Part shown: positions 1-40,685 of the stretch, one piece after another | How the letters are laid out: each line of letters starts with the position of its first letter | How positions within the stretch are numbered: position 1 is the first letter of the stretch | Source: a virus | DNA: 40,685 bases | Virus record (IMG/VR): IMGVR_UViG_3300012979_000010 | Coordinates: 1-40,685 of that record | Reading direction: 5' to 3' (one strand) | The notes under the pieces: model-generated | Database searches by the model: none | Seen by the model: only the letters and a program-made list of their open reading frames with translations | Told to the model about the DNA's origin: nothing | Made by a program: the position numbers and the translations under genes

Positions 1-123
1 GATAGGCAGATTGCGCTTGCGAGTGGGTTGAGTGTGCAGTTGGTAAACAAGGCTAAAAACTGCTTTCGTGATAGGTGTAGGTATAGGTGGGGGTTACGGC
101 AGATGTATGAGGAAGTGAGAGAA
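1..123. repeat. Terminal direct repeat, copy 1 (identical to 40563..40685)
   Basis: GATAGGCAGATTGCGCTTGCG...GAGGAAGTGAGAGAA was read base by base at both ends and is identical. Confidence 0.95.
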
Positions 124-132
124 AAGTGTTAA
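1..132 (+). CDS. 3' end of the wrap-around DnaA-C-like gene (duplicate of the terminal-repeat part plus the last 3 codons)
   Basis: Frame 1 reads DRQIALASGLSVQLVNKAKNCFRDRCRYRWGLRQMYEEVREKC then TAA at 130..132. It is in frame with 40416..40685 across the repeat. Confidence 0.6.
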   Translation, partial: DRQIALASGLSVQLVNKAKNCFRDRCRYRWGLRQMYEEVREKC

Positions 133-187
133 AGTGTTTGGATATATGGTTTACTTTTCGTTCCTTTGTATAAAAATAGGTGGTGCA

Positions 188-1027
188 ATGCAGATTAAAT
201 TTGAAGGACAAGAACATCAGATTGATGCGAATACATTGATAAATGTGCTTATACATTATCAGAATGTAATCAATGAAGTTAATGCGGTTTATGGTGGTGG
301 CTCAAAGCAGATTGTAACCAAAGTCAATGCCATAAAGAAGGGTTCGTTTATTATTGATATATCCATCAAAGAAAGCCTTAAAAATCTGTTTTCACATGAT
401 AATGTAGGTTATATAGCATCGCTTGTAACTATTGTTGGTGGTGTGTTTTCTGCATACAAGACATTAAAGGGAAAACCATCAAAGGATGGGGATTTGGTTA
501 TCAACGATAATCGAGAATATAATAAGACTATTATCAATGTTTATAACAGCAAGGTAGTAAGGGAAGCTATATCTAAATCTATTGAAACGGCAAATGAAGA
601 TGTCAATGTGGAAGGTCTTACTATTGATTGCGAACAAGAGCAAAAAGTATCGTTTGATAAAGAGGAATTTGCAGAATATATATATAATGACTTTGACGAA
701 GAAGATGTATTACCAACAGAAAGACATGAGGATGTTGAAGCCATACTTACTATAATATCTTTGAATTTTGAATCTGGTAGTCAATGGGGATTTATTTATA
801 ATGGCTTTAAGATTAAAATGATTGTAAAGGATGATGCCTTAATGCGTAAGATTGATGAAGGTGCAAGGTTCGGAAAGGGCGATGCTATTAAGGTTAAAAT
901 GCGTATTAAAAAGGTGTACAATCCTACATATAAGACTTACGAAAACAAATCATATAAGATAGTAGAATTTATTGAGCATATAGCAGCTCCACAACAAATG
1001 AAAATGTATGATAGTGGAATTGATTAA
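188..1027 (+). CDS. Hypothetical protein with one central hydrophobic helix (accessory gene)
   Basis: ORF track 134..1027; the preferred ATG is at 188 (MQIKFEGQEHQIDANTL...). Hydrophobic segment YIASLVTIVGGVFSAY. No family recognised. Confidence 0.6.
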   Translation: MQIKFEGQEHQIDANTLINVLIHYQNVINEVNAVYGGGSKQIVTKVNAIKKGSFIIDISIKESLKNLFSHDNVGYIASLVTIVGGVFSAYKTLKGKPSKDGDLVINDNREYNKTIINVYNSKVVREAISKSIETANEDVNVEGLTIDCEQEQKVSFDKEEFAEYIYNDFDEEDVLPTERHEDVEAILTIISLNFESGSQWGFIYNGFKIKMIVKDDALMRKIDEGARFGKGDAIKVKMRIKKVYNPTYKTYENKSYKIVEFIEHIAAPQQMKMYDSGID

Positions 1028-1031
1028 ATCT

Positions 1032-1181
1032 ATGCGAGGATGTTTCCTTCCTAAACCTTTGAAACGGCATGAGGATATTGAATGGATAGGAGCGGAAGAA
1101 GATATTAAGAATATCCGTAATGACATTAGCAATGCTTACAAAGATATAACTACAAGAATCACTTGTATGTTGTTTGATTAA
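1032..1181 (+). CDS. Small hypothetical protein (49 aa)
   Basis: ATG lies 4 nt after the previous stop (MRGCFLPKPLKRHEDIEWIGAEEDIKNIRNDISNAYKDITTRITCMLFD). The terminator at 1188..1214 follows immediately. Below the ORF-track size cut-off. Confidence 0.35.
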   Translation: MRGCFLPKPLKRHEDIEWIGAEEDIKNIRNDISNAYKDITTRITCMLFD

Positions 1182-1187
1182 CACTTT

Positions 1188-1214
1188 GGCGGTACTTCGG
1201 TATCGCCTTTTTTA
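1188..1214 (+). terminator. Rho-independent terminator
   Basis: GGCGGTAC-TTCG-GTATCGCC (8-bp stem with one mismatch, TTCG loop) followed by TTTTTT. Confidence 0.7.
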
Positions 1215-1296
1215 TAACATAATAAGGGGTTGAAATCATGCTTATTTTGCAAACGGCTTGTAAGTGGTTTGTGTTCAGTGTGATATGAGTGTATTT

Positions 1297-1304
1297 TAAT
1301 TTTG
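1297..1304 (+). promoter_or_regulatory. Bacteroides-type -7 promoter box (TAnnTTTG)
   Basis: TAATTTTG matches the Bacteroides sigma-A -7 consensus. It sits directly upstream of the AATCGCA repeat array and about 180 nt before the 1480 CDS. No well-spaced -33 TTTG was seen. Confidence 0.35.
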
Positions 1305-1305
1305 C

Positions 1306-1353
1306 AATCGCATAATCGCACGTAATCGCACGTAAATCGCATTTATAATCGCA
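1306..1353 (+). repeat. Five direct copies of AATCGCA (operator- or iteron-like array)
   Basis: Copies start at 1306, 1314, 1324, 1335 and 1347, spaced 8, 10, 11 and 12 nt: gcAATCGCAtAATCGCAcgtAATCGCAcgtaAATCGCAtttatAATCGCAt. Confidence 0.8.
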
Positions 1354-1479
1354 TAAAATTTATTCTTTCCACGAACTTTCTATGAACTTTCCACAATCTA
1401 TTATAGCATCTATGTACTTAGCTTGATTTTTGTGTCCGCAGAGCAATAGTGCTTTGTGTAACTTAAAACAAAAATCAAA

Positions 1480-2403
1480 ATGAGCGAAAAGACTTATGTT
1501 TTCGATTCGGGAAGTAACAATGTATCGAGTATGCTTCCTGCCCTCTTGCAAAACAGAGGAATTGACCCTGCCTACTTCATGGGTATGATGAACAATGGCG
1601 GTTTTGGCGGTAACTTCGGCATTAACGAGATTATCGCATTGGTGGTAATTGCTGCTATTTTTGGTAACAACAATGGCGGTGGAATCTTTGGTTGTGGCGG
1701 TAACAACAACAATTCCGCAGAACGTGAAATGATTATGCAAACACTGAATCGTAATGGTGTTGATATTAGTCAGCTTGCTTCTTCGTTGAATTGCTCTACC
1801 AACACTATTCAGAATGGTATCAACAACCTTGCAACCCAAATCTGCCAATTAAGCGGACAACAAGGTATGAGCGCACAACACATTATCAATGCCATCCAAG
1901 CTGGTAACTGCTCTTTGAGCCATGCACTTGCTGACTGCTGCTGCAAGACACAACAAATCATTACACAAGGTTTTGCAGACTTAGGCTATGCTACACGTGA
2001 CCAAACTTGTGCGATTGAGAAGTCTATCGAAAGTTCTACATCAAGAATTTTGGAAGGTCAAAGAGCTGCTGAAATGCGTGAGTTGCAACGTGACTTGAAC
2101 CAACGTGACAGAGAGTTGGCGCAAAAGGATGTAATCATCAACAACTACCAACAAACTCAAACATTCGGTGCTATGCTTGCTCCTATCAGCAATGCAATCG
2201 GTAACTTGCAATCGGATGTAGATGGTATCAAGTGCAAGCTGCCCAAGACCGAAACTATTGTGGCTGCTCCTGATTATGTACCTATCAATCGTGGTATCAA
2301 CGTGAACTATGCTGCCGTTCCTACTTGCGGTTATGGTGGCTTCGGTTTCCCTTACAACTATCCGTTTGGTTTTCCTAATGGTAATAACGGCTCATTCTTT
2401 TAA
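1480..2403 (+). CDS. Orphan Gly/Asn/Cys-rich low-complexity protein with one TM helix, a coiled coil and an aromatic-Gly C-terminal tail
   Basis: 307-aa ORF containing NNGGFGGNFG, the TM helix INEIIALVVIAAIFG, GNNNGGGIFGCGGNNNN, a Cys cluster (ADCCCK), the coiled coil RAAEMRELQRDLNQRDRELAQKD and the tail CGYGGFGFPYNYPFGFPNGNNGSFF. Codon choice resembles the capsid gene. Confidence 0.75.
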   Translation: MSEKTYVFDSGSNNVSSMLPALLQNRGIDPAYFMGMMNNGGFGGNFGINEIIALVVIAAIFGNNNGGGIFGCGGNNNNSAEREMIMQTLNRNGVDISQLASSLNCSTNTIQNGINNLATQICQLSGQQGMSAQHIINAIQAGNCSLSHALADCCCKTQQIITQGFADLGYATRDQTCAIEKSIESSTSRILEGQRAAEMRELQRDLNQRDRELAQKDVIINNYQQTQTFGAMLAPISNAIGNLQSDVDGIKCKLPKTETIVAAPDYVPINRGINVNYAAVPTCGYGGFGFPYNYPFGFPNGNNGSFF

Positions 2404-2417
2404 GAAAGGAGGGTATT

Positions 2418-2747
2418 ATGATTAGCAATACCAACAATCCAGTAGCATTACGAAGTATATCGGTGTCGGTTACGGCTACGGAAGTTCAATTCGTATTCCG
2501 TAACTACCCGAACTTCGGGCGACCATACTTTGGTGGACTATATGCCTACCTTGCACAAGCTATCCCAACGGGCACAACGGCTACGCTTCCGATAGTGTTC
2601 ACAAGCGAGGGTGGCAATCCTACACCAGTAGTGGGAATAGATGATATTCCTATCACGGTTGCCGAGATTACAGGTACGGGTGTGTATCATTTGTTCTACG
2701 ACCAAAACGCAGAACGATTGCAGTTGATTGCACCTTATAATGTTTAA
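2418..2747 (+). CDS. Hypothetical beta-rich protein (109 aa)
   Basis: ORF track. A strong AAGGAGG lies 5 nt upstream of the ATG. No family recognised. Confidence 0.7.
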   Translation: MISNTNNPVALRSISVSVTATEVQFVFRNYPNFGRPYFGGLYAYLAQAIPTGTTATLPIVFTSEGGNPTPVVGIDDIPITVAEITGTGVYHLFYDQNAERLQLIAPYNV

Positions 2748-2763
2748 TTAAAAGTTTAACAAA

Positions 2764-3285
2764 ATGTTCAGTTCGTTAAGACAAGGAAGTTTGTTCTATA
2801 TATTAGAGAAATCGGACAAGCCAAAATTGAAGATTGGTAATGTGGTGAGTGTGGGTCAGCCTACACCGAAGTATAACACCTCGTTTGTGCCTAATCAGAA
2901 TCAGTATGAAACTATGGTAGATGTAGTGGTTAAGGTGGGCGATGAGGAGGTGAAATTTGAGAAGCTGCCGAGCAATTTGAGTATCGCTAACTTTGGTCAG
3001 AATGGTGTAGTGGTTAGTGAGAGCAAGGAGGCTATGAACGCTGAGGTGGAAGCTATGTTGCGTATAAGCAATCAAGTGATTGATAGTATTCCTTATCATC
3101 AGAATGTGGTAAGTTCGTGTGATGGTATTCTCAGGGAACTGAATCCACAATTTGCTAAGGAGAAGGAGCAAGAAGAGAAGATTGTTCTGTTGGAGCAAAA
3201 GATGGATGGTATGGATAAGACACTGACTAACATTAGCAAGATGCTTAACGAAGCACTGAATAAATCTAAAAAGAGTGATATATGA
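2764..3285 (+). CDS. Hypothetical protein (173 aa) with a coiled-coil C-terminus
   Basis: ORF track. The C-terminal part KEKEQEEKIVLLEQKMDGMDKTLTNISKMLNEALNK is heptad-like. Confidence 0.7.
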   Translation: MFSSLRQGSLFYILEKSDKPKLKIGNVVSVGQPTPKYNTSFVPNQNQYETMVDVVVKVGDEEVKFEKLPSNLSIANFGQNGVVVSESKEAMNAEVEAMLRISNQVIDSIPYHQNVVSSCDGILRELNPQFAKEKEQEEKIVLLEQKMDGMDKTLTNISKMLNEALNKSKKSDI

Positions 3286-3554
3286 GAGTAATTAAGATTG
3301 AAGAGGGCAAGGTTGACAAGATGAGCGACTATGCCGAGAAGATGCTTAAATATGGTGGTAAATTGATGTCTTGCATTGAAGAGCTATCGGAAGGAGGCTA
3401 TGGTGAGCGTGACGATGATGATGACTGGGATGACGATGATGATGACATGAGTATGCGTGGCGGTTATCGTGAAGGTCGTGGTATGAATCGTGGCGGTTAT
3501 CGTGAGAGTATGGGTATGCGTAGAAACAGCCGAACTGGTCGTTATATGCGCTAA
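3282..3554 (+). CDS. Small bipolar protein: poly-Asp acidic block followed by an RGG-like basic repeat tail
   Basis: ATGA overlap with the upstream gene. Contains ERDDDDDWDDDDDDMSMRGGYREGRGMNRGGYRESMGMRRNSRTGRYMR. Confidence 0.65.
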   Translation: MRVIKIEEGKVDKMSDYAEKMLKYGGKLMSCIEELSEGGYGERDDDDDWDDDDDDMSMRGGYREGRGMNRGGYRESMGMRRNSRTGRYMR

Positions 3555-3601
3555 TGTTTAACTTGGGAGGGCTTCGGCTCTCCCTTTAACTTAAAGAAGA
3601 T

Positions 3602-4024
3602 ATGAAAGTACCTTTGAATATATATGACGATATGCCCAAACCCATGAAGCGATACCTATCGCATTATGGCTGGAACTTCAACAAGGCTGCTTGCGAGTAT
3701 GCAGTAAGTAAGATGTGGAAGGAAGATGCACAAGGCAATAAGAAGAAGATTGAGCAAAAAACGAAGGAGCAAGTATATGAACTATTGCGCAAGCATGGCA
3801 TAGAACTTAAGCACGATGAGTTGTACAATGCTACCTATGCTTGGCACATGGTAATGGCTGATTACTTCGGAGTGAGTGTGGACGATGAGCGACACGCAGC
3901 TTTGAGTGTTAAGGCTATTATTGATGACCCCGACAAACCAGGCGGAAATGTGTTCAGTCATTGGTATTGGGATATGATTGACTTTGGTCATGGTGTAGAT
4001 TTTGACGAGTTCCTTGATGATTAA
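3602..4024 (+). CDS. Hypothetical protein (140 aa)
   Basis: ORF track. No family confidently recognised. Confidence 0.7.
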   Translation: MKVPLNIYDDMPKPMKRYLSHYGWNFNKAACEYAVSKMWKEDAQGNKKKIEQKTKEQVYELLRKHGIELKHDELYNATYAWHMVMADYFGVSVDDERHAALSVKAIIDDPDKPGGNVFSHWYWDMIDFGHGVDFDEFLDD

Positions 4025-4442
4025 GCAACACATAACACTTGACCGCTACGAATGGGATATTGATATATTCTATTCTGTTCACGGGTACTATGTTGATGAG
4101 ATATTGAAACATCTCGTCAGCATAGGTATTCGTGGGAATAGGTTATCAGAAGCGAAGGAAATGCTTGACGAAGGAAAACTGAACACAGGACTTACTTTCG
4201 TTAAGAACGGCAAGGCGGTTTGTGTTATTGGTAAGGCTTCCAGTGCTGCACAATACGCGGATAGTATTCAGCATGAGATTATGCACCTGGCTATCTTCAT
4301 CGCCCAAGCCGAAGAAATACCGCTTGATAGTGAAGAAGTGTGCTACAGCGGTGGAGAGATAGCGCGAAAGATGCACACAAAGAGCAAGCTGCTGACAAGC
4401 GAATGCGGATGTTACACAAAACGAATAGGCAAAGAACTATGA
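4017..4442 (+). CDS. Putative small Zn-metallopeptidase-like protein (HExxH motif)
   Basis: ORF 4002..4442; the preferred ATG at 4017 overlaps the upstream stop. Motif SIQHEIMHLAIF. Evidence is at motif level only. Confidence 0.55.
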   Translation: MIKQHITLDRYEWDIDIFYSVHGYYVDEILKHLVSIGIRGNRLSEAKEMLDEGKLNTGLTFVKNGKAVCVIGKASSAAQYADSIQHEIMHLAIFIAQAEEIPLDSEEVCYSGGEIARKMHTKSKLLTSECGCYTKRIGKEL

Positions 4443-4535
4443 TTGATAGACTTATAGACATAATGGATGATGTTCCTTACCATGATTTCTGCAAGTTGTG
4501 GTTCATTTTCGTGTGGAATGTGTATTGAATTCTTC

Positions 4536-4557
4536 GTTTACCCTATGTTTACCCTAC
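4536..4557. repeat. Tandem 11-bp direct repeat GTTTACCCTAY x2
   Basis: gtttaccctat followed by gtttaccctac, read directly. Confidence 0.8.
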
Positions 4558-4600
4558 GTTGGTTGTGTATGGGGGTGTAGTACTACAAGGGGACTACAAA

Positions 4601-4661
4601 ATATGCAATAATATGCCTTAGCGATATGCCATTTTCTTTTATTTATATGCCAAAATATGCC
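4601..4661. repeat. Five direct copies of ATATGCC (first copy ATATGCA); protein-binding array candidate
   Basis: Copies start at 4601, 4611, 4624, 4645 and 4655, spaced 10, 13, 21 and 10 nt, in the non-coding gap downstream of int. Confidence 0.8.
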
Positions 4662-4740
4662 GATAAAAGAAAAACTATCCTTGTTTTTTGCAATTTATAA
4701 CGATTAAGTATAAAAGTGAACACCTTTTTCTTTTTATTTA

Positions 4741-4756
4741 CCCCCATTTTAGGGGG
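4741..4756. terminator. GC hairpin between convergent transcription units (CCCCC-ATTTTA-GGGGG)
   Basis: Perfect 5-bp G:C stem 12 nt beyond the int stop codon. There is no clean U tract on either strand. Confidence 0.4.
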
Positions 4757-4767
4757 ATAAAAGAAAA

Positions 4768-5949
4768 TCATCCATTCTTCAAGTTATCAAGTATCGCGCG
4801 GATAGTTTCATCCGCGTGTTTTTTGTTGATTTTCACATAGGAAAAAATAGGTCTGTTACCCTTCATAGATTGCCCGATACAATACTCTATACGTTCAAGC
4901 GAAATGCCAAGTTCAAATCCATGTTGGGCGAATGATTTACGCGCGGTGTAGTATATCACATGAGTTTCAATTCCCAACGATTGCGCCAGGATGCCGATGT
5001 ACTTCGTTATGTACTTGCGCAAATTCTCATACGATAGCTTATACCCGAAATCAATCTTCCCATTTCTGCCCATATACCTTTTAATAATAGGCTTCGCTTC
5101 TTCGGGGATAGTAAAGCACACCTTCTTATCGTTTTTCTTGGTGTTTTTCGACTTCTGCCGCTCATATTCCATCGTTGTTTTCCCCTTGAAATTGTACGAA
5201 AGCAAATCAACCATGTTAATGCCGCCAAGATAATATGATAGCATAAACGCATCACGCGCCACAACAAGAGCCTTTGCTTTTGGATCTGAATCGCGGATAA
5301 GCCTTACTTCCTCTACTGATATATCAAGTTCGCGCACTGGAATGGTCGGTTTTTCGTAGTATGCAAAAGGGTGTGTGTCATATTTAACCATGTTGTCGCG
5401 GATTGCCTGGTTTATGACCGCCTTAAGATGCGCCATGTGCGTTCCTCGCGTGGAAGGATTGAGCGAAAGCGCACGCATCATGTATATGTCGAAGTCTTTA
5501 ATTGTTCTTGGGGTAATGCCGTCAAGCATGATATCGTGCTTGCAGAATTCAATAAAATACTTCGATGTCCTGGCATATAGTTGTGCGGTAGATTTCCGAC
5601 CTTCACGGATAAGTGTATCTATGTAATCGTCCGAAGCAAGCGAGTAGGAGGTGGAACCGCTCTTAATGGTGTGCAGATATTCGATAAGCTGCTTGCATGA
5701 GTATGCATGGGTGTTAATCTTATCAAGTGCTTCCTGGTACGAATTAAGAATTGAGCGCAGTTTCATATTTATATAAGGTGCGTTAGGCACATTGACTATC
5801 TGCCCTTGTTGAAGGTCATCGGGGTTGTCAAGCTCAAAGCGAGTTACGATGTATCGCGTTTGTTGGCGATGTCCTACTGCAATTCTGATTTTGTGTTTCC
5901 CAGCCTTGTTGATTTTGGCTGGAACGATGGCAATTCTTAAAGTTGTCAT
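4768..5949 (-). CDS. int: Tyrosine recombinase / phage integrase (Bacteroidetes type with an N-terminal arm-binding domain)
   Basis: 393 aa. The N-terminus MTTLRIAIVPAKINKAGKHKIRIAVGHRQQTRYIVT is typical of Bacteroidetes integrases. It has a SAM-like core-binding region, and the C-terminal catalytic region contains ...ARKSFAQHGFELGISLERIEYCIGQSM.... It lies next to a tRNA-derived attP. Confidence 0.9.
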   Translation of the reverse strand: MTTLRIAIVPAKINKAGKHKIRIAVGHRQQTRYIVTRFELDNPDDLQQGQIVNVPNAPYINMKLRSILNSYQEALDKINTHAYSCKQLIEYLHTIKSGSTSYSLASDDYIDTLIREGRKSTAQLYARTSKYFIEFCKHDIMLDGITPRTIKDFDIYMMRALSLNPSTRGTHMAHLKAVINQAIRDNMVKYDTHPFAYYEKPTIPVRELDISVEEVRLIRDSDPKAKALVVARDAFMLSYYLGGINMVDLLSYNFKGKTTMEYERQKSKNTKKNDKKVCFTIPEEAKPIIKRYMGRNGKIDFGYKLSYENLRKYITKYIGILAQSLGIETHVIYYTARKSFAQHGFELGISLERIEYCIGQSMKGNRPIFSYVKINKKHADETIRAILDNLKNG

Positions 5950-6083
5950 AATTCTGAAAGATTCGTTATGGTAAAGGTAACAATGCCAAAAGTGGAATTG
6001 TTCGGGAGTTTCCCGATTTTTCCCAAAAGCGAAAAAGAGGGTAGAATTGCCTTCAGATGTATGCAGAACCTTTTTTTTGGATG

Positions 6084-6130
6084 TGGAGCGTATCGGACTC
6101 GAACCGATTACCTCGACACTGCCAGTATGG
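6084..6130 (-). other. attP core: 3' half of a tRNA-Ala(GGC) (anticodon stem-loop to discriminator; no 5' half, no CCA)
   Basis: The minus strand reads ccata-CTGGCAG-tgtcg-aggta-ATCGG-TTCGAGT-CCGAT-ACGCTCC-A. This gives an anticodon loop with GGC, a 5-nt variable loop, a perfect T arm, and an acceptor 3' strand with T at position 70 and A73. No D arm or GGGGCGT 5' strand lies upstream. Confidence 0.7.
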
Positions 6131-6237
6131 TACGATATAATTGCGTAATTATCTGAAAGACATTCGTTTGCTTATGCAAGGGTAAAATAAAAAGGTTCGT
6201 TTTGGTAAGAGAAACCCCTATTTTCGGGCATTTTCTG

Positions 6238-6480
6238 TTAAAGATTTTCTATTGTGTGTTCGATGTAGAGCGAGTTGAAGTAGGGGCATTCTGTTACTCC
6301 TTTCGTTTTGGCTTCGCGGTACACCTTGCTGAAAAGCTCGGCTTTTTCTTCTTCGGTTGTTGGTAGTGGTGTTGCTGGTGTTCCCAAGAATCTACATCCC
6401 CAACCCTTGATTGTTGGCGCAAGCTGACAATAGTTGTCCCTTTTTTTGTTTTTGGTGCAAAGTTCGATGTCTTTATTCAT
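6238..6480 (-). CDS. Hypothetical Cys-containing protein (80 aa) in the lysogeny operon
   Basis: ORF track. Same strand as the repressor and directly downstream of it. Confidence 0.55.
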   Translation of the reverse strand: MNKDIELCTKNKKRDNYCQLAPTIKGWGCRFLGTPATPLPTTEEEKAELFSKVYREAKTKGVTECPYFNSLYIEHTIENL

Positions 6481-6482
6481 AG

Positions 6483-7043
6483 TTAGAATCCTTCGCTAAA
6501 GTTATTACTTGTTTTTGCTCTTTCGCTTATGACTTTATATTGTCCTTCGATTATCTTTCCCATTTTATCATTTTTGAATTCCTTATCAATCGCTTCAAGT
6601 GAAGTTTCAACTCTTATCTTTTTGACACCTTGTGAAATTTTAGCGATTTGTTCTTCGGTAATAGAATATATCGGGAATATGGTGTATTGAGAAATAACAC
6701 TTGAGCCTACAATCTTACTATTCCCTATTTCATCTGATTGCTCATTTATAGTTTTTAATTCTATAATCGAATCGTCACTCATCTTTATAAGTAATCGTGA
6801 ACCTTTATTTATTGTTATAGGATATAATTGTTTAATCGTTAGTGATAATTGCCATTCTACACGTTTATTGATTTCAGTACGGCTTAATGCACATTCAAAT
6901 ATTACTTTGTCAGAGAAGCTTCGCATACTTTCAGAAGCACACATTATCAACCTTGTGTTTTCATCTGATTTATCAAGGTTGATTTCTTGCGCATTGGCGC
7001 ACATGGCTACCATTGCGAATAAAAATAAAGCTATTCTTTTCAT
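6483..7043 (-). CDS. Exported protein or lipoprotein of unknown function (prophage cargo; superinfection-exclusion candidate)
   Basis: N-terminal signal peptide MKRIALFLFAMVAMCANAQ. Lies 25 nt downstream of the repressor gene on the same strand. Confidence 0.7.
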   Translation of the reverse strand: MKRIALFLFAMVAMCANAQEINLDKSDENTRLIMCASESMRSFSDKVIFECALSRTEINKRVEWQLSLTIKQLYPITINKGSRLLIKMSDDSIIELKTINEQSDEIGNSKIVGSSVISQYTIFPIYSITEEQIAKISQGVKKIRVETSLEAIDKEFKNDKMGKIIEGQYKVISERAKTSNNFSEGF

Positions 7044-7068
7044 TGTATATATATTTAAGGGTTAGTAA

Positions 7069-7716
7069 TTACTTTGCAGATAGGCACATTAATACTTTAT
7101 ACATTGAATATATATCATCGTAGAATATGTCGAAATCGTCATAATCGGGGTTGATAGAGTGGCAAGTTATCCTATCATCGTGAATGCTCTTGCGCACGTT
7201 CTTAATTACTACACCATTGCAAGTGTCAAGAACGTATGTTTTCCCCCATTCAATAAATGAGTGGTGGTTTATCCTCTTTATTAGAATTCGGCTTCCATTA
7301 GGATATTCGGGTGTCATTGATTCGCCATATACGGTTATAGCGAAATCTACATTTTCTATTGGCGAAATAACTGCTTCACAATTTTGCAATGTTGTACCAT
7401 TTGCAGAAAATCCATCAAGGCTCCCACCTAAAGCTGATTGTGGTAGTAGATATGTAGTGTATATGCCAAGTTCCTTCAATTCCTCTTTGTTCCCTATATC
7501 TTCAAACATATCCCCTTCGCCAGTCATCAACCACGATGTTTTCACTTCGGGATATGCGTTCTTAATAATCTTGCAAAGGTCGGTACTGATGTTGTTTCTG
7601 CCGTTTAATACGTTCAGAATTCTTGTTTCTCTTTTAAGACCTATTGAACGTGCAAAGCTTGTTGGACTTTCAGCCAAATGCTCTAATAATTGCGATAGCC
7701 AGTGTACATATTTCAT
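7069..7716 (-). CDS. cI/LexA-like phage repressor with a C-terminal S24 autopeptidase domain
   Basis: The C-terminal half has VYGESMTPEYPNGSRILIKRIN...GKTYVLDTCNGVVIKNVRK, i.e. the S24 G(D/E)SM serine motif plus a downstream Lys. The N-terminal part is of HTH size. It is divergent from the early operon. Confidence 0.8.
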   Translation of the reverse strand: MKYVHWLSQLLEHLAESPTSFARSIGLKRETRILNVLNGRNNISTDLCKIIKNAYPEVKTSWLMTGEGDMFEDIGNKEELKELGIYTTYLLPQSALGGSLDGFSANGTTLQNCEAVISPIENVDFAITVYGESMTPEYPNGSRILIKRINHHSFIEWGKTYVLDTCNGVVIKNVRKSIHDDRITCHSINPDYDDFDIFYDDIYSMYKVLMCLSAK

Positions 7717-7777
7717 TGGAAAATGATGTAAATTGGTGGATAAAGTGTTAATAAATCATAATTCAGAGAATAAATCT

Positions 7778-7791
7778 CCAACATTTGTTGG
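7778..7791. promoter_or_regulatory. Perfect inverted repeat CCAACA-TT-TGTTGG (operator candidate) in the divergent switch region
   Basis: Read directly. The half-site-like TTGATGTTGG and TTATTGATG follow at 7792..7810. Confidence 0.45.
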
Positions 7792-7810
7792 TTGATGTTG
7801 GTTATTGATG

Positions 7811-7818
7811 TATATTTG
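7811..7818 (+). promoter_or_regulatory. Bacteroides-type -7 box (TATATTTG) for the rightward early operon
   Basis: Matches TAnnTTTG. It lies between the repressor gene and the first rightward ORF. Confidence 0.4.
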
Positions 7819-7901
7819 CAACAAACAAACAAATGATGCAACAAAGAAACAATAAATAACGAGAAAAAGCAAAAAAGCAAGCTAATAAAAAAATACTAAT
7901 T

Positions 7902-8087
7902 ATGGAAGCAACAATTAAAAAACACTCAAAGAACGAATTTTATGTGAAGAAAATAAGAGGCGGTTTTTTCTGTATTATTAATGGATATGACAATAGTATG
8001 GAATCAATCGAATCAATGGAAGAAGCTGCATATAACTTATGCAATAAGTTGAACGAAATGAGAAATAAGAGATTAGGATTGAATTAA
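7902..8087 (+). CDS. First early-operon ORF (61 aa), hypothetical
   Basis: ORF track. It occupies the cro position, but no HTH was recognised. Confidence 0.55.
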   Translation: MEATIKKHSKNEFYVKKIRGGFFCIINGYDNSMESIESMEEAAYNLCNKLNEMRNKRLGLN

Positions 8088-8094
8088 TAACCAA

Positions 8095-8112
8095 GCACCC
8101 CTTCGGGGGTGC
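8095..8112 (+). terminator. GC-rich hairpin GCACCCC-TTCG-GGGGTGC (no U tract)
   Basis: Perfect 7-bp stem with a TTCG loop, 8 nt after the stop of the 61-aa ORF. Confidence 0.45.
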
Positions 8113-8128
8113 ATAAAGAAACAACGAT

Positions 8129-8317
8129 ATGAAAACTTTTAAGGCAATATTATTAGGCATGGCGATAGTTCTTACCATTGGCATAGCTGGTAAGTACGAT
8201 TGGGCGAGTGAGGTGTGCTACACAATGGAACGTAAGACCTACAACGAAATCAGCAAGAAGCTGAACACCCACAACGAAATTAAGATTGCGGAATACTACG
8301 TTGAGCATTACAAGTGA
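8129..8317 (+). CDS. Small membrane protein (62 aa)
   Basis: N-terminal hydrophobic helix AILLGMAIVLTIGIAG. Confidence 0.55.
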   Translation: MKTFKAILLGMAIVLTIGIAGKYDWASEVCYTMERKTYNEISKKLNTHNEIKIAEYYVEHYK

Positions 8318-8320
8318 TTG

Positions 8321-8660
8321 CGCGGAGTGCGTTCGGTGGATGCACGGAACGTACTCGGTGGAACCACCGAACAGATACGGCTCTTTTGCGAGTGCTATAT
8401 AATAAGTGGTTTTAGTTTCAAAGCCTTGTGATTGCTAAAGACAAGCACCCGATAGCGAGAATCGGCAAGGCGCGACTTGATTAGTTTTTTGACATTTTGA
8501 ATCTCTCTCATAAGGCACGAAAGTATAATTGCCGACTGGAAGGCAAGCCTACTACGATATAGTCCCGACAGGTCACGATTCCTGCAAGTAACCGTAAAAG
8601 GTTGTCGGGACACGAACAGAGAACTCATACTATTCATTATTACAAATTAGAAAGGTTAAT
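8321..8660 (+). ncRNA. Structured non-coding segment 1 (unknown class)
   Basis: Helices read directly. A 10-bp helix pairs 8325..8334 with 8347..8356 and includes a G:U. It competes with a 9-bp helix pairing 8331..8339 with 8364..8372. Hairpins lie at 8449..8465 and 8529..8546. A perfect 9-bp helix pairs 8562..8570 with 8603..8611. The segment is closed by the terminator at 8666..8695. Confidence 0.4.
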
Positions 8661-8665
8661 ATTCG

Positions 8666-8695
8666 CCGCTTGGTTCGAGAGAATAGAGCGGTTTT
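8666..8695 (+). terminator. Sibling terminator hairpin 1 (most divergent copy)
   Basis: CCGCT...AGCGG followed by TTTT. Confidence 0.5.
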
Positions 8696-8745
8696 AATTA
8701 GTAAAAAACGATTTTCATCATAGTATTTGTTATTAGGTTTTGTTT

Positions 8746-8776
8746 CCGCCTTGTCTGTGAAGATAGGGCGGCTTTC
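8746..8776 (+). terminator. Sibling terminator hairpin 2
   Basis: TTTCCGCCTT-gtctgtgaagat-AGGGCGG-CTTTCAA. Confidence 0.6.
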
Positions 8777-8778
8777 AA

Positions 8779-8885
8779 GGGGTAAGAGGTCAGCACAGAT
8801 TTAATTTACTCTTTTCCATTCAAAGTTATTTCTGATTACACCTATTTGCTGATGGATCTTGGTGGTTCGATTCCACCTACCCCAC
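8779..8885 (+). ncRNA. tRNA minihelix / tmRNA-like mimic A (acceptor stem plus T arm, no D or anticodon arm)
   Basis: T arm GGTGG-TTCGATT-CCACC at 8861..8877. TACCCC (8878..8883) pairs with GGGGTA (8779..8784). An inner helix pairs 8785..8795 with 8847..8859 and encloses a 51-nt AT-rich loop. Confidence 0.5.
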
Positions 8886-8942
8886 AATCAGATGTAACGC
8901 GTCTGATATTTGTAATTTAATTTTCATAATTTGAATTTGTTT

Positions 8943-8973
8943 CCGCCTTGCTCGCGATGAGTAGGGCGGTTTT
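8943..8973 (+). terminator. Sibling terminator hairpin 3
   Basis: TTTCCGCCTT-gctcgcgatgagt-AGGGCGG-TTTTCAA. Confidence 0.6.
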
Positions 8974-9009
8974 CAACAGACATTTATTAATCATTAAAAT
9001 ATAAGCGAT

Positions 9010-9150
9010 ATGGAAGAAATGAAGATGTTTTTTGAGCAGATTCGCAAGGAAGAACAAAGGCGGTCTGTTATGCAAGAGATTGACGAGATTGTTGATGACT
9101 TCAATCATGCGATTGATGAGATTCTTGATAAGCTGAAAGAAAAGAAATAG
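9010..9150 (+). CDS. Small acidic coiled-coil-like ORF (46 aa)
   Basis: MEEMKMFFEQIRKEEQRRSVMQEIDEIVDDFNHAIDEILDKLKEKK. It is the only plausible +strand ORF inside the island and is below the ORF-track cut-off. Confidence 0.4.
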   Translation: MEEMKMFFEQIRKEEQRRSVMQEIDEIVDDFNHAIDEILDKLKEKK

Positions 9151-9238
9151 GCTCGTAGGAGTTGCCAACGCAACCCAAGTTCGGTGGGTGGCAATAGCCA
9201 ATATCCGAAATTAAATCTGGACTGAATTTGCGTGAACG

Positions 9239-9348
9239 AAGCTGATTCCCCTACTTGGCAAGGGGCAGTAATCTGATAAGTACCGAGAATAAAGTAAGTC
9301 AGTGCGAAAGCATACACGTTCGGAATATCGGGAGTGAATAATCAGCTT
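9239..9348 (+). ncRNA. Closed structured RNA domain upstream of tRNA mimic B
   Basis: A perfect 9-bp closing helix pairs AAGCTGATT (9239..9247) with AATCAGCTT (9340..9348). Inside are the hairpin CCCCT/AGGGG (9248..9265) and a GAAA-tetraloop hairpin (9302..9313). Confidence 0.45.
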
Positions 9349-9352
9349 CTTT

Positions 9353-9428
9353 TCCCCTGCTATACGCGAATGGTAGCGCGAAGTGTAATACCTGGGAAAC
9401 AACGGTGGTTCGATTCCACCACAGGGGA
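9353..9428 (+). ncRNA. tRNA mimic B (acceptor, D-like arm and T arm; no anticodon arm)
   Basis: TCCCCTG (9353..9359) pairs with CAGGGGA (9422..9428). The D-like arm is CGCG-AATGGTAG-CGCG (9365..9380). The T arm at 9404..9420 matches mimic A over 17 nt. The 23 nt between the D and T arms form no anticodon stem. Confidence 0.5.
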
Positions 9429-9503
9429 CAACCAATTAGCGAATTGGGGTGTAGAATTAATGTTAGATGTTTAAGAGCATTACATTTTGGATGTATTATT
9501 TTC

Positions 9504-9533
9504 CCACCTCGCTTGTGAAAGTAGGGTGGTTTT
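9504..9533 (+). terminator. Sibling terminator hairpin 4 (carries a compensatory change)
   Basis: TTTCCCACCT-cgcttgtgaaagta-GGGTGG-TTTTCAA. The G:C pair of copies 2 and 3 is replaced by A:T. Confidence 0.6.
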
Positions 9534-9557
9534 CAAGGAACTTAAAAACAACAAGAT

Positions 9558-9758
9558 ATGAACCCATTTAAGAAGAAACAACAACAAGAAAAGAAGTACT
9601 ACTTGATAATACAATTTCAAGTAATCTACAAGGATGGTTCGCGCGACATCGTGAAGCTGAATGCTCCGATAGAGGTGGACAACGTGAACGATTTCCGCAT
9701 GAAGAAGAAAGCGGAATATCAATGTGAAGGTGTAAACTTAACGTATTACGAAGTATGA
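9558..9758 (+). CDS. Hypothetical protein (66 aa) with a Lys-rich N-terminus
   Basis: ORF track. Its stop overlaps the next start. Confidence 0.6.
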   Translation: MNPFKKKQQQEKKYYLIIQFQVIYKDGSRDIVKLNAPIEVDNVNDFRMKKKAEYQCEGVNLTYYEV

Positions 9759-9955
9759 AAGAAGTAACAGAAAATTGGGCGGTTCAGTTTCGCGAAATGA
9801 AAGTGAACGAGCAAGTGAAATGCCCAGCACGCAGCTATTGCGTAGTTAATGCAACCCTACACCGATTAGAGGTTGAGAGGTTGGACGAGAACGTGCAATA
9901 TTCAATGAGATTGAACAGAGAAGAAAAAACAATCATAGTAACAAGGACAGCATGA
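9755..9955 (+). CDS. Hypothetical protein (66 aa)
   Basis: ORF track, with ATGA-type overlaps on both sides. Confidence 0.6.
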   Translation: MKEVTENWAVQFREMKVNEQVKCPARSYCVVNATLHRLEVERLDENVQYSMRLNREEKTIIVTRTA

Positions 9956-10311
9956 TAAGAGATTTATCGCCACAAGAATTGCGCGTAGCCAATGAATTCT
10001 GCAAAGGTCTTACAGACAACGAGGTGGGCGATAATCTGTTTCTCTCGCCTTGTACGGTACGCGCACACAAGTATCGGATATATCAGAAGCTAGGCATTAA
10101 CAAGGAAGTGGAATTGTTCTACTACATGATCTGCCGCAAGCTAAACGTAAAGTTCGATATTAAAGAGATACACAAGAAAGGTTTATCGTTGTTCTTCTCG
10201 GTGTTGTTCCTATTCATGCAGATTACTTGCGTAGATATGGATATGCGCCAAACAAGGACACCGAGAGTGACACGCACAACAATGGTAAGAGGAAGGAGAG
10301 CGAAGGAATGA
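9952..10311 (+). CDS. LuxR/GerE-family HTH transcriptional regulator with a hydrophobic C-terminal segment
   Basis: LSPQELRVANEFCKGLTDNEVGDNLFLSPCTVRAHKYRIYQKLGI fits the GerE-type HTH. It is followed by GLSLFFSVLFLFMQITCV. Confidence 0.7.
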   Translation: MIRDLSPQELRVANEFCKGLTDNEVGDNLFLSPCTVRAHKYRIYQKLGINKEVELFYYMICRKLNVKFDIKEIHKKGLSLFFSVLFLFMQITCVDMDMRQTRTPRVTRTTMVRGRRAKE

Positions 10312-10538
10312 TACCAGGAAAGGAAAAGGAAGCACTTGATGCCATTTTATTGGCAATGGATGGAAGAACATTCGGTCAGCGCGAATCGGCTTCCATTGTT
10401 AGCGGCTTGAAGCGACTGATAGTTCTGATGGAACAAGGTAAAATTAGAGCCGAAAAGCGAATTAACAAGCAAAACGGCAAGTGGTATTGCAATGCCGCCG
10501 ATGTATTGCGATATGCGAAGAACCCATTTATAAATTAA
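10308..10538 (+). CDS. Hypothetical protein (76 aa)
   Basis: ORF track 10227..10538. The preferred ATG at 10308 overlaps the upstream TGA (ATGA). Confidence 0.55.
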   Translation: MIPGKEKEALDAILLAMDGRTFGQRESASIVSGLKRLIVLMEQGKIRAEKRINKQNGKWYCNAADVLRYAKNPFIN

Positions 10539-10544
10539 AGAGAT

Positions 10545-11129
10545 ATGAAAGAATTAGTAGAAATTCAAAGCAAATTGAAAGCACCGAAGGATAATTACAA
10601 TAGCTTCGGGAAGTACAAGTATCGTAGTGCAGAAAGCATTCTTGAAAGTGTAAAACCACTATTAAAGGAGTATGGCTGCATCCTAACGGTTAGTGATGAC
10701 ATTGTAATGGTAGGCGATAGAATCTACGTGAAGGCTACGGCTACAATCAGCAACGAGAAAGGCGAATACATCACTACTTCGGCATTCGCAAGAGAAGCGG
10801 AAGTCGGGAAGAATGGCATGGATGTATCGCAAGTAACTGGAGCAACATCAAGCTATGCACGCAAGTATGCGCTAAATGGTTTGTTCTGTATTGATGACAC
10901 GAAGGACACCGATACGGAAGAATACCAAGCGCAGAAGAAGAAGGCAGAGAAGCCGAAAGCTAACGAAAAGAGCGACACTTTGCTGATGGCATTGCAAGAG
11001 GTTGAAACGGCATCGTCCATAGAACAATTACTTGCTATTCGCAATGCTTATTTCAATTTGATGTCGCCTAACGAGCAAACAGAATTCACGAATAAACTAA
11101 CCGAACGTAAAAAGAAGATACAAGGATGA
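10545..11129 (+). CDS. erf: ERF-family single-strand annealing recombinase
   Basis: LKAPKDNYNSFGKYKYRSAESILESVKPLLKEYG...GATSSYARKYALNGLF is characteristic of ERF-superfamily proteins. Confidence 0.75.
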   Translation: MKELVEIQSKLKAPKDNYNSFGKYKYRSAESILESVKPLLKEYGCILTVSDDIVMVGDRIYVKATATISNEKGEYITTSAFAREAEVGKNGMDVSQVTGATSSYARKYALNGLFCIDDTKDTDTEEYQAQKKKAEKPKANEKSDTLLMALQEVETASSIEQLLAIRNAYFNLMSPNEQTEFTNKLTERKKKIQG

Positions 11130-12022
11130 AAACACTAAATAGGTCTGCCGTAAGATACGAAAGTGTATCGCACAAGTATTTTCTTGGCGAAAAGGAATTG
11201 AAGGGTATTACAGGGATGATTAAGCGACAACTCTTCCCCGATGAATACAAGGATGTACCCGAAGATGTCTTGCAGAAAGCGCAAGACAGAGGTCACAGAA
11301 TACATTCATTGTGCGAGTTTGTTGATGAGTTCAACACCGAAGAAACAACCGAAGAACTGGTGCTTGATTACATTGAACTGAAGAAATGCTTCGGACTTGT
11401 ACCAATAGAAAGCGAGTATGTTGTTAGCGACAACGAACACTTTGCATCGCCCATTGACAAGGTATTCATAACAAGGGATGATACCTTCATTCTTGGGGAT
11501 ATCAAGACCACCTACGCGCTGAACGAGGAATATGTACGATGGCAGCTTTCAATTTATGCCTATTTCTTCGAGTTGATGAATCCCGATGCAAAGGTTGAAA
11601 AACTAATCGTTATTTGGTTGAAAAGCGGCAAAAGCACAATCAAGGAACTTGCACGCATCCCAGTTGATGTAGTGAAGGAGCTACTCAAAGCCGAGATAGA
11701 AGGGGAGCAATTCAAGAACAACTATGTGAACGTAGTTCCCGAAGATATGAAATTGCTTGAGAAGGAACTTGCGCTTGTAGAGAATCAGCTTAAGCTATAC
11801 ACCGATAAGAAGAAGGAAATCATCGGCAAGGTTTACGAAATGATGTGCAATAAGGGCGAGTTTACCTGGAAGGGCGATGTAGGGACATTCACACGAAAGA
11901 AAGACTACACTAAGGTTGATTTCGATAAGGCAGCCTTCAAGAATGACAACGAAGAACTTTATAATAACTATCTAAAAGAAACTACCGTATGCGGTAGTGT
12001 AACATTCAAAATCAATAAGTAA
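11126..12022 (+). CDS. PD-(D/E)XK exonuclease (RecB/lambda-Exo-like partner of ERF)
   Basis: Motifs ...SPIDKVF..., ILGDIKTT (D-x-K) and RWQLSIYAYF (QxxxY). Overlaps the erf stop. Confidence 0.65.
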   Translation: MKTLNRSAVRYESVSHKYFLGEKELKGITGMIKRQLFPDEYKDVPEDVLQKAQDRGHRIHSLCEFVDEFNTEETTEELVLDYIELKKCFGLVPIESEYVVSDNEHFASPIDKVFITRDDTFILGDIKTTYALNEEYVRWQLSIYAYFFELMNPDAKVEKLIVIWLKSGKSTIKELARIPVDVVKELLKAEIEGEQFKNNYVNVVPEDMKLLEKELALVENQLKLYTDKKKEIIGKVYEMMCNKGEFTWKGDVGTFTRKKDYTKVDFDKAAFKNDNEELYNNYLKETTVCGSVTFKINK

Positions 12023-12023
12023 T

Positions 12024-12395
12024 ATGGCAAATTCAGTAAGAGGAAGAATCGTAGAAATCGGTCAAGTAGAAAGAATCCAAACAAAAGGTGGCTCAACCTT
12101 TGAGAAGTTAGAGTGTGTGCTTGATGCATCGCGTTATGATGCGATAACAGGCGAAAAGGGGTATGATAATTTTGTAGTGCTTGAATTCTCGCAAAACAAA
12201 ATTGAGCAAATTCAAAAGTTCAAAGCTGGCGATGCAGTGGAAATCTCGTTTGAATTAGCAGGAAACCGATACACCAATCAACAAGGCGAAACAAAGTACA
12301 TGACAAGGGCAAGAGCCTACAAGGTGGAGCCTATCGGTAAGTCGAAAGCTGAACAACAAGTTGAACCAGCACCAAAGGGCGACCTTCCATTCTGA
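12024..12395 (+). CDS. OB-fold SSB-like protein (DUF3127-like) with an SSB-type C-terminal tail
   Basis: 123 aa ending ...PAPKGDLPF, which resembles the acidic-aromatic DDDIPF tail of bacterial SSB. The body resembles Bacteroidetes DUF3127 proteins. Confidence 0.6.
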   Translation: MANSVRGRIVEIGQVERIQTKGGSTFEKLECVLDASRYDAITGEKGYDNFVVLEFSQNKIEQIQKFKAGDAVEISFELAGNRYTNQQGETKYMTRARAYKVEPIGKSKAEQQVEPAPKGDLPF

Positions 12396-12832
12396 TGGTA
12401 TTCAACTTGAACAATCCGTATGATGTGCAGAAGTTCGATGAATACATAGTGAAATTGCGACAACAGAAAGCGGTGGTGGATGTGAAGAAAAAACATCCAA
12501 ACCGCTCGTTGGCGCAGAATTCATATCTGCACGTTCTTCTCGGGTATTTCGCTTGCCAATATGGATGTTCGATTGAATATGCAAAGAACGAGTACTTCAA
12601 GAAGGAGTGCAATCGCGATTTGTTTATCGAAGAACGGACAACCAAGAATGGCGAAGTTATCCAGGACTGGCGCAGTTCTGCTGAACTTGATACGGCACAA
12701 ATGACAATGGCGATAGAAAGGTTCAGAAATTGGTCGGCAAGTGTAGGCGGCATTTACCTACCTTCCCCCAACGAAGGCGAAGCCTTGATCTACGCACAAC
12801 AAGTAATAGAACAGAATCAAGAATTCATGTAA
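12395..12832 (+). CDS. ninB: NinB/Orf-like recombination mediator
   Basis: HPNRSLAQNSYLHVLLGYF parallels the lambda NinB motif RSLDQNRKLWA. SSAELDTAQMTMAIERFRNW parallels the NinB C-terminal helix. Confidence 0.55.
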   Translation: MVFNLNNPYDVQKFDEYIVKLRQQKAVVDVKKKHPNRSLAQNSYLHVLLGYFACQYGCSIEYAKNEYFKKECNRDLFIEERTTKNGEVIQDWRSSAELDTAQMTMAIERFRNWSASVGGIYLPSPNEGEALIYAQQVIEQNQEFM

Positions 12833-12885
12833 AGTGGTACGCTGAGTGGTACGTTCAGTGGTACAAATGAAAAATATGTGGTACG
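12833..12885 (+). repeat. Four direct copies of GTGGTAC (three at a 12-bp period)
   Basis: aGTGGTACgctg aGTGGTACgttc aGTGGTACaaat ... tGTGGTACgtt. Copies start at 12834, 12846, 12858 and 12878. Confidence 0.8.
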
Positions 12886-13349
12886 TTAAGAAGAAGAAAA
12901 AAGCAAAGCCATTACCCCTATTCGAGAAGGCAGGGGTAAAGGTAACGAAGAAGGTAGATTATGTTTCCCAGCTTGATAGGGTGTTTTCTAGATATATAAG
13001 GCTGCGTGACGCGTTTTCCGATGGCACGTTTATGTGCATAAGCTGCGGAAAAATAAAGCCGTTAGAACAAGCCGATTGCGGTCACTATCATTCAAGGCGA
13101 CACATGAACACCCGATACGATGAAGAAAACTGCCATGCGCAGTGCCGACATTGTAATCGGATGCTATACGGTAACATGGTCGCCTACTCGGATAGGTTGA
13201 AAAACAAAATCGGGCAGCTTCGCTTCGATATCCTGGCATTGAAAGCCGTTCAAACGAAGCAATGGACTGATTGGGAATTGAAGGAACTTATCAAGCACTA
13301 CAAGTTGAAGTGCGAAGAATTAGAGAAACAGAAAGGGATTAAGTTATGA
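12867..13349 (+). CDS. ninG: NinG/Rap-like protein (Cys/His-rich structure-specific nuclease family)
   Basis: FSRYIRLRDA...CISCGK...ADCGHYHSRRH...NCHAQCRHCN matches the lambda NinG family pattern. The track ORF starts at GTG 12846; ATG 12867 is preferred. Confidence 0.65.
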   Translation: MKNMWYVKKKKKAKPLPLFEKAGVKVTKKVDYVSQLDRVFSRYIRLRDAFSDGTFMCISCGKIKPLEQADCGHYHSRRHMNTRYDEENCHAQCRHCNRMLYGNMVAYSDRLKNKIGQLRFDILALKAVQTKQWTDWELKELIKHYKLKCEELEKQKGIKL

Positions 13350-13975
13350 ATAGAGAATCATTCGTATTTTACGCATCGTGGTTAGAAGCAATCAAGAATC
13401 TGCCGAGAGAGATGCAGGGCGAAGTATTGGTAGCCATAGTTGAGTATGGAATTACTGGAGAAATGCCTGCTGACCTAAAGCCGATTGCGAAAGCTTTAAT
13501 GGCGATGGTAAAGCCACAGATTGACGCAAATCGTGTGAAGTATGAGAATGGTAAGAAGGGCGGAAGGAAACCAAACGAAAACCAAACTGAAACCAAAACG
13601 AAACCAAACGAAAACCAAAACGAAACCAAAGAAGAACCTAATCTAACCAAACCCGAACCTAATGTAAATGTATATGTTAATGATAATGTTATAAAAGAAA
13701 AAGATAATAAAAAGAAAAACGTGCGTTTTTCCCCACCCACTATTGAGGAAGTTAAACAATTCATAGCTGAAAAGGGTTATAGTGTAAATGCTGAATCTTT
13801 CTTCAGCTATTACGAAAGCAACGGCTGGATGGTTGGAAGAAACAAAATGAAGAAATGGCAAGCAGCCGTAGCCAAATGGCATAACACTAATTACGGAGAG
13901 ACGAAGGCAGAAGTAGGCATGATATTGCGTGACGAAAAAAACAAGTACGATAATGACGAAGAATTATGGAAGTAA
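13346..13975 (+). CDS. Putative replication organiser/initiator protein with an internal KPNENQxETK repeat linker
   Basis: N-terminal FVFYASWLEAIKNLP... and C-terminal PPTIEEVKQFIAEKGYSVNAESFFSYYESNGWMVGRNKMKKWQAAVAKW resemble phage DnaD-like/replisome-organiser modules. It lies directly upstream of the DnaC-like loader. Confidence 0.45.
   Translation: MNRESFVFYASWLEAIKNLPREMQGEVLVAIVEYGITGEMPADLKPIAKALMAMVKPQIDANRVKYENGKKGGRKPNENQTETKTKPNENQNETKEEPNLTKPEPNVNVYVNDNVIKEKDNKKKNVRFSPPTIEEVKQFIAEKGYSVNAESFFSYYESNGWMVGRNKMKKWQAAVAKWHNTNYGETKAEVGMILRDEKNKYDNDEELWK
13567..13632 (+). repeat. 2 x 33-bp tandem repeat made of GAAA(A)CCAAA sub-repeats (iteron candidate), followed by an AT-rich tract at 13659..13720
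   Basis: gaaaccaaacgaaaaccaaactgaaaccaaaac is followed by gaaaccaaacgaaaaccaaaacgaaaccaaaga, both read directly. Confidence 0.8.
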
Positions 13976-14559
13976 CAACATTCAATCTAAAAAAAACACT
14001 TGCAGATATGCAAGGCTTGGGATATATGCCAGTTCCAAACAAAGTGCGGTGGCAAATACCTAATGCCAAGCAACTACTTGAACAATGCCTTCACACCTAT
14101 ATGGGCGAAAAGGCTACATGGTTACCCATATATGACGAAGTAGCCGATTGGTTGGCGAACAACGATGGCAGAGGGTTGTTCTGCTATGGCGACAAGGGGT
14201 TAGGCAAGACAATGCTTTGTTACCGATGTATTCCGCCAATTATCTACGCGGTGTGCAATAGGGTGATGTTCTGCTATGAAAATGCACAAGAGATGAACGA
14301 TAAGCTTGACGAAGTGCTAACCAAGAAGCTGGTATATATTGACGATATAGGGACCGAAGGCATGGTTGTTCGCTATGGCGAAAAGCGCATGGCATTGCCC
14401 GAAATCGTGGATAATGCCGAGAAGAAAGGCAATCTGCTTATTCTTACAAGCAACCTATCGGGGGCAGAGGTTAAGCAGAAATATGGCGAGCGCACCTTTG
14501 ACCGCCTTAAGGCAATCACGAAGCACGTTATATTCACAGGTAAATCATTCAGAAAATGA
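13966..14559 (+). CDS. DnaC/IstB-like AAA+ ATPase (helicase loader)
   Basis: Walker A GDKGLGKT and Walker B LVYIDDIG. Confidence 0.7.
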   Translation: MEVTTFNLKKTLADMQGLGYMPVPNKVRWQIPNAKQLLEQCLHTYMGEKATWLPIYDEVADWLANNDGRGLFCYGDKGLGKTMLCYRCIPPIIYAVCNRVMFCYENAQEMNDKLDEVLTKKLVYIDDIGTEGMVVRYGEKRMALPEIVDNAEKKGNLLILTSNLSGAEVKQKYGERTFDRLKAITKHVIFTGKSFRK

Positions 14560-14705
14560 AAAAAGAATTTGAAACCGTACATTGCCGCGATTGCAAAAAC
14601 GCAACAGATCATGTCGGTAATAGCTGCTATTGCCAGGAAAAACACATGAGGGTGTGCGCCTGTAACCGATATGGAAGGTTTTGTAAATTATATGAAAGGA
14701 AATAA
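14556..14705 (+). CDS. Small Cys-rich (zinc-ribbon-like) protein (49 aa)
   Basis: ATGA overlap with the upstream gene. MKKEFETVHCRDCKNATDHVGNSCYCQEKHMRVCACNRYGRFCKLYERK. Confidence 0.45.
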   Translation: MKKEFETVHCRDCKNATDHVGNSCYCQEKHMRVCACNRYGRFCKLYERK

Positions 14706-14707
14706 AT

Positions 14708-15475
14708 ATGGCACTTAAACAGATAGAGTTATTCAATGACCATTTTCAAAACTTCAAGCGGTATTCAATACCAAAAGCACAACTAATTATTGCTGACCCA
14801 CCTTATAATTTAGGGAAAAACGCATACGCAAGTAACCCTGCATGGTACAAGGATGGAGATAACAAGAATGGCGAAAGCGAATTAGCAGGTAAAGAGTTTT
14901 TTGACACGGATAAGGACTTCCGACCTGCCGAGTTTATGCACTTTTGTTCGCAAATGCTTATGAAAGAACCAAAGGAAAAGGGGAAAGCACCTTGTATGAT
15001 TCTCTTTTGCGAGTATGAACAACAATTCAAGTATATAGAACTTGGGCGAAAATACGGATTGATGAACTACATTCCTTTGGTGTTCAGAAAGGATTTCAGC
15101 GCACAAGTGTTGAAGGCTAATATGAAGGTTGTTGGTAATTGCGAATACGGTTTGATTCTATATCGTGATAAGCTACCAAAGTTTAACAATAACGGAAGAA
15201 TGATATTTAATTGCTTTGATTGGGTAAGAGATACATCAACTCCTAAGATACACCCTACACAGAAACCTGTTCCATTGCTTGAACGATTGATAGAGATATT
15301 CACTGATAAGGGCGATGTAGTTATAGACCCATGCGCAGGTAGCGGAAGTACGTTGTTAGCGGCTGCACAAATGGGAAGAAGGGGATACGGATTTGAAATT
15401 AAAAAGGATTTCTACCGAGAAGCTAACCGAAAAGTCTTAAGCCGAATACAAAAGTCAATTTTTGGCGAATTATGA
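14708..15475 (+). CDS. DNA methyltransferase, N6-adenine/N4-cytosine type (beta class)
   Basis: IIADPPYNLGK (DPPY motif IV) lies N-terminal and VVIDPCAGSGSTLLAA (motif I) lies C-terminal. Confidence 0.8.
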   Translation: MALKQIELFNDHFQNFKRYSIPKAQLIIADPPYNLGKNAYASNPAWYKDGDNKNGESELAGKEFFDTDKDFRPAEFMHFCSQMLMKEPKEKGKAPCMILFCEYEQQFKYIELGRKYGLMNYIPLVFRKDFSAQVLKANMKVVGNCEYGLILYRDKLPKFNNNGRMIFNCFDWVRDTSTPKIHPTQKPVPLLERLIEIFTDKGDVVIDPCAGSGSTLLAAAQMGRRGYGFEIKKDFYREANRKVLSRIQKSIFGEL

Positions 15476-15678
15476 TACACGTAACCCAAGCCACATACTA
15501 TACCTATGGCGGAAGAATCATAGTGAAGGAATACAACACCTTCTTTTACGAACCGATTTGGAAGGTCAAAGAGAAGCTGCTTGATTCCGTATGCAAGGCG
15601 GATGATAGCGACCCGATTGTAAAAATAATAAATCTTAAATATAGAGAATATGGAAAAGAAGACATTAATCGCCTATAA
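15472..15678 (+). CDS. Hypothetical protein (68 aa)
   Basis: ORF track, with an ATGA overlap upstream. Confidence 0.5.
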   Translation: MIHVTQATYYTYGGRIIVKEYNTFFYEPIWKVKEKLLDSVCKADDSDPIVKIINLKYREYGKEDINRL

Positions 15679-16912
15679 AGGCTTTGACAAAGACATGAAG
15701 TGCCGAGGTTTTCAATACGAAGTCGGCAATGAGTACGAAACTGATAAAGCAAAAGCATGCGAAAGCGGATTCCATGCGTGCGAGAATCCTTTCGATGTGC
15801 TTGATTATTACAATGACATTAACGGAAAGTATTGCATCGTAGAGCAGTCGGGAGAGATTGATAAGGAAGATAGAAAGCAATCATCAACCAAGATAAAGAT
15901 TAAGGCAGAAATCGGTTTTGTAGGGTTGTTCAAGGCAGGAATTGAATGGCTAAAGACCGTAACAAATCCTTGTGATATGGCTGAAAACAATAGCGGTGAT
16001 TCTGCTCAAATCGGAAGTAGCGGTGATTCTGCTAAAATCGGAAGTAGCGGTGATTCTGCTCAAATCGGAAGTAGCGGTGATTCTGCTCAAATCGGAAGTA
16101 GCGGTAATTATGCTAAAATCGGAAGTAGCGGTAATTATGCTAAAATCGGAAGTAGCGGTAATTATGCTAAAATCGGAAGTAGCGGTGATTCTGCTCAAAT
16201 CGGAAGTAGCGGTAATTATGCTCAAATCGGAAGTAGCGGTAATTATGCTAAAATCGGAAGTAGCGGTGATTCTGCTCAAATCGGAAGTAGCGGTGATTCT
16301 GCTCAAATCGGAAGTAGCGGTAATTCTGCTAAAATCGGAAGTAGCGGTGATTCTGCTCAAATCGGAAGTAGCGGTAATTATGCTCAAATCGGAAGTAGCG
16401 GTAATTATGCTAAAATCGGAAGTAGCGGTAATTATGCTAAAATCGGAAGTAGCGGTTATTATGCTCAAATCGGAAGTAGCGGTAATTATGATAAAATCGG
16501 AAGTAGCGGTAATTATGCTCAAATCGGAAGTAGCGGTAATTATGATAAAATCGGAAGTAGCGGTGATTCTGCTCAAATCGGAAGTAGCGGTTATTATGCT
16601 CAAATCGGAAGTAGCGGTAATTATGCTAAAATCGGAAGTAGCGGTTATTATGCTCAAATCGGAAGTAGCGGTAATTATGCTCAAATTGATAGCACTGGAA
16701 ACGATAGTGTTATATGTTGCGCTGGATGTAACTCGATTGCAAAGGCGAAGAAAGGTAGTTGGATAACTCTTTCCGAATGGGTGTATAGCGATGAAAAACA
16801 AAGGAATATTCCTATATGCGTTAAGACCGAGTATGTGGATGGTGAGCGCATTAAAGAAGATACTTGGTATAAGTTAATTAATGGAGAATTTATTGAATAT
16901 GGAAAAGATTAG
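15650..16912 (+). CDS. Nonapeptide-repeat (beta-solenoid-like) protein with globular N- and C-terminal caps
   Basis: The N-terminal domain is KGFDKDMKCRGFQYEVGNEYETDKAKACESGFHACENPFDVLDYY. About 27 consecutive units of GSSG(D/N)(S/Y)A(Q/K)I follow, then a non-repetitive C-terminal domain. Confidence 0.8.
   Translation: MEKKTLIAYKGFDKDMKCRGFQYEVGNEYETDKAKACESGFHACENPFDVLDYYNDINGKYCIVEQSGEIDKEDRKQSSTKIKIKAEIGFVGLFKAGIEWLKTVTNPCDMAENNSGDSAQIGSSGDSAKIGSSGDSAQIGSSGDSAQIGSSGNYAKIGSSGNYAKIGSSGNYAKIGSSGDSAQIGSSGNYAQIGSSGNYAKIGSSGDSAQIGSSGDSAQIGSSGNSAKIGSSGDSAQIGSSGNYAQIGSSGNYAKIGSSGNYAKIGSSGYYAQIGSSGNYDKIGSSGNYAQIGSSGNYDKIGSSGDSAQIGSSGYYAQIGSSGNYAKIGSSGYYAQIGSSGNYAQIDSTGNDSVICCAGCNSIAKAKKGSWITLSEWVYSDEKQRNIPICVKTEYVDGERIKEDTWYKLINGEFIEYGKD
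15986..16714 (+). repeat. 27-bp tandem repeat, 26 near-perfect copies plus 1 degenerate copy
   Basis: Unit ggaagtagcggt(g/a)at(t/a)(c/a)tgct(c/a)aaatc. Copies differ at only a few positions. Every reading frame on both strands is open across it. Confidence 0.95.
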
Positions 16913-17036
16913 ATTAAAAGATGCTCTAATCTACGCAGCAAGTGTAGTAGGCACAACGATAGTATTTTTCAGTGTTATCCAGTTCCTTAATTGGTTAGCA
17001 TCAATCCCCAACACTTATAATTGGATAGCGCAATGA
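16899..17036 (+). CDS. Small membrane ORF (45 aa)
   Basis: MEKIRLKDALIYAASVVGTTIVFFSVIQFLNWLASIPNTYNWIAQ. Overlaps both neighbours. Confidence 0.35.
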   Translation: MEKIRLKDALIYAASVVGTTIVFFSVIQFLNWLASIPNTYNWIAQ

Positions 17037-17179
17037 AATATAGATTCACTTGTGGCAACAACAAGTATGCCCGAACCATCTGCATAGAAGCAGAAACGAG
17101 AGAAGAAGCCGAAAGGGAAATTAAGAAAGATTACCCGATGGCAGAGTTTAAGGAAGAAGTTAAGAAGAAAGGAAAGTAA
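17033..17179 (+). CDS. Small ORF (48 aa)
   Basis: MKYRFTCGNNKYARTICIEAETREEAEREIKKDYPMAEFKEEVKKKGK, with an ATGA overlap upstream. Confidence 0.35.
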   Translation: MKYRFTCGNNKYARTICIEAETREEAEREIKKDYPMAEFKEEVKKKGK

Positions 17180-17180
17180 T

Positions 17181-17462
17181 ATGAAAACCAAATTACTAAA
17201 AAAGTTAAGGGCAATAGGTCGCAACCAAATAACGATATATTCTGTGACTACAACAACAACAAGATTAGGCGAAGAATATATAACAGGTATGAGATATGGA
17301 TATAACAACGATGCTTATAGAGGGCTATTCACATTTGGAGATACCGAAGATGAGGTACGGGATAGAGCGATGAAAATATACTTTAAGAATAACATAGATT
17401 TTATAAGAGATAAATATAAAAAGTATTCAAGGAGATATAAAACAAAAAGAAAGGAGAAATGA
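17181..17462 (+). CDS. Hypothetical basic protein (93 aa)
   Basis: ORF track. Confidence 0.55.
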   Translation: MKTKLLKKLRAIGRNQITIYSVTTTTTRLGEEYITGMRYGYNNDAYRGLFTFGDTEDEVRDRAMKIYFKNNIDFIRDKYKKYSRRYKTKRKEK

Positions 17463-17464
17463 AT

Positions 17465-17629
17465 ATGAAATACACAATTATATGTAAAGACCAAGAAGTG
17501 TTTTATTCCGATAGATATGATGCAGAAAACTATTGGTGCGATAAGCTCTTATGTGTCATTGACAATATCAATAAGAAAGTAACCTTTGATGGGGTTACAT
17601 GGAAAGAAGTAGATATAGACCATTTATAG
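17465..17629 (+). CDS. Small ORF (54 aa)
   Basis: AAGGAG lies 8 nt upstream. MKYTIICKDQEVFYSDRYDAENYWCDKLLCVIDNINKKVTFDGVTWKEVDIDHL. Confidence 0.4.
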   Translation: MKYTIICKDQEVFYSDRYDAENYWCDKLLCVIDNINKKVTFDGVTWKEVDIDHL

Positions 17630-17637
17630 TAAGAGAA

Positions 17638-17853
17638 ATGAAAGAAAAACTATACAACCTACTTAAAGAATGGCTCGTCTGTGAATGGGATTGCGACTAT
17701 TGCCAACACCTAACAACCTTTCGTGATGGCGATGGTAGGCATCCTTGCAACAGATGTCAGTCATTCAATTTATTCAAAATTGCAAACCATATTGATGCAG
17801 ATTTGAAAGACAAGGTAAAGGAAATAATGAATATAGTAAGAAAGGAGAAATAG
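17638..17853 (+). CDS. Small Cys-rich (zinc-finger-like) protein (71 aa)
   Basis: ORF track 17599..17853; the preferred ATG is at 17638. Contains CEWDCDYCQH...HPCNRCQSF. Confidence 0.5.
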   Translation: MKEKLYNLLKEWLVCEWDCDYCQHLTTFRDGDGRHPCNRCQSFNLFKIANHIDADLKDKVKEIMNIVRKEK

Positions 17854-17855
17854 AT

Positions 17856-18413
17856 ATGGCACAGTTGGCAATTAGAGGGCACTTAACGAGAGGAAAAGAG
17901 GTAATAGAAATCCTTAAAATGTTAGGTGCGAAAGAAGAAGATATATATAATGGAACTTACACAAATTGGGTCTATATAATCAATGAAGAAGGATATGTAT
18001 ATTGGGATTATCCAAGCGATAGATATACTATTTATACCCTCGAAGAGTTCCTCGAAAAGTTTCCATACAAGGTCGGGGATAAGGTCTTGTATAAGATATA
18101 CAACGTGTATAGCGGCATCAAAAAAATGACTTGGAACGAAGAAAAAGAACAAGTAATATATCGTCTTGATTCAAAAAATCTGTGGGTAGCATACGCAGAC
18201 GAATTAACAAAAGACAATTTCATTCTTGACAGCGAAGATAGCGAAGAGAAGATTAAACATAGAAGATTCCTCGTAGATGTTACCATTCCTTATGGTGATG
18301 AATACAAGGACGCGGAAGAGTTGCAAGAAACTATACAAGAGATTTTTGATTGCCTATGCGATGACAAAGGCAGGTGGAAAGTTAAAGTTGAATATATAAA
18401 CGAAAAAGAATAA
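17856..18413 (+). CDS. Hypothetical protein (185 aa)
   Basis: ORF track, with AGGAG upstream. Confidence 0.65.
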   Translation: MAQLAIRGHLTRGKEVIEILKMLGAKEEDIYNGTYTNWVYIINEEGYVYWDYPSDRYTIYTLEEFLEKFPYKVGDKVLYKIYNVYSGIKKMTWNEEKEQVIYRLDSKNLWVAYADELTKDNFILDSEDSEEKIKHRRFLVDVTIPYGDEYKDAEELQETIQEIFDCLCDDKGRWKVKVEYINEKE

Positions 18414-18419
18414 ATAGAT

Positions 18420-18632
18420 ATGGTAGTTTATAGAGAATTATATTCAGTTTTAATTGTTTTTGCTTTTGTGATATTTCTTGGTTATGCTATGTTTAACGCA
18501 CATCAACACAAGAAAAATATCGGAAGTTCTGTTGTTGTTAATGGTGATACATTAAGAATAGTAGAATGGACTAAGTTGTACGATATGTATGTGCTTGAAA
18601 ATGGTTTAGTTTATAGATTGAAGGAGGAATAG
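18420..18632 (+). CDS. Small membrane protein (70 aa)
   Basis: Hydrophobic helix LYSVLIVFAFVIFLGYAMF. Confidence 0.55.
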   Translation: MVVYRELYSVLIVFAFVIFLGYAMFNAHQHKKNIGSSVVVNGDTLRIVEWTKLYDMYVLENGLVYRLKEE

Positions 18633-18634
18633 AT

Positions 18635-18988
18635 ATGAAACCAAAGAAAGAAATAATTGAAAGATTAATTAAGTCGGGTGTTATGGGTAGGCTGAACGAA
18701 TTGCTATCAGCGGCACATATGTTACAATGCGTGGCGAGTAATTTGCATGGCGAAGCAGAAGATCTAATGCGAGAATATGGTTTGCACTTGGGCGATATCA
18801 AGAGAGCGCATTCTGCATATGTTAAGGCTTCGGATAATTACTTCAAGTTGTTTGCATCGCTAATAACAACGAAAGAATCAACGAATGATATGTTTGCAGA
18901 TATTGAAGCTTACGAAAGGGGATTTCGCGAGTGGGCGAAGATTCCTCAAGGTTGGCAACCAAGAATAACTAACGAAACAGAAGAATGA
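18635..18988 (+). CDS. Hypothetical protein (117 aa)
   Basis: ORF track, with AAGGAGG upstream. Confidence 0.65.
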   Translation: MKPKKEIIERLIKSGVMGRLNELLSAAHMLQCVASNLHGEAEDLMREYGLHLGDIKRAHSAYVKASDNYFKLFASLITTKESTNDMFADIEAYERGFREWAKIPQGWQPRITNETEE

Positions 18989-19320
18989 CTATGAGTAACA
19001 ACCCAACACCACTACACCACCTAAAGAATATCGAAGAAATCTACGGCATAGGCAATAGACATTCGCCTATTGTAGTAGAGAACTTCGGCTGGTGGGTAGT
19101 AATGAGCAACAACGATGTGATAATCGTATCGAAAGAAGGCTACTTGGGCAATCCGAAAGCCGAGCCATACATCGTGGACGAACAGACACTGAACGATGAA
19201 GATTGGCTTCCACACCTTCGCCGCAAGGGGTGGTTTACAAGTGAGTGTGAAAACGATTTTAATAAAGCAATAATTTTTGCGAAATGGAAACAACGAATCA
19301 AATGTACCCTTTACGAATAA
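18985..19320 (+). CDS. Hypothetical protein (111 aa)
   Basis: ORF track, with an ATGA overlap upstream. Confidence 0.6.
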   Translation: MTMSNNPTPLHHLKNIEEIYGIGNRHSPIVVENFGWWVVMSNNDVIIVSKEGYLGNPKAEPYIVDEQTLNDEDWLPHLRRKGWFTSECENDFNKAIIFAKWKQRIKCTLYE

Positions 19321-19586
19321 ATCACTATACAACGATTTATGTGCCGAAGCATAAGCACAACGAGGAATACCGCCAGGAATATATCAATAAACACTTTACC
19401 CCGAAGGTTGTTGTAGCACGCAGGGACACATTGAATGCGCCTGTCACGATAGCCGACATCGAACAATGCAAACGCGAAGGATTGACCTATGCAAAGGCTG
19501 GTAGAAAGCTGGGTGTTTCCCCACAAGTGGCTAATTATTATGCCAAGAAGTACGGCATATTGTTGGGGAAGCAGAGAGAAGAATAA
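19302..19586 (+). CDS. Hypothetical protein with a C-terminal HTH-like segment
   Basis: ORF track 19284..19586 (alternative ATG at 19302). Contains GLTYAKAGRKLGVSPQVANYYAKKYGI. Confidence 0.5.
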   Translation: MYPLRINHYTTIYVPKHKHNEEYRQEYINKHFTPKVVVARRDTLNAPVTIADIEQCKREGLTYAKAGRKLGVSPQVANYYAKKYGILLGKQREE

Positions 19587-19670
19587 AAAACATTAAAAAC
19601 TGAAAAATAATTCATTTTTAATTTGTTGATAATCAAAGAATAAAGTAACTTTATAGCAAAATTTAAGAGT

Positions 19671-21086
19671 ATGGTAACAATGCAATACCGAAAGGTGGCG
19701 GACATTGCCAAGTTGGAAGGCAATCCGCGAAAGATAGATAAGGAAGATATGGCGCGATTGAAGCAATCCATAGAAGGGTTGCCCGATTACTTTGAAGCGC
19801 ATCCAATAGTCCTTTCAGACAGAACGGGCAAACTTGTTGTTATTGATGGCAACCAACGGCTTGAAGCTGCACGTCAATTAGGGTGGGAAGAAATTCCAAC
19901 CGCCTTGCTATCGGGATTGACCGAAGAAAAGGAACGCGAAATCATTATCCGCGCCAACGTGAACAATGGCGAATGGGATATGGAATTGCTACAAGAGTGG
20001 GACAAGGAGCAGCTTGAAGATTGGGGTGTTGATGTAGAGTGGGAAGAAGAAAACGAAGATATACCAAGCATAGGTGCAAAAGGAAGCCTTGCAGAAAAAT
20101 TTGGTATTATTCCTTTTTCTGTGTTAGACACACGAAAGGGCGAATGGCAAAGCAGAAAGAAAGTATGGTTAGACTTGGGTATAAAGTCAGAGGTAGGACG
20201 GGATGAAAATATGGTATTTGCAAAATCTGTACAAAATACAGCAGTATATGAAGTAAAGAATTATTTAAGAGAGAAACTTAAAAGAGAACCTACATGGGAT
20301 GAAACAATAAAATATTGCGAAGATAAAGGTCTGAAATTGCACAAAGGAACATCTATTTTCGACCCAGTACTTTGTGAGATGATGTATCGTTGGTTTAATG
20401 TTAATGGTGGAGTAGTTATAGATCCTTTTGCTGGTGGAAGTGTTCGCGGCATAGTAGCGGCAAAGCTCGGAATGCATTACAATGGATGTGATTTGCGTCA
20501 AGAACAGATAGCTGCTAATATTGAAAACGGCAAAGAGGTGTTGACAGAAGGAGAGCCTTTCCCAAACTGGGTGTGTGGCGATAGCTGCGACATAGATAAG
20601 CACCTTGAAGGAGTAAAAGCTGACATGATAATGACTTGTCCGCCTTATGCAGATTTGGAGGTATATAGCGACAACCCGAAGGATCTATCTACAATGGATT
20701 ATAAAGACTTTCTTGAAGCATACCGCAAGATTATAAAGAAAACGGCTGATATGCTAAAAGAAAATCGTTTTGCGGTGTTTGTAGTTGGAGAGGTGCGCGA
20801 CAAGAAAGGATATTATTATAATTTTGTCGGCGACACGATAAAGGCTGGTATAGATGCAGGGCTTAAATATTACAACGAAGTAGTATTAGTAAATAATACA
20901 TCTACACTTGCTAATAGATTAGGCAGATACATGAATGTTGGTCGCAAGGTAGGAAAACATCATCAAAACGTAATTATATTTTACAAAGATGGGGGGGCGA
21001 AAAAGATTAAAGATGAATTTCCAACTATTGATTTGCGCGAGGAAGATATAAAGGCGCAAATAGAAGCAGAGGAAGGACTAATTTAA
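19671..21086 (+). CDS. ParB-like nuclease domain fused to a DNA methyltransferase
   Basis: The N-terminus LEGNPRKIDKEDMARLKQSIEGL...VVIDGNQRLEAARQLGWEEIP is a ParB N-terminal-type domain. The C-terminal part has VVIDPFAGGSVRG (motif I) and MIMTCPPYADLEVY (PPY motif IV). Confidence 0.8.
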   Translation: MVTMQYRKVADIAKLEGNPRKIDKEDMARLKQSIEGLPDYFEAHPIVLSDRTGKLVVIDGNQRLEAARQLGWEEIPTALLSGLTEEKEREIIIRANVNNGEWDMELLQEWDKEQLEDWGVDVEWEEENEDIPSIGAKGSLAEKFGIIPFSVLDTRKGEWQSRKKVWLDLGIKSEVGRDENMVFAKSVQNTAVYEVKNYLREKLKREPTWDETIKYCEDKGLKLHKGTSIFDPVLCEMMYRWFNVNGGVVIDPFAGGSVRGIVAAKLGMHYNGCDLRQEQIAANIENGKEVLTEGEPFPNWVCGDSCDIDKHLEGVKADMIMTCPPYADLEVYSDNPKDLSTMDYKDFLEAYRKIIKKTADMLKENRFAVFVVGEVRDKKGYYYNFVGDTIKAGIDAGLKYYNEVVLVNNTSTLANRLGRYMNVGRKVGKHHQNVIIFYKDGGAKKIKDEFPTIDLREEDIKAQIEAEEGLI

Positions 21087-21171
21087 TTTACCCTTAAGGG
21101 AAAATAAATTTTCTGTTAATGGAAAATAAAAAAGTGATTAAAGAATGTATAACTAAATACACCGAACAGAT

Positions 21172-21663
21172 ATGAAGTATTCACCGAACAAAATACGTGA
21201 ATGTGCCGAGTGGGTTCGGCAGAATGGATTGATGGAGTATGGCGGAGCAACCTTCAAGGAGTTTTGCGAAGCTATGGGAATAGATGATATGACGCATTAC
21301 AGATGGATGAATAATGCGGAGTATGCGGAAGCAATTAAAAGAGCGCAAGCCGATTACAAAGATACACTGGAAGTTAGCCTTGTTGATAGCCTTGTAAGGA
21401 AGGCACGCGGTTACGATATGGAAGAAAAGAAAACGGAGTATGTGAACGTTGATGGGCAGAAAAAGATTAAGCGACAAACCACCACAACAAAGCATTTCCA
21501 ACCCGACACTGGTGCGGCTATCTTCCTACTGACTAACGTAGCACCCGACAGATGGAAGAACAAGATTAACAACGAGCATTCGGGCGAGGTGGCAAGCGGA
21601 TTGACTATTATCGTGAAGGATGAAGAAGAGAAAGAACTAATCAAGTCAATAGAGAATCTGTAA
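21172..21663 (+). CDS. terS: Putative terminase small subunit
   Basis: 163 aa directly upstream of terL and sharing a stop/start overlap with it. The N-terminal part is HTH-like (FKEFCEAMGIDDMTHYRWMNN). Confidence 0.55.
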   Translation: MKYSPNKIRECAEWVRQNGLMEYGGATFKEFCEAMGIDDMTHYRWMNNAEYAEAIKRAQADYKDTLEVSLVDSLVRKARGYDMEEKKTEYVNVDGQKKIKRQTTTTKHFQPDTGAAIFLLTNVAPDRWKNKINNEHSGEVASGLTIIVKDEEEKELIKSIENL

Positions 21664-22841
21664 TGAATCCAACGAAGGTATATAAGGACAATCTTAATGC
21701 CTGGCGCGAAAGGAAGCGACTAATAGCTAATCGTGGTGGCACAAGAAGTGGGAAAACCTACTCTCTTGTGTCGCTTTTTGTTTGTGTGGCAATGCAAGCC
21801 AAGCAGAAGCGCACGATTGATATTGTGTCGGAAAGCCTTCCGCACTTGAAACGTGGTGCAATAAACGATATAGAGGACATCCTAACCAACGAACAGATGA
21901 TTGAAGATGTTCACTACATCAAGAACAGAAGCGACCACACCTACCTATTCAAGAGCGGCACGCAGATAAGGTTTTTCAGTGCTGACGATTGGGGCAAGGT
22001 CAAAGGTTCGCGTAGGGATGTGTTATTCATCAACGAGTGCAATCGTATCAGTTGGGAAGTGTACCGCCAGCTTGCGGTGCGTACTACTGAGTGCATCTTC
22101 CTTGATTGGAATCCCGATAGTGAGTTTTGGTATGAGCAGAAGGGATTGAACACGAAGGACACAACGAAAGAGATACATTCTACCTACAAGGATAACCCAT
22201 ACTTAACCGAAGTGCAAGTAGCCGAGATTGAAAGCAACAAGAGCGATGAGAATTGGTGGAAGGTGTACGGTTTGGGCGAGGTAGGTCGCCCACAAGGGGT
22301 TATCTATGACCGTTGGCAACAAGTGAACGCAATCCCCGAAGGTGCTACACTGATAGCGCGAGGTCTTGACTTCGGTTTCACGAATGACCCTACCGCGATT
22401 GTGGATGTGTACAAGTACGATGGTAAGTTGTGGCTTGATGAGCTATGCTACCAACGCGGCATGACGAATGATAAGATAGCCGAGTTATTAAGGGGCAAGG
22501 ATGGAACAACCGTAGCGGATAGCGCGGAAATGAAATCAATCACCGAGATATACAACTACGGCATTCGTAGGATAGAGCCTGCACAAAAGGGCGCAGATTC
22601 TGTGCGTGTTGGTATTGATATTCTTCGTAGGTATGAGTTGATGGTAACAAAGCGGAGCCTTAACCTTATCTACGAACTACGAAACTACAAGTGGAAGGAC
22701 AACAAAATCACTGGCGAAACGATGAACGAACCAGTGGATAAGTTCAACCACCTTCTTGATGCAGCGCGCTATGTCGCGTTGAATATGCTTTCGGAAAAAC
22801 CAACGATAAAACGCCCAAGGGCAAGAATCAGTACGATATGA
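21663..22841 (+). CDS. terL: Terminase large subunit
   Basis: Walker A NRGGTRSGKTYS. The size and the C-terminal nuclease-like part are typical of PBSX/Terminase_3-type TerL. Confidence 0.8.
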   Translation: MNPTKVYKDNLNAWRERKRLIANRGGTRSGKTYSLVSLFVCVAMQAKQKRTIDIVSESLPHLKRGAINDIEDILTNEQMIEDVHYIKNRSDHTYLFKSGTQIRFFSADDWGKVKGSRRDVLFINECNRISWEVYRQLAVRTTECIFLDWNPDSEFWYEQKGLNTKDTTKEIHSTYKDNPYLTEVQVAEIESNKSDENWWKVYGLGEVGRPQGVIYDRWQQVNAIPEGATLIARGLDFGFTNDPTAIVDVYKYDGKLWLDELCYQRGMTNDKIAELLRGKDGTTVADSAEMKSITEIYNYGIRRIEPAQKGADSVRVGIDILRRYELMVTKRSLNLIYELRNYKWKDNKITGETMNEPVDKFNHLLDAARYVALNMLSEKPTIKRPRARISTI

Positions 22842-23374
22842 CACTGAAGGAATTTTTCATACTTGATAAATTGGTGGCGAACACAGACGAGGTTCAAGAC
22901 CAGATTAAGAACCTACCGAAACCCTATTCAGTAGGCGGAGTGAAAACACCCGATTCGCTTAACGATATAACGATAGGTGAATTGATGGAACTACAAAGCG
23001 CACAGAACGAGCAGGACTTTGTTTTGAAGTGTTGCACGATACTTTTATCGCTTGACGAAAGAAACGCGCTTAAATCGCAAGCAAATGCCGTTATCGGCTT
23101 TGTTATGTGGGTAAGCAAGGAACTTGAACGCATCGGCAAGCTATTCGATAGCACTTCCATTCCACCAACACCCGAGGAGAAGCAAGCCGGTGTGGAGAGT
23201 TTGAAGTTCGGGATGTTCGGTGTGCTTGACTACTATGCCTTACGCATGGGGATAACCGACCATGAAGAGGTGGAGAAAGTGAAGTGGATAAGGGTGTACA
23301 AATGCCTGGATATGGATGCACAGAAAGCGAGATATGAAAAGAGATTACGAACCATTTATGCAAAGAAACAATGA
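22838..23374 (+). CDS. Hypothetical virion-module protein (178 aa)
   Basis: ORF track, with an ATGA overlap to terL. Confidence 0.6.
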   Translation: MTLKEFFILDKLVANTDEVQDQIKNLPKPYSVGGVKTPDSLNDITIGELMELQSAQNEQDFVLKCCTILLSLDERNALKSQANAVIGFVMWVSKELERIGKLFDSTSIPPTPEEKQAGVESLKFGMFGVLDYYALRMGITDHEEVEKVKWIRVYKCLDMDAQKARYEKRLRTIYAKKQ

Positions 23375-23832
23375 ACACGATTGAACAGAAGATTAGAATC
23401 ATTGCCGAGAGAATGGGCAATGTGAACTACCTCTATGATGGGTGGGGATTGATTAACTTGAGAGCCGACCAAACACCTACACCGATAATGGTTAATGTGT
23501 TGCCGGTGGCTGGGGCATTCCATTTGAATGGTCGTAGGATAACCGAAAGCGAGGAATGCTTGATTGGCTTCCTTGATAAGACAGAGTTCGACTTTGACGG
23601 CGTGAAGAACAACGAAGTCATTGAACGATGTAAGAAGCTTGCACTTGAATTCTTGATGACCTTGAATGAGAGCGGCCTATTTGAGACGGTAAGCGGTGAT
23701 GTGTCATTCGGCATTGAGTACAACTTGCTTGATGTGAATATGACGGGTGTAGTGCTTTCCTTGCGACTTGAGGAGAAGGAGGGCGTAGTAATGTGCTTTG
23801 GCAAACCAATAAAGGACTACTTCAATGGATGA
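23371..23832 (+). CDS. Hypothetical virion-module protein (153 aa)
   Basis: ORF track. Confidence 0.6.
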   Translation: MNTIEQKIRIIAERMGNVNYLYDGWGLINLRADQTPTPIMVNVLPVAGAFHLNGRRITESEECLIGFLDKTEFDFDGVKNNEVIERCKKLALEFLMTLNESGLFETVSGDVSFGIEYNLLDVNMTGVVLSLRLEEKEGVVMCFGKPIKDYFNG

Positions 23833-24337
23833 TGTGAAGAAGATACTTGGCATTGCGCTTGAGGAATTGCGCCAACGGATAATTGCAAACCATGTGGCGG
23901 CTGGGCAAGTGGCAAGCGGAAGAACGAGGGCAAGCCTTCGGGTGGAAGTGCGCGAGAATGAAGGTATATTGTGGGGGCGCAGTCCGTTCGGTACACTTGA
24001 AACGGGGCGCAAGCCAGGCAAGACACCGCAAGGCTTTGTAGGCATTATCCGCCAATGGATGAAGGACAAGGGAATACAAGCTGCACCCATTCCGTATGTG
24101 CGGCAACCTTCGGAAAGGTGGCAACCCAAGTACACACCCCAAGAACGCGGTAACCTTTCGCTTGCTGGTGCTATTGCGCATAACATCAAGACGAAAGGCA
24201 CAAGCCTATATCGCAGAGGTGGAAGGGATGACATCTACTCAAACGAGATACAGAGAACCATCAACGAAGTGCAAGACAAGCTGATGGTAATTTATACTAC
24301 ACAAATCGATAACATTAACTTAAATTCACGAACATGA
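23825..24337 (+). CDS. Hypothetical virion-module protein (170 aa), locally GC-rich
   Basis: ORF track. Only here are three overlapping antisense ORFs generated, consistent with a GC-rich, stop-poor segment. Confidence 0.6.
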   Translation: MDDVKKILGIALEELRQRIIANHVAAGQVASGRTRASLRVEVRENEGILWGRSPFGTLETGRKPGKTPQGFVGIIRQWMKDKGIQAAPIPYVRQPSERWQPKYTPQERGNLSLAGAIAHNIKTKGTSLYRRGGRDDIYSNEIQRTINEVQDKLMVIYTTQIDNINLNSRT

Positions 24338-25335
24338 GAGAAGCTTTACTTTCGGGAAGAACGATATTAGTACCCGACAATGTTACGTTTGCATTCAACC
24401 CCATGCGCGTTAAGATTGACGATGCAGCAGGGGCTATTGCTATCTCTATCACGGATGGAGAGCAAACATTCACAGATGAACGCGAGCCGATAGGCGGCAA
24501 GGTTGCATTTGATTTATCTGTATATGCGCGTAGTTTCTTTGATAACACCATTCACGATGTAAATGCAAAGGAATTAACTTGCACGATAACAGAAGGACTG
24601 AACGAGTATAGTTTCACAACCTATGTTATGTGGGGAGCAATGAATTTCTATGAGCAATTCAACCGACAGAGAAAGGTTACATGGTTTAAGAACTTTCCGT
24701 TCAAATTTAACCTATATGTGCCACAAGGTGCAATCGTAAGAACGCGCTACGATAAGAATGGATATTCATCGGCAACCCTTCAAGAAGGATTGATAAGCAT
24801 TAACCCGAATGAGTTGTTCAACCCTTCGGAGTTTGGCGTAATCAGAATGGATAACTATATCCAACCGAGTGTGTGGGAGTATACCTTTGATGAAACCTTT
24901 CGCGGTGTTGATGAAGGTACACACATCAGCCGCTTGGTTGTAGATGAATGCACGAATGGTGTTTATCTGCGATGGGTAGATAGACATGGATTTGTGCAGT
25001 ATTACCTATTCAAGACTGGCGATGATATTTACCAAACAAAGGCAGAAGGTCAAGAAATGAACATAGACTATGAAACGTGGTATGATTTCGGAAATGTGCA
25101 AGTGCAACAACGAAAGAGCATGACGCGAAGCATTAAGGCAGGTGCAAGCCTTGTAGATCAAGAAACATTCGATATGCTGACAAGTATCTATTCTTCGCCA
25201 TTGGTTGAGTTGTGGTATGATAACGAATGGTTGCCTATACGCATTGCGGATGCAACAATAACCAAAACAAGCAAGCCATTGCAAGATATAGAGATTGAAA
25301 TATTAATGCCAAAAATGATAACACAGAGCCTATGA
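24334..25335 (+). CDS. Putative tail/baseplate-associated structural protein (333 aa)
   Basis: ORF track. Assigned from its position between terL and the tape measure; no family recognised. Confidence 0.45.
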   Translation: MREALLSGRTILVPDNVTFAFNPMRVKIDDAAGAIAISITDGEQTFTDEREPIGGKVAFDLSVYARSFFDNTIHDVNAKELTCTITEGLNEYSFTTYVMWGAMNFYEQFNRQRKVTWFKNFPFKFNLYVPQGAIVRTRYDKNGYSSATLQEGLISINPNELFNPSEFGVIRMDNYIQPSVWEYTFDETFRGVDEGTHISRLVVDECTNGVYLRWVDRHGFVQYYLFKTGDDIYQTKAEGQEMNIDYETWYDFGNVQVQQRKSMTRSIKAGASLVDQETFDMLTSIYSSPLVELWYDNEWLPIRIADATITKTSKPLQDIEIEILMPKMITQSL

Positions 25336-27143
25336 GATATGAATTATACATAGACGAAAGAAGGGTGGACTTGTCGGATGATAACATAGCCTTGAACTAC
25401 AAGAGCAATCTGTTATCCGACATTACCAAGATTGTGAGCAACAATAGCTACACAATCAAGCTGCCCAAGACGAGCAACAACATGGCATTGTTTGGTCATG
25501 CTGAAATGGTTAGTTCAAGCACGCGCTTTCCCTACGTTAGCCACAATGGGATATTATTCCGCGATGGCATTGAGATAATCAGAGGTGCATCGGTGGTGTT
25601 GTTGAAGATAGGCGATGGGATAGAAATCGCGCTTGTATGGAACGATACAAAAGCCTTCAACAAGATGATAAGCGAGGGCGCATCCCTTCGAGATATGCCG
25701 ACAGAGAGCGAAAGGGTGGTGTGGAAGTTCTACTACAACCATGAGAACGAGTACTACCCGATTGATAACTACGGATGGGGATTGCCCCCAATGGGCGATG
25801 ATAACTACACCGCACATCCATGCGTTAAGGTTAGCAAGATATTATCTTGGATGGAAGCCTACAATGGTGTGAAGTTTAACATACCAACAGAGCGACAAGC
25901 ATTTATCAATAGCTTGGTTGTGCCGTTGATAAGCAAAGAACCCGATGCAAACTTGAATCCTGGCACTAAACTTAACTTTAGGCGCGATTTTAGCAACGCG
26001 AATTGGGTAAACTTGAACTATATCAGCTATCAACCCGAAGGAAGTATAGACGAGGAGTTAGGCTCAATGCAAAATGATGGCTTGCGGACATCCTTCCGAG
26101 TGGCGCAAGACATGGAGAACGTGTCGCTTTACTTCAATATATGGCTAACGATTGACAATGTTATTGACTTGCGCGACTTGAATGTGAGAATATCAGCAAC
26201 CAACGGCACATCACCAGCGCGTGATATATATTTCGGTAAGGCATTGGTAAGGGAAACATCAACAGGGTTGAGTGTAAGCGCAGGCGGACACTTATCGGGT
26301 GTTCAGTTATTCGCTGACGAGTATATTCATGTGGGGATATTTGCACCTCAAGGAAACTACACCGCTGATGGTTACATGAACATGGAACTTTCCTTGTTAC
26401 CTACCGAATTGAAGAAAGGCGATTACTTCCCACTGGTTAAGAACTTGCCCGACATGAAGCAAGTTGATTTCTTGAAGGCGATTGCACAGATGGCTGGGAT
26501 GTATGCTTATCCAGATAAATCGGGTAACATTACCTTCGTGACCTTTGAATCGTTGTACAACAACAAGGCTATTGCACAAGATTGGACGGACATCGTGGTG
26601 GAGCAAGAAGATGAACTTGCAAGGAATATTGAATATACATTGAACGATACCGCACAACGAAACTGGTACAGATACAAGGAAGATTCATCGTACCGCTACA
26701 AGACGAATGGAGATGCCTATATCCAAGTGAACAATCGCACACTTGAAGCCGAGAAGGATGTTGTAGAGTTACCTTTTGCAGCTTCACTGAACGATTTTGT
26801 CATGGCTTATTCGTACAAGGTAGGCGAAGAATCGAACTACGAAGGAAGCGAAGATAGAATATTTGTGATGTACACAACGGAAGAAGGCGGTTTCACGCGC
26901 TATTATGCTACGTTTAATAGCCTTGAATGGGGGCAGCTATTGTTCAACCACTATGCGGAGTATAGCAAAATGCTTGCCGATACGAAAGTGATAACAGAGT
27001 ATGTAAACCTTTCGAGCATAGATCTAAAAAACGTGCAGATGAATGTTCCTATTTATCTCGGTCAGCATGGCGCGTACTTTGCGATTGTAACAATCGTAAC
27101 AAAAGAGAATGATATTTGCGAAGTAAAACTTGTTAAAATGTAA
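25332..27143 (+). CDS. Putative tail/baseplate structural protein (603 aa)
   Basis: ORF track. It is large, beta-rich, and adjacent to the tape measure. Confidence 0.45.
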   Translation: MRYELYIDERRVDLSDDNIALNYKSNLLSDITKIVSNNSYTIKLPKTSNNMALFGHAEMVSSSTRFPYVSHNGILFRDGIEIIRGASVVLLKIGDGIEIALVWNDTKAFNKMISEGASLRDMPTESERVVWKFYYNHENEYYPIDNYGWGLPPMGDDNYTAHPCVKVSKILSWMEAYNGVKFNIPTERQAFINSLVVPLISKEPDANLNPGTKLNFRRDFSNANWVNLNYISYQPEGSIDEELGSMQNDGLRTSFRVAQDMENVSLYFNIWLTIDNVIDLRDLNVRISATNGTSPARDIYFGKALVRETSTGLSVSAGGHLSGVQLFADEYIHVGIFAPQGNYTADGYMNMELSLLPTELKKGDYFPLVKNLPDMKQVDFLKAIAQMAGMYAYPDKSGNITFVTFESLYNNKAIAQDWTDIVVEQEDELARNIEYTLNDTAQRNWYRYKEDSSYRYKTNGDAYIQVNNRTLEAEKDVVELPFAASLNDFVMAYSYKVGEESNYEGSEDRIFVMYTTEEGGFTRYYATFNSLEWGQLLFNHYAEYSKMLADTKVITEYVNLSSIDLKNVQMNVPIYLGQHGAYFAIVTIVTKENDICEVKLVKM

Positions 27144-27147
27144 AGAT

Positions 27148-29361
27148 ATGGCAGAAAATGTAGAAAGAGTACTGGATATCAAAGTCAATTATGGCGAAGC
27201 TATCAAGGCAATAGCTGAATACCAAACCGCCATTGATGGCATGAAGAAGAACGAAAGCGAGTTAAAGGATGAACTTGCAAAAGGAAATATAACTCGCCAG
27301 GAATATAACGAGAAGATGACCGAATCAAAGGTAAAGACAAACGAGTTGAAAGCGGCTCAAAAGGTGTTGCAAAACCAAATGGATGGGCAACTGAAAGTGG
27401 CCAGGGATTTGAACGAGGTGCGCAAGGCCGCCGACCAAATTGTAGGGAAAGAGGTGCGCTCAATCAAGGAAGCAACCGAACAGAATAGAATACTTCGGGA
27501 AGCGGTAAGGAACATTACCGATGAAGAAGAAGGCGCATACGAATTAAGGCAAAAGCTGAACAGACAGATAGAAGTAAACACAGATTACATCAGAAGAAAC
27601 TCTGATGCGTATGTTCAGCAGAAGATGAATATCGGAGCCTATAAGGAAAGCATCTTGCAATCCGTAGCAGCATTGAAACAAGGCGGCATGACAATGGATT
27701 CAGTAGGTATCATTGCAAAGAACTTTGCAAATATTCTGAATAAGGATATGCGCTCGGGTTTTGCTTCCCTTGTAACAAGTGGAGAACGATTGACTGGTGT
27801 CTTGAAGTTAGTTAGAACGGCAATGCTTGCGGTTCCTATCATGGCGATAGTAACGGCTCTTGCATCGTTGGCAGCAGCTTTCACACGCACACAAGCAGGC
27901 TCGGAGGGTTTTCAAAAGATTATGGCCGGTATCGGTGCAACCTTTGATGTGGTGCTTGACCGATTAGCAACCTTTGGCAATGCGGTTGTGAAGTTCTTTA
28001 AGGGCGATTTTAGCGGAGCGGCAGAAGAAGCGAAGAAAGCCTTCACGGGTATTGGCGAAGAAATAAAGAACGAGTATGAAGCTGCAAGCAAGTTAAAGGC
28101 CGAAATGATTGCCATTGAAAAGGCTGAAACACTACTCAATGCACAAAGAGCGAAATCAAGAGCCGAAATAGAGAAGTTGAAGTTTGCCGCAGAAGATGCA
28201 TCACGATCTAACGAAGAGCGAATGAGGGCGGCACAAGCTGCATTCAGTTTGGAGCAAGATTTGGAGAAGAAACAAATGGATTTGCAGAAACGCAGAATTG
28301 CGAATATGCTTGGATATACCGAAGTGACGAAAGAAGTACTTGATGTTATTGAAGAGTTAGGCAAGGAAGGAGCGGATGCAGATGCAATCATTTCCAAAAT
28401 AGGCTTGTCAGAATCAACACTTGCCGACCTTCAAGATTTAAGTGCCGAGGTGGTTAATCTGTACGATATGCAAGAATCATCATTGACACGACAGATTGAA
28501 TTGAACAACAAGCTGAATGCTTTACGCAAAGATGGAATAGACATTGAAGCCGAGCGGATGGGTATCAGTCAGGAAGAAATGGAAAAACGTGCGGCACTGA
28601 TTGAAGAAACACTTCGACAAGAAGCCGAGCAAGCTGGTGGACTGACCGCCGTAATAGAGAAGATGCATCAAGAGAGTGTTGCGAAAGGCGAGGAACTGAT
28701 GCAGAAACAACGTGAGCAAAGCTTATCCCATGCGGATGAATATGCGCATAAATATGTGGAAATTGAACGAGCTAAAGAAGAAGCAATGGCCGAGATTACG
28801 GGCGGATTGATTGAGCTTACACAAGAGATAGGCGAGAATAACAAAGCCTTTGCGATGGCAAGTAAAGTGCTTGCACTGGCCGAAATCGCCATCAATACCG
28901 GCAAGGCTATTGCGGCTGGTGTTGCACAAGCGCAAAGTGTACCATTCCCCGGCAACCTTGCGGCCATTGCAACAACCATTGCAACTGTAATGGCTAACAT
29001 TACCCAAGCAATTAAGACCGTAAAGAGTGCCAAGTTTGCAACGGGTGGCGATGTTGTAGGAGCTGGAACGGGAACGAGCGATAGCATACCTGCAATGTTA
29101 TCTAATGGCGAATCGGTGCTTACCGCTAATGCAACAAGTATGTTTGCTCCGTTGTTATCAACCTTTAATCAGATGGGCGGTGGTGTGCCTATCTACGGAC
29201 AACAAGCAGGCAGCCAAGCAATGGGCGAAGATATGCTTGCACGAGCATTTGCAAAGGGTGTGGCGAACCTTTCGCCAGTTGTAAGTGTTGAAGAAATCAC
29301 AAGAGTTACTAACCGAGTTAAGGTATTGGAAAATTTGGGTGTAGGATATGAAGGCGTTTGA
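27148..29361 (+). CDS. Tail tape measure protein
   Basis: 737 aa from ATG 27148. It has long coiled coils, internal hydrophobic segments (LAVPIMAIVTALASLAAAF; LAAIATTIATVMANI) and a C-terminal TGTSDSIPAMLSNGESVL motif common in tape-measure proteins. Confidence 0.75.
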   Translation: MAENVERVLDIKVNYGEAIKAIAEYQTAIDGMKKNESELKDELAKGNITRQEYNEKMTESKVKTNELKAAQKVLQNQMDGQLKVARDLNEVRKAADQIVGKEVRSIKEATEQNRILREAVRNITDEEEGAYELRQKLNRQIEVNTDYIRRNSDAYVQQKMNIGAYKESILQSVAALKQGGMTMDSVGIIAKNFANILNKDMRSGFASLVTSGERLTGVLKLVRTAMLAVPIMAIVTALASLAAAFTRTQAGSEGFQKIMAGIGATFDVVLDRLATFGNAVVKFFKGDFSGAAEEAKKAFTGIGEEIKNEYEAASKLKAEMIAIEKAETLLNAQRAKSRAEIEKLKFAAEDASRSNEERMRAAQAAFSLEQDLEKKQMDLQKRRIANMLGYTEVTKEVLDVIEELGKEGADADAIISKIGLSESTLADLQDLSAEVVNLYDMQESSLTRQIELNNKLNALRKDGIDIEAERMGISQEEMEKRAALIEETLRQEAEQAGGLTAVIEKMHQESVAKGEELMQKQREQSLSHADEYAHKYVEIERAKEEAMAEITGGLIELTQEIGENNKAFAMASKVLALAEIAINTGKAIAAGVAQAQSVPFPGNLAAIATTIATVMANITQAIKTVKSAKFATGGDVVGAGTGTSDSIPAMLSNGESVLTANATSMFAPLLSTFNQMGGGVPIYGQQAGSQAMGEDMLARAFAKGVANLSPVVSVEEITRVTNRVKVLENLGVGYEGV

Positions 29362-29581
29362 GTTACTTATAATCAACAAGTCAATGATTGAATTGCTTGC
29401 CAAGAATGACCTTGATGTGGGCGATGTGAAGTACATTGAAGCTTATCAAGAATATTCAAGGCTGATGGCGGAAGGTCACAAGCAGTTGTATGTGATTCAG
29501 TATATTGAGGACGAATACGAAATCAGCAAATCAACCATTAAGCGGCTGATTAAGAAATTCGGCAAGGATGTAGAACTTTAA
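29348..29581 (+). CDS. Small HTH-like protein (77 aa), possible late regulator
   Basis: C-terminal YEISKSTIKRLIKKFG. It lies just before a strong terminator and the head-operon promoter box. Confidence 0.5.
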   Translation: MKAFELLIINKSMIELLAKNDLDVGDVKYIEAYQEYSRLMAEGHKQLYVIQYIEDEYEISKSTIKRLIKKFGKDVEL

Positions 29582-29586
29582 GAAAG

Positions 29587-29611
29587 GGTGGGCGAAAGCC
29601 TGCCTTTTTTT
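29587..29611 (+). terminator. Rho-independent terminator
   Basis: GGTGGGC-GAAA-GCCTGCC (7-bp stem including two G:U pairs, GNRA loop) followed by TTTTTTT. Confidence 0.8.
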
Positions 29612-29673
29612 ATTGGTTCAGTGTGTGAACCCAAGAAATCAAAACATAAATCGTTAATCACTTGGATATAAAG

Positions 29674-29681
29674 TAATTTTG
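29674..29681 (+). promoter_or_regulatory. Bacteroides-type -7 box (TAATTTTG) for the head operon
   Basis: Matches TAnnTTTG, 20 nt upstream of the ATG at 29702. Confidence 0.45.
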
Positions 29682-29701
29682 TTGCAAACAAAAGAGAGAA
29701 T

Positions 29702-30856
29702 ATGGCGAAGTTATACATCAACAAGGACATTGCTTCTGATGACAGCAAGATGGCTTATTGGTTAAGTGGCGAAGATTGCATTACCTACAATGACATTCAA
29801 GCCTTTCTTGATTCAGTAGGCGATGACAACCGCATAGATGTGGAAATCCATTCGTGCGGTGGTAATTGCATTGAGGGATATGCTATTTACGATGCGTTGA
29901 GAGTGTCGGGCAAGGAAATCGCGTGTACGGTTGTCGGCACTTGTGCATCAATGGCAACGGTTATCCTACTTGCTGCACCGCTTGAACGCAGAGCAATGTA
30001 CCAAAACGCGAGGTTGCTTATTCACAACCCATTCATACCCGAATTGGGCAAGGCAACCATTGACACATTGAATAGTGCGCTTAACTCGTTGAATAGCGAG
30101 AAAGAGAGAATGCTTAATATCTACACCGAGCGCACTGGTAGATCAAGAGAAGATTTGGAAGCGCAGATGGCTACGGATGATTGGTTCGGTAGTGAAAAGG
30201 CTATCGAGTTGGGGTTCGTTTCATACGTTGTGCCTGCTGCATCCGCTTCGGTTAGTAACAATAAAAACAAAACAGAAATGAGCGAAAAGAAAGAAAAACC
30301 AAGTGTAGCGGAAGCATTCCGTATGCTTGGTGTAGCTTTGGGTGTTGTTAAGGATGCAGAAGCAACCGCAGAACAACCCGAAGTTGTAAGTATGACAATC
30401 ACTACTGTTACAGGTACAGAATTAGTGGTTGAACGTGAGGAAGGCGAACCGCAAGTAGGTGATGCAGCATCTCCCGATGGCGAACACGTTCTCGAAGATG
30501 GAAGAACAATCGTTGTTGAAGGTGGTGTGATTACCGACATCAAGTCAGCCGAAGAAGAAGTAATCGAGGAAGAAGTAGAAGAAGCGAAAGCCGATGACAC
30601 ACAAGCCTTGAAGGATGAGATTGCTTCACTGAAAGCTGAAATTGAAACCTTGAAATCGAATGCCAAGAGCGATGAAGATGCGCAAGTATTGGCGAAGGTT
30701 CAAGAAGCTGGCGGCATCGAAAAGCTAATCAACGCAGCAGCATCTAAGTATGTCCCTGCTGCAAGAACATCAACTAACAACATTGAGAAACAAAGCCTTG
30801 TGGAGCAAAAACTTGCAGAAGCAAGAGCAAAACAAAACAAACGATTTAACAAATAA
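29702..30856 (+). CDS. ClpP/S49-like head maturation protease fused to an acidic coiled-coil scaffold domain
   Basis: IHSCGGNCIEGYAIYDAL...GTCASMATVILLAAP...LLIHNP is a ClpP-like Ser/His pattern. The C-terminal half is acidic and heptad-like (ALKDEIASLKAEIETLKSNAK). Confidence 0.75.
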   Translation: MAKLYINKDIASDDSKMAYWLSGEDCITYNDIQAFLDSVGDDNRIDVEIHSCGGNCIEGYAIYDALRVSGKEIACTVVGTCASMATVILLAAPLERRAMYQNARLLIHNPFIPELGKATIDTLNSALNSLNSEKERMLNIYTERTGRSREDLEAQMATDDWFGSEKAIELGFVSYVVPAASASVSNNKNKTEMSEKKEKPSVAEAFRMLGVALGVVKDAEATAEQPEVVSMTITTVTGTELVVEREEGEPQVGDAASPDGEHVLEDGRTIVVEGGVITDIKSAEEEVIEEEVEEAKADDTQALKDEIASLKAEIETLKSNAKSDEDAQVLAKVQEAGGIEKLINAAASKYVPAARTSTNNIEKQSLVEQKLAEARAKQNKRFNK

Positions 30857-30870
30857 AGGAGGACAAAATT

Positions 30871-31941
30871 ATGACTATTTTAGAAAGTGTAGCAAACTTG
30901 ACAAAAGACAATGGCGCAATCAAGAATTTGCGCGACCTTTTGGTGATGACTAACTTCACAGACGAAGTATTGGAGAACTTCTTCACATTCCGCCAACGTG
31001 TGCAGAATGGAGAGAAGCTCGGTTGGATTGGCGAGATGGATGAAATCGGTTGGAAAGGTGCTGGTTGTAAGCCAGACTACGTTAAACCGAACATCGCAGC
31101 CGCAGAAAAGGAATGGAGCATTGGCGATTGGGAAGCTCCTCTTGAATGGTGCTACAAAGAATTCGAGAACACCGTTGCCGAATACGCATTGAAGGCTGGC
31201 ACAGATATTGGCGACTTGACATCAACCGACATCATGGATGTGGTTATCTATCCAGCATTGCAAGATGCTATCCGCAAGATGATGTGGCGCATCATTTGGT
31301 TTGGCGATGAAAACGCAGCCAATATTGGTGATGGTGGTGTAATTACCGCTGGAATGGATGTTGATTTGTTCAAGCCTACTGATGGTGTATGGAAGAAGTT
31401 GTTTGCAGTTGCAACTGCTAATGCAACACAACGTGTAACAATCGAAGCCAACGAAGAAGCTACATATGCCGCTCAAATGAGCAAGATTAAGGAACCAGGT
31501 GTTGCAATCGGTATCTTTGATGCATTGCTTGAAAATGCAGACCCACGCATTGCCACTATGGAAGGTGCAGGCTTGTTCGTAACCAAGTCATTGGCTGATG
31601 CATTGACAAAGGACTTGAAGCGCGAGTACAAGGAAATCTTGACTTGGGAACAAATCTTCGATGGTGTGAAGGTTGCTTCTTACAATGGTACTAAAGTTTA
31701 TTCAATCTCTATTTGGGATAGAATGATCCAAAAGTACCAAAACAATGGCACTGCATTGAATCTTCCTCATCGTGCATTCTTTGGTTCAGCAAAGAACATC
31801 TTCGTAGGTTCGCCAGCTAACGAGGTTATTTCTGACCTTGAAATTTGGTTCAACCAAGACGAGAGAACAACAAGAGCATACACTGCTGGTAAGCTTGGCA
31901 CATTGCTCGGTGAAGATAACCTATTCCAAATCGCTTATTAA
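30871..31941 (+). CDS. Major capsid protein
   Basis: 356 aa directly after the protease-scaffold gene, with a strong AAGGAGGA upstream and biased codon use. Confidence 0.7.
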   Translation: MTILESVANLTKDNGAIKNLRDLLVMTNFTDEVLENFFTFRQRVQNGEKLGWIGEMDEIGWKGAGCKPDYVKPNIAAAEKEWSIGDWEAPLEWCYKEFENTVAEYALKAGTDIGDLTSTDIMDVVIYPALQDAIRKMMWRIIWFGDENAANIGDGGVITAGMDVDLFKPTDGVWKKLFAVATANATQRVTIEANEEATYAAQMSKIKEPGVAIGIFDALLENADPRIATMEGAGLFVTKSLADALTKDLKREYKEILTWEQIFDGVKVASYNGTKVYSISIWDRMIQKYQNNGTALNLPHRAFFGSAKNIFVGSPANEVISDLEIWFNQDERTTRAYTAGKLGTLLGEDNLFQIAY

Positions 31942-31949
31942 TTCTGCTT

Positions 31950-32555
31950 ATGGGAGTTTGTGATTATTCAATAAAAAGGGACATCGCACCATCGTGCGAT
32001 GACCCTATTGTTCCTGGAGTAGAGCAAGAAGGTGTAATCTTCAATCGCTCGGATATTGACTTCTCTACCGTTAAGTTCAGTGAAAATCACAAGAACGTAA
32101 TTGAAACACTTGCACTTAAGGCTGGTGCTAAAGGTTACAAGGTGGTAGTGTATGGTAATAGTCCCTTCAACGGAACAAATACCGCATTGGCAACTGGAAC
32201 CTATCGAAACACCTTTACCAACACCGTGAACATGGTTATCCTTGATAACAATCCCGATGTTTGTTCAGATGTTATTGATGGCTTGGCTAATGGCGAGTTT
32301 GTGGTTATTCTTGAAAACAAGAGCAAGAGCCTTAATGCAACCGAAAAAGGATATTCAGCTTTCCAAGTCTATGGCTACTATCAAGGTTTGAACGCAGCCG
32401 AAATTGCTAACGATAAGTATAGCGAAGAAACTGAAGGCGGCTGGAGTGTTTCACTTACTGAAACAAAAGTTCCTAAGTCAGCTTTATTCTTGTTCAAGAC
32501 TGATTATGAAGCAACCAAATCAATGGTTGCAACATTGACCGCAGAAGCACAATGA
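31950..32555 (+). CDS. Structural protein (201 aa), possibly a tail tube or head decoration protein
   Basis: ORF track. Function is inferred from position only. Confidence 0.4.
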   Translation: MGVCDYSIKRDIAPSCDDPIVPGVEQEGVIFNRSDIDFSTVKFSENHKNVIETLALKAGAKGYKVVVYGNSPFNGTNTALATGTYRNTFTNTVNMVILDNNPDVCSDVIDGLANGEFVVILENKSKSLNATEKGYSAFQVYGYYQGLNAAEIANDKYSEETEGGWSVSLTETKVPKSALFLFKTDYEATKSMVATLTAEAQ

Positions 32556-32956
32556 TAGAAGCTACCAAAAATAGATTGAAGGAGTTAAGCGGCAAGTCCG
32601 CTTACTCCTTTGAAGAAAAAAAAGAAATCGAAGCACTATATACAGAAGTGCTTGATAAAACCTTCGTTAAGACATCGTGCAGCAATTGTTATCACGATGC
32701 AACGATTGAAATGTATTCCTACTTAAATCGCCACAACAAGATGAAAGAAAAGACATTATACGCGCTTAAGAATGGCGCATTATTGCAACTTGGTTTCGGT
32801 AAGGGCGACATGATTACCAACGCAAACCTCACAGATAAACTTGCGGAAAAATACCTTCGTATGAACCCCAACGGACACATATTTTTCAGTAAGTTACCCG
32901 AAGATTGGAAAAACCGAATCTTCGCAACAAAGAAAACAAAGAAAGCTAAAGAATAA
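32552..32956 (+). CDS. Hypothetical structural-module protein (134 aa)
   Basis: ORF track. Confidence 0.55.
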   Translation: MIEATKNRLKELSGKSAYSFEEKKEIEALYTEVLDKTFVKTSCSNCYHDATIEMYSYLNRHNKMKEKTLYALKNGALLQLGFGKGDMITNANLTDKLAEKYLRMNPNGHIFFSKLPEDWKNRIFATKKTKKAKE

Positions 32957-34119
32957 TGAGAGTAAAAGACCTACGGAAGAAATCAAGCAAGAGAATTGAC
33001 ACAACCTACGTTAGTTCGCTTGGCATACAGACTTACGGAGAAGATAACCTCTATCCGCAGGTCTTGAACAATATAATCGCGGCAAGTTCTACTGGTTCGG
33101 GATGTGTGGAACGTTTAGCCAACTTTATTGAAGGTAACGGATTGCGCAATTTAGATTTGTCTGAATTGGTAATCAACCGCAAGGGCGACACAATGGATGA
33201 TTTGCACACCTTAATTTGCAGCGATGTGGCTAAATTCAATGGTTTTGCAATCCATGTTAATTACAACATCTTCGGGCAGATCGTTGAACTTCAATACGTG
33301 CCATTCGAGAATTGCCGATTAGTGGAAGAAGATGATAACGGATATGTGTCGCACATTGTCCTTCATCCCGATTGGACTGGTGCAAAAACACGTAACGGAA
33401 AGCTGCTCCGTGTAGATAAGCGAAATTGTGACTACATCAATGTATTCAACCCCAACAGAGAAGTAGTGCTGGCGCAAATTGAAGCGGTAGGCGGTATTGA
33501 ATATTACAATGGTCAGTTGTTGTGGGTAAGCATGGCTGGAAAGAACACCTATCCAACTGGTAAGGGCGATGCAGTAGCAACGGAAATGAGTACCGATGAA
33601 GGCTTGTCTAATGTTAAGTACAGAAACGTAAGAAATAACTTCCTTCCTGCTGCTATGATTATCACGAAGAGAGGTTCTAACCTTGAGAATTACTCCGATA
33701 GACCGAGTATGCAAGGCGATGATTTCTCGGACACATTGGTACAACTTCAAGGCGATACTAATGCTGGTAAGCTGATGGAAATTACCCTTGAGAATGACGA
33801 AGAAAAACCCGAAGTTCTACATCTTAACGCGCAGAACTACGATAAGGAGTTTACCGTTACCGATTCATCCGTAATTGAACGTATCTATGCTGCATTCGGG
33901 CAAGAAGCTTGGTATTGCATCCGCATAGGTAAGGTAGGCTTTTCGGGCGACATCCTTGAAGATGCATTTGAGTACTACAATTCTATCGTAAGTAAGCAAC
34001 AACGATTGATTGAGCGAACATTTAGAGCAGTTTTTAAGCACTGGCACACACCAGTTGCTGATGATTTCAGTGTAGAACCATTAAGATATATCCGCAATGC
34101 TACTACTACAATACAATGA
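32956..34119 (+). CDS. Putative portal protein
   Basis: 387 aa, the size and composition of HK97-type portals. It is the only candidate in the head module. Confidence 0.5.
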   Translation: MRVKDLRKKSSKRIDTTYVSSLGIQTYGEDNLYPQVLNNIIAASSTGSGCVERLANFIEGNGLRNLDLSELVINRKGDTMDDLHTLICSDVAKFNGFAIHVNYNIFGQIVELQYVPFENCRLVEEDDNGYVSHIVLHPDWTGAKTRNGKLLRVDKRNCDYINVFNPNREVVLAQIEAVGGIEYYNGQLLWVSMAGKNTYPTGKGDAVATEMSTDEGLSNVKYRNVRNNFLPAAMIITKRGSNLENYSDRPSMQGDDFSDTLVQLQGDTNAGKLMEITLENDEEKPEVLHLNAQNYDKEFTVTDSSVIERIYAAFGQEAWYCIRIGKVGFSGDILEDAFEYYNSIVSKQQRLIERTFRAVFKHWHTPVADDFSVEPLRYIRNATTTIQ

Positions 34120-34141
34120 GATAGCCGAATATGCAAGAGAT

Positions 34142-34585
34142 ATGAGCATTCACATGGACGAGAAGCGCGTAAATGCGTTTATCCGTGAAGCCGAGAACAT
34201 AGATCTAAAGCCAACATTAGGTTATTTGCTTGAAGAAATCAAGAAAGAGCCTTCAAAATATACCATTCTTCTTGAAGGTGGGGAATACAAAACCGAATGT
34301 GGCGAAAAGAAAGTGCTTGTCGGCTTGAAAGCTGCACTTGCATACTACACTTATTCGCGCATCATTAAGAGTGGCGACCTAAATATCGCGCGTTTTGGCG
34401 CGGTGTATAAAGAAGTGAACGAATCATCAAGACCGAGCGAGAAAGAGCGCGTAATCGCTTCTAACGATGCTTATTCGGTGGCTAATCGTTACCTTCAAGA
34501 ATGTGTAGAATATCTTGGAAGCTGCAACTGCAACAAAAGAACAATTAAATCGAACAGAATTGTCTATAAAGTGTTAGGAGATTAA
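34142..34585 (+). CDS. Putative head-tail connector/adaptor protein
   Basis: ORF track 34097..34585; the preferred ATG is at 34142 (MSIHMDEKRVNAFIREAENIDLKPTLG...). Confidence 0.4.
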   Translation: MSIHMDEKRVNAFIREAENIDLKPTLGYLLEEIKKEPSKYTILLEGGEYKTECGEKKVLVGLKAALAYYTYSRIIKSGDLNIARFGAVYKEVNESSRPSEKERVIASNDAYSVANRYLQECVEYLGSCNCNKRTIKSNRIVYKVLGD

Positions 34586-34589
34586 AGAA

Positions 34590-37226
34590 ATGGCTAAATC
34601 ATACGAAGAAGTAAAGGATGTAATATCCGTAATCAAGAACGAAGTAGAAGATGGCAGAAATACCGCTCAACGTGTAGGCGGTGCAATGGATGACATTGTA
34701 GAATATGCGAATGAAAGTCTTGAAGCACAGGAACAACGCATCAACGAAGAATTTGTAGGCAATATGTTTACTATTCATGGTGTAATAAGTAAAAAAGCAG
34801 GTAATATTGTTACATCTGAAGAACCCTTATTTTCAACCGATTACTTGCCCATCGATAAGAGTAATGATATTATAATTATCGGTGCTGCTAACACTGATAA
34901 TTATGCTCCTTATGCTTTCTATGACGAATATTTTGATTTTATTAGTTCTTATAATGGCGAATCTGCACCAGATAGAACATATACTATCAACAAGTCTGAT
35001 ATCCCATCTAATGCAGTTTACATCCGTTGCAGCCACAATTCATCGGTGGATGAATCTAAAATAACTGGAGTAAACCTTACATCTGTCATATCAGCAGGAA
35101 TTAGAAAAAATGCGAAGAGTGGATATGGTAATGATAGTGGTGTTATAACACAAGAAATACTAACTGCAACAATGAGTGGAAATCCATTTAATTTTGAGGG
35201 CGGTGTTGCTAAAACAACAGGACTTGATTATAGCAACAGTACTTATGTCCGCACAGATTACATCTTGCTTAATCATGATTGTGACATATATGCCAGCGGT
35301 GCGAATAGTGCAAGTACAGGTAGATTGTGGTTCTATGACAAAGACAAGATGCCGATAAGTAGTTATCTTGGCGAAGAGAGTGGCGCGAAATATTACGACT
35401 TATATGTTGTAGATAAAAAGGATTTCCCAAAAAATGCGGTGTACTTCCGTTGTTCTGCATCGGTTAGCGGTAACAAGAAGTTTATTGTTATCAATTCTTC
35501 GTTATCGTCTATTGGTGTTAATGAAGGTAAAATTGTTGAAAAGGTAAATTTGTGTCCACAATACATTGAAAAGGTTGTAGGTAAGAATCTTCTATTCCCC
35601 AAAGAGTTCCTTTATGGATATTCGTATAGTGCTGACTCTGGTTATATACAGAAGGAAAGTGGTATAATGTCTAACAAGTTGCGATTATCGCCCAAGACTT
35701 ATACAATTCAAGGTGTTAGACCATTCTCTTCTTTGGTTGGTCGCGTATGTTGGTTCAATGACAAGGATGAATATATAGCGAATGATAAGATAACACTTGA
35801 TGAAGATGGTGTTGGCCAGTTGGTAATAGAAGCAGGGGATAGCAAGTATTACAATGCTGCATATTGTAGAGTGTTGTTACAGTATAATGCTGATTATCCT
35901 TTTAATGTGAATGTTGCTCAATTTGAAGAGGGCGAAACTGCAACAGAATGGGAAGAGTGCAAGACTGAACTTGTTGAAAATCCTCGTTATATAAGAGATG
36001 AGAAATTGTGTTTATTGACAGGCGCATCTAATGCGGTTGCAGGTAATGGCTGGTTTGAGAATGCTTGCGAAATGCTTGGTTATAAGCATAGGAATGTGGC
36101 GGTAAGTGGCGAATCGGTGATGCAACACGCAACGAAGGCATGGCGAGGGCTTATCTATAATGCTGATGGTACATTAACTAACAATGTTGATGGTAATGGA
36201 AAATTCGTTGGCTTGTACACTGCGGAAGAACTGGAAGATATGGATGTGCTTGTGACAAGCCATACACATAATTATGATGTGAGCTTTGAAGGCGAGACCT
36301 ACACCCCTATTGAATTACTCAATGGTTATTACGATGCGAGTGGAAAGTTTACATTGAATAAATCTTATTTGTCGCAGAAATATGTTGTTCGTGCCAACAA
36401 GGAACTTCGTATTAGCACATTCTGTAAGTATTCAGCTATACCTTATGTTATCTTCCTTGATGCTGAAGGTAATGTATTAGCTACTGACATCATACCAAGT
36501 GATACATCGGTAGGCGAATCAGTTGTAGATAGGGTTGTTATAACTCCAAACGCAACTTGCTATATGGTTGTTAAGACGGTGGCATCTGTTCCCTGCATTA
36601 AGGTGTTAGGAACTACAAGTGTTTTGAAGAAAACCGTACAAGAGTATGAATCAGTTGGTTATGACGAAAATAACAATCCATTATCTGTTGTTATGGATAA
36701 GAGTAATAGTAGTCATAGAATTGTTCCTTATGGCGGTAGTGGCGCATCTGGTACATTAGAGCCTAATAACACCATTAACGAGCGATATGCGGCTGGTTAT
36801 GATTACCTGTTGAAAAAGTATGCGTATGACTGCTATATGTTGAAGTTCAACCCACAATCAAAATGGTATGGCAGTCCGTTTGGCAAACCTTGTAATATTG
36901 TGATATGTTCTTATTGGCACGATGGATACAAAGTATTCAATGGATCTGCAAAGGTTCTTGCTAAAAGACATGGTGCATTGTATTGCGATATTGCTGGTCA
37001 AGTAGGATTTAGTTATATGCAAACCGATCCGACTGATGATAATTCGTTGAGAATATCACGATTGTATTGCAACAATTCATCGGGTAACGAGGAAGATATT
37101 CCTATTGATGGTGTGATGTACACTAAAATGGGTTGGCATGCAACAAGAGATGTTAATTCCCCGTTGATGTTAAAGCGAGGTAAGATATTGTCTGAATCGT
37201 TATTAATTGCTTGCGGAGATAAGTAA
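34590..37226 (+). CDS. Tail fibre / receptor-binding protein with repeated carbohydrate-binding-like modules and a possible SGNH-like esterase region
   Basis: 878 aa. Three to four modules of about 75 aa share (F/W)(Y/F)D...NAVY(I/F)RCS-like signatures. LLTGASNAVAGNGW...VSGESV weakly resembles SGNH block I/II. Confidence 0.55.
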   Translation: MAKSYEEVKDVISVIKNEVEDGRNTAQRVGGAMDDIVEYANESLEAQEQRINEEFVGNMFTIHGVISKKAGNIVTSEEPLFSTDYLPIDKSNDIIIIGAANTDNYAPYAFYDEYFDFISSYNGESAPDRTYTINKSDIPSNAVYIRCSHNSSVDESKITGVNLTSVISAGIRKNAKSGYGNDSGVITQEILTATMSGNPFNFEGGVAKTTGLDYSNSTYVRTDYILLNHDCDIYASGANSASTGRLWFYDKDKMPISSYLGEESGAKYYDLYVVDKKDFPKNAVYFRCSASVSGNKKFIVINSSLSSIGVNEGKIVEKVNLCPQYIEKVVGKNLLFPKEFLYGYSYSADSGYIQKESGIMSNKLRLSPKTYTIQGVRPFSSLVGRVCWFNDKDEYIANDKITLDEDGVGQLVIEAGDSKYYNAAYCRVLLQYNADYPFNVNVAQFEEGETATEWEECKTELVENPRYIRDEKLCLLTGASNAVAGNGWFENACEMLGYKHRNVAVSGESVMQHATKAWRGLIYNADGTLTNNVDGNGKFVGLYTAEELEDMDVLVTSHTHNYDVSFEGETYTPIELLNGYYDASGKFTLNKSYLSQKYVVRANKELRISTFCKYSAIPYVIFLDAEGNVLATDIIPSDTSVGESVVDRVVITPNATCYMVVKTVASVPCIKVLGTTSVLKKTVQEYESVGYDENNNPLSVVMDKSNSSHRIVPYGGSGASGTLEPNNTINERYAAGYDYLLKKYAYDCYMLKFNPQSKWYGSPFGKPCNIVICSYWHDGYKVFNGSAKVLAKRHGALYCDIAGQVGFSYMQTDPTDDNSLRISRLYCNNSSGNEEDIPIDGVMYTKMGWHATRDVNSPLMLKRGKILSESLLIACGDK

Positions 37227-37279
37227 CAATCGCAGTAATGGGATTGTTTGAATAGTGTTTAACCAATAAAAATATAGTT

Positions 37280-37555
37280 ATGGATTTGAATTTTAGAAAC
37301 GAAGAAAACAAATGGGTTGCTGAATTCCAAGCAACAAGTAATTTTAACCTTCACATTGAAAGAACAGGTTTAGGCAGTATTGTTGTAAGCCAACGCGGTA
37401 CAGACAATGGCGAGTATGACACTGCATTTATAGAAACTCGCTACGAAGGTCAGAGAGTGTTTGATTGCGACTTTGGCGCACTGGTATTCCCTAAGTGGAT
37501 AAAGGTGATAAGTGGTAGTGAGGTAATCAAGGGTGTGGTAACATTTAGTGCGTAA
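37280..37555 (+). CDS. Hypothetical protein (91 aa)
   Basis: ORF track. Confidence 0.55.
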   Translation: MDLNFRNEENKWVAEFQATSNFNLHIERTGLGSIVVSQRGTDNGEYDTAFIETRYEGQRVFDCDFGALVFPKWIKVISGSEVIKGVVTFSA

Positions 37556-37558
37556 GTT

Positions 37559-38566
37559 ATGAGGAAGAATATGCTTAATGTAGCCTATCTGAATGGCGCA
37601 GGCGGTATTGCCATTGGTGGTGGTTCTGCTGGTGGTGGCGGTGGTAGTAGTTCTAAGGGTTGGACTGGTCATGCTGATGTGCAAGGCTTGAAGGCTATTG
37701 GTTGGACTGACGAGGATATTGAATACTATCAAGCGCATGGTGTGAATTGGAACGAGGAGGATGATGCGTATCATAAAGTTCCCGAAGATAATATTGCGTT
37801 GTATGGGGTGCTGAATGTGAACAATATATCCACTTACAAGGATAGGATTGTGTATCTGCCGAAGATTGATACAAGTGGGGTGACGAGTATGAATTATAAG
37901 TTTAATGGTTGTCAAATTCTTGTTGCAATTCCGCAGTTAGATACAAGCAGTGTAACGAGTATGAGTGAAATGTTCAATAATTGCTATTCTCTTGTTTCCA
38001 TTCCGCAGTTGAATACAAGCAGTGTAACGAGTATGAGTAGTATATTCAAAAATTGCTATTCTCTTGTTTCCATTCCGCAGTTGAATACAAGCAGTGTAAC
38101 GAGTATGAGTAGTATGTTCAGTAATTGCTATTCTCTTGTTTCCATTCCGCAATTAGATACAAGTAAGGTTACTAATATGAGCAGTATGTTCAGTAATTGC
38201 TATTCTCTTGTTTCCATTCCGCAGTTAGATACAAGTAATACAGAGTATATGCTTAGTCTGTTCAGTAATTGTTATTCTCTTACTGCCATTCCGCAGTTGA
38301 ATACAAGTAGGGTTACGGATATGAATAGTATGTTAAATTATTGCTATTCTATACAAACCGCTAAAATTAAAAACGTAAAATTGGCATTGCAAGTGAAGAA
38401 TACATCATTATTAAACAAGGAAAGTTTGCTCTACATTATTAACAACGAGGCTGCTACGAGTGCAATTACGATAACATTGAGTAGTTACATCTACGATAAG
38501 TATGTGAACGATGCAGATGTAGTGGCGGCATTGGCTAATCATCCTAACATTTCAATAGCTAAATAG
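37559..38566 (+). CDS. BspA-type leucine-rich-repeat protein with a Gly-rich N-terminal linker
   Basis: Seven 23-aa units of the form SLVSIPQLNTSSVTSMSSMFSNCY, preceded by GGGSAGGGGGSSS. Confidence 0.75.
   Translation: MRKNMLNVAYLNGAGGIAIGGGSAGGGGGSSSKGWTGHADVQGLKAIGWTDEDIEYYQAHGVNWNEEDDAYHKVPEDNIALYGVLNVNNISTYKDRIVYLPKIDTSGVTSMNYKFNGCQILVAIPQLDTSSVTSMSEMFNNCYSLVSIPQLNTSSVTSMSSIFKNCYSLVSIPQLNTSSVTSMSSMFSNCYSLVSIPQLDTSKVTNMSSMFSNCYSLVSIPQLDTSNTEYMLSLFSNCYSLTAIPQLNTSRVTDMNSMLNYCYSIQTAKIKNVKLALQVKNTSLLNKESLLYIINNEAATSAITITLSSYIYDKYVNDADVVAALANHPNISIAK
37847..38329 (+). repeat. 69-bp in-frame tandem repeats (7 units; the central 4-5 are nearly identical at DNA level)
   Basis: ttccattccgcagttgaatacaagcagtgtaacgagtatgagtagtatgttcagtaattgctattctcttgtt recurs with few substitutions. 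Confidence 0.85.
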
Positions 38567-38567
38567 T

Positions 38568-38759
38568 ATGAAACAGAAACTGACAGAGATAAAGGCGAGT
38601 GAGGGAATGTATCTTACTCAATCGGGCGAGGTAGGCGAGATCCGTGTGTTTGTAACCGCGATTAAGGGTATTAACATCAACCCTTATGATTGGCGCGAAG
38701 CTACTTTGTATGAGAAGGAGCAATGGGATAAGGCTCACGAAGAGGTTGTAGCCGAGTGA
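38568..38759 (+). CDS. Hypothetical protein (63 aa)
   Basis: ORF track. Confidence 0.55.
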   Translation: MKQKLTEIKASEGMYLTQSGEVGEIRVFVTAIKGININPYDWREATLYEKEQWDKAHEEVVAE

Positions 38760-38808
38760 TAAAAAATCCCCCTACTATCTTCGCAGACTTCGGGGGGAAG
38801 AACATATT

Positions 38809-38816
38809 TAACTTTG
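38809..38816 (+). promoter_or_regulatory. Bacteroides-type -7 box (TAACTTTG) upstream of the lysis cassette
   Basis: Matches TAnnTTTG, 36 nt before ATG 38852. It is preceded by the hairpin TCCCCC...GGGGGA (38767..38797). Confidence 0.4.
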
Positions 38817-38851
38817 CAAAGGTAGTAATAATTTGATAGATATATGATAAA

Positions 38852-39316
38852 ATGGAGAAATCATTAGTAACGCAGACAATTAACGGGACTTTCGGGGCAA
38901 CAATGAGTGTGTTTTTTGCGGAGAGCATAGTACATATGTTGCCGTGGCTTGCAGTTAGTTTTGCCGTGATTGTGTGTGATTTAGTTGTGGGAATAAGGAA
39001 GTCTTTGTTGATGGATGAAGAAGTAAGGTTTAGTAGTGCCATACGAAGAACTATGGGAAAAATGCTAACTTACTTTTCTTTTTGCGTTATGGTGGCTATG
39101 ATAGATGTTGCTGCTCATGGTGGTGGCACGATAGATAAGTATGCTTGTTTGTTGGTGTGCTTTGTTGAGGGAACATCCATAGTTAGCAATATATTAAAGC
39201 CGAAGGGTTTTGACATTAACGTGATTAAGATGATAGCACTTGGCATATCAAAGTTTGCTAAGGTAGATAAGAAGGATATTGAAGAAATAATAGAAAAGGA
39301 AGATGAAAAGCATTAA
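38852..39316 (+). CDS. Holin
   Basis: 154 aa with several TM helices (MLPWLAVSFAVIVCDLVVGI; LTYFSFCVMVAMIDV; LLVCFVEGTSIV). Overlaps the endolysin start. Confidence 0.65.
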   Translation: MEKSLVTQTINGTFGATMSVFFAESIVHMLPWLAVSFAVIVCDLVVGIRKSLLMDEEVRFSSAIRRTMGKMLTYFSFCVMVAMIDVAAHGGGTIDKYACLLVCFVEGTSIVSNILKPKGFDINVIKMIALGISKFAKVDKKDIEEIIEKEDEKH

Positions 39317-39749
39317 AGATTATTTCGCTATACATGAGCTTGTGTGTCCTCATGTGTACAATCGTTTCGGGGAAGCTGCTTGGGATTTTCTTGATAGGGA
39401 TTTGCTTGATGTGTTACTCTTTATCAGAGAGCATCTGAATAGACCTATCTACATTAACAACTGGAAGTGGGGTGGTGATAAGTCACAACGTGGGTTGAGG
39501 TGTTGTATCTGCCCATTGGTTAAGGAAAAGACCTACTTAGAGAAGCCTTATTTGTCGGCTCACATCTTCGGTAAGGGTGTTGATTTTCATGTTCAAGGGA
39601 TGAGTGCAGAGGAAGTGCGCAAGTGGATTGCTGATTATCAAGTCTATTTGCCTTGTAAGATTAGATGCGAGGAGTTGGTAAATTGGGTGCACATTGATGT
39701 CCTACCATACGGCATGAGTGCTAACAAAATAACCTACTTTAAGGGGTAG
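39303..39749 (+). CDS. Endolysin, peptidase M15 (VanY / L-Ala-D-Glu peptidase-like)
   Basis: Zn-ligand pattern SAHIFGKGVDFHV ... WVHIDV (H-x6-D ... H). Confidence 0.7.
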   Translation: MKSIKDYFAIHELVCPHVYNRFGEAAWDFLDRDLLDVLLFIREHLNRPIYINNWKWGGDKSQRGLRCCICPLVKEKTYLEKPYLSAHIFGKGVDFHVQGMSAEEVRKWIADYQVYLPCKIRCEELVNWVHIDVLPYGMSANKITYFKG

Positions 39750-39821
39750 GAGTAGCCGAATTGCTACCCCCACAGATGTTATGAACAGCATAATTATAAC
39801 AACTAAATAAAGAAAAGGTTT

Positions 39822-40265
39822 ATGTACGAAGATGATAATTTTGATAGAGATTACTTTAAGATGCTAATCACGATGATTGCTACTTTGTTTTTGTCGGGTG
39901 TGCTATTGATTGGAATATTATGCTCGTGTACAAGTGTGCGGTATGTTCCTGTGGAGAGTGTTAAGAGGGATAGTATCTACATCAACAAGTTGCAAGTGGA
40001 TAGCATCTATATGCAGGATAGTGTGTACATCAAGGAGAAGGGCGATACTATCTATATGTACAAGTATAAGTACTTGGATAGGTACAAGTTGCTGACCGAT
40101 ACGATGTATGTGTGCAAGACTGACACAATCAATAATGTGGTAGAGGTTGAGAAGCCTTTGACAAAGTGGCAGAAAATCAAGTTGGATTTAGGCGGTTTCG
40201 CCTTTGGTGGCATTGTAGTTTTGATAATTGGTGTTATATTTGCATTGGTAAAACGTAAGTGGTAG
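39822..40265 (+). CDS. Unimolecular spanin candidate (N-terminal lipoprotein signal plus C-terminal TM anchor)
   Basis: MLITMIATLFLSGVLLIGILCSC (lipobox-like) and C-terminal LGGFAFGGIVVLIIGVIFALVKRKW. It is the last gene of the lysis cassette. Confidence 0.5.
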   Translation: MYEDDNFDRDYFKMLITMIATLFLSGVLLIGILCSCTSVRYVPVESVKRDSIYINKLQVDSIYMQDSVYIKEKGDTIYMYKYKYLDRYKLLTDTMYVCKTDTINNVVEVEKPLTKWQKIKLDLGGFAFGGIVVLIIGVIFALVKRKW

Positions 40266-40415
40266 CGACTACTTATTTGGCTGATAGTGTGTTCCAATGG
40301 GGGCAAGGAAATAAAATAAAAGCCCTATTTTACTCGGACTGGCAAGAATGAGTAATACAACCGTTGATAGATTGTCGGGCTTTGAAGGCTTAACAATTTA
40401 TTGGCGGTTTTGTTT

Positions 40416-40685
40416 ATGGGAGAAAGAGATTTTTTTGAAAAGGTTATAGAAATCGTTTCTAACGTGTCGGGATTGGAAAGGAGTGCAATTCTACATTGCA
40501 ACAGAGAGGAATGCGTAGATGCGAGGTATGTGCTTGTGGCGGTGCTTGCGGAGCAATTAAGCGATAGGCAGATTGCGCTTGCGAGTGGGTTGAGTGTGCA
40601 GTTGGTAAACAAGGCTAAAAACTGCTTTCGTGATAGGTGTAGGTATAGGTGGGGGTTACGGCAGATGTATGAGGAAGTGAGAGAA
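40416..40685 (+). CDS. Small DnaA domain-IV-like helix-turn-helix protein; 5' part runs off the window and is completed by 1..132 (92 aa in total)
   Basis: ATG at 40416 opens MGERDFFEKVIEIVSNVSGLERSAILHCNREECVDARYVLVAVLAEQLSDRQIALASGLSVQLVNKAKNCF.... The pattern resembles the DnaA C-terminal DNA-binding domain (R..i..aR.iamyL...l...S...IG). It is absent from the ORF track because no stop occurs before the window end. Confidence 0.6.
   Translation, partial: MGERDFFEKVIEIVSNVSGLERSAILHCNREECVDARYVLVAVLAEQLSDRQIALASGLSVQLVNKAKNCFRDRCRYRWGLRQMYEEVRE
40563..40685. repeat. Terminal direct repeat, copy 2 (identical to 1..123)
   Basis: Same 123 nt as 1..123. This is the signature of a circular assembly or of DTR ends. 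Confidence 0.95.

What the first reader, a model, noticed from the sequence alone, without database searches (positions are those of the whole stretch)
1480..4528. Six-gene orphan operon between the lysis cassette and attP: candidate lysogenic-conversion, defence or unrecognised virion system
None of the six co-directional, tightly packed ORFs (307, 109, 173, 90, 140 and 141-146 aa) resembles any phage core function I can name. They occupy the classical moron position beside attP and have their own promoter-like region. Two features nevertheless look like highly expressed structural genes. The first ORF uses capsid-like codons, and a strong AAGGAGG precedes the second, as it does the capsid gene. 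The encoded proteins are compositionally extreme: a Gly/Asn/Cys-rich membrane protein, a small beta-rich protein, a coiled-coil protein, a poly-Asp/RGG bipolar protein and an HExxH protein. Coupling by ATGA overlaps at 3282, 4017 and 4439 suggests a stoichiometric complex. This is the largest block of wholly unexplained coding sequence in the genome.
Basis: inference. Interest (0 to 1): 0.65.

Follow-up and report, generated by a model that had tools for sequence, protein, structure and literature searches.

The report
Conserved late-gene module of Bacteroidales phages
The six "orphan" genes are real, but they belong to a conserved seven-to-eight-gene module of unknown function that hundreds of gut Bacteroidales phages, including crAss-like ones, carry next to their lysis genes.

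Summary
All six ORFs exist as described. A conserved 29-aa seventh ORF (4439-4528) and an upstream DnaA-domain-IV-like HTH gene that spans the circular-assembly junction also belong to the unit. The block is not orphan. The order O1-O2-O3-O4-O5-O6(-O7) recurs in 85 fetched phage loci from contigs of 22-175 kb. These include Crassvirales, stop-codon-recoded phages and integrated prophages. A lysis-type gene lies within 4 kb upstream in 54 of 80 loci. Conserved regulatory anatomy was found: a Bacteroides-type -7 promoter box before O1, a Shine-Dalgarno site before O2, and a GC-rich hairpin between O4 and O5 in every distinct locus tested. O1 is a Cys-rich coiled-coil protein with one hydrophobic segment. 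O5 is DUF7841. O6 is a minimal HExxH zincin. O2, O3, O4 and O7 match nothing of known function. Lysogenic conversion and defence are poorly supported. The cassette has the GC content of the rest of the genome, occurs in Crassvirales, which are described as incapable of lysogeny, carries recoded stops typical of late genes, and has no significant PADLOC match. The real moron is the low-GC LAPAL/PDC-S42 gene at 134-1027. My best inference, at low confidence, is a late, membrane-anchored complex that acts on the host envelope alongside lysis. A virion-borne role is not excluded.

The parts
40416..40685 (+). DnaA-domain-IV-like HTH gene (92 aa). It continues at 124-132 because 1-123 repeats 40563-40685 in this circular assembly. 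In relatives it is the first gene of the module.
   Evidence: 123-nt terminal repeat. The junction ORF matches the family HMM at E 6e-20. The family lies about 65 nt upstream of O1 in 40-42 loci. Relatives hit Pfam Bac_DnaA_C below the cutoff.
1188..1207 (+). Terminator-like hairpin that closes the inserted LAPAL unit. It is the upstream boundary of the cassette transcript.
   Evidence: 8-bp stem with 5 GC pairs, followed by TTTTTT.
1297..1304 (+). TAATTTTG, a match to the Bacteroides -7 promoter box TAnnTTTG and the candidate cassette promoter.
   Evidence: The same motif lies within 120 nt upstream of O1 in 49 of 68 distinct loci against 6.8 expected. The consensus itself comes from my own knowledge.
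1306..1399 (+). Two repeat sets in the leader: TAATCGCA(C/T) x5 (1306-1354) and CTTTCCACGAACT-like x3 at 11-nt spacing (1365-1399; DnaA-box-like TTTCCACA). Possible operator sites.
   Evidence: The operator role is inference only.
1480..2403 (+). O1. An N-terminal conserved helical hairpin is followed by a Gly-flanked hydrophobic segment (about 49-65) and a tri-helical HTH-like region (79-125). Then come a long helix (132-253) with an invariant CCC (153-155) and a Gly/aromatic tail.
   Evidence: phrog_16490, E 2e-31. 5875 or more clusters. Invariant residues. Hydrophobic 17-mer in 63 of 63 distinct sequences. AF2 gives secondary structure only, pLDDT 47.
2406..2412 (+). AAGGAGG Shine-Dalgarno site before O2.
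   Evidence: An SD core of 5 nt or more precedes O2 in 64% of 36 distinct loci, against 0-7% for the other cassette genes.
2418..2747 (+). O2, a small protein whose sequence looks all-beta (no structure model was made), with the motif QAIPTGTTxTLP.
   Evidence: phrog_31654, E 1.6e-17. Found in 82 of 86 sources. Alignment A5. No PDB match.
2764..3285 (+). O3, an N-terminal six-stranded beta domain followed by two long helices.
   Evidence: phrog_28898, E 5e-38. 1043 clusters. AF2 pLDDT 83. No PDB fold match at E<0.08. BFVD returns only uncharacterised phage proteins.
3282..3554 (+). O4, a low-complexity acidic and Arg/Gly/Tyr-rich protein coupled to O3 by an ATGA overlap.
   Evidence: Recovered by iterative HMM in 66 of 86 sources.
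3565..3584 (+). GC-rich hairpin (GGGAGGGC-TTCG-GCTCTCCC) between O4 and O5. It is a conserved terminator, attenuator or stabiliser that splits the operon.
   Evidence: A hairpin is present in 38 of 38 distinct O4-O5 gaps, with stem sequences that differ between lineages. In fixed 60-nt windows the median z is -4.7 at this junction and about 0 at the other four.
3602..4024 (+). O5, a DUF7841 protein.
   Evidence: Pfam PF25223, 73.2 bits against a cutoff of 25.2. Found in 74 of 86 sources. No PDB match.
4017..4442 (+). O6, a minimal zincin-like metallopeptidase (141 aa) with a Cys-rich C-terminus.
   Evidence: Invariant W13, H86, E87 and H90, near-invariant E106, across 86 representatives. Weak per-sequence hits to Peptidase_M78 (18 of 86), SprT-like (13), DUF6782 (6) and MPTase-PolyVal (2).
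4439..4528 (+). O7, a conserved 29-aa micro-protein (..DILLEQADD..FCRLL.V..WN).
   Evidence: 18 distinct sequences in 29 loci. It is retained even where morons separate it from O6.

Best explanation
What it is (well supported): a conserved, horizontally shared late-gene module of phages of gut Bacteroidales. Its full form is HTH gene, O1, O2, O3, O4, hairpin, O5, O6, O7. In the window a low-GC moron (the LAPAL gene with its own terminator) has been inserted between the HTH gene and O1. The module has its own host-type promoter directly before O1. O1-O4 appear to be made in excess: O1 has capsid-like codon usage and O2 has a conserved Shine-Dalgarno site. The conserved hairpin after O4 would reduce read-through into O5-O7, which encode a DUF7841 protein, a small zincin metallopeptidase and a micro-protein. 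How it most likely works (inferred, low confidence): O1 inserts its single hydrophobic segment into the cytoplasmic membrane and oligomerises through its long Cys-rich helix. It recruits the abundant soluble partners O2-O4 into a stoichiometric membrane-bound assembly, and the zincin O6, possibly with O5 and O7, processes or regulates that assembly in catalytic amounts. The assembly acts on the host envelope at the end of the lytic cycle, together with the holin-endolysin-spanin cassette it travels with. Its role would be control or completion of lysis and release.
For: Collinear cassette in 85 loci plus the window: O1 in 86 of 86, O2 in 82, O3 in 75, O4 in 66, O5 in 74, O6 in 71 and O7 in 29, always in the same order, with 57 complete through O6. 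It is present in Crassvirales records and in an isolated B. uniformis phage and in integrated prophages next to int. MAG hits are mainly Bacteroidales. A lysis-type gene lies within 4 kb upstream on the same strand in 54 of 80 loci. The window has holin, endolysin and a u-spanin-like gene directly upstream. Late class: O1, O2 and O5 carry in-frame TAG at Gln positions or TGA at Trp positions in recoded phages. Such codons mark structural and lysis genes (10.1101/2021.08.26.457843). Promoter motif in 49 of 68 loci against 6.8 expected. SD before O2 in 64% of loci. Hairpin in 38 of 38 gaps and specific to the O4/O5 junction. O1 codon score. Only O1 has a hydrophobic segment, and O2-O6 have none. 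Spread across unrelated phage types within one host order fits a host-envelope-directed function (inference).
Against: No protein has a homologue of known function, so the mechanism rests on context and architecture. O1 topology is undetermined, because flanking charges are balanced, and its AF2 model is poor. A complete holin/endolysin/u-spanin set already exists upstream, so canonical lysis needs nothing more. In C3_41T2LP the cassette sits among recombination genes, not lysis genes, and 26 of 80 loci show no recognised lysis gene within 4 kb. Capsid-like codon usage, a capsid-like SD and homing-endonuclease insertions fit virion proteins equally well.
Confidence: 0.35

Rival explanations
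1. Virion-borne entry system. O1 would be a pilot or ejection protein carried in the particle, and its Gly-rich hydrophobic segment would insert into the host membrane during DNA delivery. O2-O4 would be co-packaged partners. O5 and O6 would be co-injected effectors or a processing protease, possibly with an anti-defence role.
For: O1 has a Gly-flanked hydrophobic segment followed by a long Gln/Asn-rich helix. Weak matches run from the fusion peptide of influenza C HEF2 and to coronavirus S2 HR1, and GenBank annotates its homologues as 'spike' or 'fiber'. The module is in the late class, with capsid-like codons and SD. Homing endonucleases are inserted in the cassette. O6 has weak affinity to MPTase-PolyVal, a domain of proteins thought to be delivered with DNA (PMC5512222). 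In cr116_1 the cassette lies between terS and the capsid genes. The resemblance to phiX174 protein H and the P1 dar operon is from memory only.
Against: No detectable homology to any known ejection, pilot or internal virion protein. The cassette is shared by phages of very different size and type and is missing from most Crassvirales records searched, which is unusual for an essential virion part. It usually follows lysis genes rather than head or tail genes.
Confidence: 0.25
2. Accessory virion ornament. O1 and O3 would form coiled-coil fibres and O2 an abundant decoration or head-fibre knob. O5-O7 would be low-level assembly factors, including a maturation protease.
For: The O2 SD is shared with the presumed capsid gene and conserved. 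O1 has capsid-like codons. The hairpin separates abundant from scarce products. The distribution is accessory, as is usual for decoration proteins (my own knowledge).
Against: A conserved membrane-like hydrophobic segment in O1 is unexpected for a fibre. O3 shows no similarity to known decoration or fibre folds. One ornament would need to fit capsids ranging from 40 to 175 kb genomes.
Confidence: 0.12
3. One reading: a prophage-expressed lysogenic-conversion, superinfection-exclusion or anti-phage defence cassette in the moron position.
For: It lies next to attP/int here and in other prophages. It has a host-type promoter of its own and an upstream terminator. It includes a membrane protein. 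Defence-like or toxin-antitoxin-like genes insert at the O6/O7 junction in relatives.
Against: It is present in Crassvirales, described as incapable of lysogeny in the abstract of PMC8375218. It has in-frame recoded stops typical of late genes. Its GC content equals the genome's, unlike the true low-GC morons at 134-1027 and 6483-7043. There is no significant PADLOC hit. Strict collinearity across hundreds of phages is unlike moron mosaicism.
Confidence: 0.08

Closest known systems
Accessory genes of phage lysis cassettes (spanins Rz/Rz1 and T1 gp11; antiholins and lysis regulators such as T4 RI/RIII, P1 LydB, P2 LysA-C)
   Same: Late genes that sit with holin and endolysin. They are membrane-anchored, often coiled-coil and Cys-containing proteins, specific to the host envelope, and exchanged between unrelated phages.
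   Different: No sequence or fold similarity. There are seven to eight genes rather than one to three. The O1 hydrophobic segment starts at residue 46-57, not at the N-terminus. The cassette has no lipoprotein partner, and a separate u-spanin-like gene already exists. It includes a zincin peptidase and a DUF7841 protein, and it has its own promoter and an internal attenuator.
Virion-packaged pilot/ejection and co-injected proteins (phiX174 H, podovirus ejection proteins, P1 dar operon, polyvalent proteins with MPTase-PolyVal)
   Same: O1 has a Gly-rich hydrophobic segment plus a long coiled coil. The unit is a late multi-gene operon, and a small zincin is related at noise level to MPTase-PolyVal.
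   Different: No detectable homology. The proteins are stand-alone rather than one polyvalent polypeptide. The distribution is independent of virion type. No proteomic evidence exists.
ImmA/IrrE (Peptidase_M78) and SprT-like minimal zincins
   Same: O6 has an invariant HExxH and a near-invariant downstream Glu, a size of about 140 aa, and weak hits from 18 and 13 of 86 family members.
   Different: No member reaches a Pfam gathering score. O6 sits in a late operon, not beside a repressor. It has an extra conserved Trp13 and a C-terminal Cys cluster.

Membership tests
Spanin (two-component or unimolecular) | Inner-membrane subunit with an N-terminal TMD and a periplasmic coiled coil, paired with an outer-membrane lipoprotein gene (embedded, overlapping or adjacent). 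Alternatively, one protein with an N-terminal lipobox and a C-terminal TMD. | tested here: not met
   The O1 hydrophobic segment begins at residue 46-57. No O2-O7 protein has a hydrophobic or lipobox N-terminus. A separate protein with a lipobox-like LCSC and a C-terminal TMD lies at 39822-40265, and its relatives occur upstream in about 36 loci.
Anti-phage defence systems (PADLOC-DB 2.0) | Significant match of cassette proteins to a defence-system model. | tested here: not met
   O2-O6 have no hits. O1 has only E>=0.002 hits to HTH or MotA-like parts of models. By contrast, the neighbouring LAPAL gene hits PDC-S42 at 1e-30.
Moron / lysogenic-conversion gene | Deviant base composition, its own promoter and terminator, patchy presence among close relatives, and restriction to temperate phages. 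| tested here: not met
   Cassette GC is 0.40-0.46, matching the genome. It is collinear in 57 loci. It is present in Crassvirales. Only the own-promoter criterion is met.
Ribosome hibernation factor HPF/RaiA (name given by JGI to three O3 homologues) | Score above the TIGR00741 cutoff and a beta-alpha-beta-beta-beta-alpha fold. | tested here: not met
   18.9 bits against a cutoff of 40.9. The AF2 model (pLDDT 83) has six strands followed by two long helices, and no HPF structure appears among the PDB fold matches.
Zincin metallopeptidase (O6) | HExxH motif with a third zinc ligand downstream, conserved across the family. | tested here: met
   H86, E87 and H90 are invariant and E106 is conserved in 90% or more of 86 representatives that are at most 50% identical to each other. 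Catalytic activity was not tested.
Peptidase_M78 / SprT-like / MPTase-PolyVal (specific families for O6) | Pfam score above the gathering threshold. | tested here: inconclusive
   Only sub-threshold hits: 18, 13 and 2 of 86 members, best E 2e-4, 7e-5 and 0.06. The window protein itself has no hit. The profile finds no PDB relative.
Polyvalent protein (Iyer et al. 2017) | Two to 15 effector domains in a single polypeptide. | tested here: not met
   O6 and 397 representative relatives are stand-alone proteins of about 130-150 aa. Definition taken from the abstract of PMC5512222.
Pfam DUF7841 (O5) | Score above the gathering threshold of PF25223. | tested here: met
   73.2 bits against 25.2. Homologues in L003, L125 and L126 carry the same family. 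The family has no known function.
Helix-turn-helix DNA-binding domain (O1 residues 79-125) | Significant match to an HTH model, a tri-helical fold, and DNA binding. | tested here: inconclusive
   Many sub-threshold hits fall on the same region (HTH_11 at 4e-4, HTH_36, HTH_8, DeoR, Csa3, CasR), but only in a minority of homologues. AF2 helices at 79-91, 96-102 and 107-125 have low confidence.

The most novel reading that the evidence does not exclude
The module is a previously undescribed eight-gene machine specific to phages of gut Bacteroidales. It would be a membrane-anchored assembly with its own regulator, its own promoter, a built-in stoichiometry control (the hairpin) and a dedicated protease. 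It would perform a step of the lytic cycle at the Bacteroidales envelope, on exit or entry, that has no counterpart in model phages.
Probability: 0.3. Interest if true: 0.8.

Novelty: new variant of a known kind. Interest (0 to 1): 0.6.

Why it matters
Bacteroidales phages, crAss-like ones included, dominate the human gut virome, and most of their genes are unexplained. This cassette is one of the larger conserved blocks of such dark matter. O1 relatives form thousands of protein clusters, and the gene order and three regulatory elements are conserved across unrelated phage lineages. Its linkage to the lysis genes and its restriction to one host order suggest something specific about how phages cross or break the Bacteroidales envelope. 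That bears on phage therapy, on engineering gut phages and on explaining the unusual infection dynamics of these phages. It can be tested directly, because an isolated phage-host pair (Bacteroides phage C3_41T2LP on B. uniformis MB20-41) and common prophages carry it. The work also corrects annotation: 'spike protein/glycoprotein', 'outer capsid protein/viral fiber' and 'RaiA' labels on family members rest on coiled-coil or sub-threshold similarity.

Tried and rejected
1. HPF/RaiA identity of O3: there is a weak TIGR00741 hit and JGI uses the name, but the AF2 model lacks the fold and Foldseek finds no PDB relative.
2. Fold assignment of O3 against viral structures returned only uncharacterised phage proteins.
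3. AF2 of O1 with a 66-sequence alignment gave pLDDT 47, so no fold search was attempted.
4. Sequence and profile searches of the PDB for O1, O2, O3, O5 and O6 found nothing significant. Hits to TALE repeats, HEF2 and S2 HR1 reflect one short motif or coiled coil.
5. Pfam, NCBIfam, PHROGs and PADLOC gave only unknown-function PHROGs, DUF7841 and sub-threshold noise such as Baculo_PEP_C in 28 of 66 O1 homologues.
6. O1 as a spanin was rejected (see the membership test).
7. O1 topology could not be read from the positive-inside rule, because charges are balanced on both sides.
8. Nucleotide search of phage genomes found almost nothing, so relatives had to be found at protein level.
9. Literature searches for DUF7841, C3_41T2LP and cassette descriptions found no paper on this module.
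10. Rfam and tRNA scans of the region found nothing.
11. The 380-aa genes that follow the cassette in cr116_1 and C3_41T2LP are unrelated to each other.
Full report
**Observation**

The six ORFs are present exactly as listed: 1480-2403, 2418-2747, 2764-3285, 3282-3554, 3602-4024 and 4002/4017-4442, all on the + strand. The O3/O4 and O6/next-ORF junctions are true ATGA overlaps. At 4017 the ATG precedes the O5 stop by 8 nt, so the genes overlap but not in the ATGA manner. All listed O6 homologues are about 141 aa, which fixes the start at 4017. AAGGAGG (2406-2412) precedes O2. Of 41 window genes, only O2, the gene at 30871 and the gene at 18635 have a full AGGAGG. In a simple log-likelihood comparison, O1 is the only gene other than 30871-31941 whose codon usage favours the table of that gene (+0.049). 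Gene 30871 is called the capsid gene only because it follows the prohead protease. It has no named family.

**Genome context**

The window carries an exact 123-nt terminal repeat, so it is a circular assembly of 40,562 unique bases. Reading across the junction gives this order:
- holin, 38852-39316 (Phage_holin_4_1);
- endolysin, 39303-39749;
- a u-spanin-like protein, 39822-40265, with a lipobox-like LCSC and a C-terminal TMD;
- a 92-aa HTH gene, 40416 to 132;
- a LAPAL-family gene, 134-1027;
- a 57-aa ORF;
- a terminator-like hairpin, 1188-1207;
- the cassette;
- a repeat-rich non-coding stretch;
- the tyrosine integrase, 4768-5949(-).

**The block is not orphan**

- O1 has at least 5875 related protein clusters, O3 has 1043, and O6 has 397 representative clusters at 50% identity. 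None carries an informative name.
- tblastn finds O1 and O3 together in Crassvirales records and in the isolated Bacteroides uniformis phage C3_41T2LP. There the same series of genes follows in the same order.
- I fetched 80 IMG/VR loci, out of 517 or more confirmed matches, and used iterative HMMs built in the sandbox. O1 was found in 86 of 86 sources, O2 in 82, O3 in 75, O4 in 66, O5 in 74, O6 in 71 and a 29-32-aa O7 in 29.
- The order was always O1-O2-O3-O4-O5-O6(-O7). Fifty-seven sources were complete through O6, and most of the rest were cut by contig ends.
- Contigs range from 22 to 175 kb.
- Even an O6 relative of 29% identity sits in the same cassette at the end of a prophage. A very common prophage shows lysis genes, HTH, cassette, integrase, then bacterial genes.
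- MAG hits are mainly Bacteroidales.

**Extra members and insertions**

- A roughly 98-aa DnaA-domain-IV-like HTH gene lies about 65 nt upstream of O1 in 40-42 loci.
- The window has this gene too, split by the assembly junction.
- In the window it is separated from O1 by the LAPAL gene. That gene has GC 0.32 against 0.40-0.46 for the cassette. It matches NCBIfam LAPAL at 3.6e-55 and PADLOC candidate PDC-S42 at 1e-30, and it has its own terminator. This insertion is the moron of the region.
- Elsewhere, homing endonucleases are inserted between O1 and O2 or between O5 and O6. Toxin-antitoxin-like or defence-like pairs are inserted between O6 and O7, and O7 is retained in those cases.

**Regulatory anatomy conserved across the family**

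1. The Bacteroides -7 promoter box TAnnTTTG (consensus from my own knowledge) lies on the coding strand within 120 nt upstream of O1 in 49 of 68 distinct loci, against 6.8 expected. It is not enriched before O2 or O3. The window copy is at 1297-1304.
2. A Shine-Dalgarno core of 5 nt or more precedes O2 in 64% of distinct loci, against 0-7% for the other genes.
3. The O4-O5 gap (median 52 nt) contains a GC-rich hairpin in 38 of 38 distinct loci. The stem sequences differ between lineages. In fixed 60-nt windows the median z-score is -4.7 at this junction and about 0 at the other four. About half of the hairpins are followed by a T-run.

The operon therefore has two parts. O1-O4 are upstream of an attenuator or terminator, and O5-O7 are downstream. 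This fits abundant and scarce products respectively.

**Timing**

- In contigs of 154-175 kb, O1 is interrupted by TAG at positions where relatives have Gln.
- In contigs of 38-133 kb, it is interrupted by TGA at positions where relatives have Trp.
- O2 and O5 are fragmented in several of the same loci.
- Borges et al. [quoted passage not shown]
- I infer that the cassette belongs to the late class in those phages.

**The proteins**

- O1 always has one hydrophobic 17-mer starting at residue 46-57, flanked by Gly-rich stretches. It has 7 or more Cys, including an invariant CCC, and a long predicted helix (132-253). AF2 confidence is poor and topology cannot be decided. Two weak motifs are noted but not claimed: a single TALE-repeat-like hairpin (14-47) and an HTH-like tri-helix (79-125).
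- O2 is a small protein whose sequence suggests an all-beta fold (no structure model was made). It has no relative in the PDB.
- O3 folds confidently (pLDDT 83) into a six-stranded domain plus two long helices. It matches no solved fold, which disposes of the 'RaiA' label.
- O4 is low-complexity, acidic and Arg/Gly/Tyr-rich.
- O5 is DUF7841.
- O6 has an invariant W13 and HExxH and a near-invariant E106. Its relatives touch Peptidase_M78, SprT-like and MPTase-PolyVal only below threshold, so it is a minimal zincin of an unassigned family.
- None of O2-O7 has a hydrophobic segment.

**Linkage to lysis**

A holin, endolysin or u-spanin-like gene lies within 4 kb upstream on the same strand in 54 of 80 loci that have enough upstream sequence. 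I estimate, without having computed it, that a randomly placed gene in a 50-100 kb genome would show this only a few percent of the time. The holin family is the same in 52 loci, while the endolysin family varies.

**Interpretation**

- The lysogenic-conversion and defence reading is poorly supported. The cassette occurs in Crassvirales, described as incapable of lysogeny in the abstract of PMC8375218. It carries late-type recoded stops, has genome-typical GC and strict collinearity, and has no PADLOC match.
- What can be said with confidence is that this is a conserved late module with its own promoter and internal stoichiometry control.
- On function I commit, at about 0.35, to a membrane-anchored O1-O4 assembly that acts on the Bacteroidales envelope together with the lysis cassette, with O6 as a low-abundance protease.
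- The main rival, at about 0.25, is a virion-borne membrane-inserting entry system. An accessory virion ornament (0.12) and a prophage-expressed exclusion or defence function (0.08) follow.
- The capsid-like codon usage, the capsid-like SD and the homing-endonuclease insertions do not separate the first three options. Virion proteomics and a deletion mutant would.

**Novelty**

I found no paper describing the module. All candidate functions are known kinds of phage activity, so I rate it a new variant of a known kind. I give roughly 0.3 probability that it is a new kind of machine.

Noticed in passing
window 1-123 and 40563-40685: An exact 123-nt direct terminal repeat shows that the window is a circular assembly of 40,562 unique bases. 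ORFs that cross the junction are invisible to linear ORF listing.
   Followed up: yes
window 134-1207: A low-GC (0.32) LAPAL-family gene matches NCBIfam 'putative phage structural protein' at 3.6e-55 and also PADLOC defence candidate PDC-S42 at 1e-30. With a 57-aa ORF and its own terminator, it is inserted between the HTH gene and O1. It is the likeliest moron or defence candidate of the region, and its two database labels conflict.
   Followed up: partly
window 6483-7043 (-): A second low-GC (0.32) gene encodes a 186-aa protein with an N-terminal signal peptide (MKRIALFLFAMVAMCANAQ). It lies between the integrase and the CI-like repressor (7069-7716) and has no family match. It is a candidate lysogenic-conversion gene.
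   Followed up: no
window 39822-40265: A 147-aa protein has a lipobox-like LCSC after an N-terminal hydrophobic stretch and a C-terminal TMD, which is the unimolecular-spanin architecture. Relatives lie upstream of the cassette in about 36 loci.
   Followed up: partly
window 1306-1399: Five TAATCGCA(C/T) repeats are followed by three CTTTCCACGAACT-like repeats at 11-nt spacing. The third contains TTTCCACA, 7 of 8 matches to the DnaA-box core TATCCACA, which is intriguing given the DnaA-domain-IV-like HTH gene upstream. They may be operator sites.
   Followed up: no
window 1519-1620 (O1 residues 14-47): This stretch resembles a single TALE repeat (MLPALLQNRGIDPAYFMGMMNNGGF against LLPVLCQxHGLTPxQVVAIASNGGG). 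It produces inflated PDB hits to TAL effectors and is probably chance or a convergent helical hairpin.
   Followed up: partly
window 2406-2412, before 30871 and before 18635: A full AGGAGG Shine-Dalgarno site occurs before only three genes of this Bacteroidales phage: O2, the presumed capsid gene and an unknown 117-aa gene. Bacteroidota hosts generally do not use SD-led initiation (my own knowledge), so this may mark a distinct translational class.
   Followed up: partly
L015, L016, L029 (O1 at about 9989-10984); L021, L026, L032, L056: Cassette-bearing phages use alternative genetic codes. TAG is read as Gln in contigs of 154-175 kb, and TGA is read as Trp in contigs of 38-133 kb. In-frame recoded stops occur in O1, O2 and O5.
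   Followed up: yes
L030 13257-14269, L062 7546-8558; L025 13130-14384, L036 13347-14601: The O6/O7 junction is an insertion hot spot in relatives. One insert is a SocA/Panacea-like protein plus a TM protein. Another is a 301-aa ATPase-like protein plus a 112-aa STAS-like protein. These assignments were made by eye from the sequences.
   Followed up: no
L037 about 9475-9634 and the same place in L039, L041, L044, L069-L076: A long inverted repeat of about 110 nt (GCCAATCAAACTT...AAGTTTGATTGGC enclosing ACAAAAGCATGC...GCATGCTTTTGT) lies upstream of the HTH gene in one subgroup of loci, with apparent compensatory changes. It could be a structured RNA or a regulatory site.
   Followed up: no
window 4601-4661: Repeated ATATGCC(A) motifs and several A/T-rich inverted repeats lie between O7 and the integrase. 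They are plausible integrase arm-type sites of attP. No tRNA gene occurs in the window.
   Followed up: partly

Follow-up and report, generated by a model that had tools for sequence, protein, structure and literature searches.

In lambdoid phages, several intrinsic terminators (tR1-tR4) stand in series before the replication and recombination genes, each with a GC-rich stem base, a stable tetraloop and a 3' U-tract, and each oriented with transcription. The lambda N/nut (boxA-boxB) and HK022 put systems also belong to the early operon and lie upstream of terminator-controlled genes, with a conserved single-stranded tract that is followed by a hairpin carrying a GNRA-type loop. Lambda boxB is a 5-bp stem with a GNRA-like pentaloop, is not itself a terminator, and is paired with the N protein and its arginine-rich motif; HK022 put is a two-stem cis-acting RNA of about 70 nt that lies just past the promoter and modifies RNA polymerase. 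Temperate phages of Bacteroidota are dominant members of the gut virome, and very little is known of the timing of their early genes. Their hosts lack initiation led by a Shine-Dalgarno sequence, Hfq and the classic sigma-70 promoter, and the lambda paradigms are therefore not directly transferable to them.

A different kind of punctuation is found in mitochondrial tRNA processing, the C4 RNA of phages P1 and P7, MALAT1-mascRNA and the tRNA-miRNA units of MHV68, where tRNAs or their mimics sit at the junctions of RNA segments, and in engineered polycistronic tRNA-gRNA arrays, where mimic and spacer alternate in tandem. A hairpin made of acceptor stem, T-stem and T-loop is a sufficient substrate for RNase P, D73-C74-C75 pairs with the P15 loop of the enzyme, and its natural non-tRNA substrates include phage C4 RNA and operon mRNAs (PMC11143913). 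The main text of PMC5737381 treats the clustering of structured phage ncRNAs with tRNAs as a known theme, and T4 stable RNAs C and D, as well as GOLLD and ROOL, share it with the locus that we describe.

The window that we analysed is a whole stretch of 40,685 nt of viral DNA, and the locus is an island on its + strand (8318-9557) that contains one true small gene and is otherwise non-coding. The phage is of the gut temperate type, and the island is best explained as this phage's form of a non-coding cassette that Bacteroidota-type temperate phages carry in their early (immediate right) operon. The original prediction that this region is poor in coding sequence was borne out, as the longest + strand ORF between 8317 and 9558 encodes only 46 aa (9010-9150). 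Judged by its sequence this ORF, which encodes an acidic helical protein, is a real gene, because the variable columns among six relatives are distributed 6/0/12 by codon position; nine codons show synonymous changes only, the ORF is also called as a gene in relatives, and a signal of RNA structure is absent (z -0.39). Decayed or hidden protein genes elsewhere in the island were rejected, since a Pfam search of the four minus-strand island ORFs returned no match, and the ORF and Pfam checks together support the 46-aa gene only. Beyond the island, a 66-aa ORF heads a GerE / ERF / exonuclease operon; homologues of its product formed 3 clusters only and added no divergence. An ORF queried as a "terminase" for host inference proved to be ParB/methylase-like and uninformative.

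Transcription of the island appears to have a single source. The early rightward promoter (7784..7818, +; TTTG-N23-TATATTTG), divergent from the S24 repressor gene at 7069-7716, is the sole full Bacteroidetes-type match (TTTG-N-TAnnTTTG) on the + strand of the window, and the promoter box singled out beforehand, 7811-7818, is its TATATTTG part. No TAnnTTTG was found on the + strand of the island, and across 34 distinct upstream regions no -7 box keeps a constant spacing to the hairpin, on which ground a promoter ahead of each hairpin was rejected. It is thus probable that all island transcripts come from 7784-7818. With the only full + strand promoter upstream and no canonical promoter after the hairpins, the downstream genes need read-through, whether leaky or actively promoted.

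The original prediction held that no module of the island could be assigned to a known RNA family. This is wrong for the segment 8422..8472 (+), a diverged member of the DUF2693-FD RNA motif (Rfam RF02926), which aligns with model positions 1-49 of 49 at 49.4 bits (E 1.2e-8), above the gathering score of 44.5, and as shown below it is also wrong for two modules that are tRNA-like. The copy is a low-scoring one (49 bits versus 63-78 elsewhere), covers only 51 of the island's 1,240 nt, and is the only Rfam family found in the island. The motif, which Weinberg et al. reportedly described in 2017, is classed by Rfam as an sRNA. At least 120 IMG/VR contigs contain its core 17-mer, and the window copy is found in the early region of a phage, as are more than 120 other copies. 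In BLAST comparisons with over 60 further phage loci the similarity continues up to 8500, which defines a conserved 3' extension (8473..8500, +; CTTGATTAGTTYTTTGACATTTTGAAT) with 1 of 28 columns variable among relatives. ERF-related IMG/VR loci share with the island just the motif and about 30 nt, not the island sequence, and a GenBank phage search with the island as query in distant mode returned no match. The DUF2693 Pfam domain was absent from 20 window ORFs (the island's flanking ORFs, its own four on the minus strand, and six in the late region). The main text of PMC5737381 does not mention DUF2693-FD, and we found there no published link of the motif with downstream hairpins or tRNA-like genes.

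Four hairpins with U-tracts follow on the + strand, and their positions, as originally proposed, were confirmed both by folding and by R1, a covariance model built from the hairpin family. Copy 1 (8663..8699) has a GAGA loop and a U-tract (38.9 bits, E 1e-8; z -3.82); copy 2 (8743..8779) has 11 bp and a GUGA loop, then CUUUCAA (43.6 bits, E 4e-10; z -4.65); copy 3 (8940..8977), which was outside the training set, has a GCGAU loop, then UUUUCAA (27.3 bits, E 2e-5; z -4.52); and copy 4 (9501..9537) has a GUGA loop, then UUUUCAA (41.3 bits, E 2e-9). Folding z-scores lie between -3.8 and -4.65, and 0 of 200 shuffles reached the same stability. R1 finds no others on the + strand of the 40.7-kb window; a fifth family hairpin lies on the - strand (38760..38799; 22 bits, E 8e-4), between a DUF285 gene block and a holin gene. 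The consensus that had been given for all four fits copies 2-4, with copy 1 (8663-8699) a looser sibling, and the double change from G:C to A:U claimed for copy 4 is correct (CCGCC/GGCGG versus CCACC/GGTGG).

The family has a defined layout, consisting of a variable lower stem, a 1x1 loop with a 3' A, a G.U pair that is invariant in 34 of 34 sequences, three further pairs, a GNGA loop in which variation is confined to the N, and the U-tract. In the alignment, double changes occur at 8 of 10 pairs and 99.7% of cells are paired, a percentage inflated by the pairing-requiring descriptor with which the alignment was gathered; slid-partner controls gave 33-54% pairing. Individual copies vary in the same manner among relatives: the loop of copy 1 changes from GAGA to GCGA and that of copy 3 from GCGA to GUGA, copy 2 has two double compensatory changes in one relative (L291), and copy 4 shows C.A, C-G, U-A or U.G at position 7 and exchanges GUGA and GCGA. 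The G.U and U.G pairs identify the + strand as the functional one. Copy 1 is dispensable, as the block 8619-8695 is missing from L286 and L291.

Matches to the family are about 35-fold enriched over shuffled sequence (106 versus ~3 in DUF2693-FD loci, 37 versus ~2 in ERF loci, and 5 versus ~0.2 in the window), and the early-gene strand carries all of those near DUF2693-FD (78/78) and upstream of ERF (45/45). The family is widespread and apparently undescribed. A first pattern scan of IMG/VR had given 84 single matches, 0 of which fit the refined consensus, and these we attribute to chance. The possibility that the hairpins are CRISPR repeats or an RNA anti-CRISPR was rejected on spacing (irregular at 80, 197 and 561 nt), strand and linkage to tRNA mimics.

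By their sequence the hairpins look like intrinsic terminators, because a GC-rich stem base and a U-tract are kept across lineages. The stems, which are 10-11 bp long with folding energies of -13.5 to -19.6 kcal/mol, are stable, lie on the transcribed strand and are followed by UUUU or CUUU, and in true family members 4-7 of the 8 nt that follow are T, also where the descriptor makes no demand for a U-tract. Unlike ordinary intrinsic terminators, however, they have an apical half whose sequence is conserved across lineages (the G.U, the 3' A and GNGA), their U-tract is short (3-6 U), and the next element may begin 4-14 nt later, leaving no room for a promoter.

The two tRNA-like modules, F and K, are, on sequence grounds, degenerate tRNA mimics that keep an acceptor stem, a T-arm and an A-C-A-A tail. 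Element F (about 8779..8888, +; z -2.47) has the character of a tRNA or tmRNA "top half", with a 6-bp acceptor (GGGGUA/UACCCC), a T-arm (GGUGG-UUCGAUU-CCACC) and a ~75-nt irregular hairpin in place of the D and anticodon arms; 3 of its 111 columns are variable. Element K (about 9354..9431, +) is a degenerate 76-nt mimic with intact acceptor, D-arm and T-arm and an unformed anticodon stem, and is near-invariant except for the "anticodon" region, a variation hot spot among relatives more than 93% identical. Its position relative to DUF2693-FD is that of the tRNA-like elements in other phages. Neither element forms a complete cloverleaf at standard thresholds: ARAGORN at its default found 0 tRNA or tmRNA genes and reported K solely with the threshold set to 80%, where 3 of the 5 pairs of the anticodon stem form, and the Rfam tRNA model gave no match even at E <= 10. 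Both have an acceptor stem and a T-arm whose TTCRANN loop adjoins the 3' acceptor strand, and a descriptor of this top half finds F (8778-8884) and K (9354-9427), and no other site, on the + strand of the window. Exact searches returned 0 matches for the K-module 3' pattern in IMG/VR, and 0 each for the K core and an attP tRNA half in genome-collection scans.

Across related loci the top-half descriptor gave 461 matches versus 27 in shuffles. The elements are 52 to 162 nt long, and G+1 (34/39), A73 (32/39), C74 (37/39) and A76 (32/39) are conserved; C75 is not, and the RCCA contact with RNase P would therefore be incomplete. The inserts that replace the anticodon arm run from 4 to ~100 nt and vary greatly in size and sequence; a group I intron in a tRNA was rejected as their source, as they are too short and no intron is found by Rfam. 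PMC11143913 supplies the criteria for an RNase P substrate, namely some 12 bp of coaxially stacked acceptor and T-stem, a T-loop, G+1, and a discriminator with C74; by these, F (6+5 bp, G+1, A-C-A-A tail) and K (7+5 bp of acceptor and T-stem) would be putative RNase P substrates. Features that speak against cleavage at the mimics are the acceptor of only 6 bp in F, and one C.A mismatch and C at +1 in K. The topology of F, an acceptor and T-arm on a long exiting helix, is that of the tRNA-like domain of tmRNA, but F lacks a tag reading frame, pseudoknots and a G3.U70 pair; ARAGORN called no tmRNA, Rfam gave just a 17-nt T-arm match to beta_tmRNA (12.7 bits), and the Rfam GOLLD, ROOL and tmRNA models had no match in the island.

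Hairpins and mimics belong together in more than 100 related phage contigs, in a unit composed of a U/G-rich leader, the hairpin with its U-tract, a tRNA top half and an ORF, for which we found no prior description in the literature. The gap from hairpin to tRNA-like element is 4-14 nt in 38 of 63 distinct hairpins, and in most lineages the hairpin has a related U/G-rich leader ahead of it, the local one lying before copy 2 (8700..8742, +; …UAUUUGUUAUUAGGUUUUGUUU). In the island, copy 2 stops 7 nt short of the G+1 of F, but copies 3 and 4 precede the 46-aa and 66-aa ORFs by 33 and 21 nt, so the coupling is not obligatory. In two relatives (L050 and L048) the unit is arrayed in tandem, as in the engineered tRNA-gRNA arrays, and in another (L040) the mimics have shrunk to bare minihelices and an ORF starts 13 nt later. 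An aberrant tRNA on the same strand is found in 80 of ~102 DUF2693-FD contigs, at a median of 955 nt downstream.

The original prediction also saw each hairpin as closing a highly self-complementary segment, and this holds in part: the signal is strong for A (z -4.65) and G (z -4.1), moderate for F, J and C (-2.5, -2.0 and -1.9), and absent from K and DUF2693-FD, whose folding is not thermodynamically exceptional. Module A (8318..8415, +) is a set of stacked stem-loops directly after the stop of a 62-aa ORF, with a 14-bp hairpin at ~8325-8356 and a second at 8356-8369 (MFE -40.6 kcal/mol, z -4.65, 0/200 shuffles), and in relatives it changes in loops or from G-C to G.U. Module C (8501..8640, +; z -1.94) is a predicted three-way junction, GUCCCGACA/UGUCGGGAC around two hairpins, with a further hairpin upstream; 6 of 118 columns vary, in loops or junctions. 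Hairpin G (8887..8907, +; z -4.14), a 9-bp stem with a U-rich tail that adjoins the 3' end of F, scored as a terminator-like site. Module J (9151..9353, +; z -2.04), an accessory structured segment closed by GAAGCUGAUU/AAUCAGCUUC and followed by UUUU, has no match in Rfam and is present or absent as a unit, being missing from L289 and L294. The small hairpin L (9432..9447, +; CCAAUU-AGCG-AAUUGG) adjoins the 3' end of K, with 0 of 16 columns variable. In F, K and C, 3-6% of columns vary, compared with 28% at third codon positions of the neighbouring ORF.

The presence of tRNA-like elements and of DUF2693-FD moves the likeliest mechanism towards partial termination plus RNA processing at the mimics. 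From the elements, their conservation, covariation and strand bias, the way they adjoin one another, and the lack of canonical promoters inside the island, we infer that transcripts terminate, are read through and are cut by RNase P/Z: intrinsic terminators, leaky or regulated, together with cleavage at the mimics, would punctuate the early transcript, a mechanism to which we give somewhat less than an even chance. The promoter at 7784-7818 would drive transcription across the island, and the four U-tract hairpins would act as partial terminators, leaky or modulated by a factor, that lower transcription stepwise. They would provide stable 3' ends, so that nested short RNAs with DUF2693-FD and modules A and C may accumulate. 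Polymerases that read through would transcribe F and K, which appear to retain what the host RNase P and RNase Z or CCA-adding enzyme need, i.e. the acceptor/T-arm stack, G+1 and the A73-C74 tail. Cleavage there would split the message downstream from the hairpin-ended RNA ahead of it, releasing or capping the pieces and uncoupling their stabilities, as tRNA punctuation does elsewhere, and expression of the recombination and replication genes would depend on passing the cassette. The island differs from the known RNase P/Z processing systems in that its mimics are preceded directly by a conserved terminator-like hairpin, and in that the setting is the early operon of a bacterial temperate phage, with cleavage predicted.

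Serial terminators or an antitermination checkpoint had been proposed from the start, and the first part stands, as successive terminator-like hairpins separate the early promoter from the recombination genes and are followed by no canonical promoter; of the second, what is retained is the requirement for read-through. A regulated checkpoint, in which a phage or host RNA-binding protein reads the hairpin apex, perhaps with the leader, much like boxA plus boxB, and toggles termination to gate the recombination and replication genes, is possible though doubtful as the main explanation; it is compatible with partial termination plus mimic cleavage and could be layered on it. A plain terminator leaves the invariant G.U, the 3' A of the 1x1 loop and GNGA unexplained, which points to a trans-acting factor, and the freely covarying lower stem beneath this conserved apex, the conserved single-stranded leader and the serial copies ahead of essential early genes in several lineages, with no promoters downstream, are consistent with such a checkpoint. 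However, no N-like, Q-like or other RNA-binding protein was found among the neighbouring ORFs, nor an N-like arginine-rich protein among the early ORFs, and the opposite-strand copy in the late region fits a generic terminator better. Membership in the lambda N/nut type did not hold up: the loops are GNRA-type, but the island hairpins are themselves terminator-like, with U-tracts and 10-11 bp rather than the 5 of boxB, and belong to no Rfam family; judged by its description, and with no Rfam match, the two-stem structure of put shows no likeness to them either.

Independently terminated small RNAs, the other part of the original prediction, are not supported, given the lack of internal promoters and the mere 7 nt between copy 2 and the next element. 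Small RNAs could also arise by cleavage, if RNase P yielded RNAs of ~100-200 nt, each a mimic with a single-stranded U/G-rich segment and a terminal hairpin, whose insert or U/G-rich segment would serve as a seed for A/C-rich translation-initiation regions of host or phage mRNAs. The arrays resemble natural polycistronic tRNA-spacer arrays, and the great variety of the inserts, the conservation of the U/G-rich leader across lineages and the Rfam class of DUF2693-FD would all suit such RNAs. Even so, we consider this unlikely, as no targets were identified, the mimics of L040 are almost without insert, and the leader is kept where mimics differ and could equally reflect protein binding.

We regard it as quite improbable that the mimics serve as anti-defence decoys which, early in infection, would titrate away or block the host's tRNA-targeting defence nucleases or other factors that bind tRNA. 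Their early-expressed position, the variation hot spot in the "anticodon" region of K and the aberrant anticodon loops that are common across the family would agree with this, but a decoy for an anticodon nuclease should retain the anticodon arm, and many members lack that arm or have inserts instead, the conserved part being the acceptor/T-arm half. Least likely of all is that the island is ordinary debris, i.e. decayed phage tRNA genes and duplicated generic terminators without special function, or a decayed coding region, for although F and K fail standard tRNA detection, copy 1 and module J are dispensable in some relatives and a coding gene replaces modules A-H in L297, variability in F, K and C is 5-10 times lower than at third codon positions nearby, more than 100 contigs from different lineages share the architecture, strand and spacing, the hairpin is maintained by covariation, and no island ORF besides the 46-aa gene is supported.

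Partial termination combined with mimic cleavage may also be extended to the family, and we put forward only tentatively that temperate phages of gut Bacteroidota possess a modular RNA-processing cassette not recognised before, whose modules are made of a U/G-rich leader, a sequence-specific, GNRA-capped terminator hairpin read by a factor of its own, and an acceptor/T-arm minihelix cut by RNase P/Z; the cassette would gate early genes and make tRNA-scaffolded small RNAs, with DUF2693-FD as a component. By analogy, what is engineered as polycistronic tRNA arrays would have a natural equivalent in such a cassette. The pairing of a terminator-like hairpin with a tRNA minihelix in one conserved unit would give these phages a concrete and testable way to dose and cut the early transcript, and it would supply the orphan Rfam motif DUF2693-FD with a genomic partner and context. 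Many of the "odd tRNAs" in phage annotations would then be non-decoding processing or scaffold elements, and compact parts of natural origin for Bacteroides engineering, such as a tunable terminator and minimal RNase P sites, would be on offer.

At ~40.7 kb, the window has the look of a complete temperate phage. Two minus-strand genes, for an integrase of the IntDOT type (4768-5949; Phage_int_SAM_5 and Arm-DNA-bind_5 domains) and a repressor of the S24/LexA type (7069-7716), lie opposite a rightward early operon comprising, in order, a 61-aa ORF, a 62-aa ORF, the island, two 66-aa ORFs, a GerE/LuxR regulator, the recombination gene ERF, and genes for a RecE-like exonuclease, NinB and NinG. A Bacteroidota host is indicated by three features, namely the type of integrase, the TTTG/TAnnTTTG promoter and the DUF2693-FD RNA motif; the promoter box proposed at 7811-7818 is indeed part of the sole full TTTG-N17-23-TAnnTTTG match on the plus strand of the entire window. 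The island (8318-9557, plus strand) is as coding-poor as originally predicted, with a 46-aa ORF (9010-9150) as the only notable plus-strand ORF between 8317 and 9558, and no family support was found for its four minus-strand ORFs. Among six relatives the variable columns of the 46-aa ORF fall 6/0/12 by codon position, and judged by this pattern of variation it is a real gene.

Three further features of the window were recorded. A tRNA 3' half at 6060-6110 (minus strand), with variable arm, T-arm GGTTCGAGTCC and acceptor strand ACGCTCC followed by A, is located past the integrase gene start, at a distance of ~110-160 nt, and is likely an attP core overlapping a host tRNA gene; a search of the GTDB representative genomes with an exact 29-mer from it gave no match. 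The GCACCCC-UUCG-GGGGUGC hairpin at 8095-8112, which lies between the early ORFs of 61 and 62 aa, is very stable; it has no U-tract on the plus strand, its U-rich side being on the minus strand. The 471-aa ORF at 19671-21086 (plus strand) was rejected as a terminase and resembles ParB-domain/DNA methyltransferase fusions of diverse phages (35-43% identity).

The four sibling hairpins of the island (8663-8699, 8743-8779, 8940-8977 and 9501-9537, plus strand) occur where the original prediction placed them and fold far better than shuffled sequences (z -3.8 to -4.65, 0/200), with G-N-G-A loops on top of 10-11 bp stems; the double change from G:C to A:U in copy 4 is likewise correct. In relatives, loop changes are confined to N (GAGA/GCGA, GCGA/GUGA, GUGA/GCGA), position 7 of hairpin 4 is C.A, C-G, U-A or U.G, and L291 shows two neighbouring double compensatory changes in hairpin 2. 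Because of the G.U and U.G pairs, the functional strand must be the plus-strand RNA. A hairpin descriptor matched 106 times at DUF2693-FD loci (~3 in shuffles), 37 times at ERF-related loci (~2) and five times in the window (~0.2), and all 78 of the 78 matches near DUF2693-FD share its strand. In A4, an alignment of 34 distinct real copies, eight of ten pairs are changed on both sides, giving a covariation score of 0.91 (shuffles, 0.33). The share of paired cells is 99.7%, a figure inflated by selection because the descriptor requires pairing, compared with 33-54% in slid-partner controls. One G.U pair never varies, and a 1x1 internal loop has a nearly invariant 3' A. The argument for the family rests on the 35-fold enrichment over shuffles and on complete sequence turnover of the lower stem (GTGTGC/GTGCAC, CCTCA/TGAGG, TCCTG/CAGGA, AGCGTC/GGCGCT, TCGGG/CCCGA, CCGCC/GGCGG). 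When A4 was turned into a covariance model, the model recovered each of the four island copies, even the one with a 5-nt loop that was absent from training, and found 45 copies in ERF-related loci; all of these share the strand of ERF and precede it by 300-750 nt, often with two or three in series. The model also matches a fifth copy in the window (38760-38799, minus strand), whose apex is AGUCU-GCGA-AGAU-AG with six U after the stem. This copy, in the gap that has a DUF285 tail-like gene block on one side and the holin gene on the other, might terminate transcripts running antisense or convergently, which accords with the family acting as generic terminators.

No module had been assignable to a known RNA family by eye, whereas an Rfam search places 8422-8472 in DUF2693-FD (49.4 bits, gathering score 44.5), a membership that holds for 51 nt only. 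The core 17-mer of this motif is present in at least 120 IMG/VR contigs, and in 80 of the ~102 with enough downstream sequence ARAGORN reports an aberrant tRNA with an "anticodon loop" of 8 to 16 nt, on the same strand and at a median distance of 955 nt downstream (range 534-2177). Each of these tRNA-likes has a hairpin and U-tract directly 5', and in most lineages the hairpin apex matches that of the window's siblings. Some phages have two DUF2693-FD copies 257 nt apart (L083 3975-4282, L117 1504-1811), so the motif itself is open to tandem duplication.

The window has such elements as well. The sequence GGTGGTTCGATTCCACC is present twice in the island, each time followed by a strand complementary to upstream sequence, giving a T-arm and acceptor stem. 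Element K (9354-9431), a 76-nt degenerate cloverleaf with three of five anticodon-stem pairs, is accepted by ARAGORN at 80% stringency only and lies ~900 nt from DUF2693-FD, a position equivalent to that of the tRNA-likes in other phages; among relatives it varies where the anticodon arm would be. In element F (8779-8888) only the acceptor and T-arm remain, and the D and anticodon arms give way to an irregular hairpin of ~75 nt. Neither is a tRNA or tmRNA at standard thresholds, yet both appear to behave like tRNA top halves, and a purely structural descriptor, a 7-bp acceptor with a T-arm next to its 3' strand, matches the plus strand of the window at F and K and nowhere else. A tRNA mimic follows 4-14 nt after 38 of 63 distinct hairpins; the others, including window hairpins 3 and 4, lie 20-40 nt before an ORF. 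Across 39 distinct hairpin-linked mimics of 52-162 nt, G+1 (34/39), A73 (32/39), C74 (37/39) and A76 (32/39) are retained, while position 75 and the whole interval from D region to T-arm are unconstrained. Other variants swap the anticodon arm for a 4-nt loop or ~100-nt inserts, and in L040 the mimics are reduced to 47-58-nt acceptor/T-arm minihelices, an ORF starting 13 nt past the second. In L050 and L048, ~1 kb upstream of ERF is non-coding and built of a tandem unit of U/G-rich leader, hairpin with U-tract and mimic (four mimics and three hairpins in L050). L086 shares the window's synteny: repressor, small ORFs, DUF2693-FD, non-coding sequence mixed with tiny ORFs, hairpin with mimic, small ORF and GerE regulator. 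An isolated T-arm-like hairpin in L086 (5843-5870, GTAGGTTCGACTCCTAC, then TTTTT), upstream of a 61-aa ORF, looks like a lone T-arm serving as a terminator-like element. A further non-coding motif, GAAATAAGGT..CTATTCGATTAGGGT, is common to L040 (270-305) and L086 (5435-5470), upstream of small early ORFs; it is absent from the window and in L086 has no Rfam match at gathering threshold.

The island has a mosaic make-up among ~10 close relatives (93-100% identical, from exact-protein look-ups with the two flanking small ORFs): L286 and L291 lack the block 8619-8695 with hairpin 1, L289 and L294 lack module J (~9140-9350), an additional ORF of 84 aa stands directly 5' of K in L291 and L298 (insert at ~9352) and in L301, and L297 has a coding gene in place of modules A-H. 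Recombination breakpoints coincide with module edges (the 46-aa ORF end, the K 5' end, the hairpin 1 flanks), which suggests that conserved hairpins and mimics double as junctions for modular exchange. Variable columns make up 3-6% of F, K and module C (8501-8640) against 28% (12/43) at third codon positions of the 46-aa gene, indicating constraint at the nucleotide level. Such conservation makes us disfavour a reading of the island as junk or decayed coding sequence. A GTTCGG(TGG) motif recurs at 8331-8339 in module A (8318-8415) and at 9178-9190 and 9318-9323 in module J (9151-9353), where near-complementarity of AUAUCCGAA (9201-9209) to UUCGGAAUAU (9319-9328) hints at alternative pairings or a pseudoknot.

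With their conserved U-tract and GC-rich stem base, the hairpins are intrinsic-terminator-like and fit the sequence definition of such terminators, so that the predicted series of terminators stands in this respect. The gap from hairpin to next element is too short for a promoter, no -7 box precedes the hairpins at a constant spacing, and the island contains no plus-strand TAnnTTTG; transcription of the downstream genes therefore has to pass through the hairpins, and termination must be partial or suppressed. The minimal RNase P substrate consists of acceptor, T-stem and T-loop with a 12-bp ruler, discriminator and C74 (PMC11143913), and exactly these features are conserved in the mimics, the anticodon arm not being so. 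The best-supported reading, which we hold tentatively, combines terminators that are leaky or regulated with RNase P/Z "punctuation" in one cassette: the hairpins would act along the early transcript, RNase P/Z would cut at the mimics, upstream pieces (DUF2693-FD, modules A and C) would finish with a protective hairpin, and downstream pieces would start at, or just past, a compact tRNA-like cap.

A plain terminator leaves the conserved apex and U/G-rich leader unexplained, which suggests a binding factor. Antitermination through such a factor, complementary to the punctuated cassette, survives from the original prediction as a rather unlikely rival; its lambda form is not supported, as the hairpins do not fit the nut boxB definition, and an N-like protein was looked for among the early ORFs and not found. 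The U/G-rich tract TTTTGTCGTGTTTTATTTTGTGTTTG, strongly conserved 25-35 nt upstream of hairpins in many lineages (L048, L050, L081, L083, L086, L112, L121, L140), might be a protein-binding site or sRNA seed; spacing and the -7 box rule it out as a canonical Bacteroidetes promoter. That the cassette yields tRNA-scaffolded sRNAs is less probable still, and the absence of an anticodon arm from many family members speaks against the mimics being anticodon-nuclease decoys.

The island is thus a real, conserved, structured feature, richer than first described. The closest functional analogies of the proposed cassette are RNase P processing of P1/P7 C4 RNA and of operon mRNAs, mitochondrial tRNA punctuation, MALAT1-mascRNA, the MHV68 tRNA-miRNA units and engineered polycistronic tRNA arrays. 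A literature search found no published account of the hairpin family, or of its tie to tRNA mimics and DUF2693-FD, and the island belongs to a widespread, apparently undescribed phage RNA architecture, a cassette in which known kinds of element, terminators and putative tRNA-like processing sites, would be combined.

Follow-up and report, generated by a model that had tools for sequence, protein, structure and literature searches.

In mitochondria, tRNAs serve as punctuation marks: RNase P and RNase Z excise these units and free their neighbours, a principle shared by engineered polycistronic tRNA-gRNA arrays. Acceptor-T-arm minihelices, for their part, are synthetic model substrates of RNase P, the CCA-adding enzyme and some synthetases. 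In MALAT1/mascRNA and MEN-beta, a single RNase P cut yields a protected 3' end on the upstream RNA and, with it, the 5' terminus of a tRNA-like RNA of ~60 nt, and the 3' end of mascRNA is then finished by RNase Z and CCA addition (PMC8457004, PMC11693755). RNase P also cuts non-tRNA substrates that include phage M3 RNA, C4 RNA and operon mRNAs, and it matures the phage immunity RNAs C4 (P1/P7) and CI (P4), which are released via a tRNA-like acceptor end (PMC11143913). Here we describe element A, at positions 8779-8885 on the plus strand of IMGVR_UViG_3300012979_000010, whose positions 1 to 40,685 form the 40,685-nt stretch analysed throughout (the window). Element A is a structurally conserved mimic of the tRNA 'top half', that is, acceptor plus T arm. 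The source is a temperate phage of the Bacteroides type, in whose early transcript element A would lie. It is a member of a widespread family of modules, beyond the view of an earlier note made on this DNA alone, in which a conserved GNRA hairpin is followed 0-16 nt downstream by a tRNA-like element, in the early regions of Bacteroidales-type temperate phages; we call those elements that measure only 44-58 nt minis.

The two ends of element A pair with one another: GGGGUA (8779-8784) is perfectly complementary to UACCCC (8878-8883), as the earlier note had proposed and as both the sequence and the MFE fold confirm. The resulting acceptor-like helix has 6 bp against a canonical 7, and its 3' strand abuts a canonical T arm (8861-8877) with a 5-bp GGUGG/CCACC stem, a 7-nt UUCGAUU loop of the UUCRANY type and a closing pair of the G53-C61 type. 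The T arm is likewise exactly as first read, and is beyond chance: the window holds three T-arm matches (element A, element B and an attP fragment), whilst 280 of 300 dinucleotide shuffles hold none, and for the full descriptor, a T arm plus a perfect 6-nt closure directly next to it, the window has one instance and the 300 shuffles have none. Acceptor-like helix and T stem together make a coaxial stack of 11 bp, the canonical figure being 12. A discriminator-like A and then CA follow (8884-8886), and CCA is not encoded.

Inside this frame, a 5' linker, AGAG (8785-8788), leads into an inner helix of 7 bp in the MFE fold (GUCAGCA, 8789-8795, with UGCUGAU, 8847-8853), and a 3' linker, GGAUCUU (8854-8860), leads from it to the T arm. 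Six of these seven pairs had been listed in the earlier note, together with a pairing of AGA (8785-8787) with the UCU of the 3' linker; the latter is predicted in the MFE fold of the window only and has no counterpart in the diverged homologues L298 and L305. The inner helix encloses a variable, AT-rich central domain (8796-8846), for which an irregular hairpin is predicted instead of the open 51-nt loop first described. D arm and anticodon arm are both absent from the MFE fold. The absence of a D arm, although true, needs qualifying: the 5' linker retains a GG (G8788 with G8789) that may stand in, through a tertiary role, for the D loop. Folded by itself, 8779-8885 adopts the same topology at -30.3 kcal/mol (z = -2.9), a value that one of 200 shuffles equalled.

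Element A is not a tRNA gene, as the earlier note had stated. ARAGORN reports 0 tRNA and 0 tmRNA genes in the window, Rfam gives no RF00005 match between 7800 and 9800 even at E <= 10, and the fold is devoid of D and anticodon arms; an intron-containing tRNA is rejected too, as the element is too short, has no anticodon stem and draws no RF00005 match. The tRNA-like domain of tmRNA (acceptor P1, T arm P12, helix P2a) has a matching topology: in both, the acceptor is made by the two ends, with the T arm directly against its 3' strand; where a tRNA has its D and anticodon arms, an internal helix emerges from the junction; and a short strand that contains G stands in for the D arm. The inner helix does sit at the P2 position to which it had been assigned. 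A specific kinship with tmRNA, however, is not supported, and we reject this identity. Element A has G3:C70 and not G3:U70, an acceptor of 6 bp rather than 7, and a length of ~107 nt versus ~360 nt; it has no resume codon or tag frame, and no pseudoknot is predicted, by MFE folding, which cannot show one. It is called neither by ARAGORN, which reports tag peptides, nor by the Rfam tmRNA models; with the latter, the sole match at E <= 10 is that of the 17-nt T arm to beta_tmRNA, at 12.7 bits where the threshold is 84. Moreover, it is a phage early-operon element that exists in multiple paralogous forms. The single ORF inside it begins at 8851, has 22 codons and overlaps with the T arm; it is absent in L298, and a coding role was rejected as the frame is not conserved. 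YrlA and the bacterial Y RNAs share with element A a T arm, a tRNA-like fold, the lack of an anticodon and a non-coding nature, whereas the acceptor-like end of YrlA is closed by a loop, its termini form the Ro60-binding stem, and rsr/rtcB are adjacent (PMC4201824). This identity was rejected in turn: the termini of element A are the acceptor helix itself, Rfam gives no YrlA match at E <= 10, and no Ro60 or RtcB domain was found among the 30 window ORFs scanned.

Upstream of the element, a Bacteroides-type -7 promoter box (TATATTTG, 7811-7818, plus strand) is the sole plus-strand TAnnTTTG between the repressor gene and position 12167, and sits between the divergent S24 repressor gene (7069-7716, minus strand) and the first early ORF at 7902; it is the probable early rightward promoter for the whole 7.8-9.6 kb region. 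Much closer lies the leader hairpin T2 (CCGCCUUGUCU-GUGA-AGAUAGGGCGG, 8746-8771, plus strand), which scores 30.7 bits (E 1.5e-6) with R1, a covariance model built from hairpin-plus-mini units in IMG/VR, and which is separated from element A by a 7-nt spacer, CUUUCAA (8772-8778). Its stem carries a compensatory UCU/AGA to CUU/AAG change in the close variant L091, and in L298 and L305 the stem sequence is wholly replaced with pairing kept. Downstream, the small trailing hairpin that the earlier note had seen is indeed present (AUCAGAUGU-AAC-GCGUCUGAU, plus strand, terminator-like per scan), at 8887-8907 and not, as given there, one position further on at 8888..8908. Its stem sequence is kept, with a different loop, in L082, L091 and L298, and the hairpin is missing in L305, where element A lies 44 nt upstream of a 46-aa ORF with no hairpin between. 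In the window a further hairpin of the T2 family, T3 (8943-8969, plus strand; R1 17.2 bits, E 0.0055), is kept in L082, L091 and L298 and precedes the 46-aa ORF, here at 9010-9150; indeed, this hairpin family directly precedes ORFs at two places in the window, 8943-8969 and 9504-9529. Element A itself is inside a ~1.2-kb non-coding stretch, where 125 nt and two hairpins separate it from the next ORF. Among the 30 ORFs of the window that were scanned, the functions seen are recombination, Nin, methylase and structural ones, and none is related to tRNA. We rejected the idea that the hairpins upstream of such elements are plain intrinsic terminators, as the linker in many units is not U-rich and as the element begins 4 nt past the stem in L298 and L305.

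The pairing of hairpin and tRNA-like element is a recurrent one: two pattern scans of IMG/VR for the class gave at least 120 stretches each. The hairpins take the form ..GKYYB-GUGA-VRRAUAG.. and end 0-16 nt upstream of the element on the early-gene strand, a description that 8746-8771 fits with its 7-nt spacer. Among ERF-selected loci, a T arm lies within 160 nt after 21 of 27 unique hairpins, all 27 of which are on the early strand, and the 42 nt upstream of tRNA or tRNA-like elements fold with a median of -10.5 kcal/mol, versus -5.9 for shuffles and -4.9 for downstream windows. The elements themselves have a T arm (GGUUCRANYCC, 5-bp stem) that runs directly into a strand of 6-7 nt, whose pairing partner lies immediately past the hairpin; A and C come next. 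Element A has each of these parts, and the mini families AGGGCAU/AUGCCC-AC and AGGGCAC/GUGCCC-AC have the signature (A)GGGnnn...nnnCCC-AC in common with it. Across the class, closure is perfect (6/6) in 40 of 60 units versus 17% with a shuffled 3' strand, and 94% of acceptor cells are paired versus 40-52% in slid controls, with double changes at 13 pairs. Acceptor sequence thus varies between families whilst pairing stays, which fits selection on shape and not on identity. A and then C follow the acceptor in 17 of 23 unique hairpin-linked elements (six with a 6-bp acceptor and AC, eleven with a 7-bp acceptor and A), and in extended sequences of hairpin-linked elements the base after the A is usually C. 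Applied to element A, R1 matched the hairpin and the T arm (16.6 bits) separately and did not span the inserted hairpin of 60 nt.

Related phages present a continuum at equivalent positions: true tRNAs, tRNA-sized genes with 6-nt anticodon loops, tRNAs with 25-60-nt inserts, and the minis. In one locus, L040, the order runs from an ORF stop through hairpin, mini, hairpin and mini to a 19-nt A-rich leader and an ATG. In the minis and the frame of element A the design is essentially that of the synthetic minihelices, with the addition of a D-loop-like strand; our literature searches found no description of natural minihelix-type genes in DNA phages, nor of these elements or their hairpin in published work. 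tRNA finders and Rfam are blind to elements of this class, common as it is, which implies that a sizeable class of structured RNAs in the early regions of gut phages is unannotated.

Only exact-protein look-ups of its neighbour genes, in assemblies from ENA and Logan, led to homologues of element A itself. DNA patterns for elements A and B, whether exact or degenerate, yielded no homologue in IMG/VR, JGI metagenomes or GTDB genomes (the three JGI matches are all by chance), and neither the region nor the hairpin-plus-mini unit had a match in GenBank phages or PLSDB plasmids. The 23 nt that comprise T arm and acceptor 3' strand had no match in IMG/VR, and their matches among GTDB species genomes are confined to three unrelated MAGs, of which two belong to Gemmatimonadota and none to Bacteroidales; BLAST of element A against 80 ERF-selected loci gave matches only of T-arm or hairpin size.

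The earlier note had regarded homologues that fail to conserve the pairings as grounds for abandoning the mimic. What we find are compensatory changes in the diverged homologues, and the mimic is therefore not refuted. In both of these (L298 and L305) the architecture is kept, and each has two compensatory changes: the sixth acceptor pair goes from A-U to U-A, the third pair of the T stem from U-A to C-G. The inner helix fares less evenly: in L298 it is CGGUGUG/CACACCG, with six of seven pairs altered on both sides relative to the window in a structure-guided comparison, and an independent MFE fold of L298 recovers this helix, whereas in L305 it is mostly lost, with about four pairs left. The AGA/UCU pairing is not conserved because the 3' linker of L298 has shrunk to 0-1 nt. 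The 5' linker retains its GG throughout, as AGAGG in the window, CCUGG in L298 and L305 and CUAUGGUAG in mini families, and G3:C70 is common to the window, L298 and L305. The central domain is scarcely alignable with those of L298 and L305. In the close variants L082 and L091, substitutions and an indel all fall in the central domain or the 3' linker and none in the helices, with one possible compensatory change within the central domain of L091 (U29-A45 to A29-U45).

What, then, could such an element be for? Most likely, it recruits host tRNA-cutting enzymes and does not take part in decoding. We lean, with slightly less than even confidence, towards a processing handle that works in cis: cleavage by RNase P and by a 3' tRNA-processing activity would define RNA ends that hairpins protect. 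Transcription presumably starting at the 7811-7818 box would produce an early rightward RNA that carries element A, the conserved GNRA hairpin ending 7 nt before it. Host RNase P could cut 5' of G8779, after which the hairpin would shield the 3' end of the RNA upstream; the other side would fall to RNase Z or exonucleases and then to CCA addition, a cut past A8884 or C8885 creating a new downstream 5' end, with possible effects on stability. The excised ~107-nt tRNA-like RNA would be a by-product, itself possibly stable. Among the several roles that the earlier note had listed, the one that the context data favour is the 'processing punctuation mark in the early transcript'. Element A has the minimal recognition parts (acceptor, T arm, elbow-type GG) and has lost those for decoding; what it retains corresponds to the smallest substrate that RNase P, RNase Z and the CCA-adding enzyme accept. 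By analogy, such a handle would be tRNA punctuation as in mitochondria and MALAT1/mascRNA, placed inside a phage operon. Unlike the mitochondrial transcripts and tRNA-gRNA arrays, with their functional tRNAs or full cloverleaves, many of the phage units have only the top half. As with mascRNA, a small tRNA-like element, here putatively processed, lies within a longer transcript; however, mascRNA is eukaryotic and nuclear, keeps an anticodon-like stem and is accompanied by a protective triple helix where the phage has a GNRA hairpin, and the two are not homologous, the best Rfam match of a phage mini being the mascRNA family at a non-significant 14.2 bits.

Structure and conservation, the continuum in related phages, the linkage to an upstream helix, the intercistronic placement in L040 and L305 and the occurrence of T2-family hairpins directly before ORFs all count for the cis handle. 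Other observations count against it: in the window, no two ORFs directly flank element A; its coaxial stack has 11 bp where 12 is canonical; and a stable helix 4-7 nt before the cleavage site might hinder RNase P. The tandem hairpin-mini-hairpin-mini arrangement, with no coding sequence between, looks redundant for a handle and fits an RNA that is itself the product equally well, and the conservation of linker and acceptor within mini families (CUAUGGUAG; AGGGCAU) could mean a specific partner. These last points lead to the main rival, a trans-acting tRNA mimic that, after processing and CCA addition, would persist as a stable small RNA, functional through its acceptor/T-arm/elbow surface, and occupy or divert a protein that reads that surface. 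We consider this possible, although the less probable of the two. Candidate targets would be a tRNA-targeting defence nuclease or toxin, the CCA-adding enzyme, TruB, TrmA, EF-Tu or an aminoacyl-tRNA synthetase, and the upstream hairpins would be mere leaders or insulators. Several different mimics are arrayed per phage, including the tandem minis; acceptor and D-loop-like linker are conserved in sequence within mini families across many contigs; and neighbouring tRNA-sized genes have non-decoding 6-nt anticodon loops, kept in two paralogues with different acceptors, which suggests a tRNA-related, non-translational role. YrlA is a bacterial precedent for a tRNA-like domain that serves protein interaction (PMC4201824). 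On the other hand, no partner protein is evident, the scanned window ORFs being without tRNA-related function; acceptors vary widely across families, a poor fit to any single specific target; G3:C70 excludes charging of the AlaRS/tmRNA type; and the stable helix upstream of nearly every element is left unexplained. A broader version strikes us as unlikely: that Bacteroidales temperate phages encode a natural repertoire of 'top-half' tRNAs, with minihelices of 44 nt at one extreme and element A at the other, matured and CCA-tailed by the host and acting in trans, either as decoys or inhibitors of tRNA-targeting immunity or toxins that recognise the acceptor/T-arm/CCA end, or as chargeable minihelices that hijack a synthetase or EF-Tu.

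The variable centre within a constant frame resembles a guide scaffold, and RNase P-matured regulatory RNAs have a phage precedent (PMC11143913); element A could accordingly be imagined as an antisense regulator of the C4/CI type, excised by RNase P, whose central domain would pair with a target in the same transcript and control translation or termination. A search for antisense targets gave one candidate and nothing conserved: a 12-nt perfect antisense match between 8796-8807 and 9208-9219, ~320 nt downstream. That length was attained by 10 of 500 local shuffles, which, in a test made post hoc, puts p at about 0.02. This complementarity is only suggestive: it sits in a predicted stem and not a loop, shortens to 11 nt without compensation in L082 and L091, and involves a centre that differs in L298 and L305, whilst the far commoner minis have no central domain at all. 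C4 and CI RNAs are also small RNAs from the early or immunity regions of temperate phages, but lack a canonical T arm and have defined antisense loops and known targets (PMC11143913), and Rfam gives no match to C4 (RF01695) at E <= 10; we judge an antisense role quite improbable. Very improbable, in our view, is a decaying pseudogene, the functionless relic of a phage tRNA, perhaps tRNA-Gln-like, that has lost its D and anticodon arms. Phage tRNA arrays do turn over rapidly, and related phages have real tRNA-Gln genes at comparable positions with a T arm identical to that of element A at 19 of 21 nt. Decay, however, would hardly leave compensatory changes that hold the acceptor and T stems (and in L298 the inner helix) around an unalignable centre, close variants in which every change spares the helices, and a truncated design that recurs with covariation in many independent families. 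A DNA-level site, whether an attP core or a decoy attachment site derived from a host tRNA gene's 3' end, is scarcely credible. T arm and acceptor 3' strand are common in phage att sites; here, such a tRNA fragment already adjoins the integrase gene at about 6080-6125 on the minus strand, and element A is 2.8 kb from that gene, within the early operon. Its 23-nt 3' half finds no Bacteroidales match among GTDB representatives, and the 5' acceptor strand, unneeded in a DNA site, co-varies with the 3' strand; we rejected attP on these grounds. The concern that the T-arm segment was a fragment captured from a host tRNA gene fell away with it, element A being no copy of a known host tRNA end.

Should these elements be processing handles, phages would have reached tRNA punctuation independently and pared the mark down to a minimal RNase P/Z substrate, and the class would supply tools, natural and matched to the host, for the multiplexed expression of RNAs in Bacteroides. 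Should they act in trans, they would represent a new kind of RNA mimic in the conflict between phage and host. On either reading they are natural acceptor/T-arm minihelices, hitherto a laboratory construct and an evolutionary hypothesis, and they allow the capacities of an isolated tRNA top half to be tested in cells. Two further loci, L287 and L225, which are not alignable with element A and were left out of the covariation analysis, show a design like that of element A, with a long AT-rich insert and no D arm.

Element A (8779-8885, + strand) is a real, conserved and unusual mimic of the top half of a tRNA, and belongs to a large class of hairpin-preceded tRNA-like modules; the main weight of the finding lies with this wider family, for which we found no description. 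The element reads GGGGTA-AGAG-GTCAGCA, then 51 AT-rich nt, then TGCTGAT-GGATCTT-GGTGG-TTCGATT-CCACC-TACCCC-AC. Its T arm is canonical (a 5-bp stem, a UUCGAUU loop and a G-C closing pair), and the six bases 3' of it pair perfectly with 8779-8784. The minimum free energy (MFE) fold is a three-way arrangement at -30.3 kcal/mol (z = -2.9; -3.5 with flanks), and a strict descriptor of a T arm with an abutting perfect 6-nt closure finds one instance in the window and none in 300 dinucleotide shuffles, so that the acceptor helix and T arm drawn in the earlier note were essentially correct. Three details of that drawing need amending: the small hairpin that follows lies at 8887-8907, the 51 nt taken for an open loop are predicted to fold, and the AGA/UCU pairing lacks conservation (see below). 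That A is no tRNA gene was confirmed, as ARAGORN calls no tRNA or tmRNA across the entire window and Rfam at gathering thresholds gives nothing for A, its sole match being the DUF2693-FD RNA (RF02926; 8422-8472, +; 49.4 bits against a threshold of 44.5) ~300 nt upstream. At E <= 10, the only tRNA-like match to A is its 17-nt T arm against a tmRNA model (12.7 bits, threshold 84). The tmRNA analogy first proposed survives as a likeness of topology only: every testable defining feature of tmRNA fails, and we reject A as its kin.

Scanning IMG/VR, JGI metagenomes and GTDB genomes by sequence pattern returned no copies of A; its homologues came from ENA and Logan assemblies, located by searching for proteins encoded nearby. 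In two close variants (related phage loci L082 and L091, 94-96% identity) the helices are untouched: the differences, four substitutions and an insertion of 3 nt, are confined to the central domain and the 3' linker. In two diverged homologues, L298 and L305 (repressor identity 68% and 72%), BLAST aligns A only from the T arm onward, at 79%. Here the acceptor and T-arm pairings each show one compensatory change, in support of the original proposal: the acceptor becomes GGGGUU/AACCCC (pair 6, A-U to U-A) and the T stem GGCGG/CCGCC (pair 3, U-A to C-G). The proposed inner helix stands in part, being replaced yet paired in L298 (CGGUGUG/CACACCG vs GUCAGCA/UGCUGAU in the window) but cut to about 4 pairs in L305, where MFE favours another fold; the AGA/UCU inner pairing has no counterpart in either, and is thus not conserved. 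When helices only are compared between A and L298, with the inner-helix columns aligned by structure, 18/18 pairs form in both, 8 of them changed on both sides, against 39-50% pairing in slid controls; MFE folding of the L298 element by itself arrives at the same architecture (z = -2.3 to -3.3). Both diverged homologues retain a GG in the 5' linker (CCUGG, for AGAGG in the window) and have C at -1, where the window has A. The leader hairpin is rewritten and fully compensated (CCGCCUUGUCU.. to CCUCUCCGUUC..), and the trailer hairpin stem is kept in L298 and missing in L305, in which 44 A-rich nt lie between A and the start of a 46-aa ORF.

A sits in an ORF-poor stretch of ~1.2 kb that holds four copies of one GNRA-type hairpin family (8665-8692, 8746-8771, 8943-8969 and 9504-9529, all +; GUGA, GCGA or GAGA loop), of 11-13 bp and with a conserved apical sequence, ..GKYYB-GNGA-VRRAUAG..; one of these stops 7 nt 5' of A, and in the window genome the family is restricted to the early region and the + strand. 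The motif is found ahead of tRNA-like elements in at least 120 IMG/VR contig stretches, and in the window ahead of ORFs too. A role as a simple terminator was rejected, because many units have no U tract. In 80 IMG/VR loci selected solely by a relative of the ERF protein, and hence unbiased, 21 of 27 unique motif hairpins have a T arm within 160 nt downstream; 42-nt windows upstream of tRNA(-like) elements have a median fold of -10.5 kcal/mol, compared with -5.9 for shuffles and -5.8 and -4.9 for windows elsewhere.

T arms are numerous upstream of ERF in these ERF-selected loci, on the early strand, and the 7 nt that follow them pair 7/7 with an upstream segment in 151/198 cases (offset controls, 117/594); ARAGORN detects a minority of the elements, several calls having 6-nt anticodon loops or odd anticodons. 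The hairpin apical motif combined with a T loop matched at least 120 IMG/VR contig stretches in each of two spacing ranges; the pattern prescribes some of the hairpin and T-loop bases, and many of the matched contigs are near-duplicates. Unique units among the matches listed number 91 and 39, and range from true tRNAs to "minis" of 44-58 nt: a 6-bp acceptor, a linker of 14-30 nt (often the D-loop-like CUAUGGUAG) and a T arm, with neither D stem nor anticodon arm. In a 19-sequence alignment of hairpin and mini units, 94% of cells are paired (slid controls, 40-52%) and 13 pairs have changes on both sides, and acceptor closure is 6/6 in 40 of 60 hairpin-selected units, vs 17% with a shuffled 3' strand. 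The end signature (A)GGGnnn...nnnCCC-AC is common to A and several mini families, and A looks like a mini whose linker has gained a long hairpin. Neither the hairpin nor the minis have a family in Rfam, no match to them came from GenBank phages or PLSDB plasmids, and we found no paper describing either.

What could such a module be for? RNase P, RNase Z and the CCA-adding enzyme need no more of a substrate than an acceptor stem, a T arm and an elbow-type GG; A keeps all three, and everything required for decoding is gone. RNase P also cleaves RNAs other than tRNA precursors, among them the phage M3 and C4 RNAs and operon mRNAs (PMC11143913). We tentatively favour A as a shape-dependent processing handle, a reading in which the cleavages, the promoter and any effect on stability are inferred. 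An RNase P cut 5' of G8779 would give an upstream RNA with a hairpin-protected 3' end, and a cut after the discriminator would give a new 5' end to the downstream RNA; this putative processing would most resemble mitochondrial tRNA punctuation and that of the MALAT1/mascRNA module (PMC8457004, PMC11693755). Selection for shape-dependent processing is suggested by the continuum from tRNA to mini at equivalent positions, by acceptor sequences that vary between families, by the stable helix ending a few nt upstream of nearly every element, by the intercistronic position of elements (L040, L305), and by the same hairpin directly preceding ORFs. The order in L040 is stop codon, hairpin, mini, hairpin, mini, 19 nt, ATG.

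Tandem minis without coding sequence between them could equally belong to a trans-acting mimic or decoy. Two further observations would agree with such a role: linker sequences are conserved inside a family, and tRNA-sized genes nearby have conserved anticodon loops of 6 nt. We regard this as possible but rather unlikely, as it leaves the upstream helices unexplained and a partner protein is not evident. We give little credence to a C4/CI-like antisense regulator: although 8796-8807 in A's central domain is perfectly complementary over 12 nt to 9208-9219 (+), 320 nt downstream, a match of 12 nt is also reached in 10 of 500 shuffles of the local sequence (post hoc p about 0.02), the match falls in a predicted stem, and it is 11/12 nt in L082 and L091 without compensation. 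The covariation speaks against a functionless pseudogene, which is slighter still as a prospect, and a DNA-level att site is barely conceivable, given the position of A, the lack of a host match among the GTDB representatives, the covarying 5' strand, and a real attP-type tRNA fragment elsewhere, adjoining the integrase gene.

A second tRNA-like element, B (9354-9429, +), is tRNA-sized at 76 nt and uncalled by ARAGORN and Rfam. Its parts are a 7-bp acceptor, mismatched at C7xA66 in the window, a D arm CGCG-AAUGGUAG-CGCG, a 17-nt T arm identical to that of A, and, at the anticodon-arm position, an unpaired 23-nt segment conserved in sequence (UAAUAYCUGGGAAWCA). Compared with L305, each of three stems has one compensatory change; a helix ends 4-5 nt upstream of B in every lineage, and in L091 and L095 a mosaic breakpoint coincides with B's 5' boundary. 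The A-B interval is a gene-insertion hot spot in relatives (138-aa and 101-aa ORFs in L082; N6_Mtase and two more ORFs in L298), the tRNA-like elements and hairpins lying at module boundaries.

The window is a temperate phage, with an integrase (4768-5949, -), an S24 CI-like repressor (7069-7716, -) and, on the + strand, small ORFs, a LuxR-type protein, ERF, exonuclease, NinB, NinG, methylases and terminase. Its host is probably a member of the Bacteroidales, given the DUF2693-FD RNA, a TAnnTTTG -7 box and a repressor homologue named by NCBI as from Bacteroides sp. Since this box (7811-7818) is the sole + strand match in the early region, we infer that A is read within the early rightward transcript. 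The probable attP core is a tRNA gene 3' fragment (..ATCGG-TTCGAGT-CCGAT-ACGCTCC-A, about 6080-6125, -) that lies ~140 nt upstream of where the integrase gene starts; the window therefore looks like an excised or circular phage form. The DUF2693-FD RNA is also called by Rfam in L082 and L091, and a near-identical sequence is visible in L298 and L305. Three GC-rich, ORF-free stretches (8318-8420, 8520-8620 and 9150-9350, +), 97.5-100% conserved in close relatives and ~84% in L298, have obvious long-range complementarity, for example GAAGCTGATT (9239-9248) with AATCAGCTTC (9340-9349), ending 4 nt 5' of B, and may be additional structured RNAs of the early leader.

Among related phages, L048-L065 and others have tRNA-sized genes whose 6-nt anticodon loop is conserved (CAUG-UUUCUA-CAUG; e.g. 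L056 2521-2591, L052 3333-3403). ARAGORN labels them 'tRNA-??? (tc)', and they come as a pair of paralogues that differ in their acceptor stems; also present in these phages are a tRNA-Ser (anticodon ACU) and tRNAs that carry inserts of 25-60 nt yet reach 39-47 bits against the Rfam tRNA model. Finally, L220, L241, L253 and L268 have a hairpin-preceded family of about 102-106 nt, TGAGAGA...TCTCTCA-AC, with the T arm GCAGG-TTCGACT-CCTGC and internal stems that co-vary (CCCGAGG/CTCGGG vs CCCGG/CCGGG), which appears to be a further long non-canonical tRNA-like family.

Follow-up and report, generated by a model that had tools for sequence, protein, structure and literature searches.

What is a tRNA-sized element without an anticodon arm doing between the early genes of a temperate phage of gut Bacteroidales, directly downstream of another folded RNA? 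The question is raised by one intergenic region of the window, i.e., the whole stretch of DNA analysed here (40,685 nt; positions 1 to 40,685 of the IMG/VR virus record IMGVR_UViG_3300012979_000010), for which a sequence-only reading had proposed a non-decoding tRNA mimic fused to a closed, structured domain. A letter-by-letter check showed that all coordinates claimed for the region agree with the sequence, and every position of the proposed architecture (acceptor, D-like arm, T arm, 9-bp helix and hairpins) was confirmed. The tRNA-like element, hereafter B (9353-9431, plus strand like all features below), comprises an acceptor, a D arm, an unstructured linker, a T arm and a CAA trailer. Its acceptor 5' strand UCCCCUG (TCCCCTG in DNA, 9353-9359) pairs with CAGGGGA (9422-9428) and is followed by the spacer CUAUA (9360-9364), which has 5 nt compared with 2 nt in a canonical tRNA, and by a D arm reading CGCG-AATGGTAG-CGCG in the DNA and CGCG-AAUGGUAG-CGCG in RNA letters (9365-9380), whose loop has the equivalents of A14, G18, G19 and A21. 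A hypervariable 23-nt linker (9381-9403) lies where a tRNA has its anticodon arm and variable loop, and leads to the T arm GGUGG-UUCGAUU-CCACC (9404-9420), whose T loop is canonical and of the UUCRANN type. The 3' part (9421-9428) consists of an extra A9421, left unpaired between the T stem and the acceptor helix that closes onto it, the acceptor 3' strand CAGGGG and A9428, which is either a pair partner or the discriminator. Judged from the aligned sequences, the register of the first acceptor pair is ambiguous, with A, G or C at 9428 across three lineages; instead of pairing with U9353, 9428 may serve as the discriminator, in which case the acceptor has 6 bp and C9360:A9421 is a mismatch, and U9353 may be position -1 rather than a member of the acceptor.

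Such an arrangement is hardly expected by chance. The 17-mer of the T arm occurs twice in the window (again at 8861-8877) compared with 0.04 expected copies, and the combination of T arm, 7-bp acceptor and D arm in tRNA geometry has a single occurrence in the window and none in 200 dinucleotide shuffles, which bears out the tRNA-like geometry described earlier; without the D arm requirement, the mean was 0.045 per shuffle. The folding energy of 9230-9440 was not significant (z = -1.1), with z-scores overall of about -1 and 0, and the evidence for this region is therefore the comparative data and not folding energy.

B shares with canonical and phage tRNAs (RF00005) a 7-bp-class acceptor, a D arm with GG, a T arm with a UUCRA loop, a length of 76 nt and pre-tRNA-like flanks, but differs from them in the absence of a conserved anticodon arm, the 5-nt spacer, the extra A, a variable discriminator and its scores below the ARAGORN and Rfam thresholds. 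With default settings, ARAGORN reported 0 tRNA genes and no tmRNA in the window, leaving B uncalled, and Rfam gave no tRNA match for B, the best score in clan CL00001 being 9.7 bits compared with a gathering score of 29; the homologues of B likewise remained below threshold. A relaxed search, named in the sequence-only reading as a possible refutation, did return a weak call, as ARAGORN at 90% thresholds forced a tRNA-Leu(UAA) model on 9354-9429. However, in its 5-position stem CGAAG/CCUGG only 3 of 5 positions pair, and positions 33 and 37 are G and U instead of the U and purine that accompany the conserved 5-bp stem and 7-nt loop of a tRNA. Moreover, the substitution G9395A in L187 and L191, two relatives of 95% identity, disrupts the closing pair of the forced stem, and relaxed ARAGORN runs placed a weak "anticodon arm" in another register in each relative. 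Since the forced stem is weak, is broken by a natural variant and shifts its register between relatives, the earlier statement that the 23 nt hold no stem stands, and the relaxed search yielded no consistent anticodon stem.

The linker itself evolves freely, with a length of 23 nt in B, 19 nt of unrelated sequence in L193 and only 15 nt in L123, the latter two with other "anticodons", and it holds two of the three substitutions that L187 and L191 show in B; its antisense targets within the window and phage genome did not exceed chance level. Because the anticodon arm is replaced by such a freely evolving 15-23-nt linker, B is unable to decode, as had been claimed from its shape. We thus give hardly any credence to the idea that B is a real but unusual decoding tRNA: its tRNA size, the D stem-T stem distance of exactly the canonical 23 nt and the weak ARAGORN call speak for it, but are outweighed by the inconsistent relaxed stems, the variable linkers and the low scores in the default ARAGORN and Rfam searches, and an ordinary tRNA was rejected on the same grounds.

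Is B then under selection at all? We aligned the window with the homologues from L187/L191, L193 and L123, i.e., three further lineages and four in all. In this alignment 98.4% of the cells are paired and 7 of the 16 pairs are compensatory, compared with 40-60% paired in slid controls. Five of the six inner acceptor pairs are altered on both sides in L123 (GGGCAU/AUGCCC, compared with CCCCUG in B), whereas the outer pair U9353:N9428 is UA, UG or a UC mismatch among the lineages, reflecting the A/G/C variation of the discriminator-type position 9428. The D-loop sequence is unchanged in all lineages while the D stem changes from G-C to A-U in L193 and from C-G to G-U in L123, and the T arm is invariant except for its first pair, which is lost in L123. 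The 5-nt spacer is retained as CUAUG in L193 and CUAAU in L123, and the extra A after the T stem recurs in L193, in L123 and in a module of L117; these two peculiarities are therefore family traits and not decay, as they recur in the independent homologues L193 and L123/L006. In L187 and L191, all three substitutions in B lie outside the stems. The comparative alignment, which had been proposed together with the original description, hence revealed conserved and covarying acceptor, D and T stems, with the covariation resting on few independent sequences because four B-type lineages and two lineages of the upstream domain were all that was found. A conserved RNA module of tRNA descent, B is specific to one strand. 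Selection retains its acceptor helix, a D arm whose loop has G18/G19, and a T arm whose T loop is canonical. In tRNAs, these three parts together build the elbow and the 12-layer acceptor/T stack.

The same data bear on the possibility that B is a decaying phage tRNA gene without present function, which we consider very unlikely. The tRNA-Leu(UAA) model that ARAGORN still forces at 90% thresholds, the phage genes resembling tRNA-Gln(UUG) that are nearest to B in sequence and share its D loop, and a substitution rate in the 95% relatives (3 in 76 nt) near that of the flanks would all suit a pseudogene. Decay, however, would hardly leave 16 stem pairs intact while the anticodon stem is gone, maintain the acceptor and D stems by compensatory changes where the linker has become unalignable, or conserve an odd spacer and an extra A.

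B is intergenic, on the sense strand of the early rightward operon, and is accompanied by a second module of related build. This companion element A (8779-8887) reads GGGGUA, the T arm at 8861-8877, UACCCC, A and CAA, i.e., an acceptor and T-arm module, with a 76-nt AU-rich insert that contains all substitutions of A in L187; antisense targets of this insert within the phage genome were again at chance level. A module analogous to A is located directly upstream of the B homologue in L193. The hairpin CCAAUU-AGCG-AAUUGG (9432-9447) directly follows the CAA trailer of B and is invariant in close relatives, and element A has a hairpin in the equivalent position (8887-8907). Further downstream lies a terminator-like hairpin with a GUGA loop and a U tract (9503-9532), whose pair 9509:9522 is C:A, U-A, C-G or U-G in close relatives; hairpins of this type are also present at 8666-8691, 8746-8771 (directly preceding A) and 8943-8969. 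Only one consensus Bacteroides -7 box (TAnnTTTG) was found on the plus strand of 7700-9700, at 7811-7818, which suggests one long early transcript as far as promoter motifs can tell. In the neighborhood, the small ORFs gave no RNA-related or anti-defence function in PHROGs and Pfam. Additionally, a Pfam scan of about 50 window ORFs detected no Ro/TROVE, SmpB or RtcB domain and no tRNA-enzyme gene, in agreement with the reported absence of Ro/Rsr and SmpB genes.

This context makes it highly improbable that B acts at the DNA level, either as the core of an attP site or as a recombination boundary that arose from the 3' end of a tRNA. In Bacteroides, tRNA 3' ends are common targets of integrative elements, the 17-nt T arm is present twice, and in some relatives a cassette junction (see below) falls exactly at the 5' edge of B, all of which would fit such an origin. 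Yet B lies 3.4 kb from the integrase and within the early operon, it carries a full 5' acceptor strand and D arm, its covariation includes G-U pairs and is thus a strand-specific signal at the RNA level, and an intact B-type homologue sits mid-way in an integrated Hallella bergensis prophage. An attP core was rejected for its distance from the integrase gene, the complete 5' half and this internal prophage copy.

Directly upstream of B, the region 9238-9349 is predicted by its minimum free energy fold to form a domain of about 110 nt. Its closing helix P1 (9238-9247/9340-9349) contains the perfect pairing of AAGCTGATT (9239-9247) with AATCAGCTT (9340-9348) and reaches 10 bp with the addition of G9238-C9349; within it the fold places P2, a CCCCU/AGGGG hairpin (9248-9252/9261-9265), P3, a GUGC-GAAA-GCAU hairpin (9302-9313), and P4 with a CGGAAUA loop (9315-9336). 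A homologue was found at 390-509 of L117, a Phocaeicola phage contig (nhmmer E = 2.9e-4), and between the two sequences 8 of the 27 consensus pairs are compensatory, with 96% paired compared with about 40% in slid controls. The closed domain described earlier is thus, on this comparison, a conserved folded RNA. It had no Rfam match, its sequence pattern had no match in IMG/VR, its covariance model found no copies beyond L117 in about 2.4 Mb of related loci, and antisense targets of its single strands within the phage genome were at chance level.

The description of B and the domain as fused, however, was too strong. In L187, L188 and L191 a protein-coding cassette of about 400 nt separates the two, inserted exactly at the 5' edge of B in the U-run linker (9349-9353), and both parts are retained; moreover, L193 and the Hallella bergensis prophage have B-type elements that lack the domain. 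In L117, on the other hand, the domain homologue is followed by an acceptor/T-arm module at a distance of 3-4 nt, as in the window, and since the order of domain and tRNA-like module recurs in this second lineage, their adjacency is probably meaningful but not obligatory. A composite non-coding RNA, in which the domain and B stay joined and the tRNA-like end serves as a stabilising or protein-recruiting 3' module in the manner of a tmRNA- or YrlA-style "tRNA scaffold", is accordingly unlikely in our view: the recurrent order, the covariation in both parts and the variable structured inserts of 20-150 nt that other family members hold inside the tRNA frame are consistent with it, but not the cassette, the B-type elements without the domain or the lack of further domain copies.

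Resemblance to known RNAs is limited to architecture. Like the YrlA and Y RNAs, B is a non-decoding RNA carrying a tRNA-like module with T and D arms, and in M. smegmatis a version with a 7-bp acceptor is an RNase P substrate to which CCA is added (Chen et al. 2014, PMC4201824). YrlA, however, is encoded beside rsr (Ro60), and its Ro-binding stem, formed by the RNA ends, carries the motif GNCGAAN0-1G (PMC4201824). The window has no Ro gene, by inspection no GNCGAAN0-1G (the P3 hairpins UGCGAAAG of the window and AUCGAAAG of L117 lack the leading G) and no Rfam match, and the RNA of B would end at a tRNA-like acceptor instead of a long stem; a YrlA identity was rejected for the missing adjacent rsr, Ro-binding motif and Rfam match. 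Like tmRNA, B has an acceptor and T-arm module that lacks an anticodon arm and is joined to a structured part of another type, but the G3:U70 pair is missing (C3-G70 in B and G-C in L123), as are a tag ORF and a pseudoknot ring. Rfam tmRNA scores of 9.7-12.7 bits, compared with thresholds of 47-84, and a spurious permuted call as the only ARAGORN result at 70% thresholds completed the grounds on which a tmRNA identity was rejected. The earlier judgement that the likeness to YrlA and tmRNA is only architectural therefore holds, but B does not stand alone, as it belongs to a wider population.

Closer in arrangement are the tRNA-like modules of MALAT1 and MEN-beta (mascRNA), which are not used in decoding but direct 3'-end formation via RNase P and RNase Z, and the TMERs of MHV68, whose tRNA-like modules direct processing. 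Here, too, a tRNA-like fold lies directly beside another functional RNA, i.e., the domain 3-4 nt upstream or, in the family, hairpins at 0-13 nt, but those systems are eukaryotic or herpesviral, nuclear and cleaved, whereas cleavage of B is a prediction. In mitochondrial polycistronic transcripts, tRNAs between genes are cut sites, and RNase P processes phage and operon RNAs such as the C4 RNA precursor of P1 and P7 and the stable RNAs of the T4 tRNA cluster. B shares with these the position of a tRNA or tRNA-like structure between genes, with cleavage again predicted; most modules in the present phages differ in having lost the capacity to decode and in being paired with a conserved upstream hairpin.

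Database searches placed B outside described families. Across 8300-9700, neither YrlA, tmRNA, ROOL, GOLLD nor another Rfam family matched at gathering thresholds or at E <= 10, the sole gathering-level match being DUF2693-FD at 8422-8472, so that the proposed Infernal check likewise assigned B to no family, tRNA included. GenBank phage DNA showed no similarity to 8300-9600 and only trivial tRNA-like matches to the array of L048; an exact 25-mer of B was absent from IMG/VR, where the D-loop/T-arm pattern recovered only the Hallella prophage, plus one metagenome contig. The covariance models R1 and R2 detected no B-type or domain copies beyond L006/L123, L193 and L117 in about 2.4 Mb of related loci. 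Loci chosen by ERF and repressor relatives included nothing closely related to the window (ERF identity was 71% or lower) and no blastn homologue of the non-coding RNA region, and a literature search found nothing on tRNA-like RNAs of Bacteroides phages, DUF2693 motifs or tRNA decoys. With no Rfam family and no paper found, B-type elements are apparently undescribed.

A survey of 183 related Bacteroidales phage loci revealed 221 modules with an acceptor and T arm, 62% of which are uncallable as tRNA, while another 17% are called with 6- or 8-nt loops. The modules are intergenic (5% ORF overlap compared with 60% locus-wide) and co-oriented with the flanking early genes, with several differing modules per early region; tRNA-Gln(UUG) genes that appear genuine are also present in this region of related phages. 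Among 106 distinct modules, position -1 is U in 48% (26% T in the background), position +1 is G in 67% and the discriminator is A in 63%, and the trailer takes the form C[A/U/G]A in about 90%, CCA being very rare. Furthermore, a stable hairpin lies within 45 nt upstream of 51% of the modules compared with 10% of random positions (p = 4e-15), ending 0-13 nt ahead of the module and having the conserved apical motif GUYY-GUGA-RRAU-AG, whereas the 45 nt downstream are no more structured than random positions; 83 IMG/VR contigs fit one stringent pattern of hairpin and D arm. B is therefore not an isolated oddity. Temperate phages of Bacteroidales carry hundreds of similar modules of tRNA origin in their early operons, and B is a derived representative of this large population.

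What these modules do can be proposed from their structure and position. The most likely mechanism, in which our confidence falls a little short of even, is that B offers the tRNA-maturation enzymes of the host, namely RNase P, RNase Z and the CCA-adding enzyme, a generic handle of tRNA shape. Cleavage by RNase P would fall in the U-run 9349-9353 at the 5' edge of B and cleavage by RNase Z between the discriminator and the CAA trailer, and CCA addition could follow. The cuts would punctuate the long early transcript, so that the upstream 110-nt RNA, or upstream mRNA, would gain a defined, helix-protected 3' end, the downstream RNA would have either a hairpin or a short AU-rich leader at its 5' end, and a stable tRNA-like by-product of about 75 nt would be released. 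Recognition would be generic and not isoacceptor-specific, because the acceptor covaries freely and the discriminator is A, G or C while the D- and T-loop nucleotides are invariant. The enrichment of U-1, G+1 and a non-CCA trailer, which gives the modules pre-tRNA-like flanks, their intergenic and co-oriented placement, the upstream hairpins as protecting structures, and their behavior as discrete units, with the cassette inserted precisely at the module boundary, argue for processing, and acceptor/T-arm minihelices are sufficient substrates of bacterial RNase P. Against it, the 5-nt spacer and extra A of B depart from ideal RNase P and RNase Z substrates. The hairpins ahead of the modules resemble intrinsic terminators and, if efficient, would leave the modules poorly transcribed without antitermination.

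Processing alone needs no D arm, and the strict conservation of the D loop hints at a function of the released RNA. One such function, possible but doubtful, would be that of a trans-acting decoy or sponge, in which the released tRNA-shaped RNA titrates or redirects a host factor binding the tRNA body in early infection, e.g., a tRNA-targeting defence nuclease, a modification enzyme, the CCA-adding enzyme or EF-Tu, and escapes cleavage itself as it has no anticodon loop. This would explain why the nucleotides of the elbow are conserved more strictly than a cleavage signal requires and why several different modules are present per early region, in what is predicted to be the earliest expressed operon. 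Phage tRNAs are known to counter tRNA-cleaving defences, some of which cut outside the anticodon; Septu is reported to cleave the variable loop of tRNA-Tyr (PMC13096335). Isoacceptor identity, however, is not kept, with varying acceptors and discriminators, and a decoy for a specific anticodon nuclease should retain the anticodon loop; neither an anti-defence annotation in the neighboring ORFs nor a binding partner in the phage genome (Pfam) was found.

A broader proposal, which we put forward tentatively and hold to be possible though on balance unlikely, is that the modules form an undescribed class of non-decoding tRNA-frame RNAs of Bacteroidales temperate phages acting in trans, with the frame as a "tRNA scaffold" and a variable cargo as the functional part. 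The frame would provide processing, stability and access to tRNA-binding host proteins, and the cargo would be the linker, an adjoining domain such as 9238-9349, or the 20-150-nt inserts found where the anticodon arm would be. Such RNAs might block tRNA-directed immunity or reprogram host RNA metabolism, and some tRNA-Leu-like members with A73 and an intact D arm might be aminoacylated.

Non-decoding tRNA mimicry is known from few cases, i.e., tmRNA, YrlA, viral TLS, mascRNA and herpesvirus TMERs, and it is not known to be a standard component of early operons in bacteriophages. The modules appear to be abundant and diverse in Bacteroidales phages of the human gut and are largely missed by tRNA finders, and they may be mislabelled as odd or pseudo tRNAs in annotations. 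The host phylum has no Hfq and uses unusual gene-expression signals. The cultured lysogen Hallella bergensis DSM 17361 makes module function directly testable, and the tRNA frame could act as a native RNA-expression scaffold in Bacteroides. If the modules are processing signals, they show how these phages resolve and stabilise their early transcripts; if they act in trans, they would constitute a new class of phage RNA effectors.

Our analysis shows that element B, a tRNA-like RNA at 9353-9428, is a conserved, strand-specific and non-decoding tRNA frame within the early operon of this phage. Every feature described in the sequence-only reading was found in its place, namely the acceptor UCCCCUG/CAGGGGA with A9421 left unpaired, the D arm CGCG-AAUGGUAG-CGCG, and the T arm at 9404-9420, which exactly repeats 8861-8877 (two copies, with 0.04 expected by chance). 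Just upstream, the 9-bp helix (9239-9247 with 9340-9348) closing a structured 110-nt domain grows to 10 bp with G9238-C9349, and both hairpins inside it, CCCCU/AGGGG and GUGC-GAAA-GCAU, were confirmed. Folding energy alone is unremarkable (z ~ -1); a descriptor combining T arm, 7-bp acceptor and D arm in tRNA geometry matched once in the window and in 0 of 200 dinucleotide shuffles.

With the neighbouring 66-aa ORF as a lead, we obtained eight related contigs, and across relatives of 95-99% identity B carries three substitutions (9381, 9395 and 9428), none in stems. With a covariance model of B we recovered a more distant homologue from the prophage of Hallella (Prevotella) bergensis DSM 17361 (4347-4422 of L123, which equals L006; 33.8 bits, E ~ 1e-6), and a pattern scan added another in a metagenome contig, L193. 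The sequence-only reading had made its case depend on homologues keeping the paired regions, and they do: in an alignment of four lineages 98.4% of cells are paired vs 40-60% in slid controls, with changes on both sides in 7 of 16 pairs, independent lineages being few for B and the 110-nt domain alike. Covariation, position and the intact homologue inside a prophage all speak against B being a pseudogene, an attP site or an odd tRNA, which we disfavour. Conserved features are the D loop AAUGGUAG and the T loop UUCGAUU, as well as a spacer of ~5 nt and the additional A past the T stem; the linker measures 23, 19 or 15 nt with sequences unrelated between lineages. Since the D loop is so strictly conserved, B may alternatively act in trans, as decoy or scaffold, which we consider unlikely. 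Position 9428 varies between A, G and C and may therefore represent the discriminator, the acceptor then having 6 bp and a C:A mismatch at 7:66; in this register the 3' end reads 'A-CAA', as is typical across the wider family.

ARAGORN at default settings called no tRNA or tmRNA, and the Rfam comparison proposed earlier matched B to no known family, returning only noise at E <= 10 (top tRNA-clan score over B 9.7 bits, nothing else relevant). The claim that B cannot decode is upheld by relaxed searches: at 90% thresholds ARAGORN forced a tRNA-Leu(UAA) on 9354-9429 whose weak anticodon stem has 3/5 pairs, with G33 and U37; G9395A in 95%-identical relatives breaks this stem, giving an 8-nt loop in a different register, and the relaxed models of more distant homologues differ yet again.

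The "fused" of the sequence-only reading holds only in part. Using nhmmer, we found one homologue of the domain, at 390-509 of the uncultured Phocaeicola contig L117 (E = 2.9e-4), equivalently placed upstream of a 66-aa-ORF homologue and ERF, and 3-4 nt past it lies an acceptor and T-arm module (GCAUCG ... GAAG-UUCAAAU-CUUC-A-CGAUGC-A-C) that shares the extra A, so that adjacency recurs. RNAalifold gave a four-helix consensus of 27 pairs, with compensatory changes in 8 and with 96% of cells paired vs ~40% when slid, for two independent lineages only and a structure derived from those same sequences. Against an obligatory fusion stand three observations: L187, L188 and L191, close relatives of the window, carry a cassette of ~400 nt, with an ORF of 84 aa, exactly in the U-run separating domain from B; L193 has an A-type module 5' of its B homologue, and neither the domain nor the 46-aa ORF; and the Hallella homologue comes after a GC hairpin, itself after a 76-aa ORF. 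The cassette and the domain-free homologues thus show that domain and B are separable modules whose adjacency is recurrent, not required. That both form one joint RNA, for which the D-loop conservation again leaves room, seems to us quite improbable.

The cassette is mobile (L187 1824-2220, L188 ~359-756, L191 1-92, L193 1372-1710): in some relatives it occupies exactly the 5' edge of B, in L193 another place. It ends in the hairpin CUCUUC-ACGAGUU-GGAGAG, and its protein has no match in Pfam or PHROG. Downstream of the tRNA-like module, L117 600-830 holds more conserved-looking structured RNA (CCGCUUGGAAAGGCAAGCG, GGGGUGAAAGUCCCC and a GUGA hairpin), nearly invariant among L194-L200. Ten independent L117-type contigs, L194-L203 (Logan, SRR143076xx), all break within ~100 nt of the domain or tRNA-like region, which may reflect micro-diversity or repeats there.

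With its ~40.7 kb, the window itself looks like a complete temperate phage genome of Bacteroidales type, and a 40,469-nt ENA contig carries a region identical to the window's. An integrase (4768-5949) and an S24 repressor (7069-7716), both on the - strand, are accompanied by a rightward early operon of small ORFs, a GerE/LuxR-type regulator, ERF, a 298-aa ORF read as exonuclease-like without family match, DUF3127, NinB and NinG; methylases, terminase, a Clp-type prohead protease, tail genes and a holin are also encoded. Of about 50 ORFs of the window, none showed a TROVE/Ro, SmpB, RtcB or tRNA-enzyme domain, in line with the earlier remark that Ro and SmpB are absent. The + strand of 7700-9700 has a single Bacteroides -7 box of consensus sequence (TAnnTTTG), located at 7811-7818 in front of the first early ORF. 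Two copies of TGAATTTG (8932-8939 and 9223-9230, +), each one mismatch from this box, precede a hairpin at 8943 by 3-4 nt and the domain start at 9238 by 7 nt, respectively, and are possible weak internal promoters. The DUF285 gene (37559-38566) contains a 72-nt periodic repeat (~37990-38220, +), marked by equally spaced short matches.

Structured RNA is dense over 8380-9560, where domain, B and the 46-aa ORF are joined by the following + strand elements. A DUF2693-FD RNA (Rfam RF02926) at 8422-8472 is the window's only Rfam match at gathering level (49.4 bits vs 44.5); the motif also occurs in early regions of related phages (L187 967-1017, L081 3306-3354). Another small RNA, at 8563-8611, is Y-shaped: GUCCCGAC ... 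GUCGGGAC encloses a pair of hairpins, of which one bears the conserved loop UCACGAUU. This RNA has no Rfam match and is kept in L187 and L193 (4 of 16 pairs compensatory, nhmmer E = 1.5e-6). Four related hairpins (8666-8691, 8746-8771, 8943-8969 and 9503-9528) have the GNRA-type loops GAGA, GUGA, GCGA and GUGA, are followed by UUUUCAA-like tracts and show compensatory changes in close relatives (UCU/AGA to CUU/AAG in L187; pair 9509:9522); possible roles are termination, 3'-end protection or protein binding (as nut-like sites). Element A (8779-8887) begins 7 nt past the second of these and comprises a 6-bp acceptor GGGGUA/UACCCC, a 76-nt AU-rich insert, no D arm, a 17-nt T arm identical to that of B, then A and CAA, with a further hairpin (8887-8907) directly 3'. 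An A-like module (UGGUGUU ... GGAAG-UUCGAUU-CUUCC-AACACCA) also lies directly 5' of the B homologue in L193.

Non-decoding tRNA-like modules are an already known kind of RNA; the wider family to which B belongs is absent from Rfam 15, and full-text literature searches found nothing on it. We compared 183 loci that surround homologues of ERF or of the repressor and belong mostly to human-gut Bacteroidales phages and prophages. In them, 222 of 279 T-arm motifs close into a 7-bp acceptor directly past the T stem vs 81 of 279 in a displaced control, and 196 modules lie on the ERF strand. There are 112 distinct elements, of 53-207 nt. The modules are intergenic, in the orientation of neighbouring ORFs, and their flanks resemble those of pre-tRNAs (U-1 48%, G+1 67% and A73 63% over 106 distinct modules, with C[AUG]A as trailer). 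For 51% of modules vs 10% of random positions (p = 4e-15), a stable hairpin lies upstream with its end 0-13 nt away, in many related phages with the apical motif GUYY-GUGA-RRAU-AG of the four window hairpins, and at least 83 IMG/VR contigs match a stringent hairpin and D-arm pattern. ARAGORN left 136 of 221 occurrences uncalled, called 37 with 6- or 8-nt loops and 48 as standard-looking, 29 of these Gln-UUG. Many modules combine a tRNA-Leu-like D arm and T arm with 20-150-nt inserts in place of the anticodon arm, some of them with another T arm and D arm nested inside, and the Rfam tRNA model still matches several of them.

Individual members vary further. In a nested 'double' element (L048 3130-3262; also L054, L115, L121 and L050), a second T arm and D-like arm sit on an extended anticodon stem inside the outer acceptor, D and T arms; it scores 39-43 bits with the Rfam tRNA model, which takes the insert as an insertion. 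Another member, a conserved tRNA-like gene of 70 nt (L048 4022-4092 and 23 other loci), has a 6-nt 'anticodon' loop UUCUAC, called 'tc' by ARAGORN, and a 3-nt variable loop; other genes have 8-nt loops (ggtt, tgcg), and both kinds might be frameshift-type or non-decoding tRNAs. At L048 4185-4282 and in relatives, an insert replacing the anticodon and variable arms of a tRNA-Leu-like frame can, by eye, form an H-type pseudoknot (GUAUG ... GAUAGAUU ... CAUAC ... AAUCUAUC).

Acceptor sequence and discriminator are free and the elbow nucleotides fixed, which suggests that the module would be recognised generically; the likeliest partners would therefore be enzymes that read tRNA shape, such as RNase P, RNase Z, the CCA-adding enzyme, TruB and TrmA. 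We tentatively favour, at somewhat less than even confidence and from sequence comparison, a role as processing signal, in which cuts at the edges of the module would split up the single early transcript, leave upstream RNAs with a protective helix at their end and set free a stable tRNA-like RNA.

Follow-up and report, generated by a model that had tools for sequence, protein, structure and literature searches.

The repeat gene and its genomic setting

The window (the whole stretch of 40,685 nucleotides of viral DNA that was analysed) carries, in this order, genes for an integrase, a CI-like repressor, Erf, a RecE-like exonuclease, SSB, NinB, NinG, a DnaC-like loader and a methyltransferase, then a repeat gene, followed by small ORFs, a ParB-methyltransferase and TerL. 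To judge from its sequence, the source is a temperate gut phage of lambdoid organisation, whose closest relatives are found in Bacteroidales genomes. The repeat gene belongs to the early region, 5 kb upstream of the terminase, adjoining the methyltransferase and outside the tail module, as a preliminary description of this DNA had placed it. Its layout is given in Table 1. The encoded protein has thousands of full-length homologues and is acidic overall, with net charges of -4 for the head, -2 for the array and -1 for the cap; neither a signal peptide nor a transmembrane segment was detected in it (maximum 19-residue Kyte-Doolittle hydropathy, 0.87).

Table 1. Features of the repeat gene, in window coordinates.
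Feature	Position	Strand	Details and evidence
DUF7666 / nonapeptide-repeat protein gene	15650..16912	+	complete CDS, 420 aa plus stop, ATG start; ORF list, Pfam DUF7666 and PHROG 4433 matches
N-terminal head domain, Pfam DUF7666, aa 7-95	15668..15934	+	Pfam E 3.6e-33; invariant C18, C37, H42, C44
Alpha-helical linker between head and array, aa 89-112	15914..15985	+	AF2 helices 89-105 and 107-110 (full-length model)
First, degenerate repeat unit NNSGDSAQI	15986..16012	+	register analysis
25 exact-register 27-bp units, GSSG-[D/N/Y]-[S/Y]-[A/D]-[Q/K]-I	16013..16687	+	TRF, per-column variation
Last, degenerate unit DSTGNDSVI, transition into cap	16688..16714	+	register analysis
C-terminal cap, aa 356-420; CCAG...GSWITLSEW...VDGERIKEDTWYKLINGEFIEY	16715..16909	+	phrog_27197 match aa 323-417; AF2 pLDDT 86-92

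In the PL operon of Salmonella phage ES18, the homologue gp53 directly follows the N-like antiterminator, and the same post-antiterminator slot holds the homologues of SEN22, S135, S107 and Emek. In Pseudomonas phage YA3 the homologue lies downstream of cI, in a Bacteroides thetaiotaomicron element it precedes the replication genes, and in two further contexts it is found amid small early ORFs. Lambda and P22 carry ral and sieB in this accessory slot of the early operon. The gene is dispensable, as its copy in Emek has a frameshift. Disruption in most natural copies, which the preliminary description had considered, is not what was found, as the ORF is intact at no fewer than 91 of 160 related loci, and at most of the others it is truncated by the end of a contig or by an N gap. 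A tblastn comparison of 21 window neighbours with the 160 loci revealed no conserved neighbour, and PADLOC returned no defence-system match.

A coding minisatellite between two constant domains

Tandem Repeats Finder placed the array at 15991-16686 (period 27, 25.8 copies, 93% matches, score 1147), well ahead of any other array in the window, and detected no second copy of the unit elsewhere in the window. Read in the protein frame, the array consists of one degenerate unit, 25 units in exact register and a final degenerate unit, in agreement with the earlier count of 26 units plus a degenerate one reaching 16714. The unit proposed at that time, GSSG(D/N)(S/Y)A(Q/K)I, was correct as a pattern, but its fifth position is not restricted to D and N and also takes Y. 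As had been noticed too, the units differ at only a few positions: variation among the 25 is limited to nucleotide columns 13 (G/A/T, giving D/N/Y), 17 (C/A, giving S/Y), 20 (C/A, giving A/D, in two units) and 22 (C/A, giving Q/K), all of them non-synonymous, save one synonymous difference located in the last unit, and there are 8 DNA variants overall. Codons 5, 6 and 8 of each window unit are the hypervariable ones. The exact-register stretch is a coding minisatellite and is predicted to form a beta-solenoid. Long ORFs in two other frames are shadows of the repeat.

Downstream, the (D/E/N)STG(E/N)DSV motif of the last degenerate unit is kept in relatives, and the cap motif VDGxxIKxDTWYxLxxGEFVE is common to those from Bacteroidota, Salmonella and Pseudomonas. 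The cap, for which AF2 gives four to five strands, has a PHROG match of its own (phrog_27197, E 5.2e-16), as befits the distinct C-terminal domain described earlier.

The number of repeats had been regarded as unstable or hard to assemble, and this is borne out by a near-identical phage contig from another sample (99.6-99.9% identity), in which there are 14 units versus 26 in the window, and by the many contigs that stop inside arrays. The 14-unit allele corresponds to window units 1-4, 13-14 and 19-26. Arrays of the window clade have a median of about 15 units (range 8-33), and 26 is thus long for the clade. It could be, although we consider it unlikely, that the array is real but that its 26-unit count and its order are partly a product of assembly, either as a population chimera or as a mis-resolved graph path. 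Besides the 14-unit contig, this is favoured by the fact that around one-quarter of genome contigs and several IMG/VR contigs break off inside such arrays, and that a collection of 15 billion proteins contains a 312-aa form but not the exact 420-aa protein. On the other hand, no exact internal repeat is longer than 103 bp and all 127-mers of the array are unique, so that it is resolvable in principle by 150-nt reads or with k >= 127. Moreover, 19-34 units are found in relatives, including isolate or complete genomes (28 in YA3, 21 in SEN22 and 19 in B. thetaiotaomicron BFG-119), and the two deletions relative to L001 have their endpoints in identical unit sequence, as expected of real recombination. 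We regard the 26-unit count as plausible. Exact searches of metagenome and viral contigs with 41-nt flanks yielded no further copy of the window phage, and the SEN22 gene had no match in complete E. coli genomes.

The DUF7666 head and its family

By profile comparison, the window gene is a member of the DUF7666 family (PHROG 4433; Salmonella phage ES18 gp53), a catalogued family without characterised function. The match to Pfam DUF7666 (PF24703), a domain of roughly 95 residues with a gathering score of 27 bits, reaches 114.4 bits and spans profile positions 2-94 of 95, whereas that to phrog_4433 (E 4e-50, aa 3-227) takes in the head plus the array. The belief that the Cys/His-containing N-terminal domain recurs widely was well founded, given that the family comprises at least 7,000 clusters at 50% identity. 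Its carriers are temperate phages of Bacteroidota, Bacillota and Pseudomonadota, with prophage hosts among gut Bacteroidota and Bacillota, Salmonella, Pseudomonas, Acinetobacter and Haemophilus; the oldest sequenced member found is ES18 gp53, a protein of 282 aa sequenced in 2005, and natural members may be as short as the 197 aa of P0157.

The four invariant residues of the head (C-x18-C-x4-H-x-C) are conserved as such in two alignments, and 503 of 512 family sequences have the C...C..GFHxC signature; these Cys3His residues may form a putative Zn site. When the head was modelled as a separate domain, AF2 produced a confident structure (pLDDT 91.5, pTM 0.82) in which helix 89-105 of the linker was also recovered. 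No significant PDB relative of the head was detected by fold or by profile search of PDB sequences. An ADP-ribosyltransferase fold was considered and rejected, as the top PDB match of the full-length model, Arr (2hw2), reached only E 0.2 and the domain-only model gave no Arr match at all (best E 1.2).

A minority of DUF7666 relatives carry an extra N-terminal macro-like domain, A1S_2505 (NF049995, E 1e-43), which has weak OARD1/TARG1-like profile matches and belongs to a family whose NCBIfam name includes 'non-structural'. This fusion hints at a link to ADP-ribose-dependent processes. In the literature, we found neither a paper on DUF7666 or the repeat peptides nor a function assigned to any member by experiment or annotation, and the papers that mention A1S_2505 contained nothing bearing on function. 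A 'ydhT' feature in a machine-learning paper on phage-host relationships is most likely a species marker.

Predicted fold of the array and comparison with related proteins

The array was modelled by AF2 as a regular strand-turn solenoid between well-folded caps, with a six-residue strand and a three-residue turn per unit at pLDDT 50-69. From this model we infer a beta-solenoid in which A7, I9 and S2 would face inwards and the variable residues would lie in the turn or outwards; a full turn of the solenoid might comprise two or three units. Matches of the array model to beta-helix and beta-roll proteins were not significant in Foldseek (E > 0.5). The best of these neighbours (trimeric-autotransporter heads, left-handed beta-helix acyltransferases and a Lolium ice-binding protein) share with it small Ala/Ser/Gly-rich positions facing inwards, but have repeats of 7/14, 6 and 14-15 residues instead of 9, and the window protein has no Pfam match to the Hep_Hag, YadA or hexapeptide families. 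No correlation of unit order was detected at lag 2 or lag 3, in a comparison biased by short-read assemblies, which cannot hold runs of identical units.

The preliminary description had proposed a new beta-solenoid; the solenoid part agrees with the prediction, whereas the solenoid is not new to databases, because the same nonapeptide is present in the NCBIfam YdhT model, in E. coli K-12 YdhT and in ES18 gp53. YdhT (b1669; NCBIfam NF007410) is encoded by a chromosomal gene in the ydhYVWXUT operon and has about 15 units of the x-S-x-G-x-x-A-x-I nonapeptide, to which the window array is similar by BLASTP (E 1e-25, 35-40% identity over about 130 aa). The NF007410 model matches the window protein in the repeat region only (E 1.7e-40), with 139.3 bits, below the 300-bit cut-off for equivalog membership. 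In contrast to the window protein, YdhT has an unrelated N-terminus without DUF7666, and its units are divergent and un-homogenised. Its tail (Y-x-L-x-x-x-x-F-V-E) looks like that of the window cap, a similarity below significance in pairwise comparison (E 0.077).

The phage proteins ES18 gp53, SEN22 gp35 and YA3 QDB70960 are members of the DUF7666 family; they have the same N-terminal domain (E ~1e-33 to 1e-34) and share the head-helix-array-cap architecture, the hypervariable pair after the Gly and the location in an early operon. They differ from the window protein in the unit backbone, which is GSSGxxA(Q/K)I in the window and NTGxxSAA(T/S) in proteobacterial phages, and in the third variable position (Q/K), which distinguishes the window clade from the latter.

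Concerted evolution of the arrays

One rule describes 306 arrays, which between them comprise more than 20 unit backbones: variation falls only on the two residues that follow the invariant Gly, and on the Q/K site in the window clade. Per-column variability is 0.4-0.55 at the two post-Gly residues and at most 0.1 at the other backbone positions, the Q/K site excepted. Of about 3,700 units, 92% have D, N or Y at the first variable position, where His (CAY) is nearly absent although mutation could reach it just as easily; the second uses Y/S/R/D/G/Q/W/C and others. In the isolate phages SEN22 and YA3, the DNA of the arrays follows the same two-residue rule.

The nonapeptide is conserved across phyla and is written in synonymous codons particular to each gene. 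In 77 arrays, synonymous third-position heterozygosity was 0.02-0.08 within arrays versus 0.5-0.69 between them, while within-array heterozygosity at columns 13, 17 and 22 reached 0.55, 0.42 and 0.44. As a coding minisatellite, the array evolves in concert. These comparisons indicate that the peptide unit is ancient and that the near-identity of units reflects continuing homogenisation. Hence the recent expansion proposed earlier gives one half of the picture, as the peptide itself is old. A role of the repeat at the DNA level, such as iterons or binding sites, was ruled out because the unit DNA differs synonymously between genes while the peptide is conserved.

Repeat number changes quickly relative to point mutation. 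Loci with 100% identical flanks of 330 and 230 bp contain 22, 19 and 16, 17, 18 and 19, or 25 and 13 units; most of these arrays come from metagenomes assembled from short reads, a procedure that can collapse or scramble repeats. Block duplications can be seen among them, as can the conversion of a single unit. Whole-unit or block gain, loss and conversion are therefore faster than one substitution in the flanks. Among Salmonella isolate phages with N-terminal domains at least 90% identical the number of units ranges from 3 to 21, and two Pseudomonas phages have 10 and 28. In a Serratia evolution experiment, a 54-bp deletion was described in a 1413-nt 'ydhT_1' gene (PMC12505973). As every unit is 27 bp long, such changes stay in frame; contrary to what had been suggested, this is no contingency locus as the term is usually understood, with on/off switching.

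A diversity-generating retroelement target was also ruled out, as there is neither a reverse transcriptase nor a template repeat nor an adenine-specific pattern: no reverse-transcriptase domain was detected in the scanned window ORFs, which included all the large ones, and the other adenines of the unit are invariant, synonymous ones included.

Possible roles of the protein

The reading that we favour, at about even confidence, is that of a non-structural accessory protein whose array is a quickly repatterned binding surface or scaffold employed in the phage-host arms race. The protein would be made early in infection and would stay in the cytoplasm; the solenoid would act as a binding surface or as a length-setting scaffold, and the constant head and cap would use it to engage a macromolecule of the host or of a rival phage, most likely in defence or counter-defence. 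The binding and defence steps are drawn entirely from gene position, architecture and mode of evolution, among which the fast change of repeat number and of two surface residues per repeat suggests an arms-race role.

The same mode of evolution could have a neutral origin, with the array as a tolerant spacer or stalk selected for foldability only, all function residing in the head and cap, and copy number and order being noise produced by recombination between identical units. We think this doubtful, though it deserves serious weight. The order of unit variants is indistinguishable from random at lags 1-7 (|z| <= 2.1), as neutral shuffling would have it, although random order fits diversifying selection equally well. 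Predicted proteins with only 1-4 units and apparently complete N- and C-terminal domains (P0129, P0123 and S135) also point to a tolerant array, with short-read collapse as a possible source of these forms. What speaks against neutrality is the alphabet of the first variable position, since its restriction to D/N/Y with hardly any His, the persistence of all three residues within arrays despite homogenisation at every other site, and its return in unrelated unit backbones of three phyla argue for selection on the variable residues themselves.

DUF7666 arrays might also constitute a hitherto unrecognised, recombination-driven diversification system of temperate phages, with a programmable recognition surface for a polymer or protein of the host or of rival phages, which we consider improbable. 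Each rung of the solenoid would display a repeat-variable di-residue (D/N/Y, then Y/S/R/Q/W/C/G/D), and the system would be a functional analogue of TALE/PPR codes or of DGR-diversified binders, with a new fold and without a reverse transcriptase.

More improbable still is a modular code in the manner of TALE, PPR or PUF proteins, in which the variable di-residue of each unit would contact one unit of a periodic ligand (a nucleotide, a sugar or a peptide repeat) and different arrays would specify different targets. The array resembles those of TAL effectors in organisation and evolution only, with near-identical tandem units, exactly two adjacent hypervariable residues drawn from an alphabet rich in N, D, Y, R, Q, W and S, variable copy number between conserved flanks, difficult assembly, and paralogue-like genes with identical flanks and different arrays. 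Block duplication and conversion of near-identical units, the evolutionary hallmark of TALE arrays, are likewise part of its recombinational diversification. However, there is no homology: TAL effector repeats are helical hairpins of 33-35 residues and those of the window protein are 9-residue units of a strand-turn fold class; the protein is net acidic, unlike typical nucleic-acid binders; no conserved 'word' or target is evident; and the database holds predicted proteins of only 1-4 units.

A virion fibre or collagen-like structural protein is very hard to reconcile with the data, despite weak PHROG tail-fibre matches, Pfam and PDB collagen matches and the labels 'collagen-like', 'tail fiber' and 'c-type lectin' given to some relatives in GenBank or PHROG. 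Gly does not occupy every third residue, the longest G-X-Y run is two triplets, and position 7 is Ala; the gene is found in early operons far from the structural modules in every annotated relative, and the NCBIfam name of the fused A1S_2505 family runs counter to a structural role. The collagen, tail-fibre and lectin readings were rejected as compositional matches only, Pfam Collagen having no individually significant stretch. An RTX-type calcium-binding beta-roll of a secreted protein, with which the array has in common the nine-residue period, the Gly-rich tandem repeat, a beta-roll-like prediction and very weak PDB sequence matches to haemolysin and CyaA RTX blocks (E 0.003-0.4), deserves almost no credence, as a regular-expression search found neither GGxGxD (whose absence had been noticed at the outset) nor G-x-G-x-D in the whole protein, the array lacks the GGxGxDxUx consensus and the calcium-ligand Asp, strand and turn lengths are inverted (predicted strands of six residues, not three, and three-residue turns), and the protein is phage-encoded, inferred to be cytoplasmic, and without a Pfam RTX match or secretion genes nearby.

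Implications for the family

The arrays break metagenome assemblies, at least one GenBank record annotates them as CRISPR spacers, and public records call them collagen, lectin or tail fibre; each of these problems is correctable. DUF7666 is a family of some 7,000 clusters spread across many prophages, yet it has no paper that we could find. Strict homogenisation of the backbone, two restricted variable residues and differing arrays in otherwise identical phages form a combination that is unusual for an intracellular phage protein and is the pattern expected of an arms-race molecule. Should the array turn out to be a binding surface that can be repatterned, it would represent a new natural generator of diversity and a compact scaffold for engineering.

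The repeat gene and its array

The ORF of the repeat protein is real and intact (see table), and its 27-bp array was by far the strongest repeat detected when Tandem Repeats Finder was run on the whole window. Read in the protein frame, the array consists of 25 exact-register units flanked by two degenerate ones. Bar one synonymous change in the last of them, the 25 units vary in just four columns, each of them non-synonymous: codon 5, position 1 (G/A/T, encoding D/N/Y), codon 6, position 2 (C/A, S/Y), codon 7, position 2 (C/A, A/D, in two units only) and codon 8, position 1 (C/A, Q/K). The array as first described from the sequence was accurate apart from position 5, where Tyr has to be added to D/N.

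The protein is mildly acidic (net charge about -7), and neither a signal peptide nor a membrane segment was found in it. Diversity-generating (DGR), RTX, collagen/fibre and on/off phase-variation readings were each tested and none was supported, leaving the earlier suggestion of a contingency locus, in its on/off sense, without backing. The likeness to RTX nonapeptide beta-rolls had been remarked together with a difference in motif, and indeed GGxGxD is absent, so the array is not RTX. Nor is the protein a collagen, since its longest G-X-Y run is two triplets; the Pfam Collagen match is compositional, with no individually significant stretch. Two overlapping ORFs are reading-frame shadows of the array and not genes; as arrays differ at synonymous sites, their peptides would not be conserved.

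Features of the window
Feature	Position	Strand	Remarks
Integrase	4768-5949	-	PHROG/Pfam
CI-like repressor	7069-7716	-	PHROG/Pfam
Erf, RecE-like exonuclease, SSB, NinB, NinG, DUF6291 protein, DnaC-like loader			After repressor, in this order; PHROG/Pfam
DUF6291/phrog_15768 ORF	13346-13975
Short AAACCAAAC-type tandem repeats	13564-13667		Within the preceding ORF; TRF periods 11, 22, 33
Stand-alone N6/N4 DNA methyltransferase	14708-15475		Just before repeat gene; PHROG/Pfam
Repeat gene	15650-16912	+	ATG start, 420 aa
Shadow ORF	15950-16801	-	283 aa
Shadow ORF	15972-16766	+	264 aa
Degenerate first unit, NNSGDSAQI	15986-16012	+	Protein-frame register
27-bp array	15991-16686		Tandem Repeats Finder: 25.8 copies, 93% matches, score 1147
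25 units GSSGxx(A/D)xI	16013-16687	+	Protein-frame register
Degenerate last unit, DSTGNDSVI	16688-16714	+	Protein-frame register
About ten small ORFs			No assigned function; between repeat gene and ParB fusion
Small ORF	17021-17179		Weak, sub-threshold DpnD/PcfM-like match
ParB-N-terminal/methyltransferase fusion	19671-21086		Between small ORFs and large terminase
Large terminase	21663-22841		Followed by ClpP-like protease and tail-region genes
DUF5040 protein	34590-37226		878 aa
BspA-like repeat ORF	37559-38566
Six 72-bp tandem repeats	37918-38350		Within the preceding ORF

Membership of a widespread family

Residues 7-95 matched Pfam DUF7666 (114 bits, E 3.6e-33), the Collagen match being the only other one in Pfam; PHROG 4433, labelled unknown function, spans the head plus the beginning of the array, and phrog_27197 the C-terminal cap. 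The gene belongs to DUF7666/PHROG 4433. A word-indexed search returned at least 8,000 full-length relatives at E <= 1e-10, all sharing one architecture, and exhaustive HMMER against 1.84 billion cluster representatives gave 7,030 clusters at E <= 1e-3 and 4,345 at E <= 1e-10, bearing out the expectation that the N-terminal domain recurs elsewhere. Members known from cultured phages include gp53 of Salmonella phage ES18 (annotated 'function unknown'), gp35 of SEN22 ('c-type lectin precursor') and proteins of Salmonella phages S135, S107 and Emek, of Pseudomonas phages YA3, phi1, phi2, TC7 and the BR/CF series, and of Acinetobacter, Ralstonia, Vibrio and Blautia phages; the SEN22 and YA3 members score DUF7666 at E about 1e-34. 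The head is also present in giant-virus proteins (BFVD matches). Pfam, PHROGs and GenBank all list the family, one member of which has been available as sequence since 2005. A literature search found no paper mentioning DUF7666 or the repeat peptides, and the repeat-variable di-residue organisation appears undescribed in the searchable literature.

In about 4% of the top representatives an A1S_2505 domain (NCBIfam NF049995, 'phage non-structural protein', E about 1e-43) is N-terminal, and its fusion to head, array and cap is recurrent (P0266, P0298, P0361, P0369, P0376, P0381). Its weak macro-domain (OARD1/TARG1-like) profile similarity makes the fusion a lead, not evidence, towards ADP-ribose-linked processes.

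The array itself matched NCBIfam NF007410 (protein YdhT) at E 1.7e-40, although its 139 bits are far under the 300-bit cut-off. In E. coli K-12, YdhT has some 15 diverged copies of an x-S-x-G-x-x-A-x-I unit and shares 35-40% identity with the window array across about 130 residues (BLASTP E 1e-25), but it lacks DUF7666, and its C-terminal likeness to the window protein is not significant. As both carry the same repeat, the nonapeptide solenoid is a module common to a chromosomal protein and phage proteins.

Some database records of the family deserve mention. Four 'CRISPR_spacer' features have been assigned to a homologous array in Vibrio phage 1.185.O (MG592551.1), where a CRISPR finder was probably misled by the 27-bp repeat. 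A complete 210-aa member with only 2-3 units occurs in CP148888.1 and some 20 Salmonella 5.87-kb circular 'plasmids' like it, which otherwise comprise a lambdoid immunity region (cI-like, cro-like, cII, ParA, N antiterminator) and may be mini-replicons or assembly products. The isolate genome of Prevotella sp. oral taxon 376 F0043 (NZ_PYXG01000001.1) has two copies of the gene about 90 kb apart, with identical 16-unit arrays.

Concerted evolution and turnover of the arrays

Arrays were extracted from 80 IMG/VR loci, 80 genome loci, several GenBank phages and protein matches. At synonymous third positions, 77 GSSG-type arrays had a mean internal heterozygosity of 0.02-0.08, against 0.5-0.69 between the consensus units of different genes, while the GSSGxxAxI peptide was constant throughout; therefore, selection acts on the protein and homogenisation on the DNA. 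The array of the window gene is a minisatellite within coding sequence; it evolves in concert, and in each unit only a limited set of residues varies. The window units had been read as a recent expansion or ongoing copy-number change; they do differ at only a few positions, but the pattern indicates that near-identity is maintained, not merely recent.

Nucleotide columns 13, 17 and 22 had heterozygosities of 0.55, 0.42 and 0.44 within the 77 arrays. In a set of 306 arrays, built on more than 20 unit backbones (among them GxxA(Q/K)IGSS, GxxSAATNT, GxxGAASAT and GxxGASSAT), variability lay in the two residues after an invariant Gly (0.4-0.55 per column), remaining positions being at or below 0.1 except the Q/K position of the window's clade. 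The first variable residue was D (42%), Y (26%) or N (24%), His being nearly absent, and the second Y, S, R, D, G, Q, N, C or W. Unit DNA of two isolate phages, SEN22 and YA3, differs solely in these two codons.

Arrays change in length and composition more quickly than their flanks do. Loci with 100% identical flanks (330 bp upstream, 230 bp downstream) had 22, 19 and 16 units (L002, L007, L017), 17, 18 and 19 (L016, L046, L055), and 25 and 13 (window and sister contig L001); among such loci, only copies from one genome or one sample had identical arrays. A 7-unit block occurs twice in L016 and a 5-unit block three times in L005, and L031 and L033 differ by one whole-unit conversion. Salmonella isolate phages with N-terminal domains at least 90% identical ranged from 3 (S135, S107, S.Kent) through 10-11 (ES18, 2005 record) to 21 units (SEN22), and the two Pseudomonas phages examined had 10 (BR208a) and 28 (YA3). 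The Emek copy (JQ806763.1), annotated as frameshifted relative to ES18 gp53, truncates after one unit, so the gene is dispensable for growth of this isolated phage. In a Serratia symbiotica evolution experiment, an in-frame 54-bp (2 x 27) deletion was reported in a 1413-nt gene annotated 'ydhT_1' (PMC12505973), which by length and annotation alone fits a repeat protein of the nonapeptide type.

Copy number in the window

The 40,048-bp ENA sister contig, which shares 99.6-99.9% identity with the window across 16.6 kb of flanking DNA, encodes a 312-aa protein whose array corresponds to window units 1-4, 13-14 and 19-26, degenerate first unit counted. The two differ by in-frame deletions of 8 and 4 units with endpoints within identical unit sequence, reflecting either real copy-number variation or assembly collapse. 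The window array gains support from its internal sequence, in which exact repeats reach at most 103 bp and every 127-mer is unique. Against certainty, the exact 420-aa protein was absent from a collection of 15 billion proteins, and exact-flank searches gave no third copy of the phage. Many contigs end within such arrays, the BF1-TP2 record begins inside its own, and the sister array is shorter; the caution voiced earlier about assembly was well placed, and the number of 26 units is provisional. N runs lie exactly inside the arrays of genome records L086, L102, L109, L112, L129, L131, L143, L164 and L165; whether scaffold gaps or masking, they are a further sign that arrays defeat assembly. 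The ORF was intact in at least 91 of 160 related loci, the remainder being mostly cut by contig ends or N gaps, so disruption in most natural copies was not observed.

Genomic context

PHROG and Pfam scans revealed a temperate phage with a lambdoid-style genome (41% G+C). For the repeat gene, the closest relatives come from Bacteroidales genomes (among them Porphyromonadaceae, Cryptobacteroides and Prevotella) and from Bacteroides phage BF1-TP2. From its place in the gene order it is an early/middle accessory gene beside a methyltransferase, in agreement with the preliminary description; the accessory region is flanked by two DNA methyltransferases. None of the window's neighbour genes is kept beside it in 160 loci, which marks the gene as a self-contained cassette. 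Annotated phages carry the member in early operons. There it follows directly on the N-like antiterminator in PL and precedes cIII, kil and erf (ES18, SEN22, S135, S107, Emek), lies downstream of cI (YA3) or ahead of replication genes (a B. thetaiotaomicron circular element) or, in other prophages, sits with small early ORFs close to methyltransferases and Mom. The position behind N belongs to ral and sieB in lambda and P22, an analogy that is positional only. PADLOC gave no match for the window protein.

Two further repeats were seen in the window. The AAACCAAAC-type repeats lie in the gene directly upstream of the DnaC-like helicase loader and, by analogy with lambda O/ori, may be origin iterons inside a replication-initiator gene. 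The 72-bp repeats encode 24-residue BspA-like leucine-rich units (SLVSIPQLNTSSVTSMSSMFxNCY) in an ORF adjoining the DUF5040 gene, probably part of a receptor-binding or tail module.

Predicted structure

The full-length AF2 model (53-sequence alignment; mean pLDDT 71) was confident for the head (aa 1-110, 80-96) and the cap (aa 350-420, 86-92). The array was predicted as strictly regular, with a six-residue strand (S6-A7-Q8-I9-G1-S2) and a three-residue turn (S3-G4-x5) per unit, but its pLDDT was only 50-69, so that a solenoid geometry is suggested by the model with reservation; its proposed novelty does not hold, the same nonapeptide being already in YdhT/NF007410. As strand residues alternate, A7, I9 and S2 would lie on one face and x6, x8 and G1 on the opposite one, placing the three variable positions in the turn or away from the conserved Ala/Ile face. 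Foldseek found no significant match in the PDB for this model; after one spurious top match, the best were left-handed beta-helices, trimeric-autotransporter heads and an ice-binding beta-roll (all E > 0.5).

Modelled alone (pLDDT 91.5, pTM 0.82), the head had no fold neighbour (best E 1.2) and no sequence relative in the PDB. An Arr ADP-ribosyltransferase fold, reached at E 0.2 with the full-length model, was absent with the head-only model and was rejected. C18, C37, H42 and C44, invariant in the alignments and present in 503 of 512 family sequences, could form a structural zinc site, a reasonable guess.

Possible roles of the array

The main alternative to a functional array is neutral instability of a tolerant spacer, which would fit two observations: unit types follow one another in random order, and some predicted proteins have only 1-4 units. 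The strict D/N/Y alphabet kept within arrays in three phyla argues against it. By analogy with TALE proteins the variable pairs might form a recognition code, which the acidity of the protein and the lack of a known target make improbable.

The observation on the window gene is borne out, and the gene holds more interest than a generic low-complexity protein would. Its product would be cytoplasmic and expressed early, the array folding as a beta-solenoid with exposed variable residues. Such an array may provide a quickly repatternable binding surface or scaffold serving the conserved head and cap, probably with a role in phage-host or phage-phage conflict.
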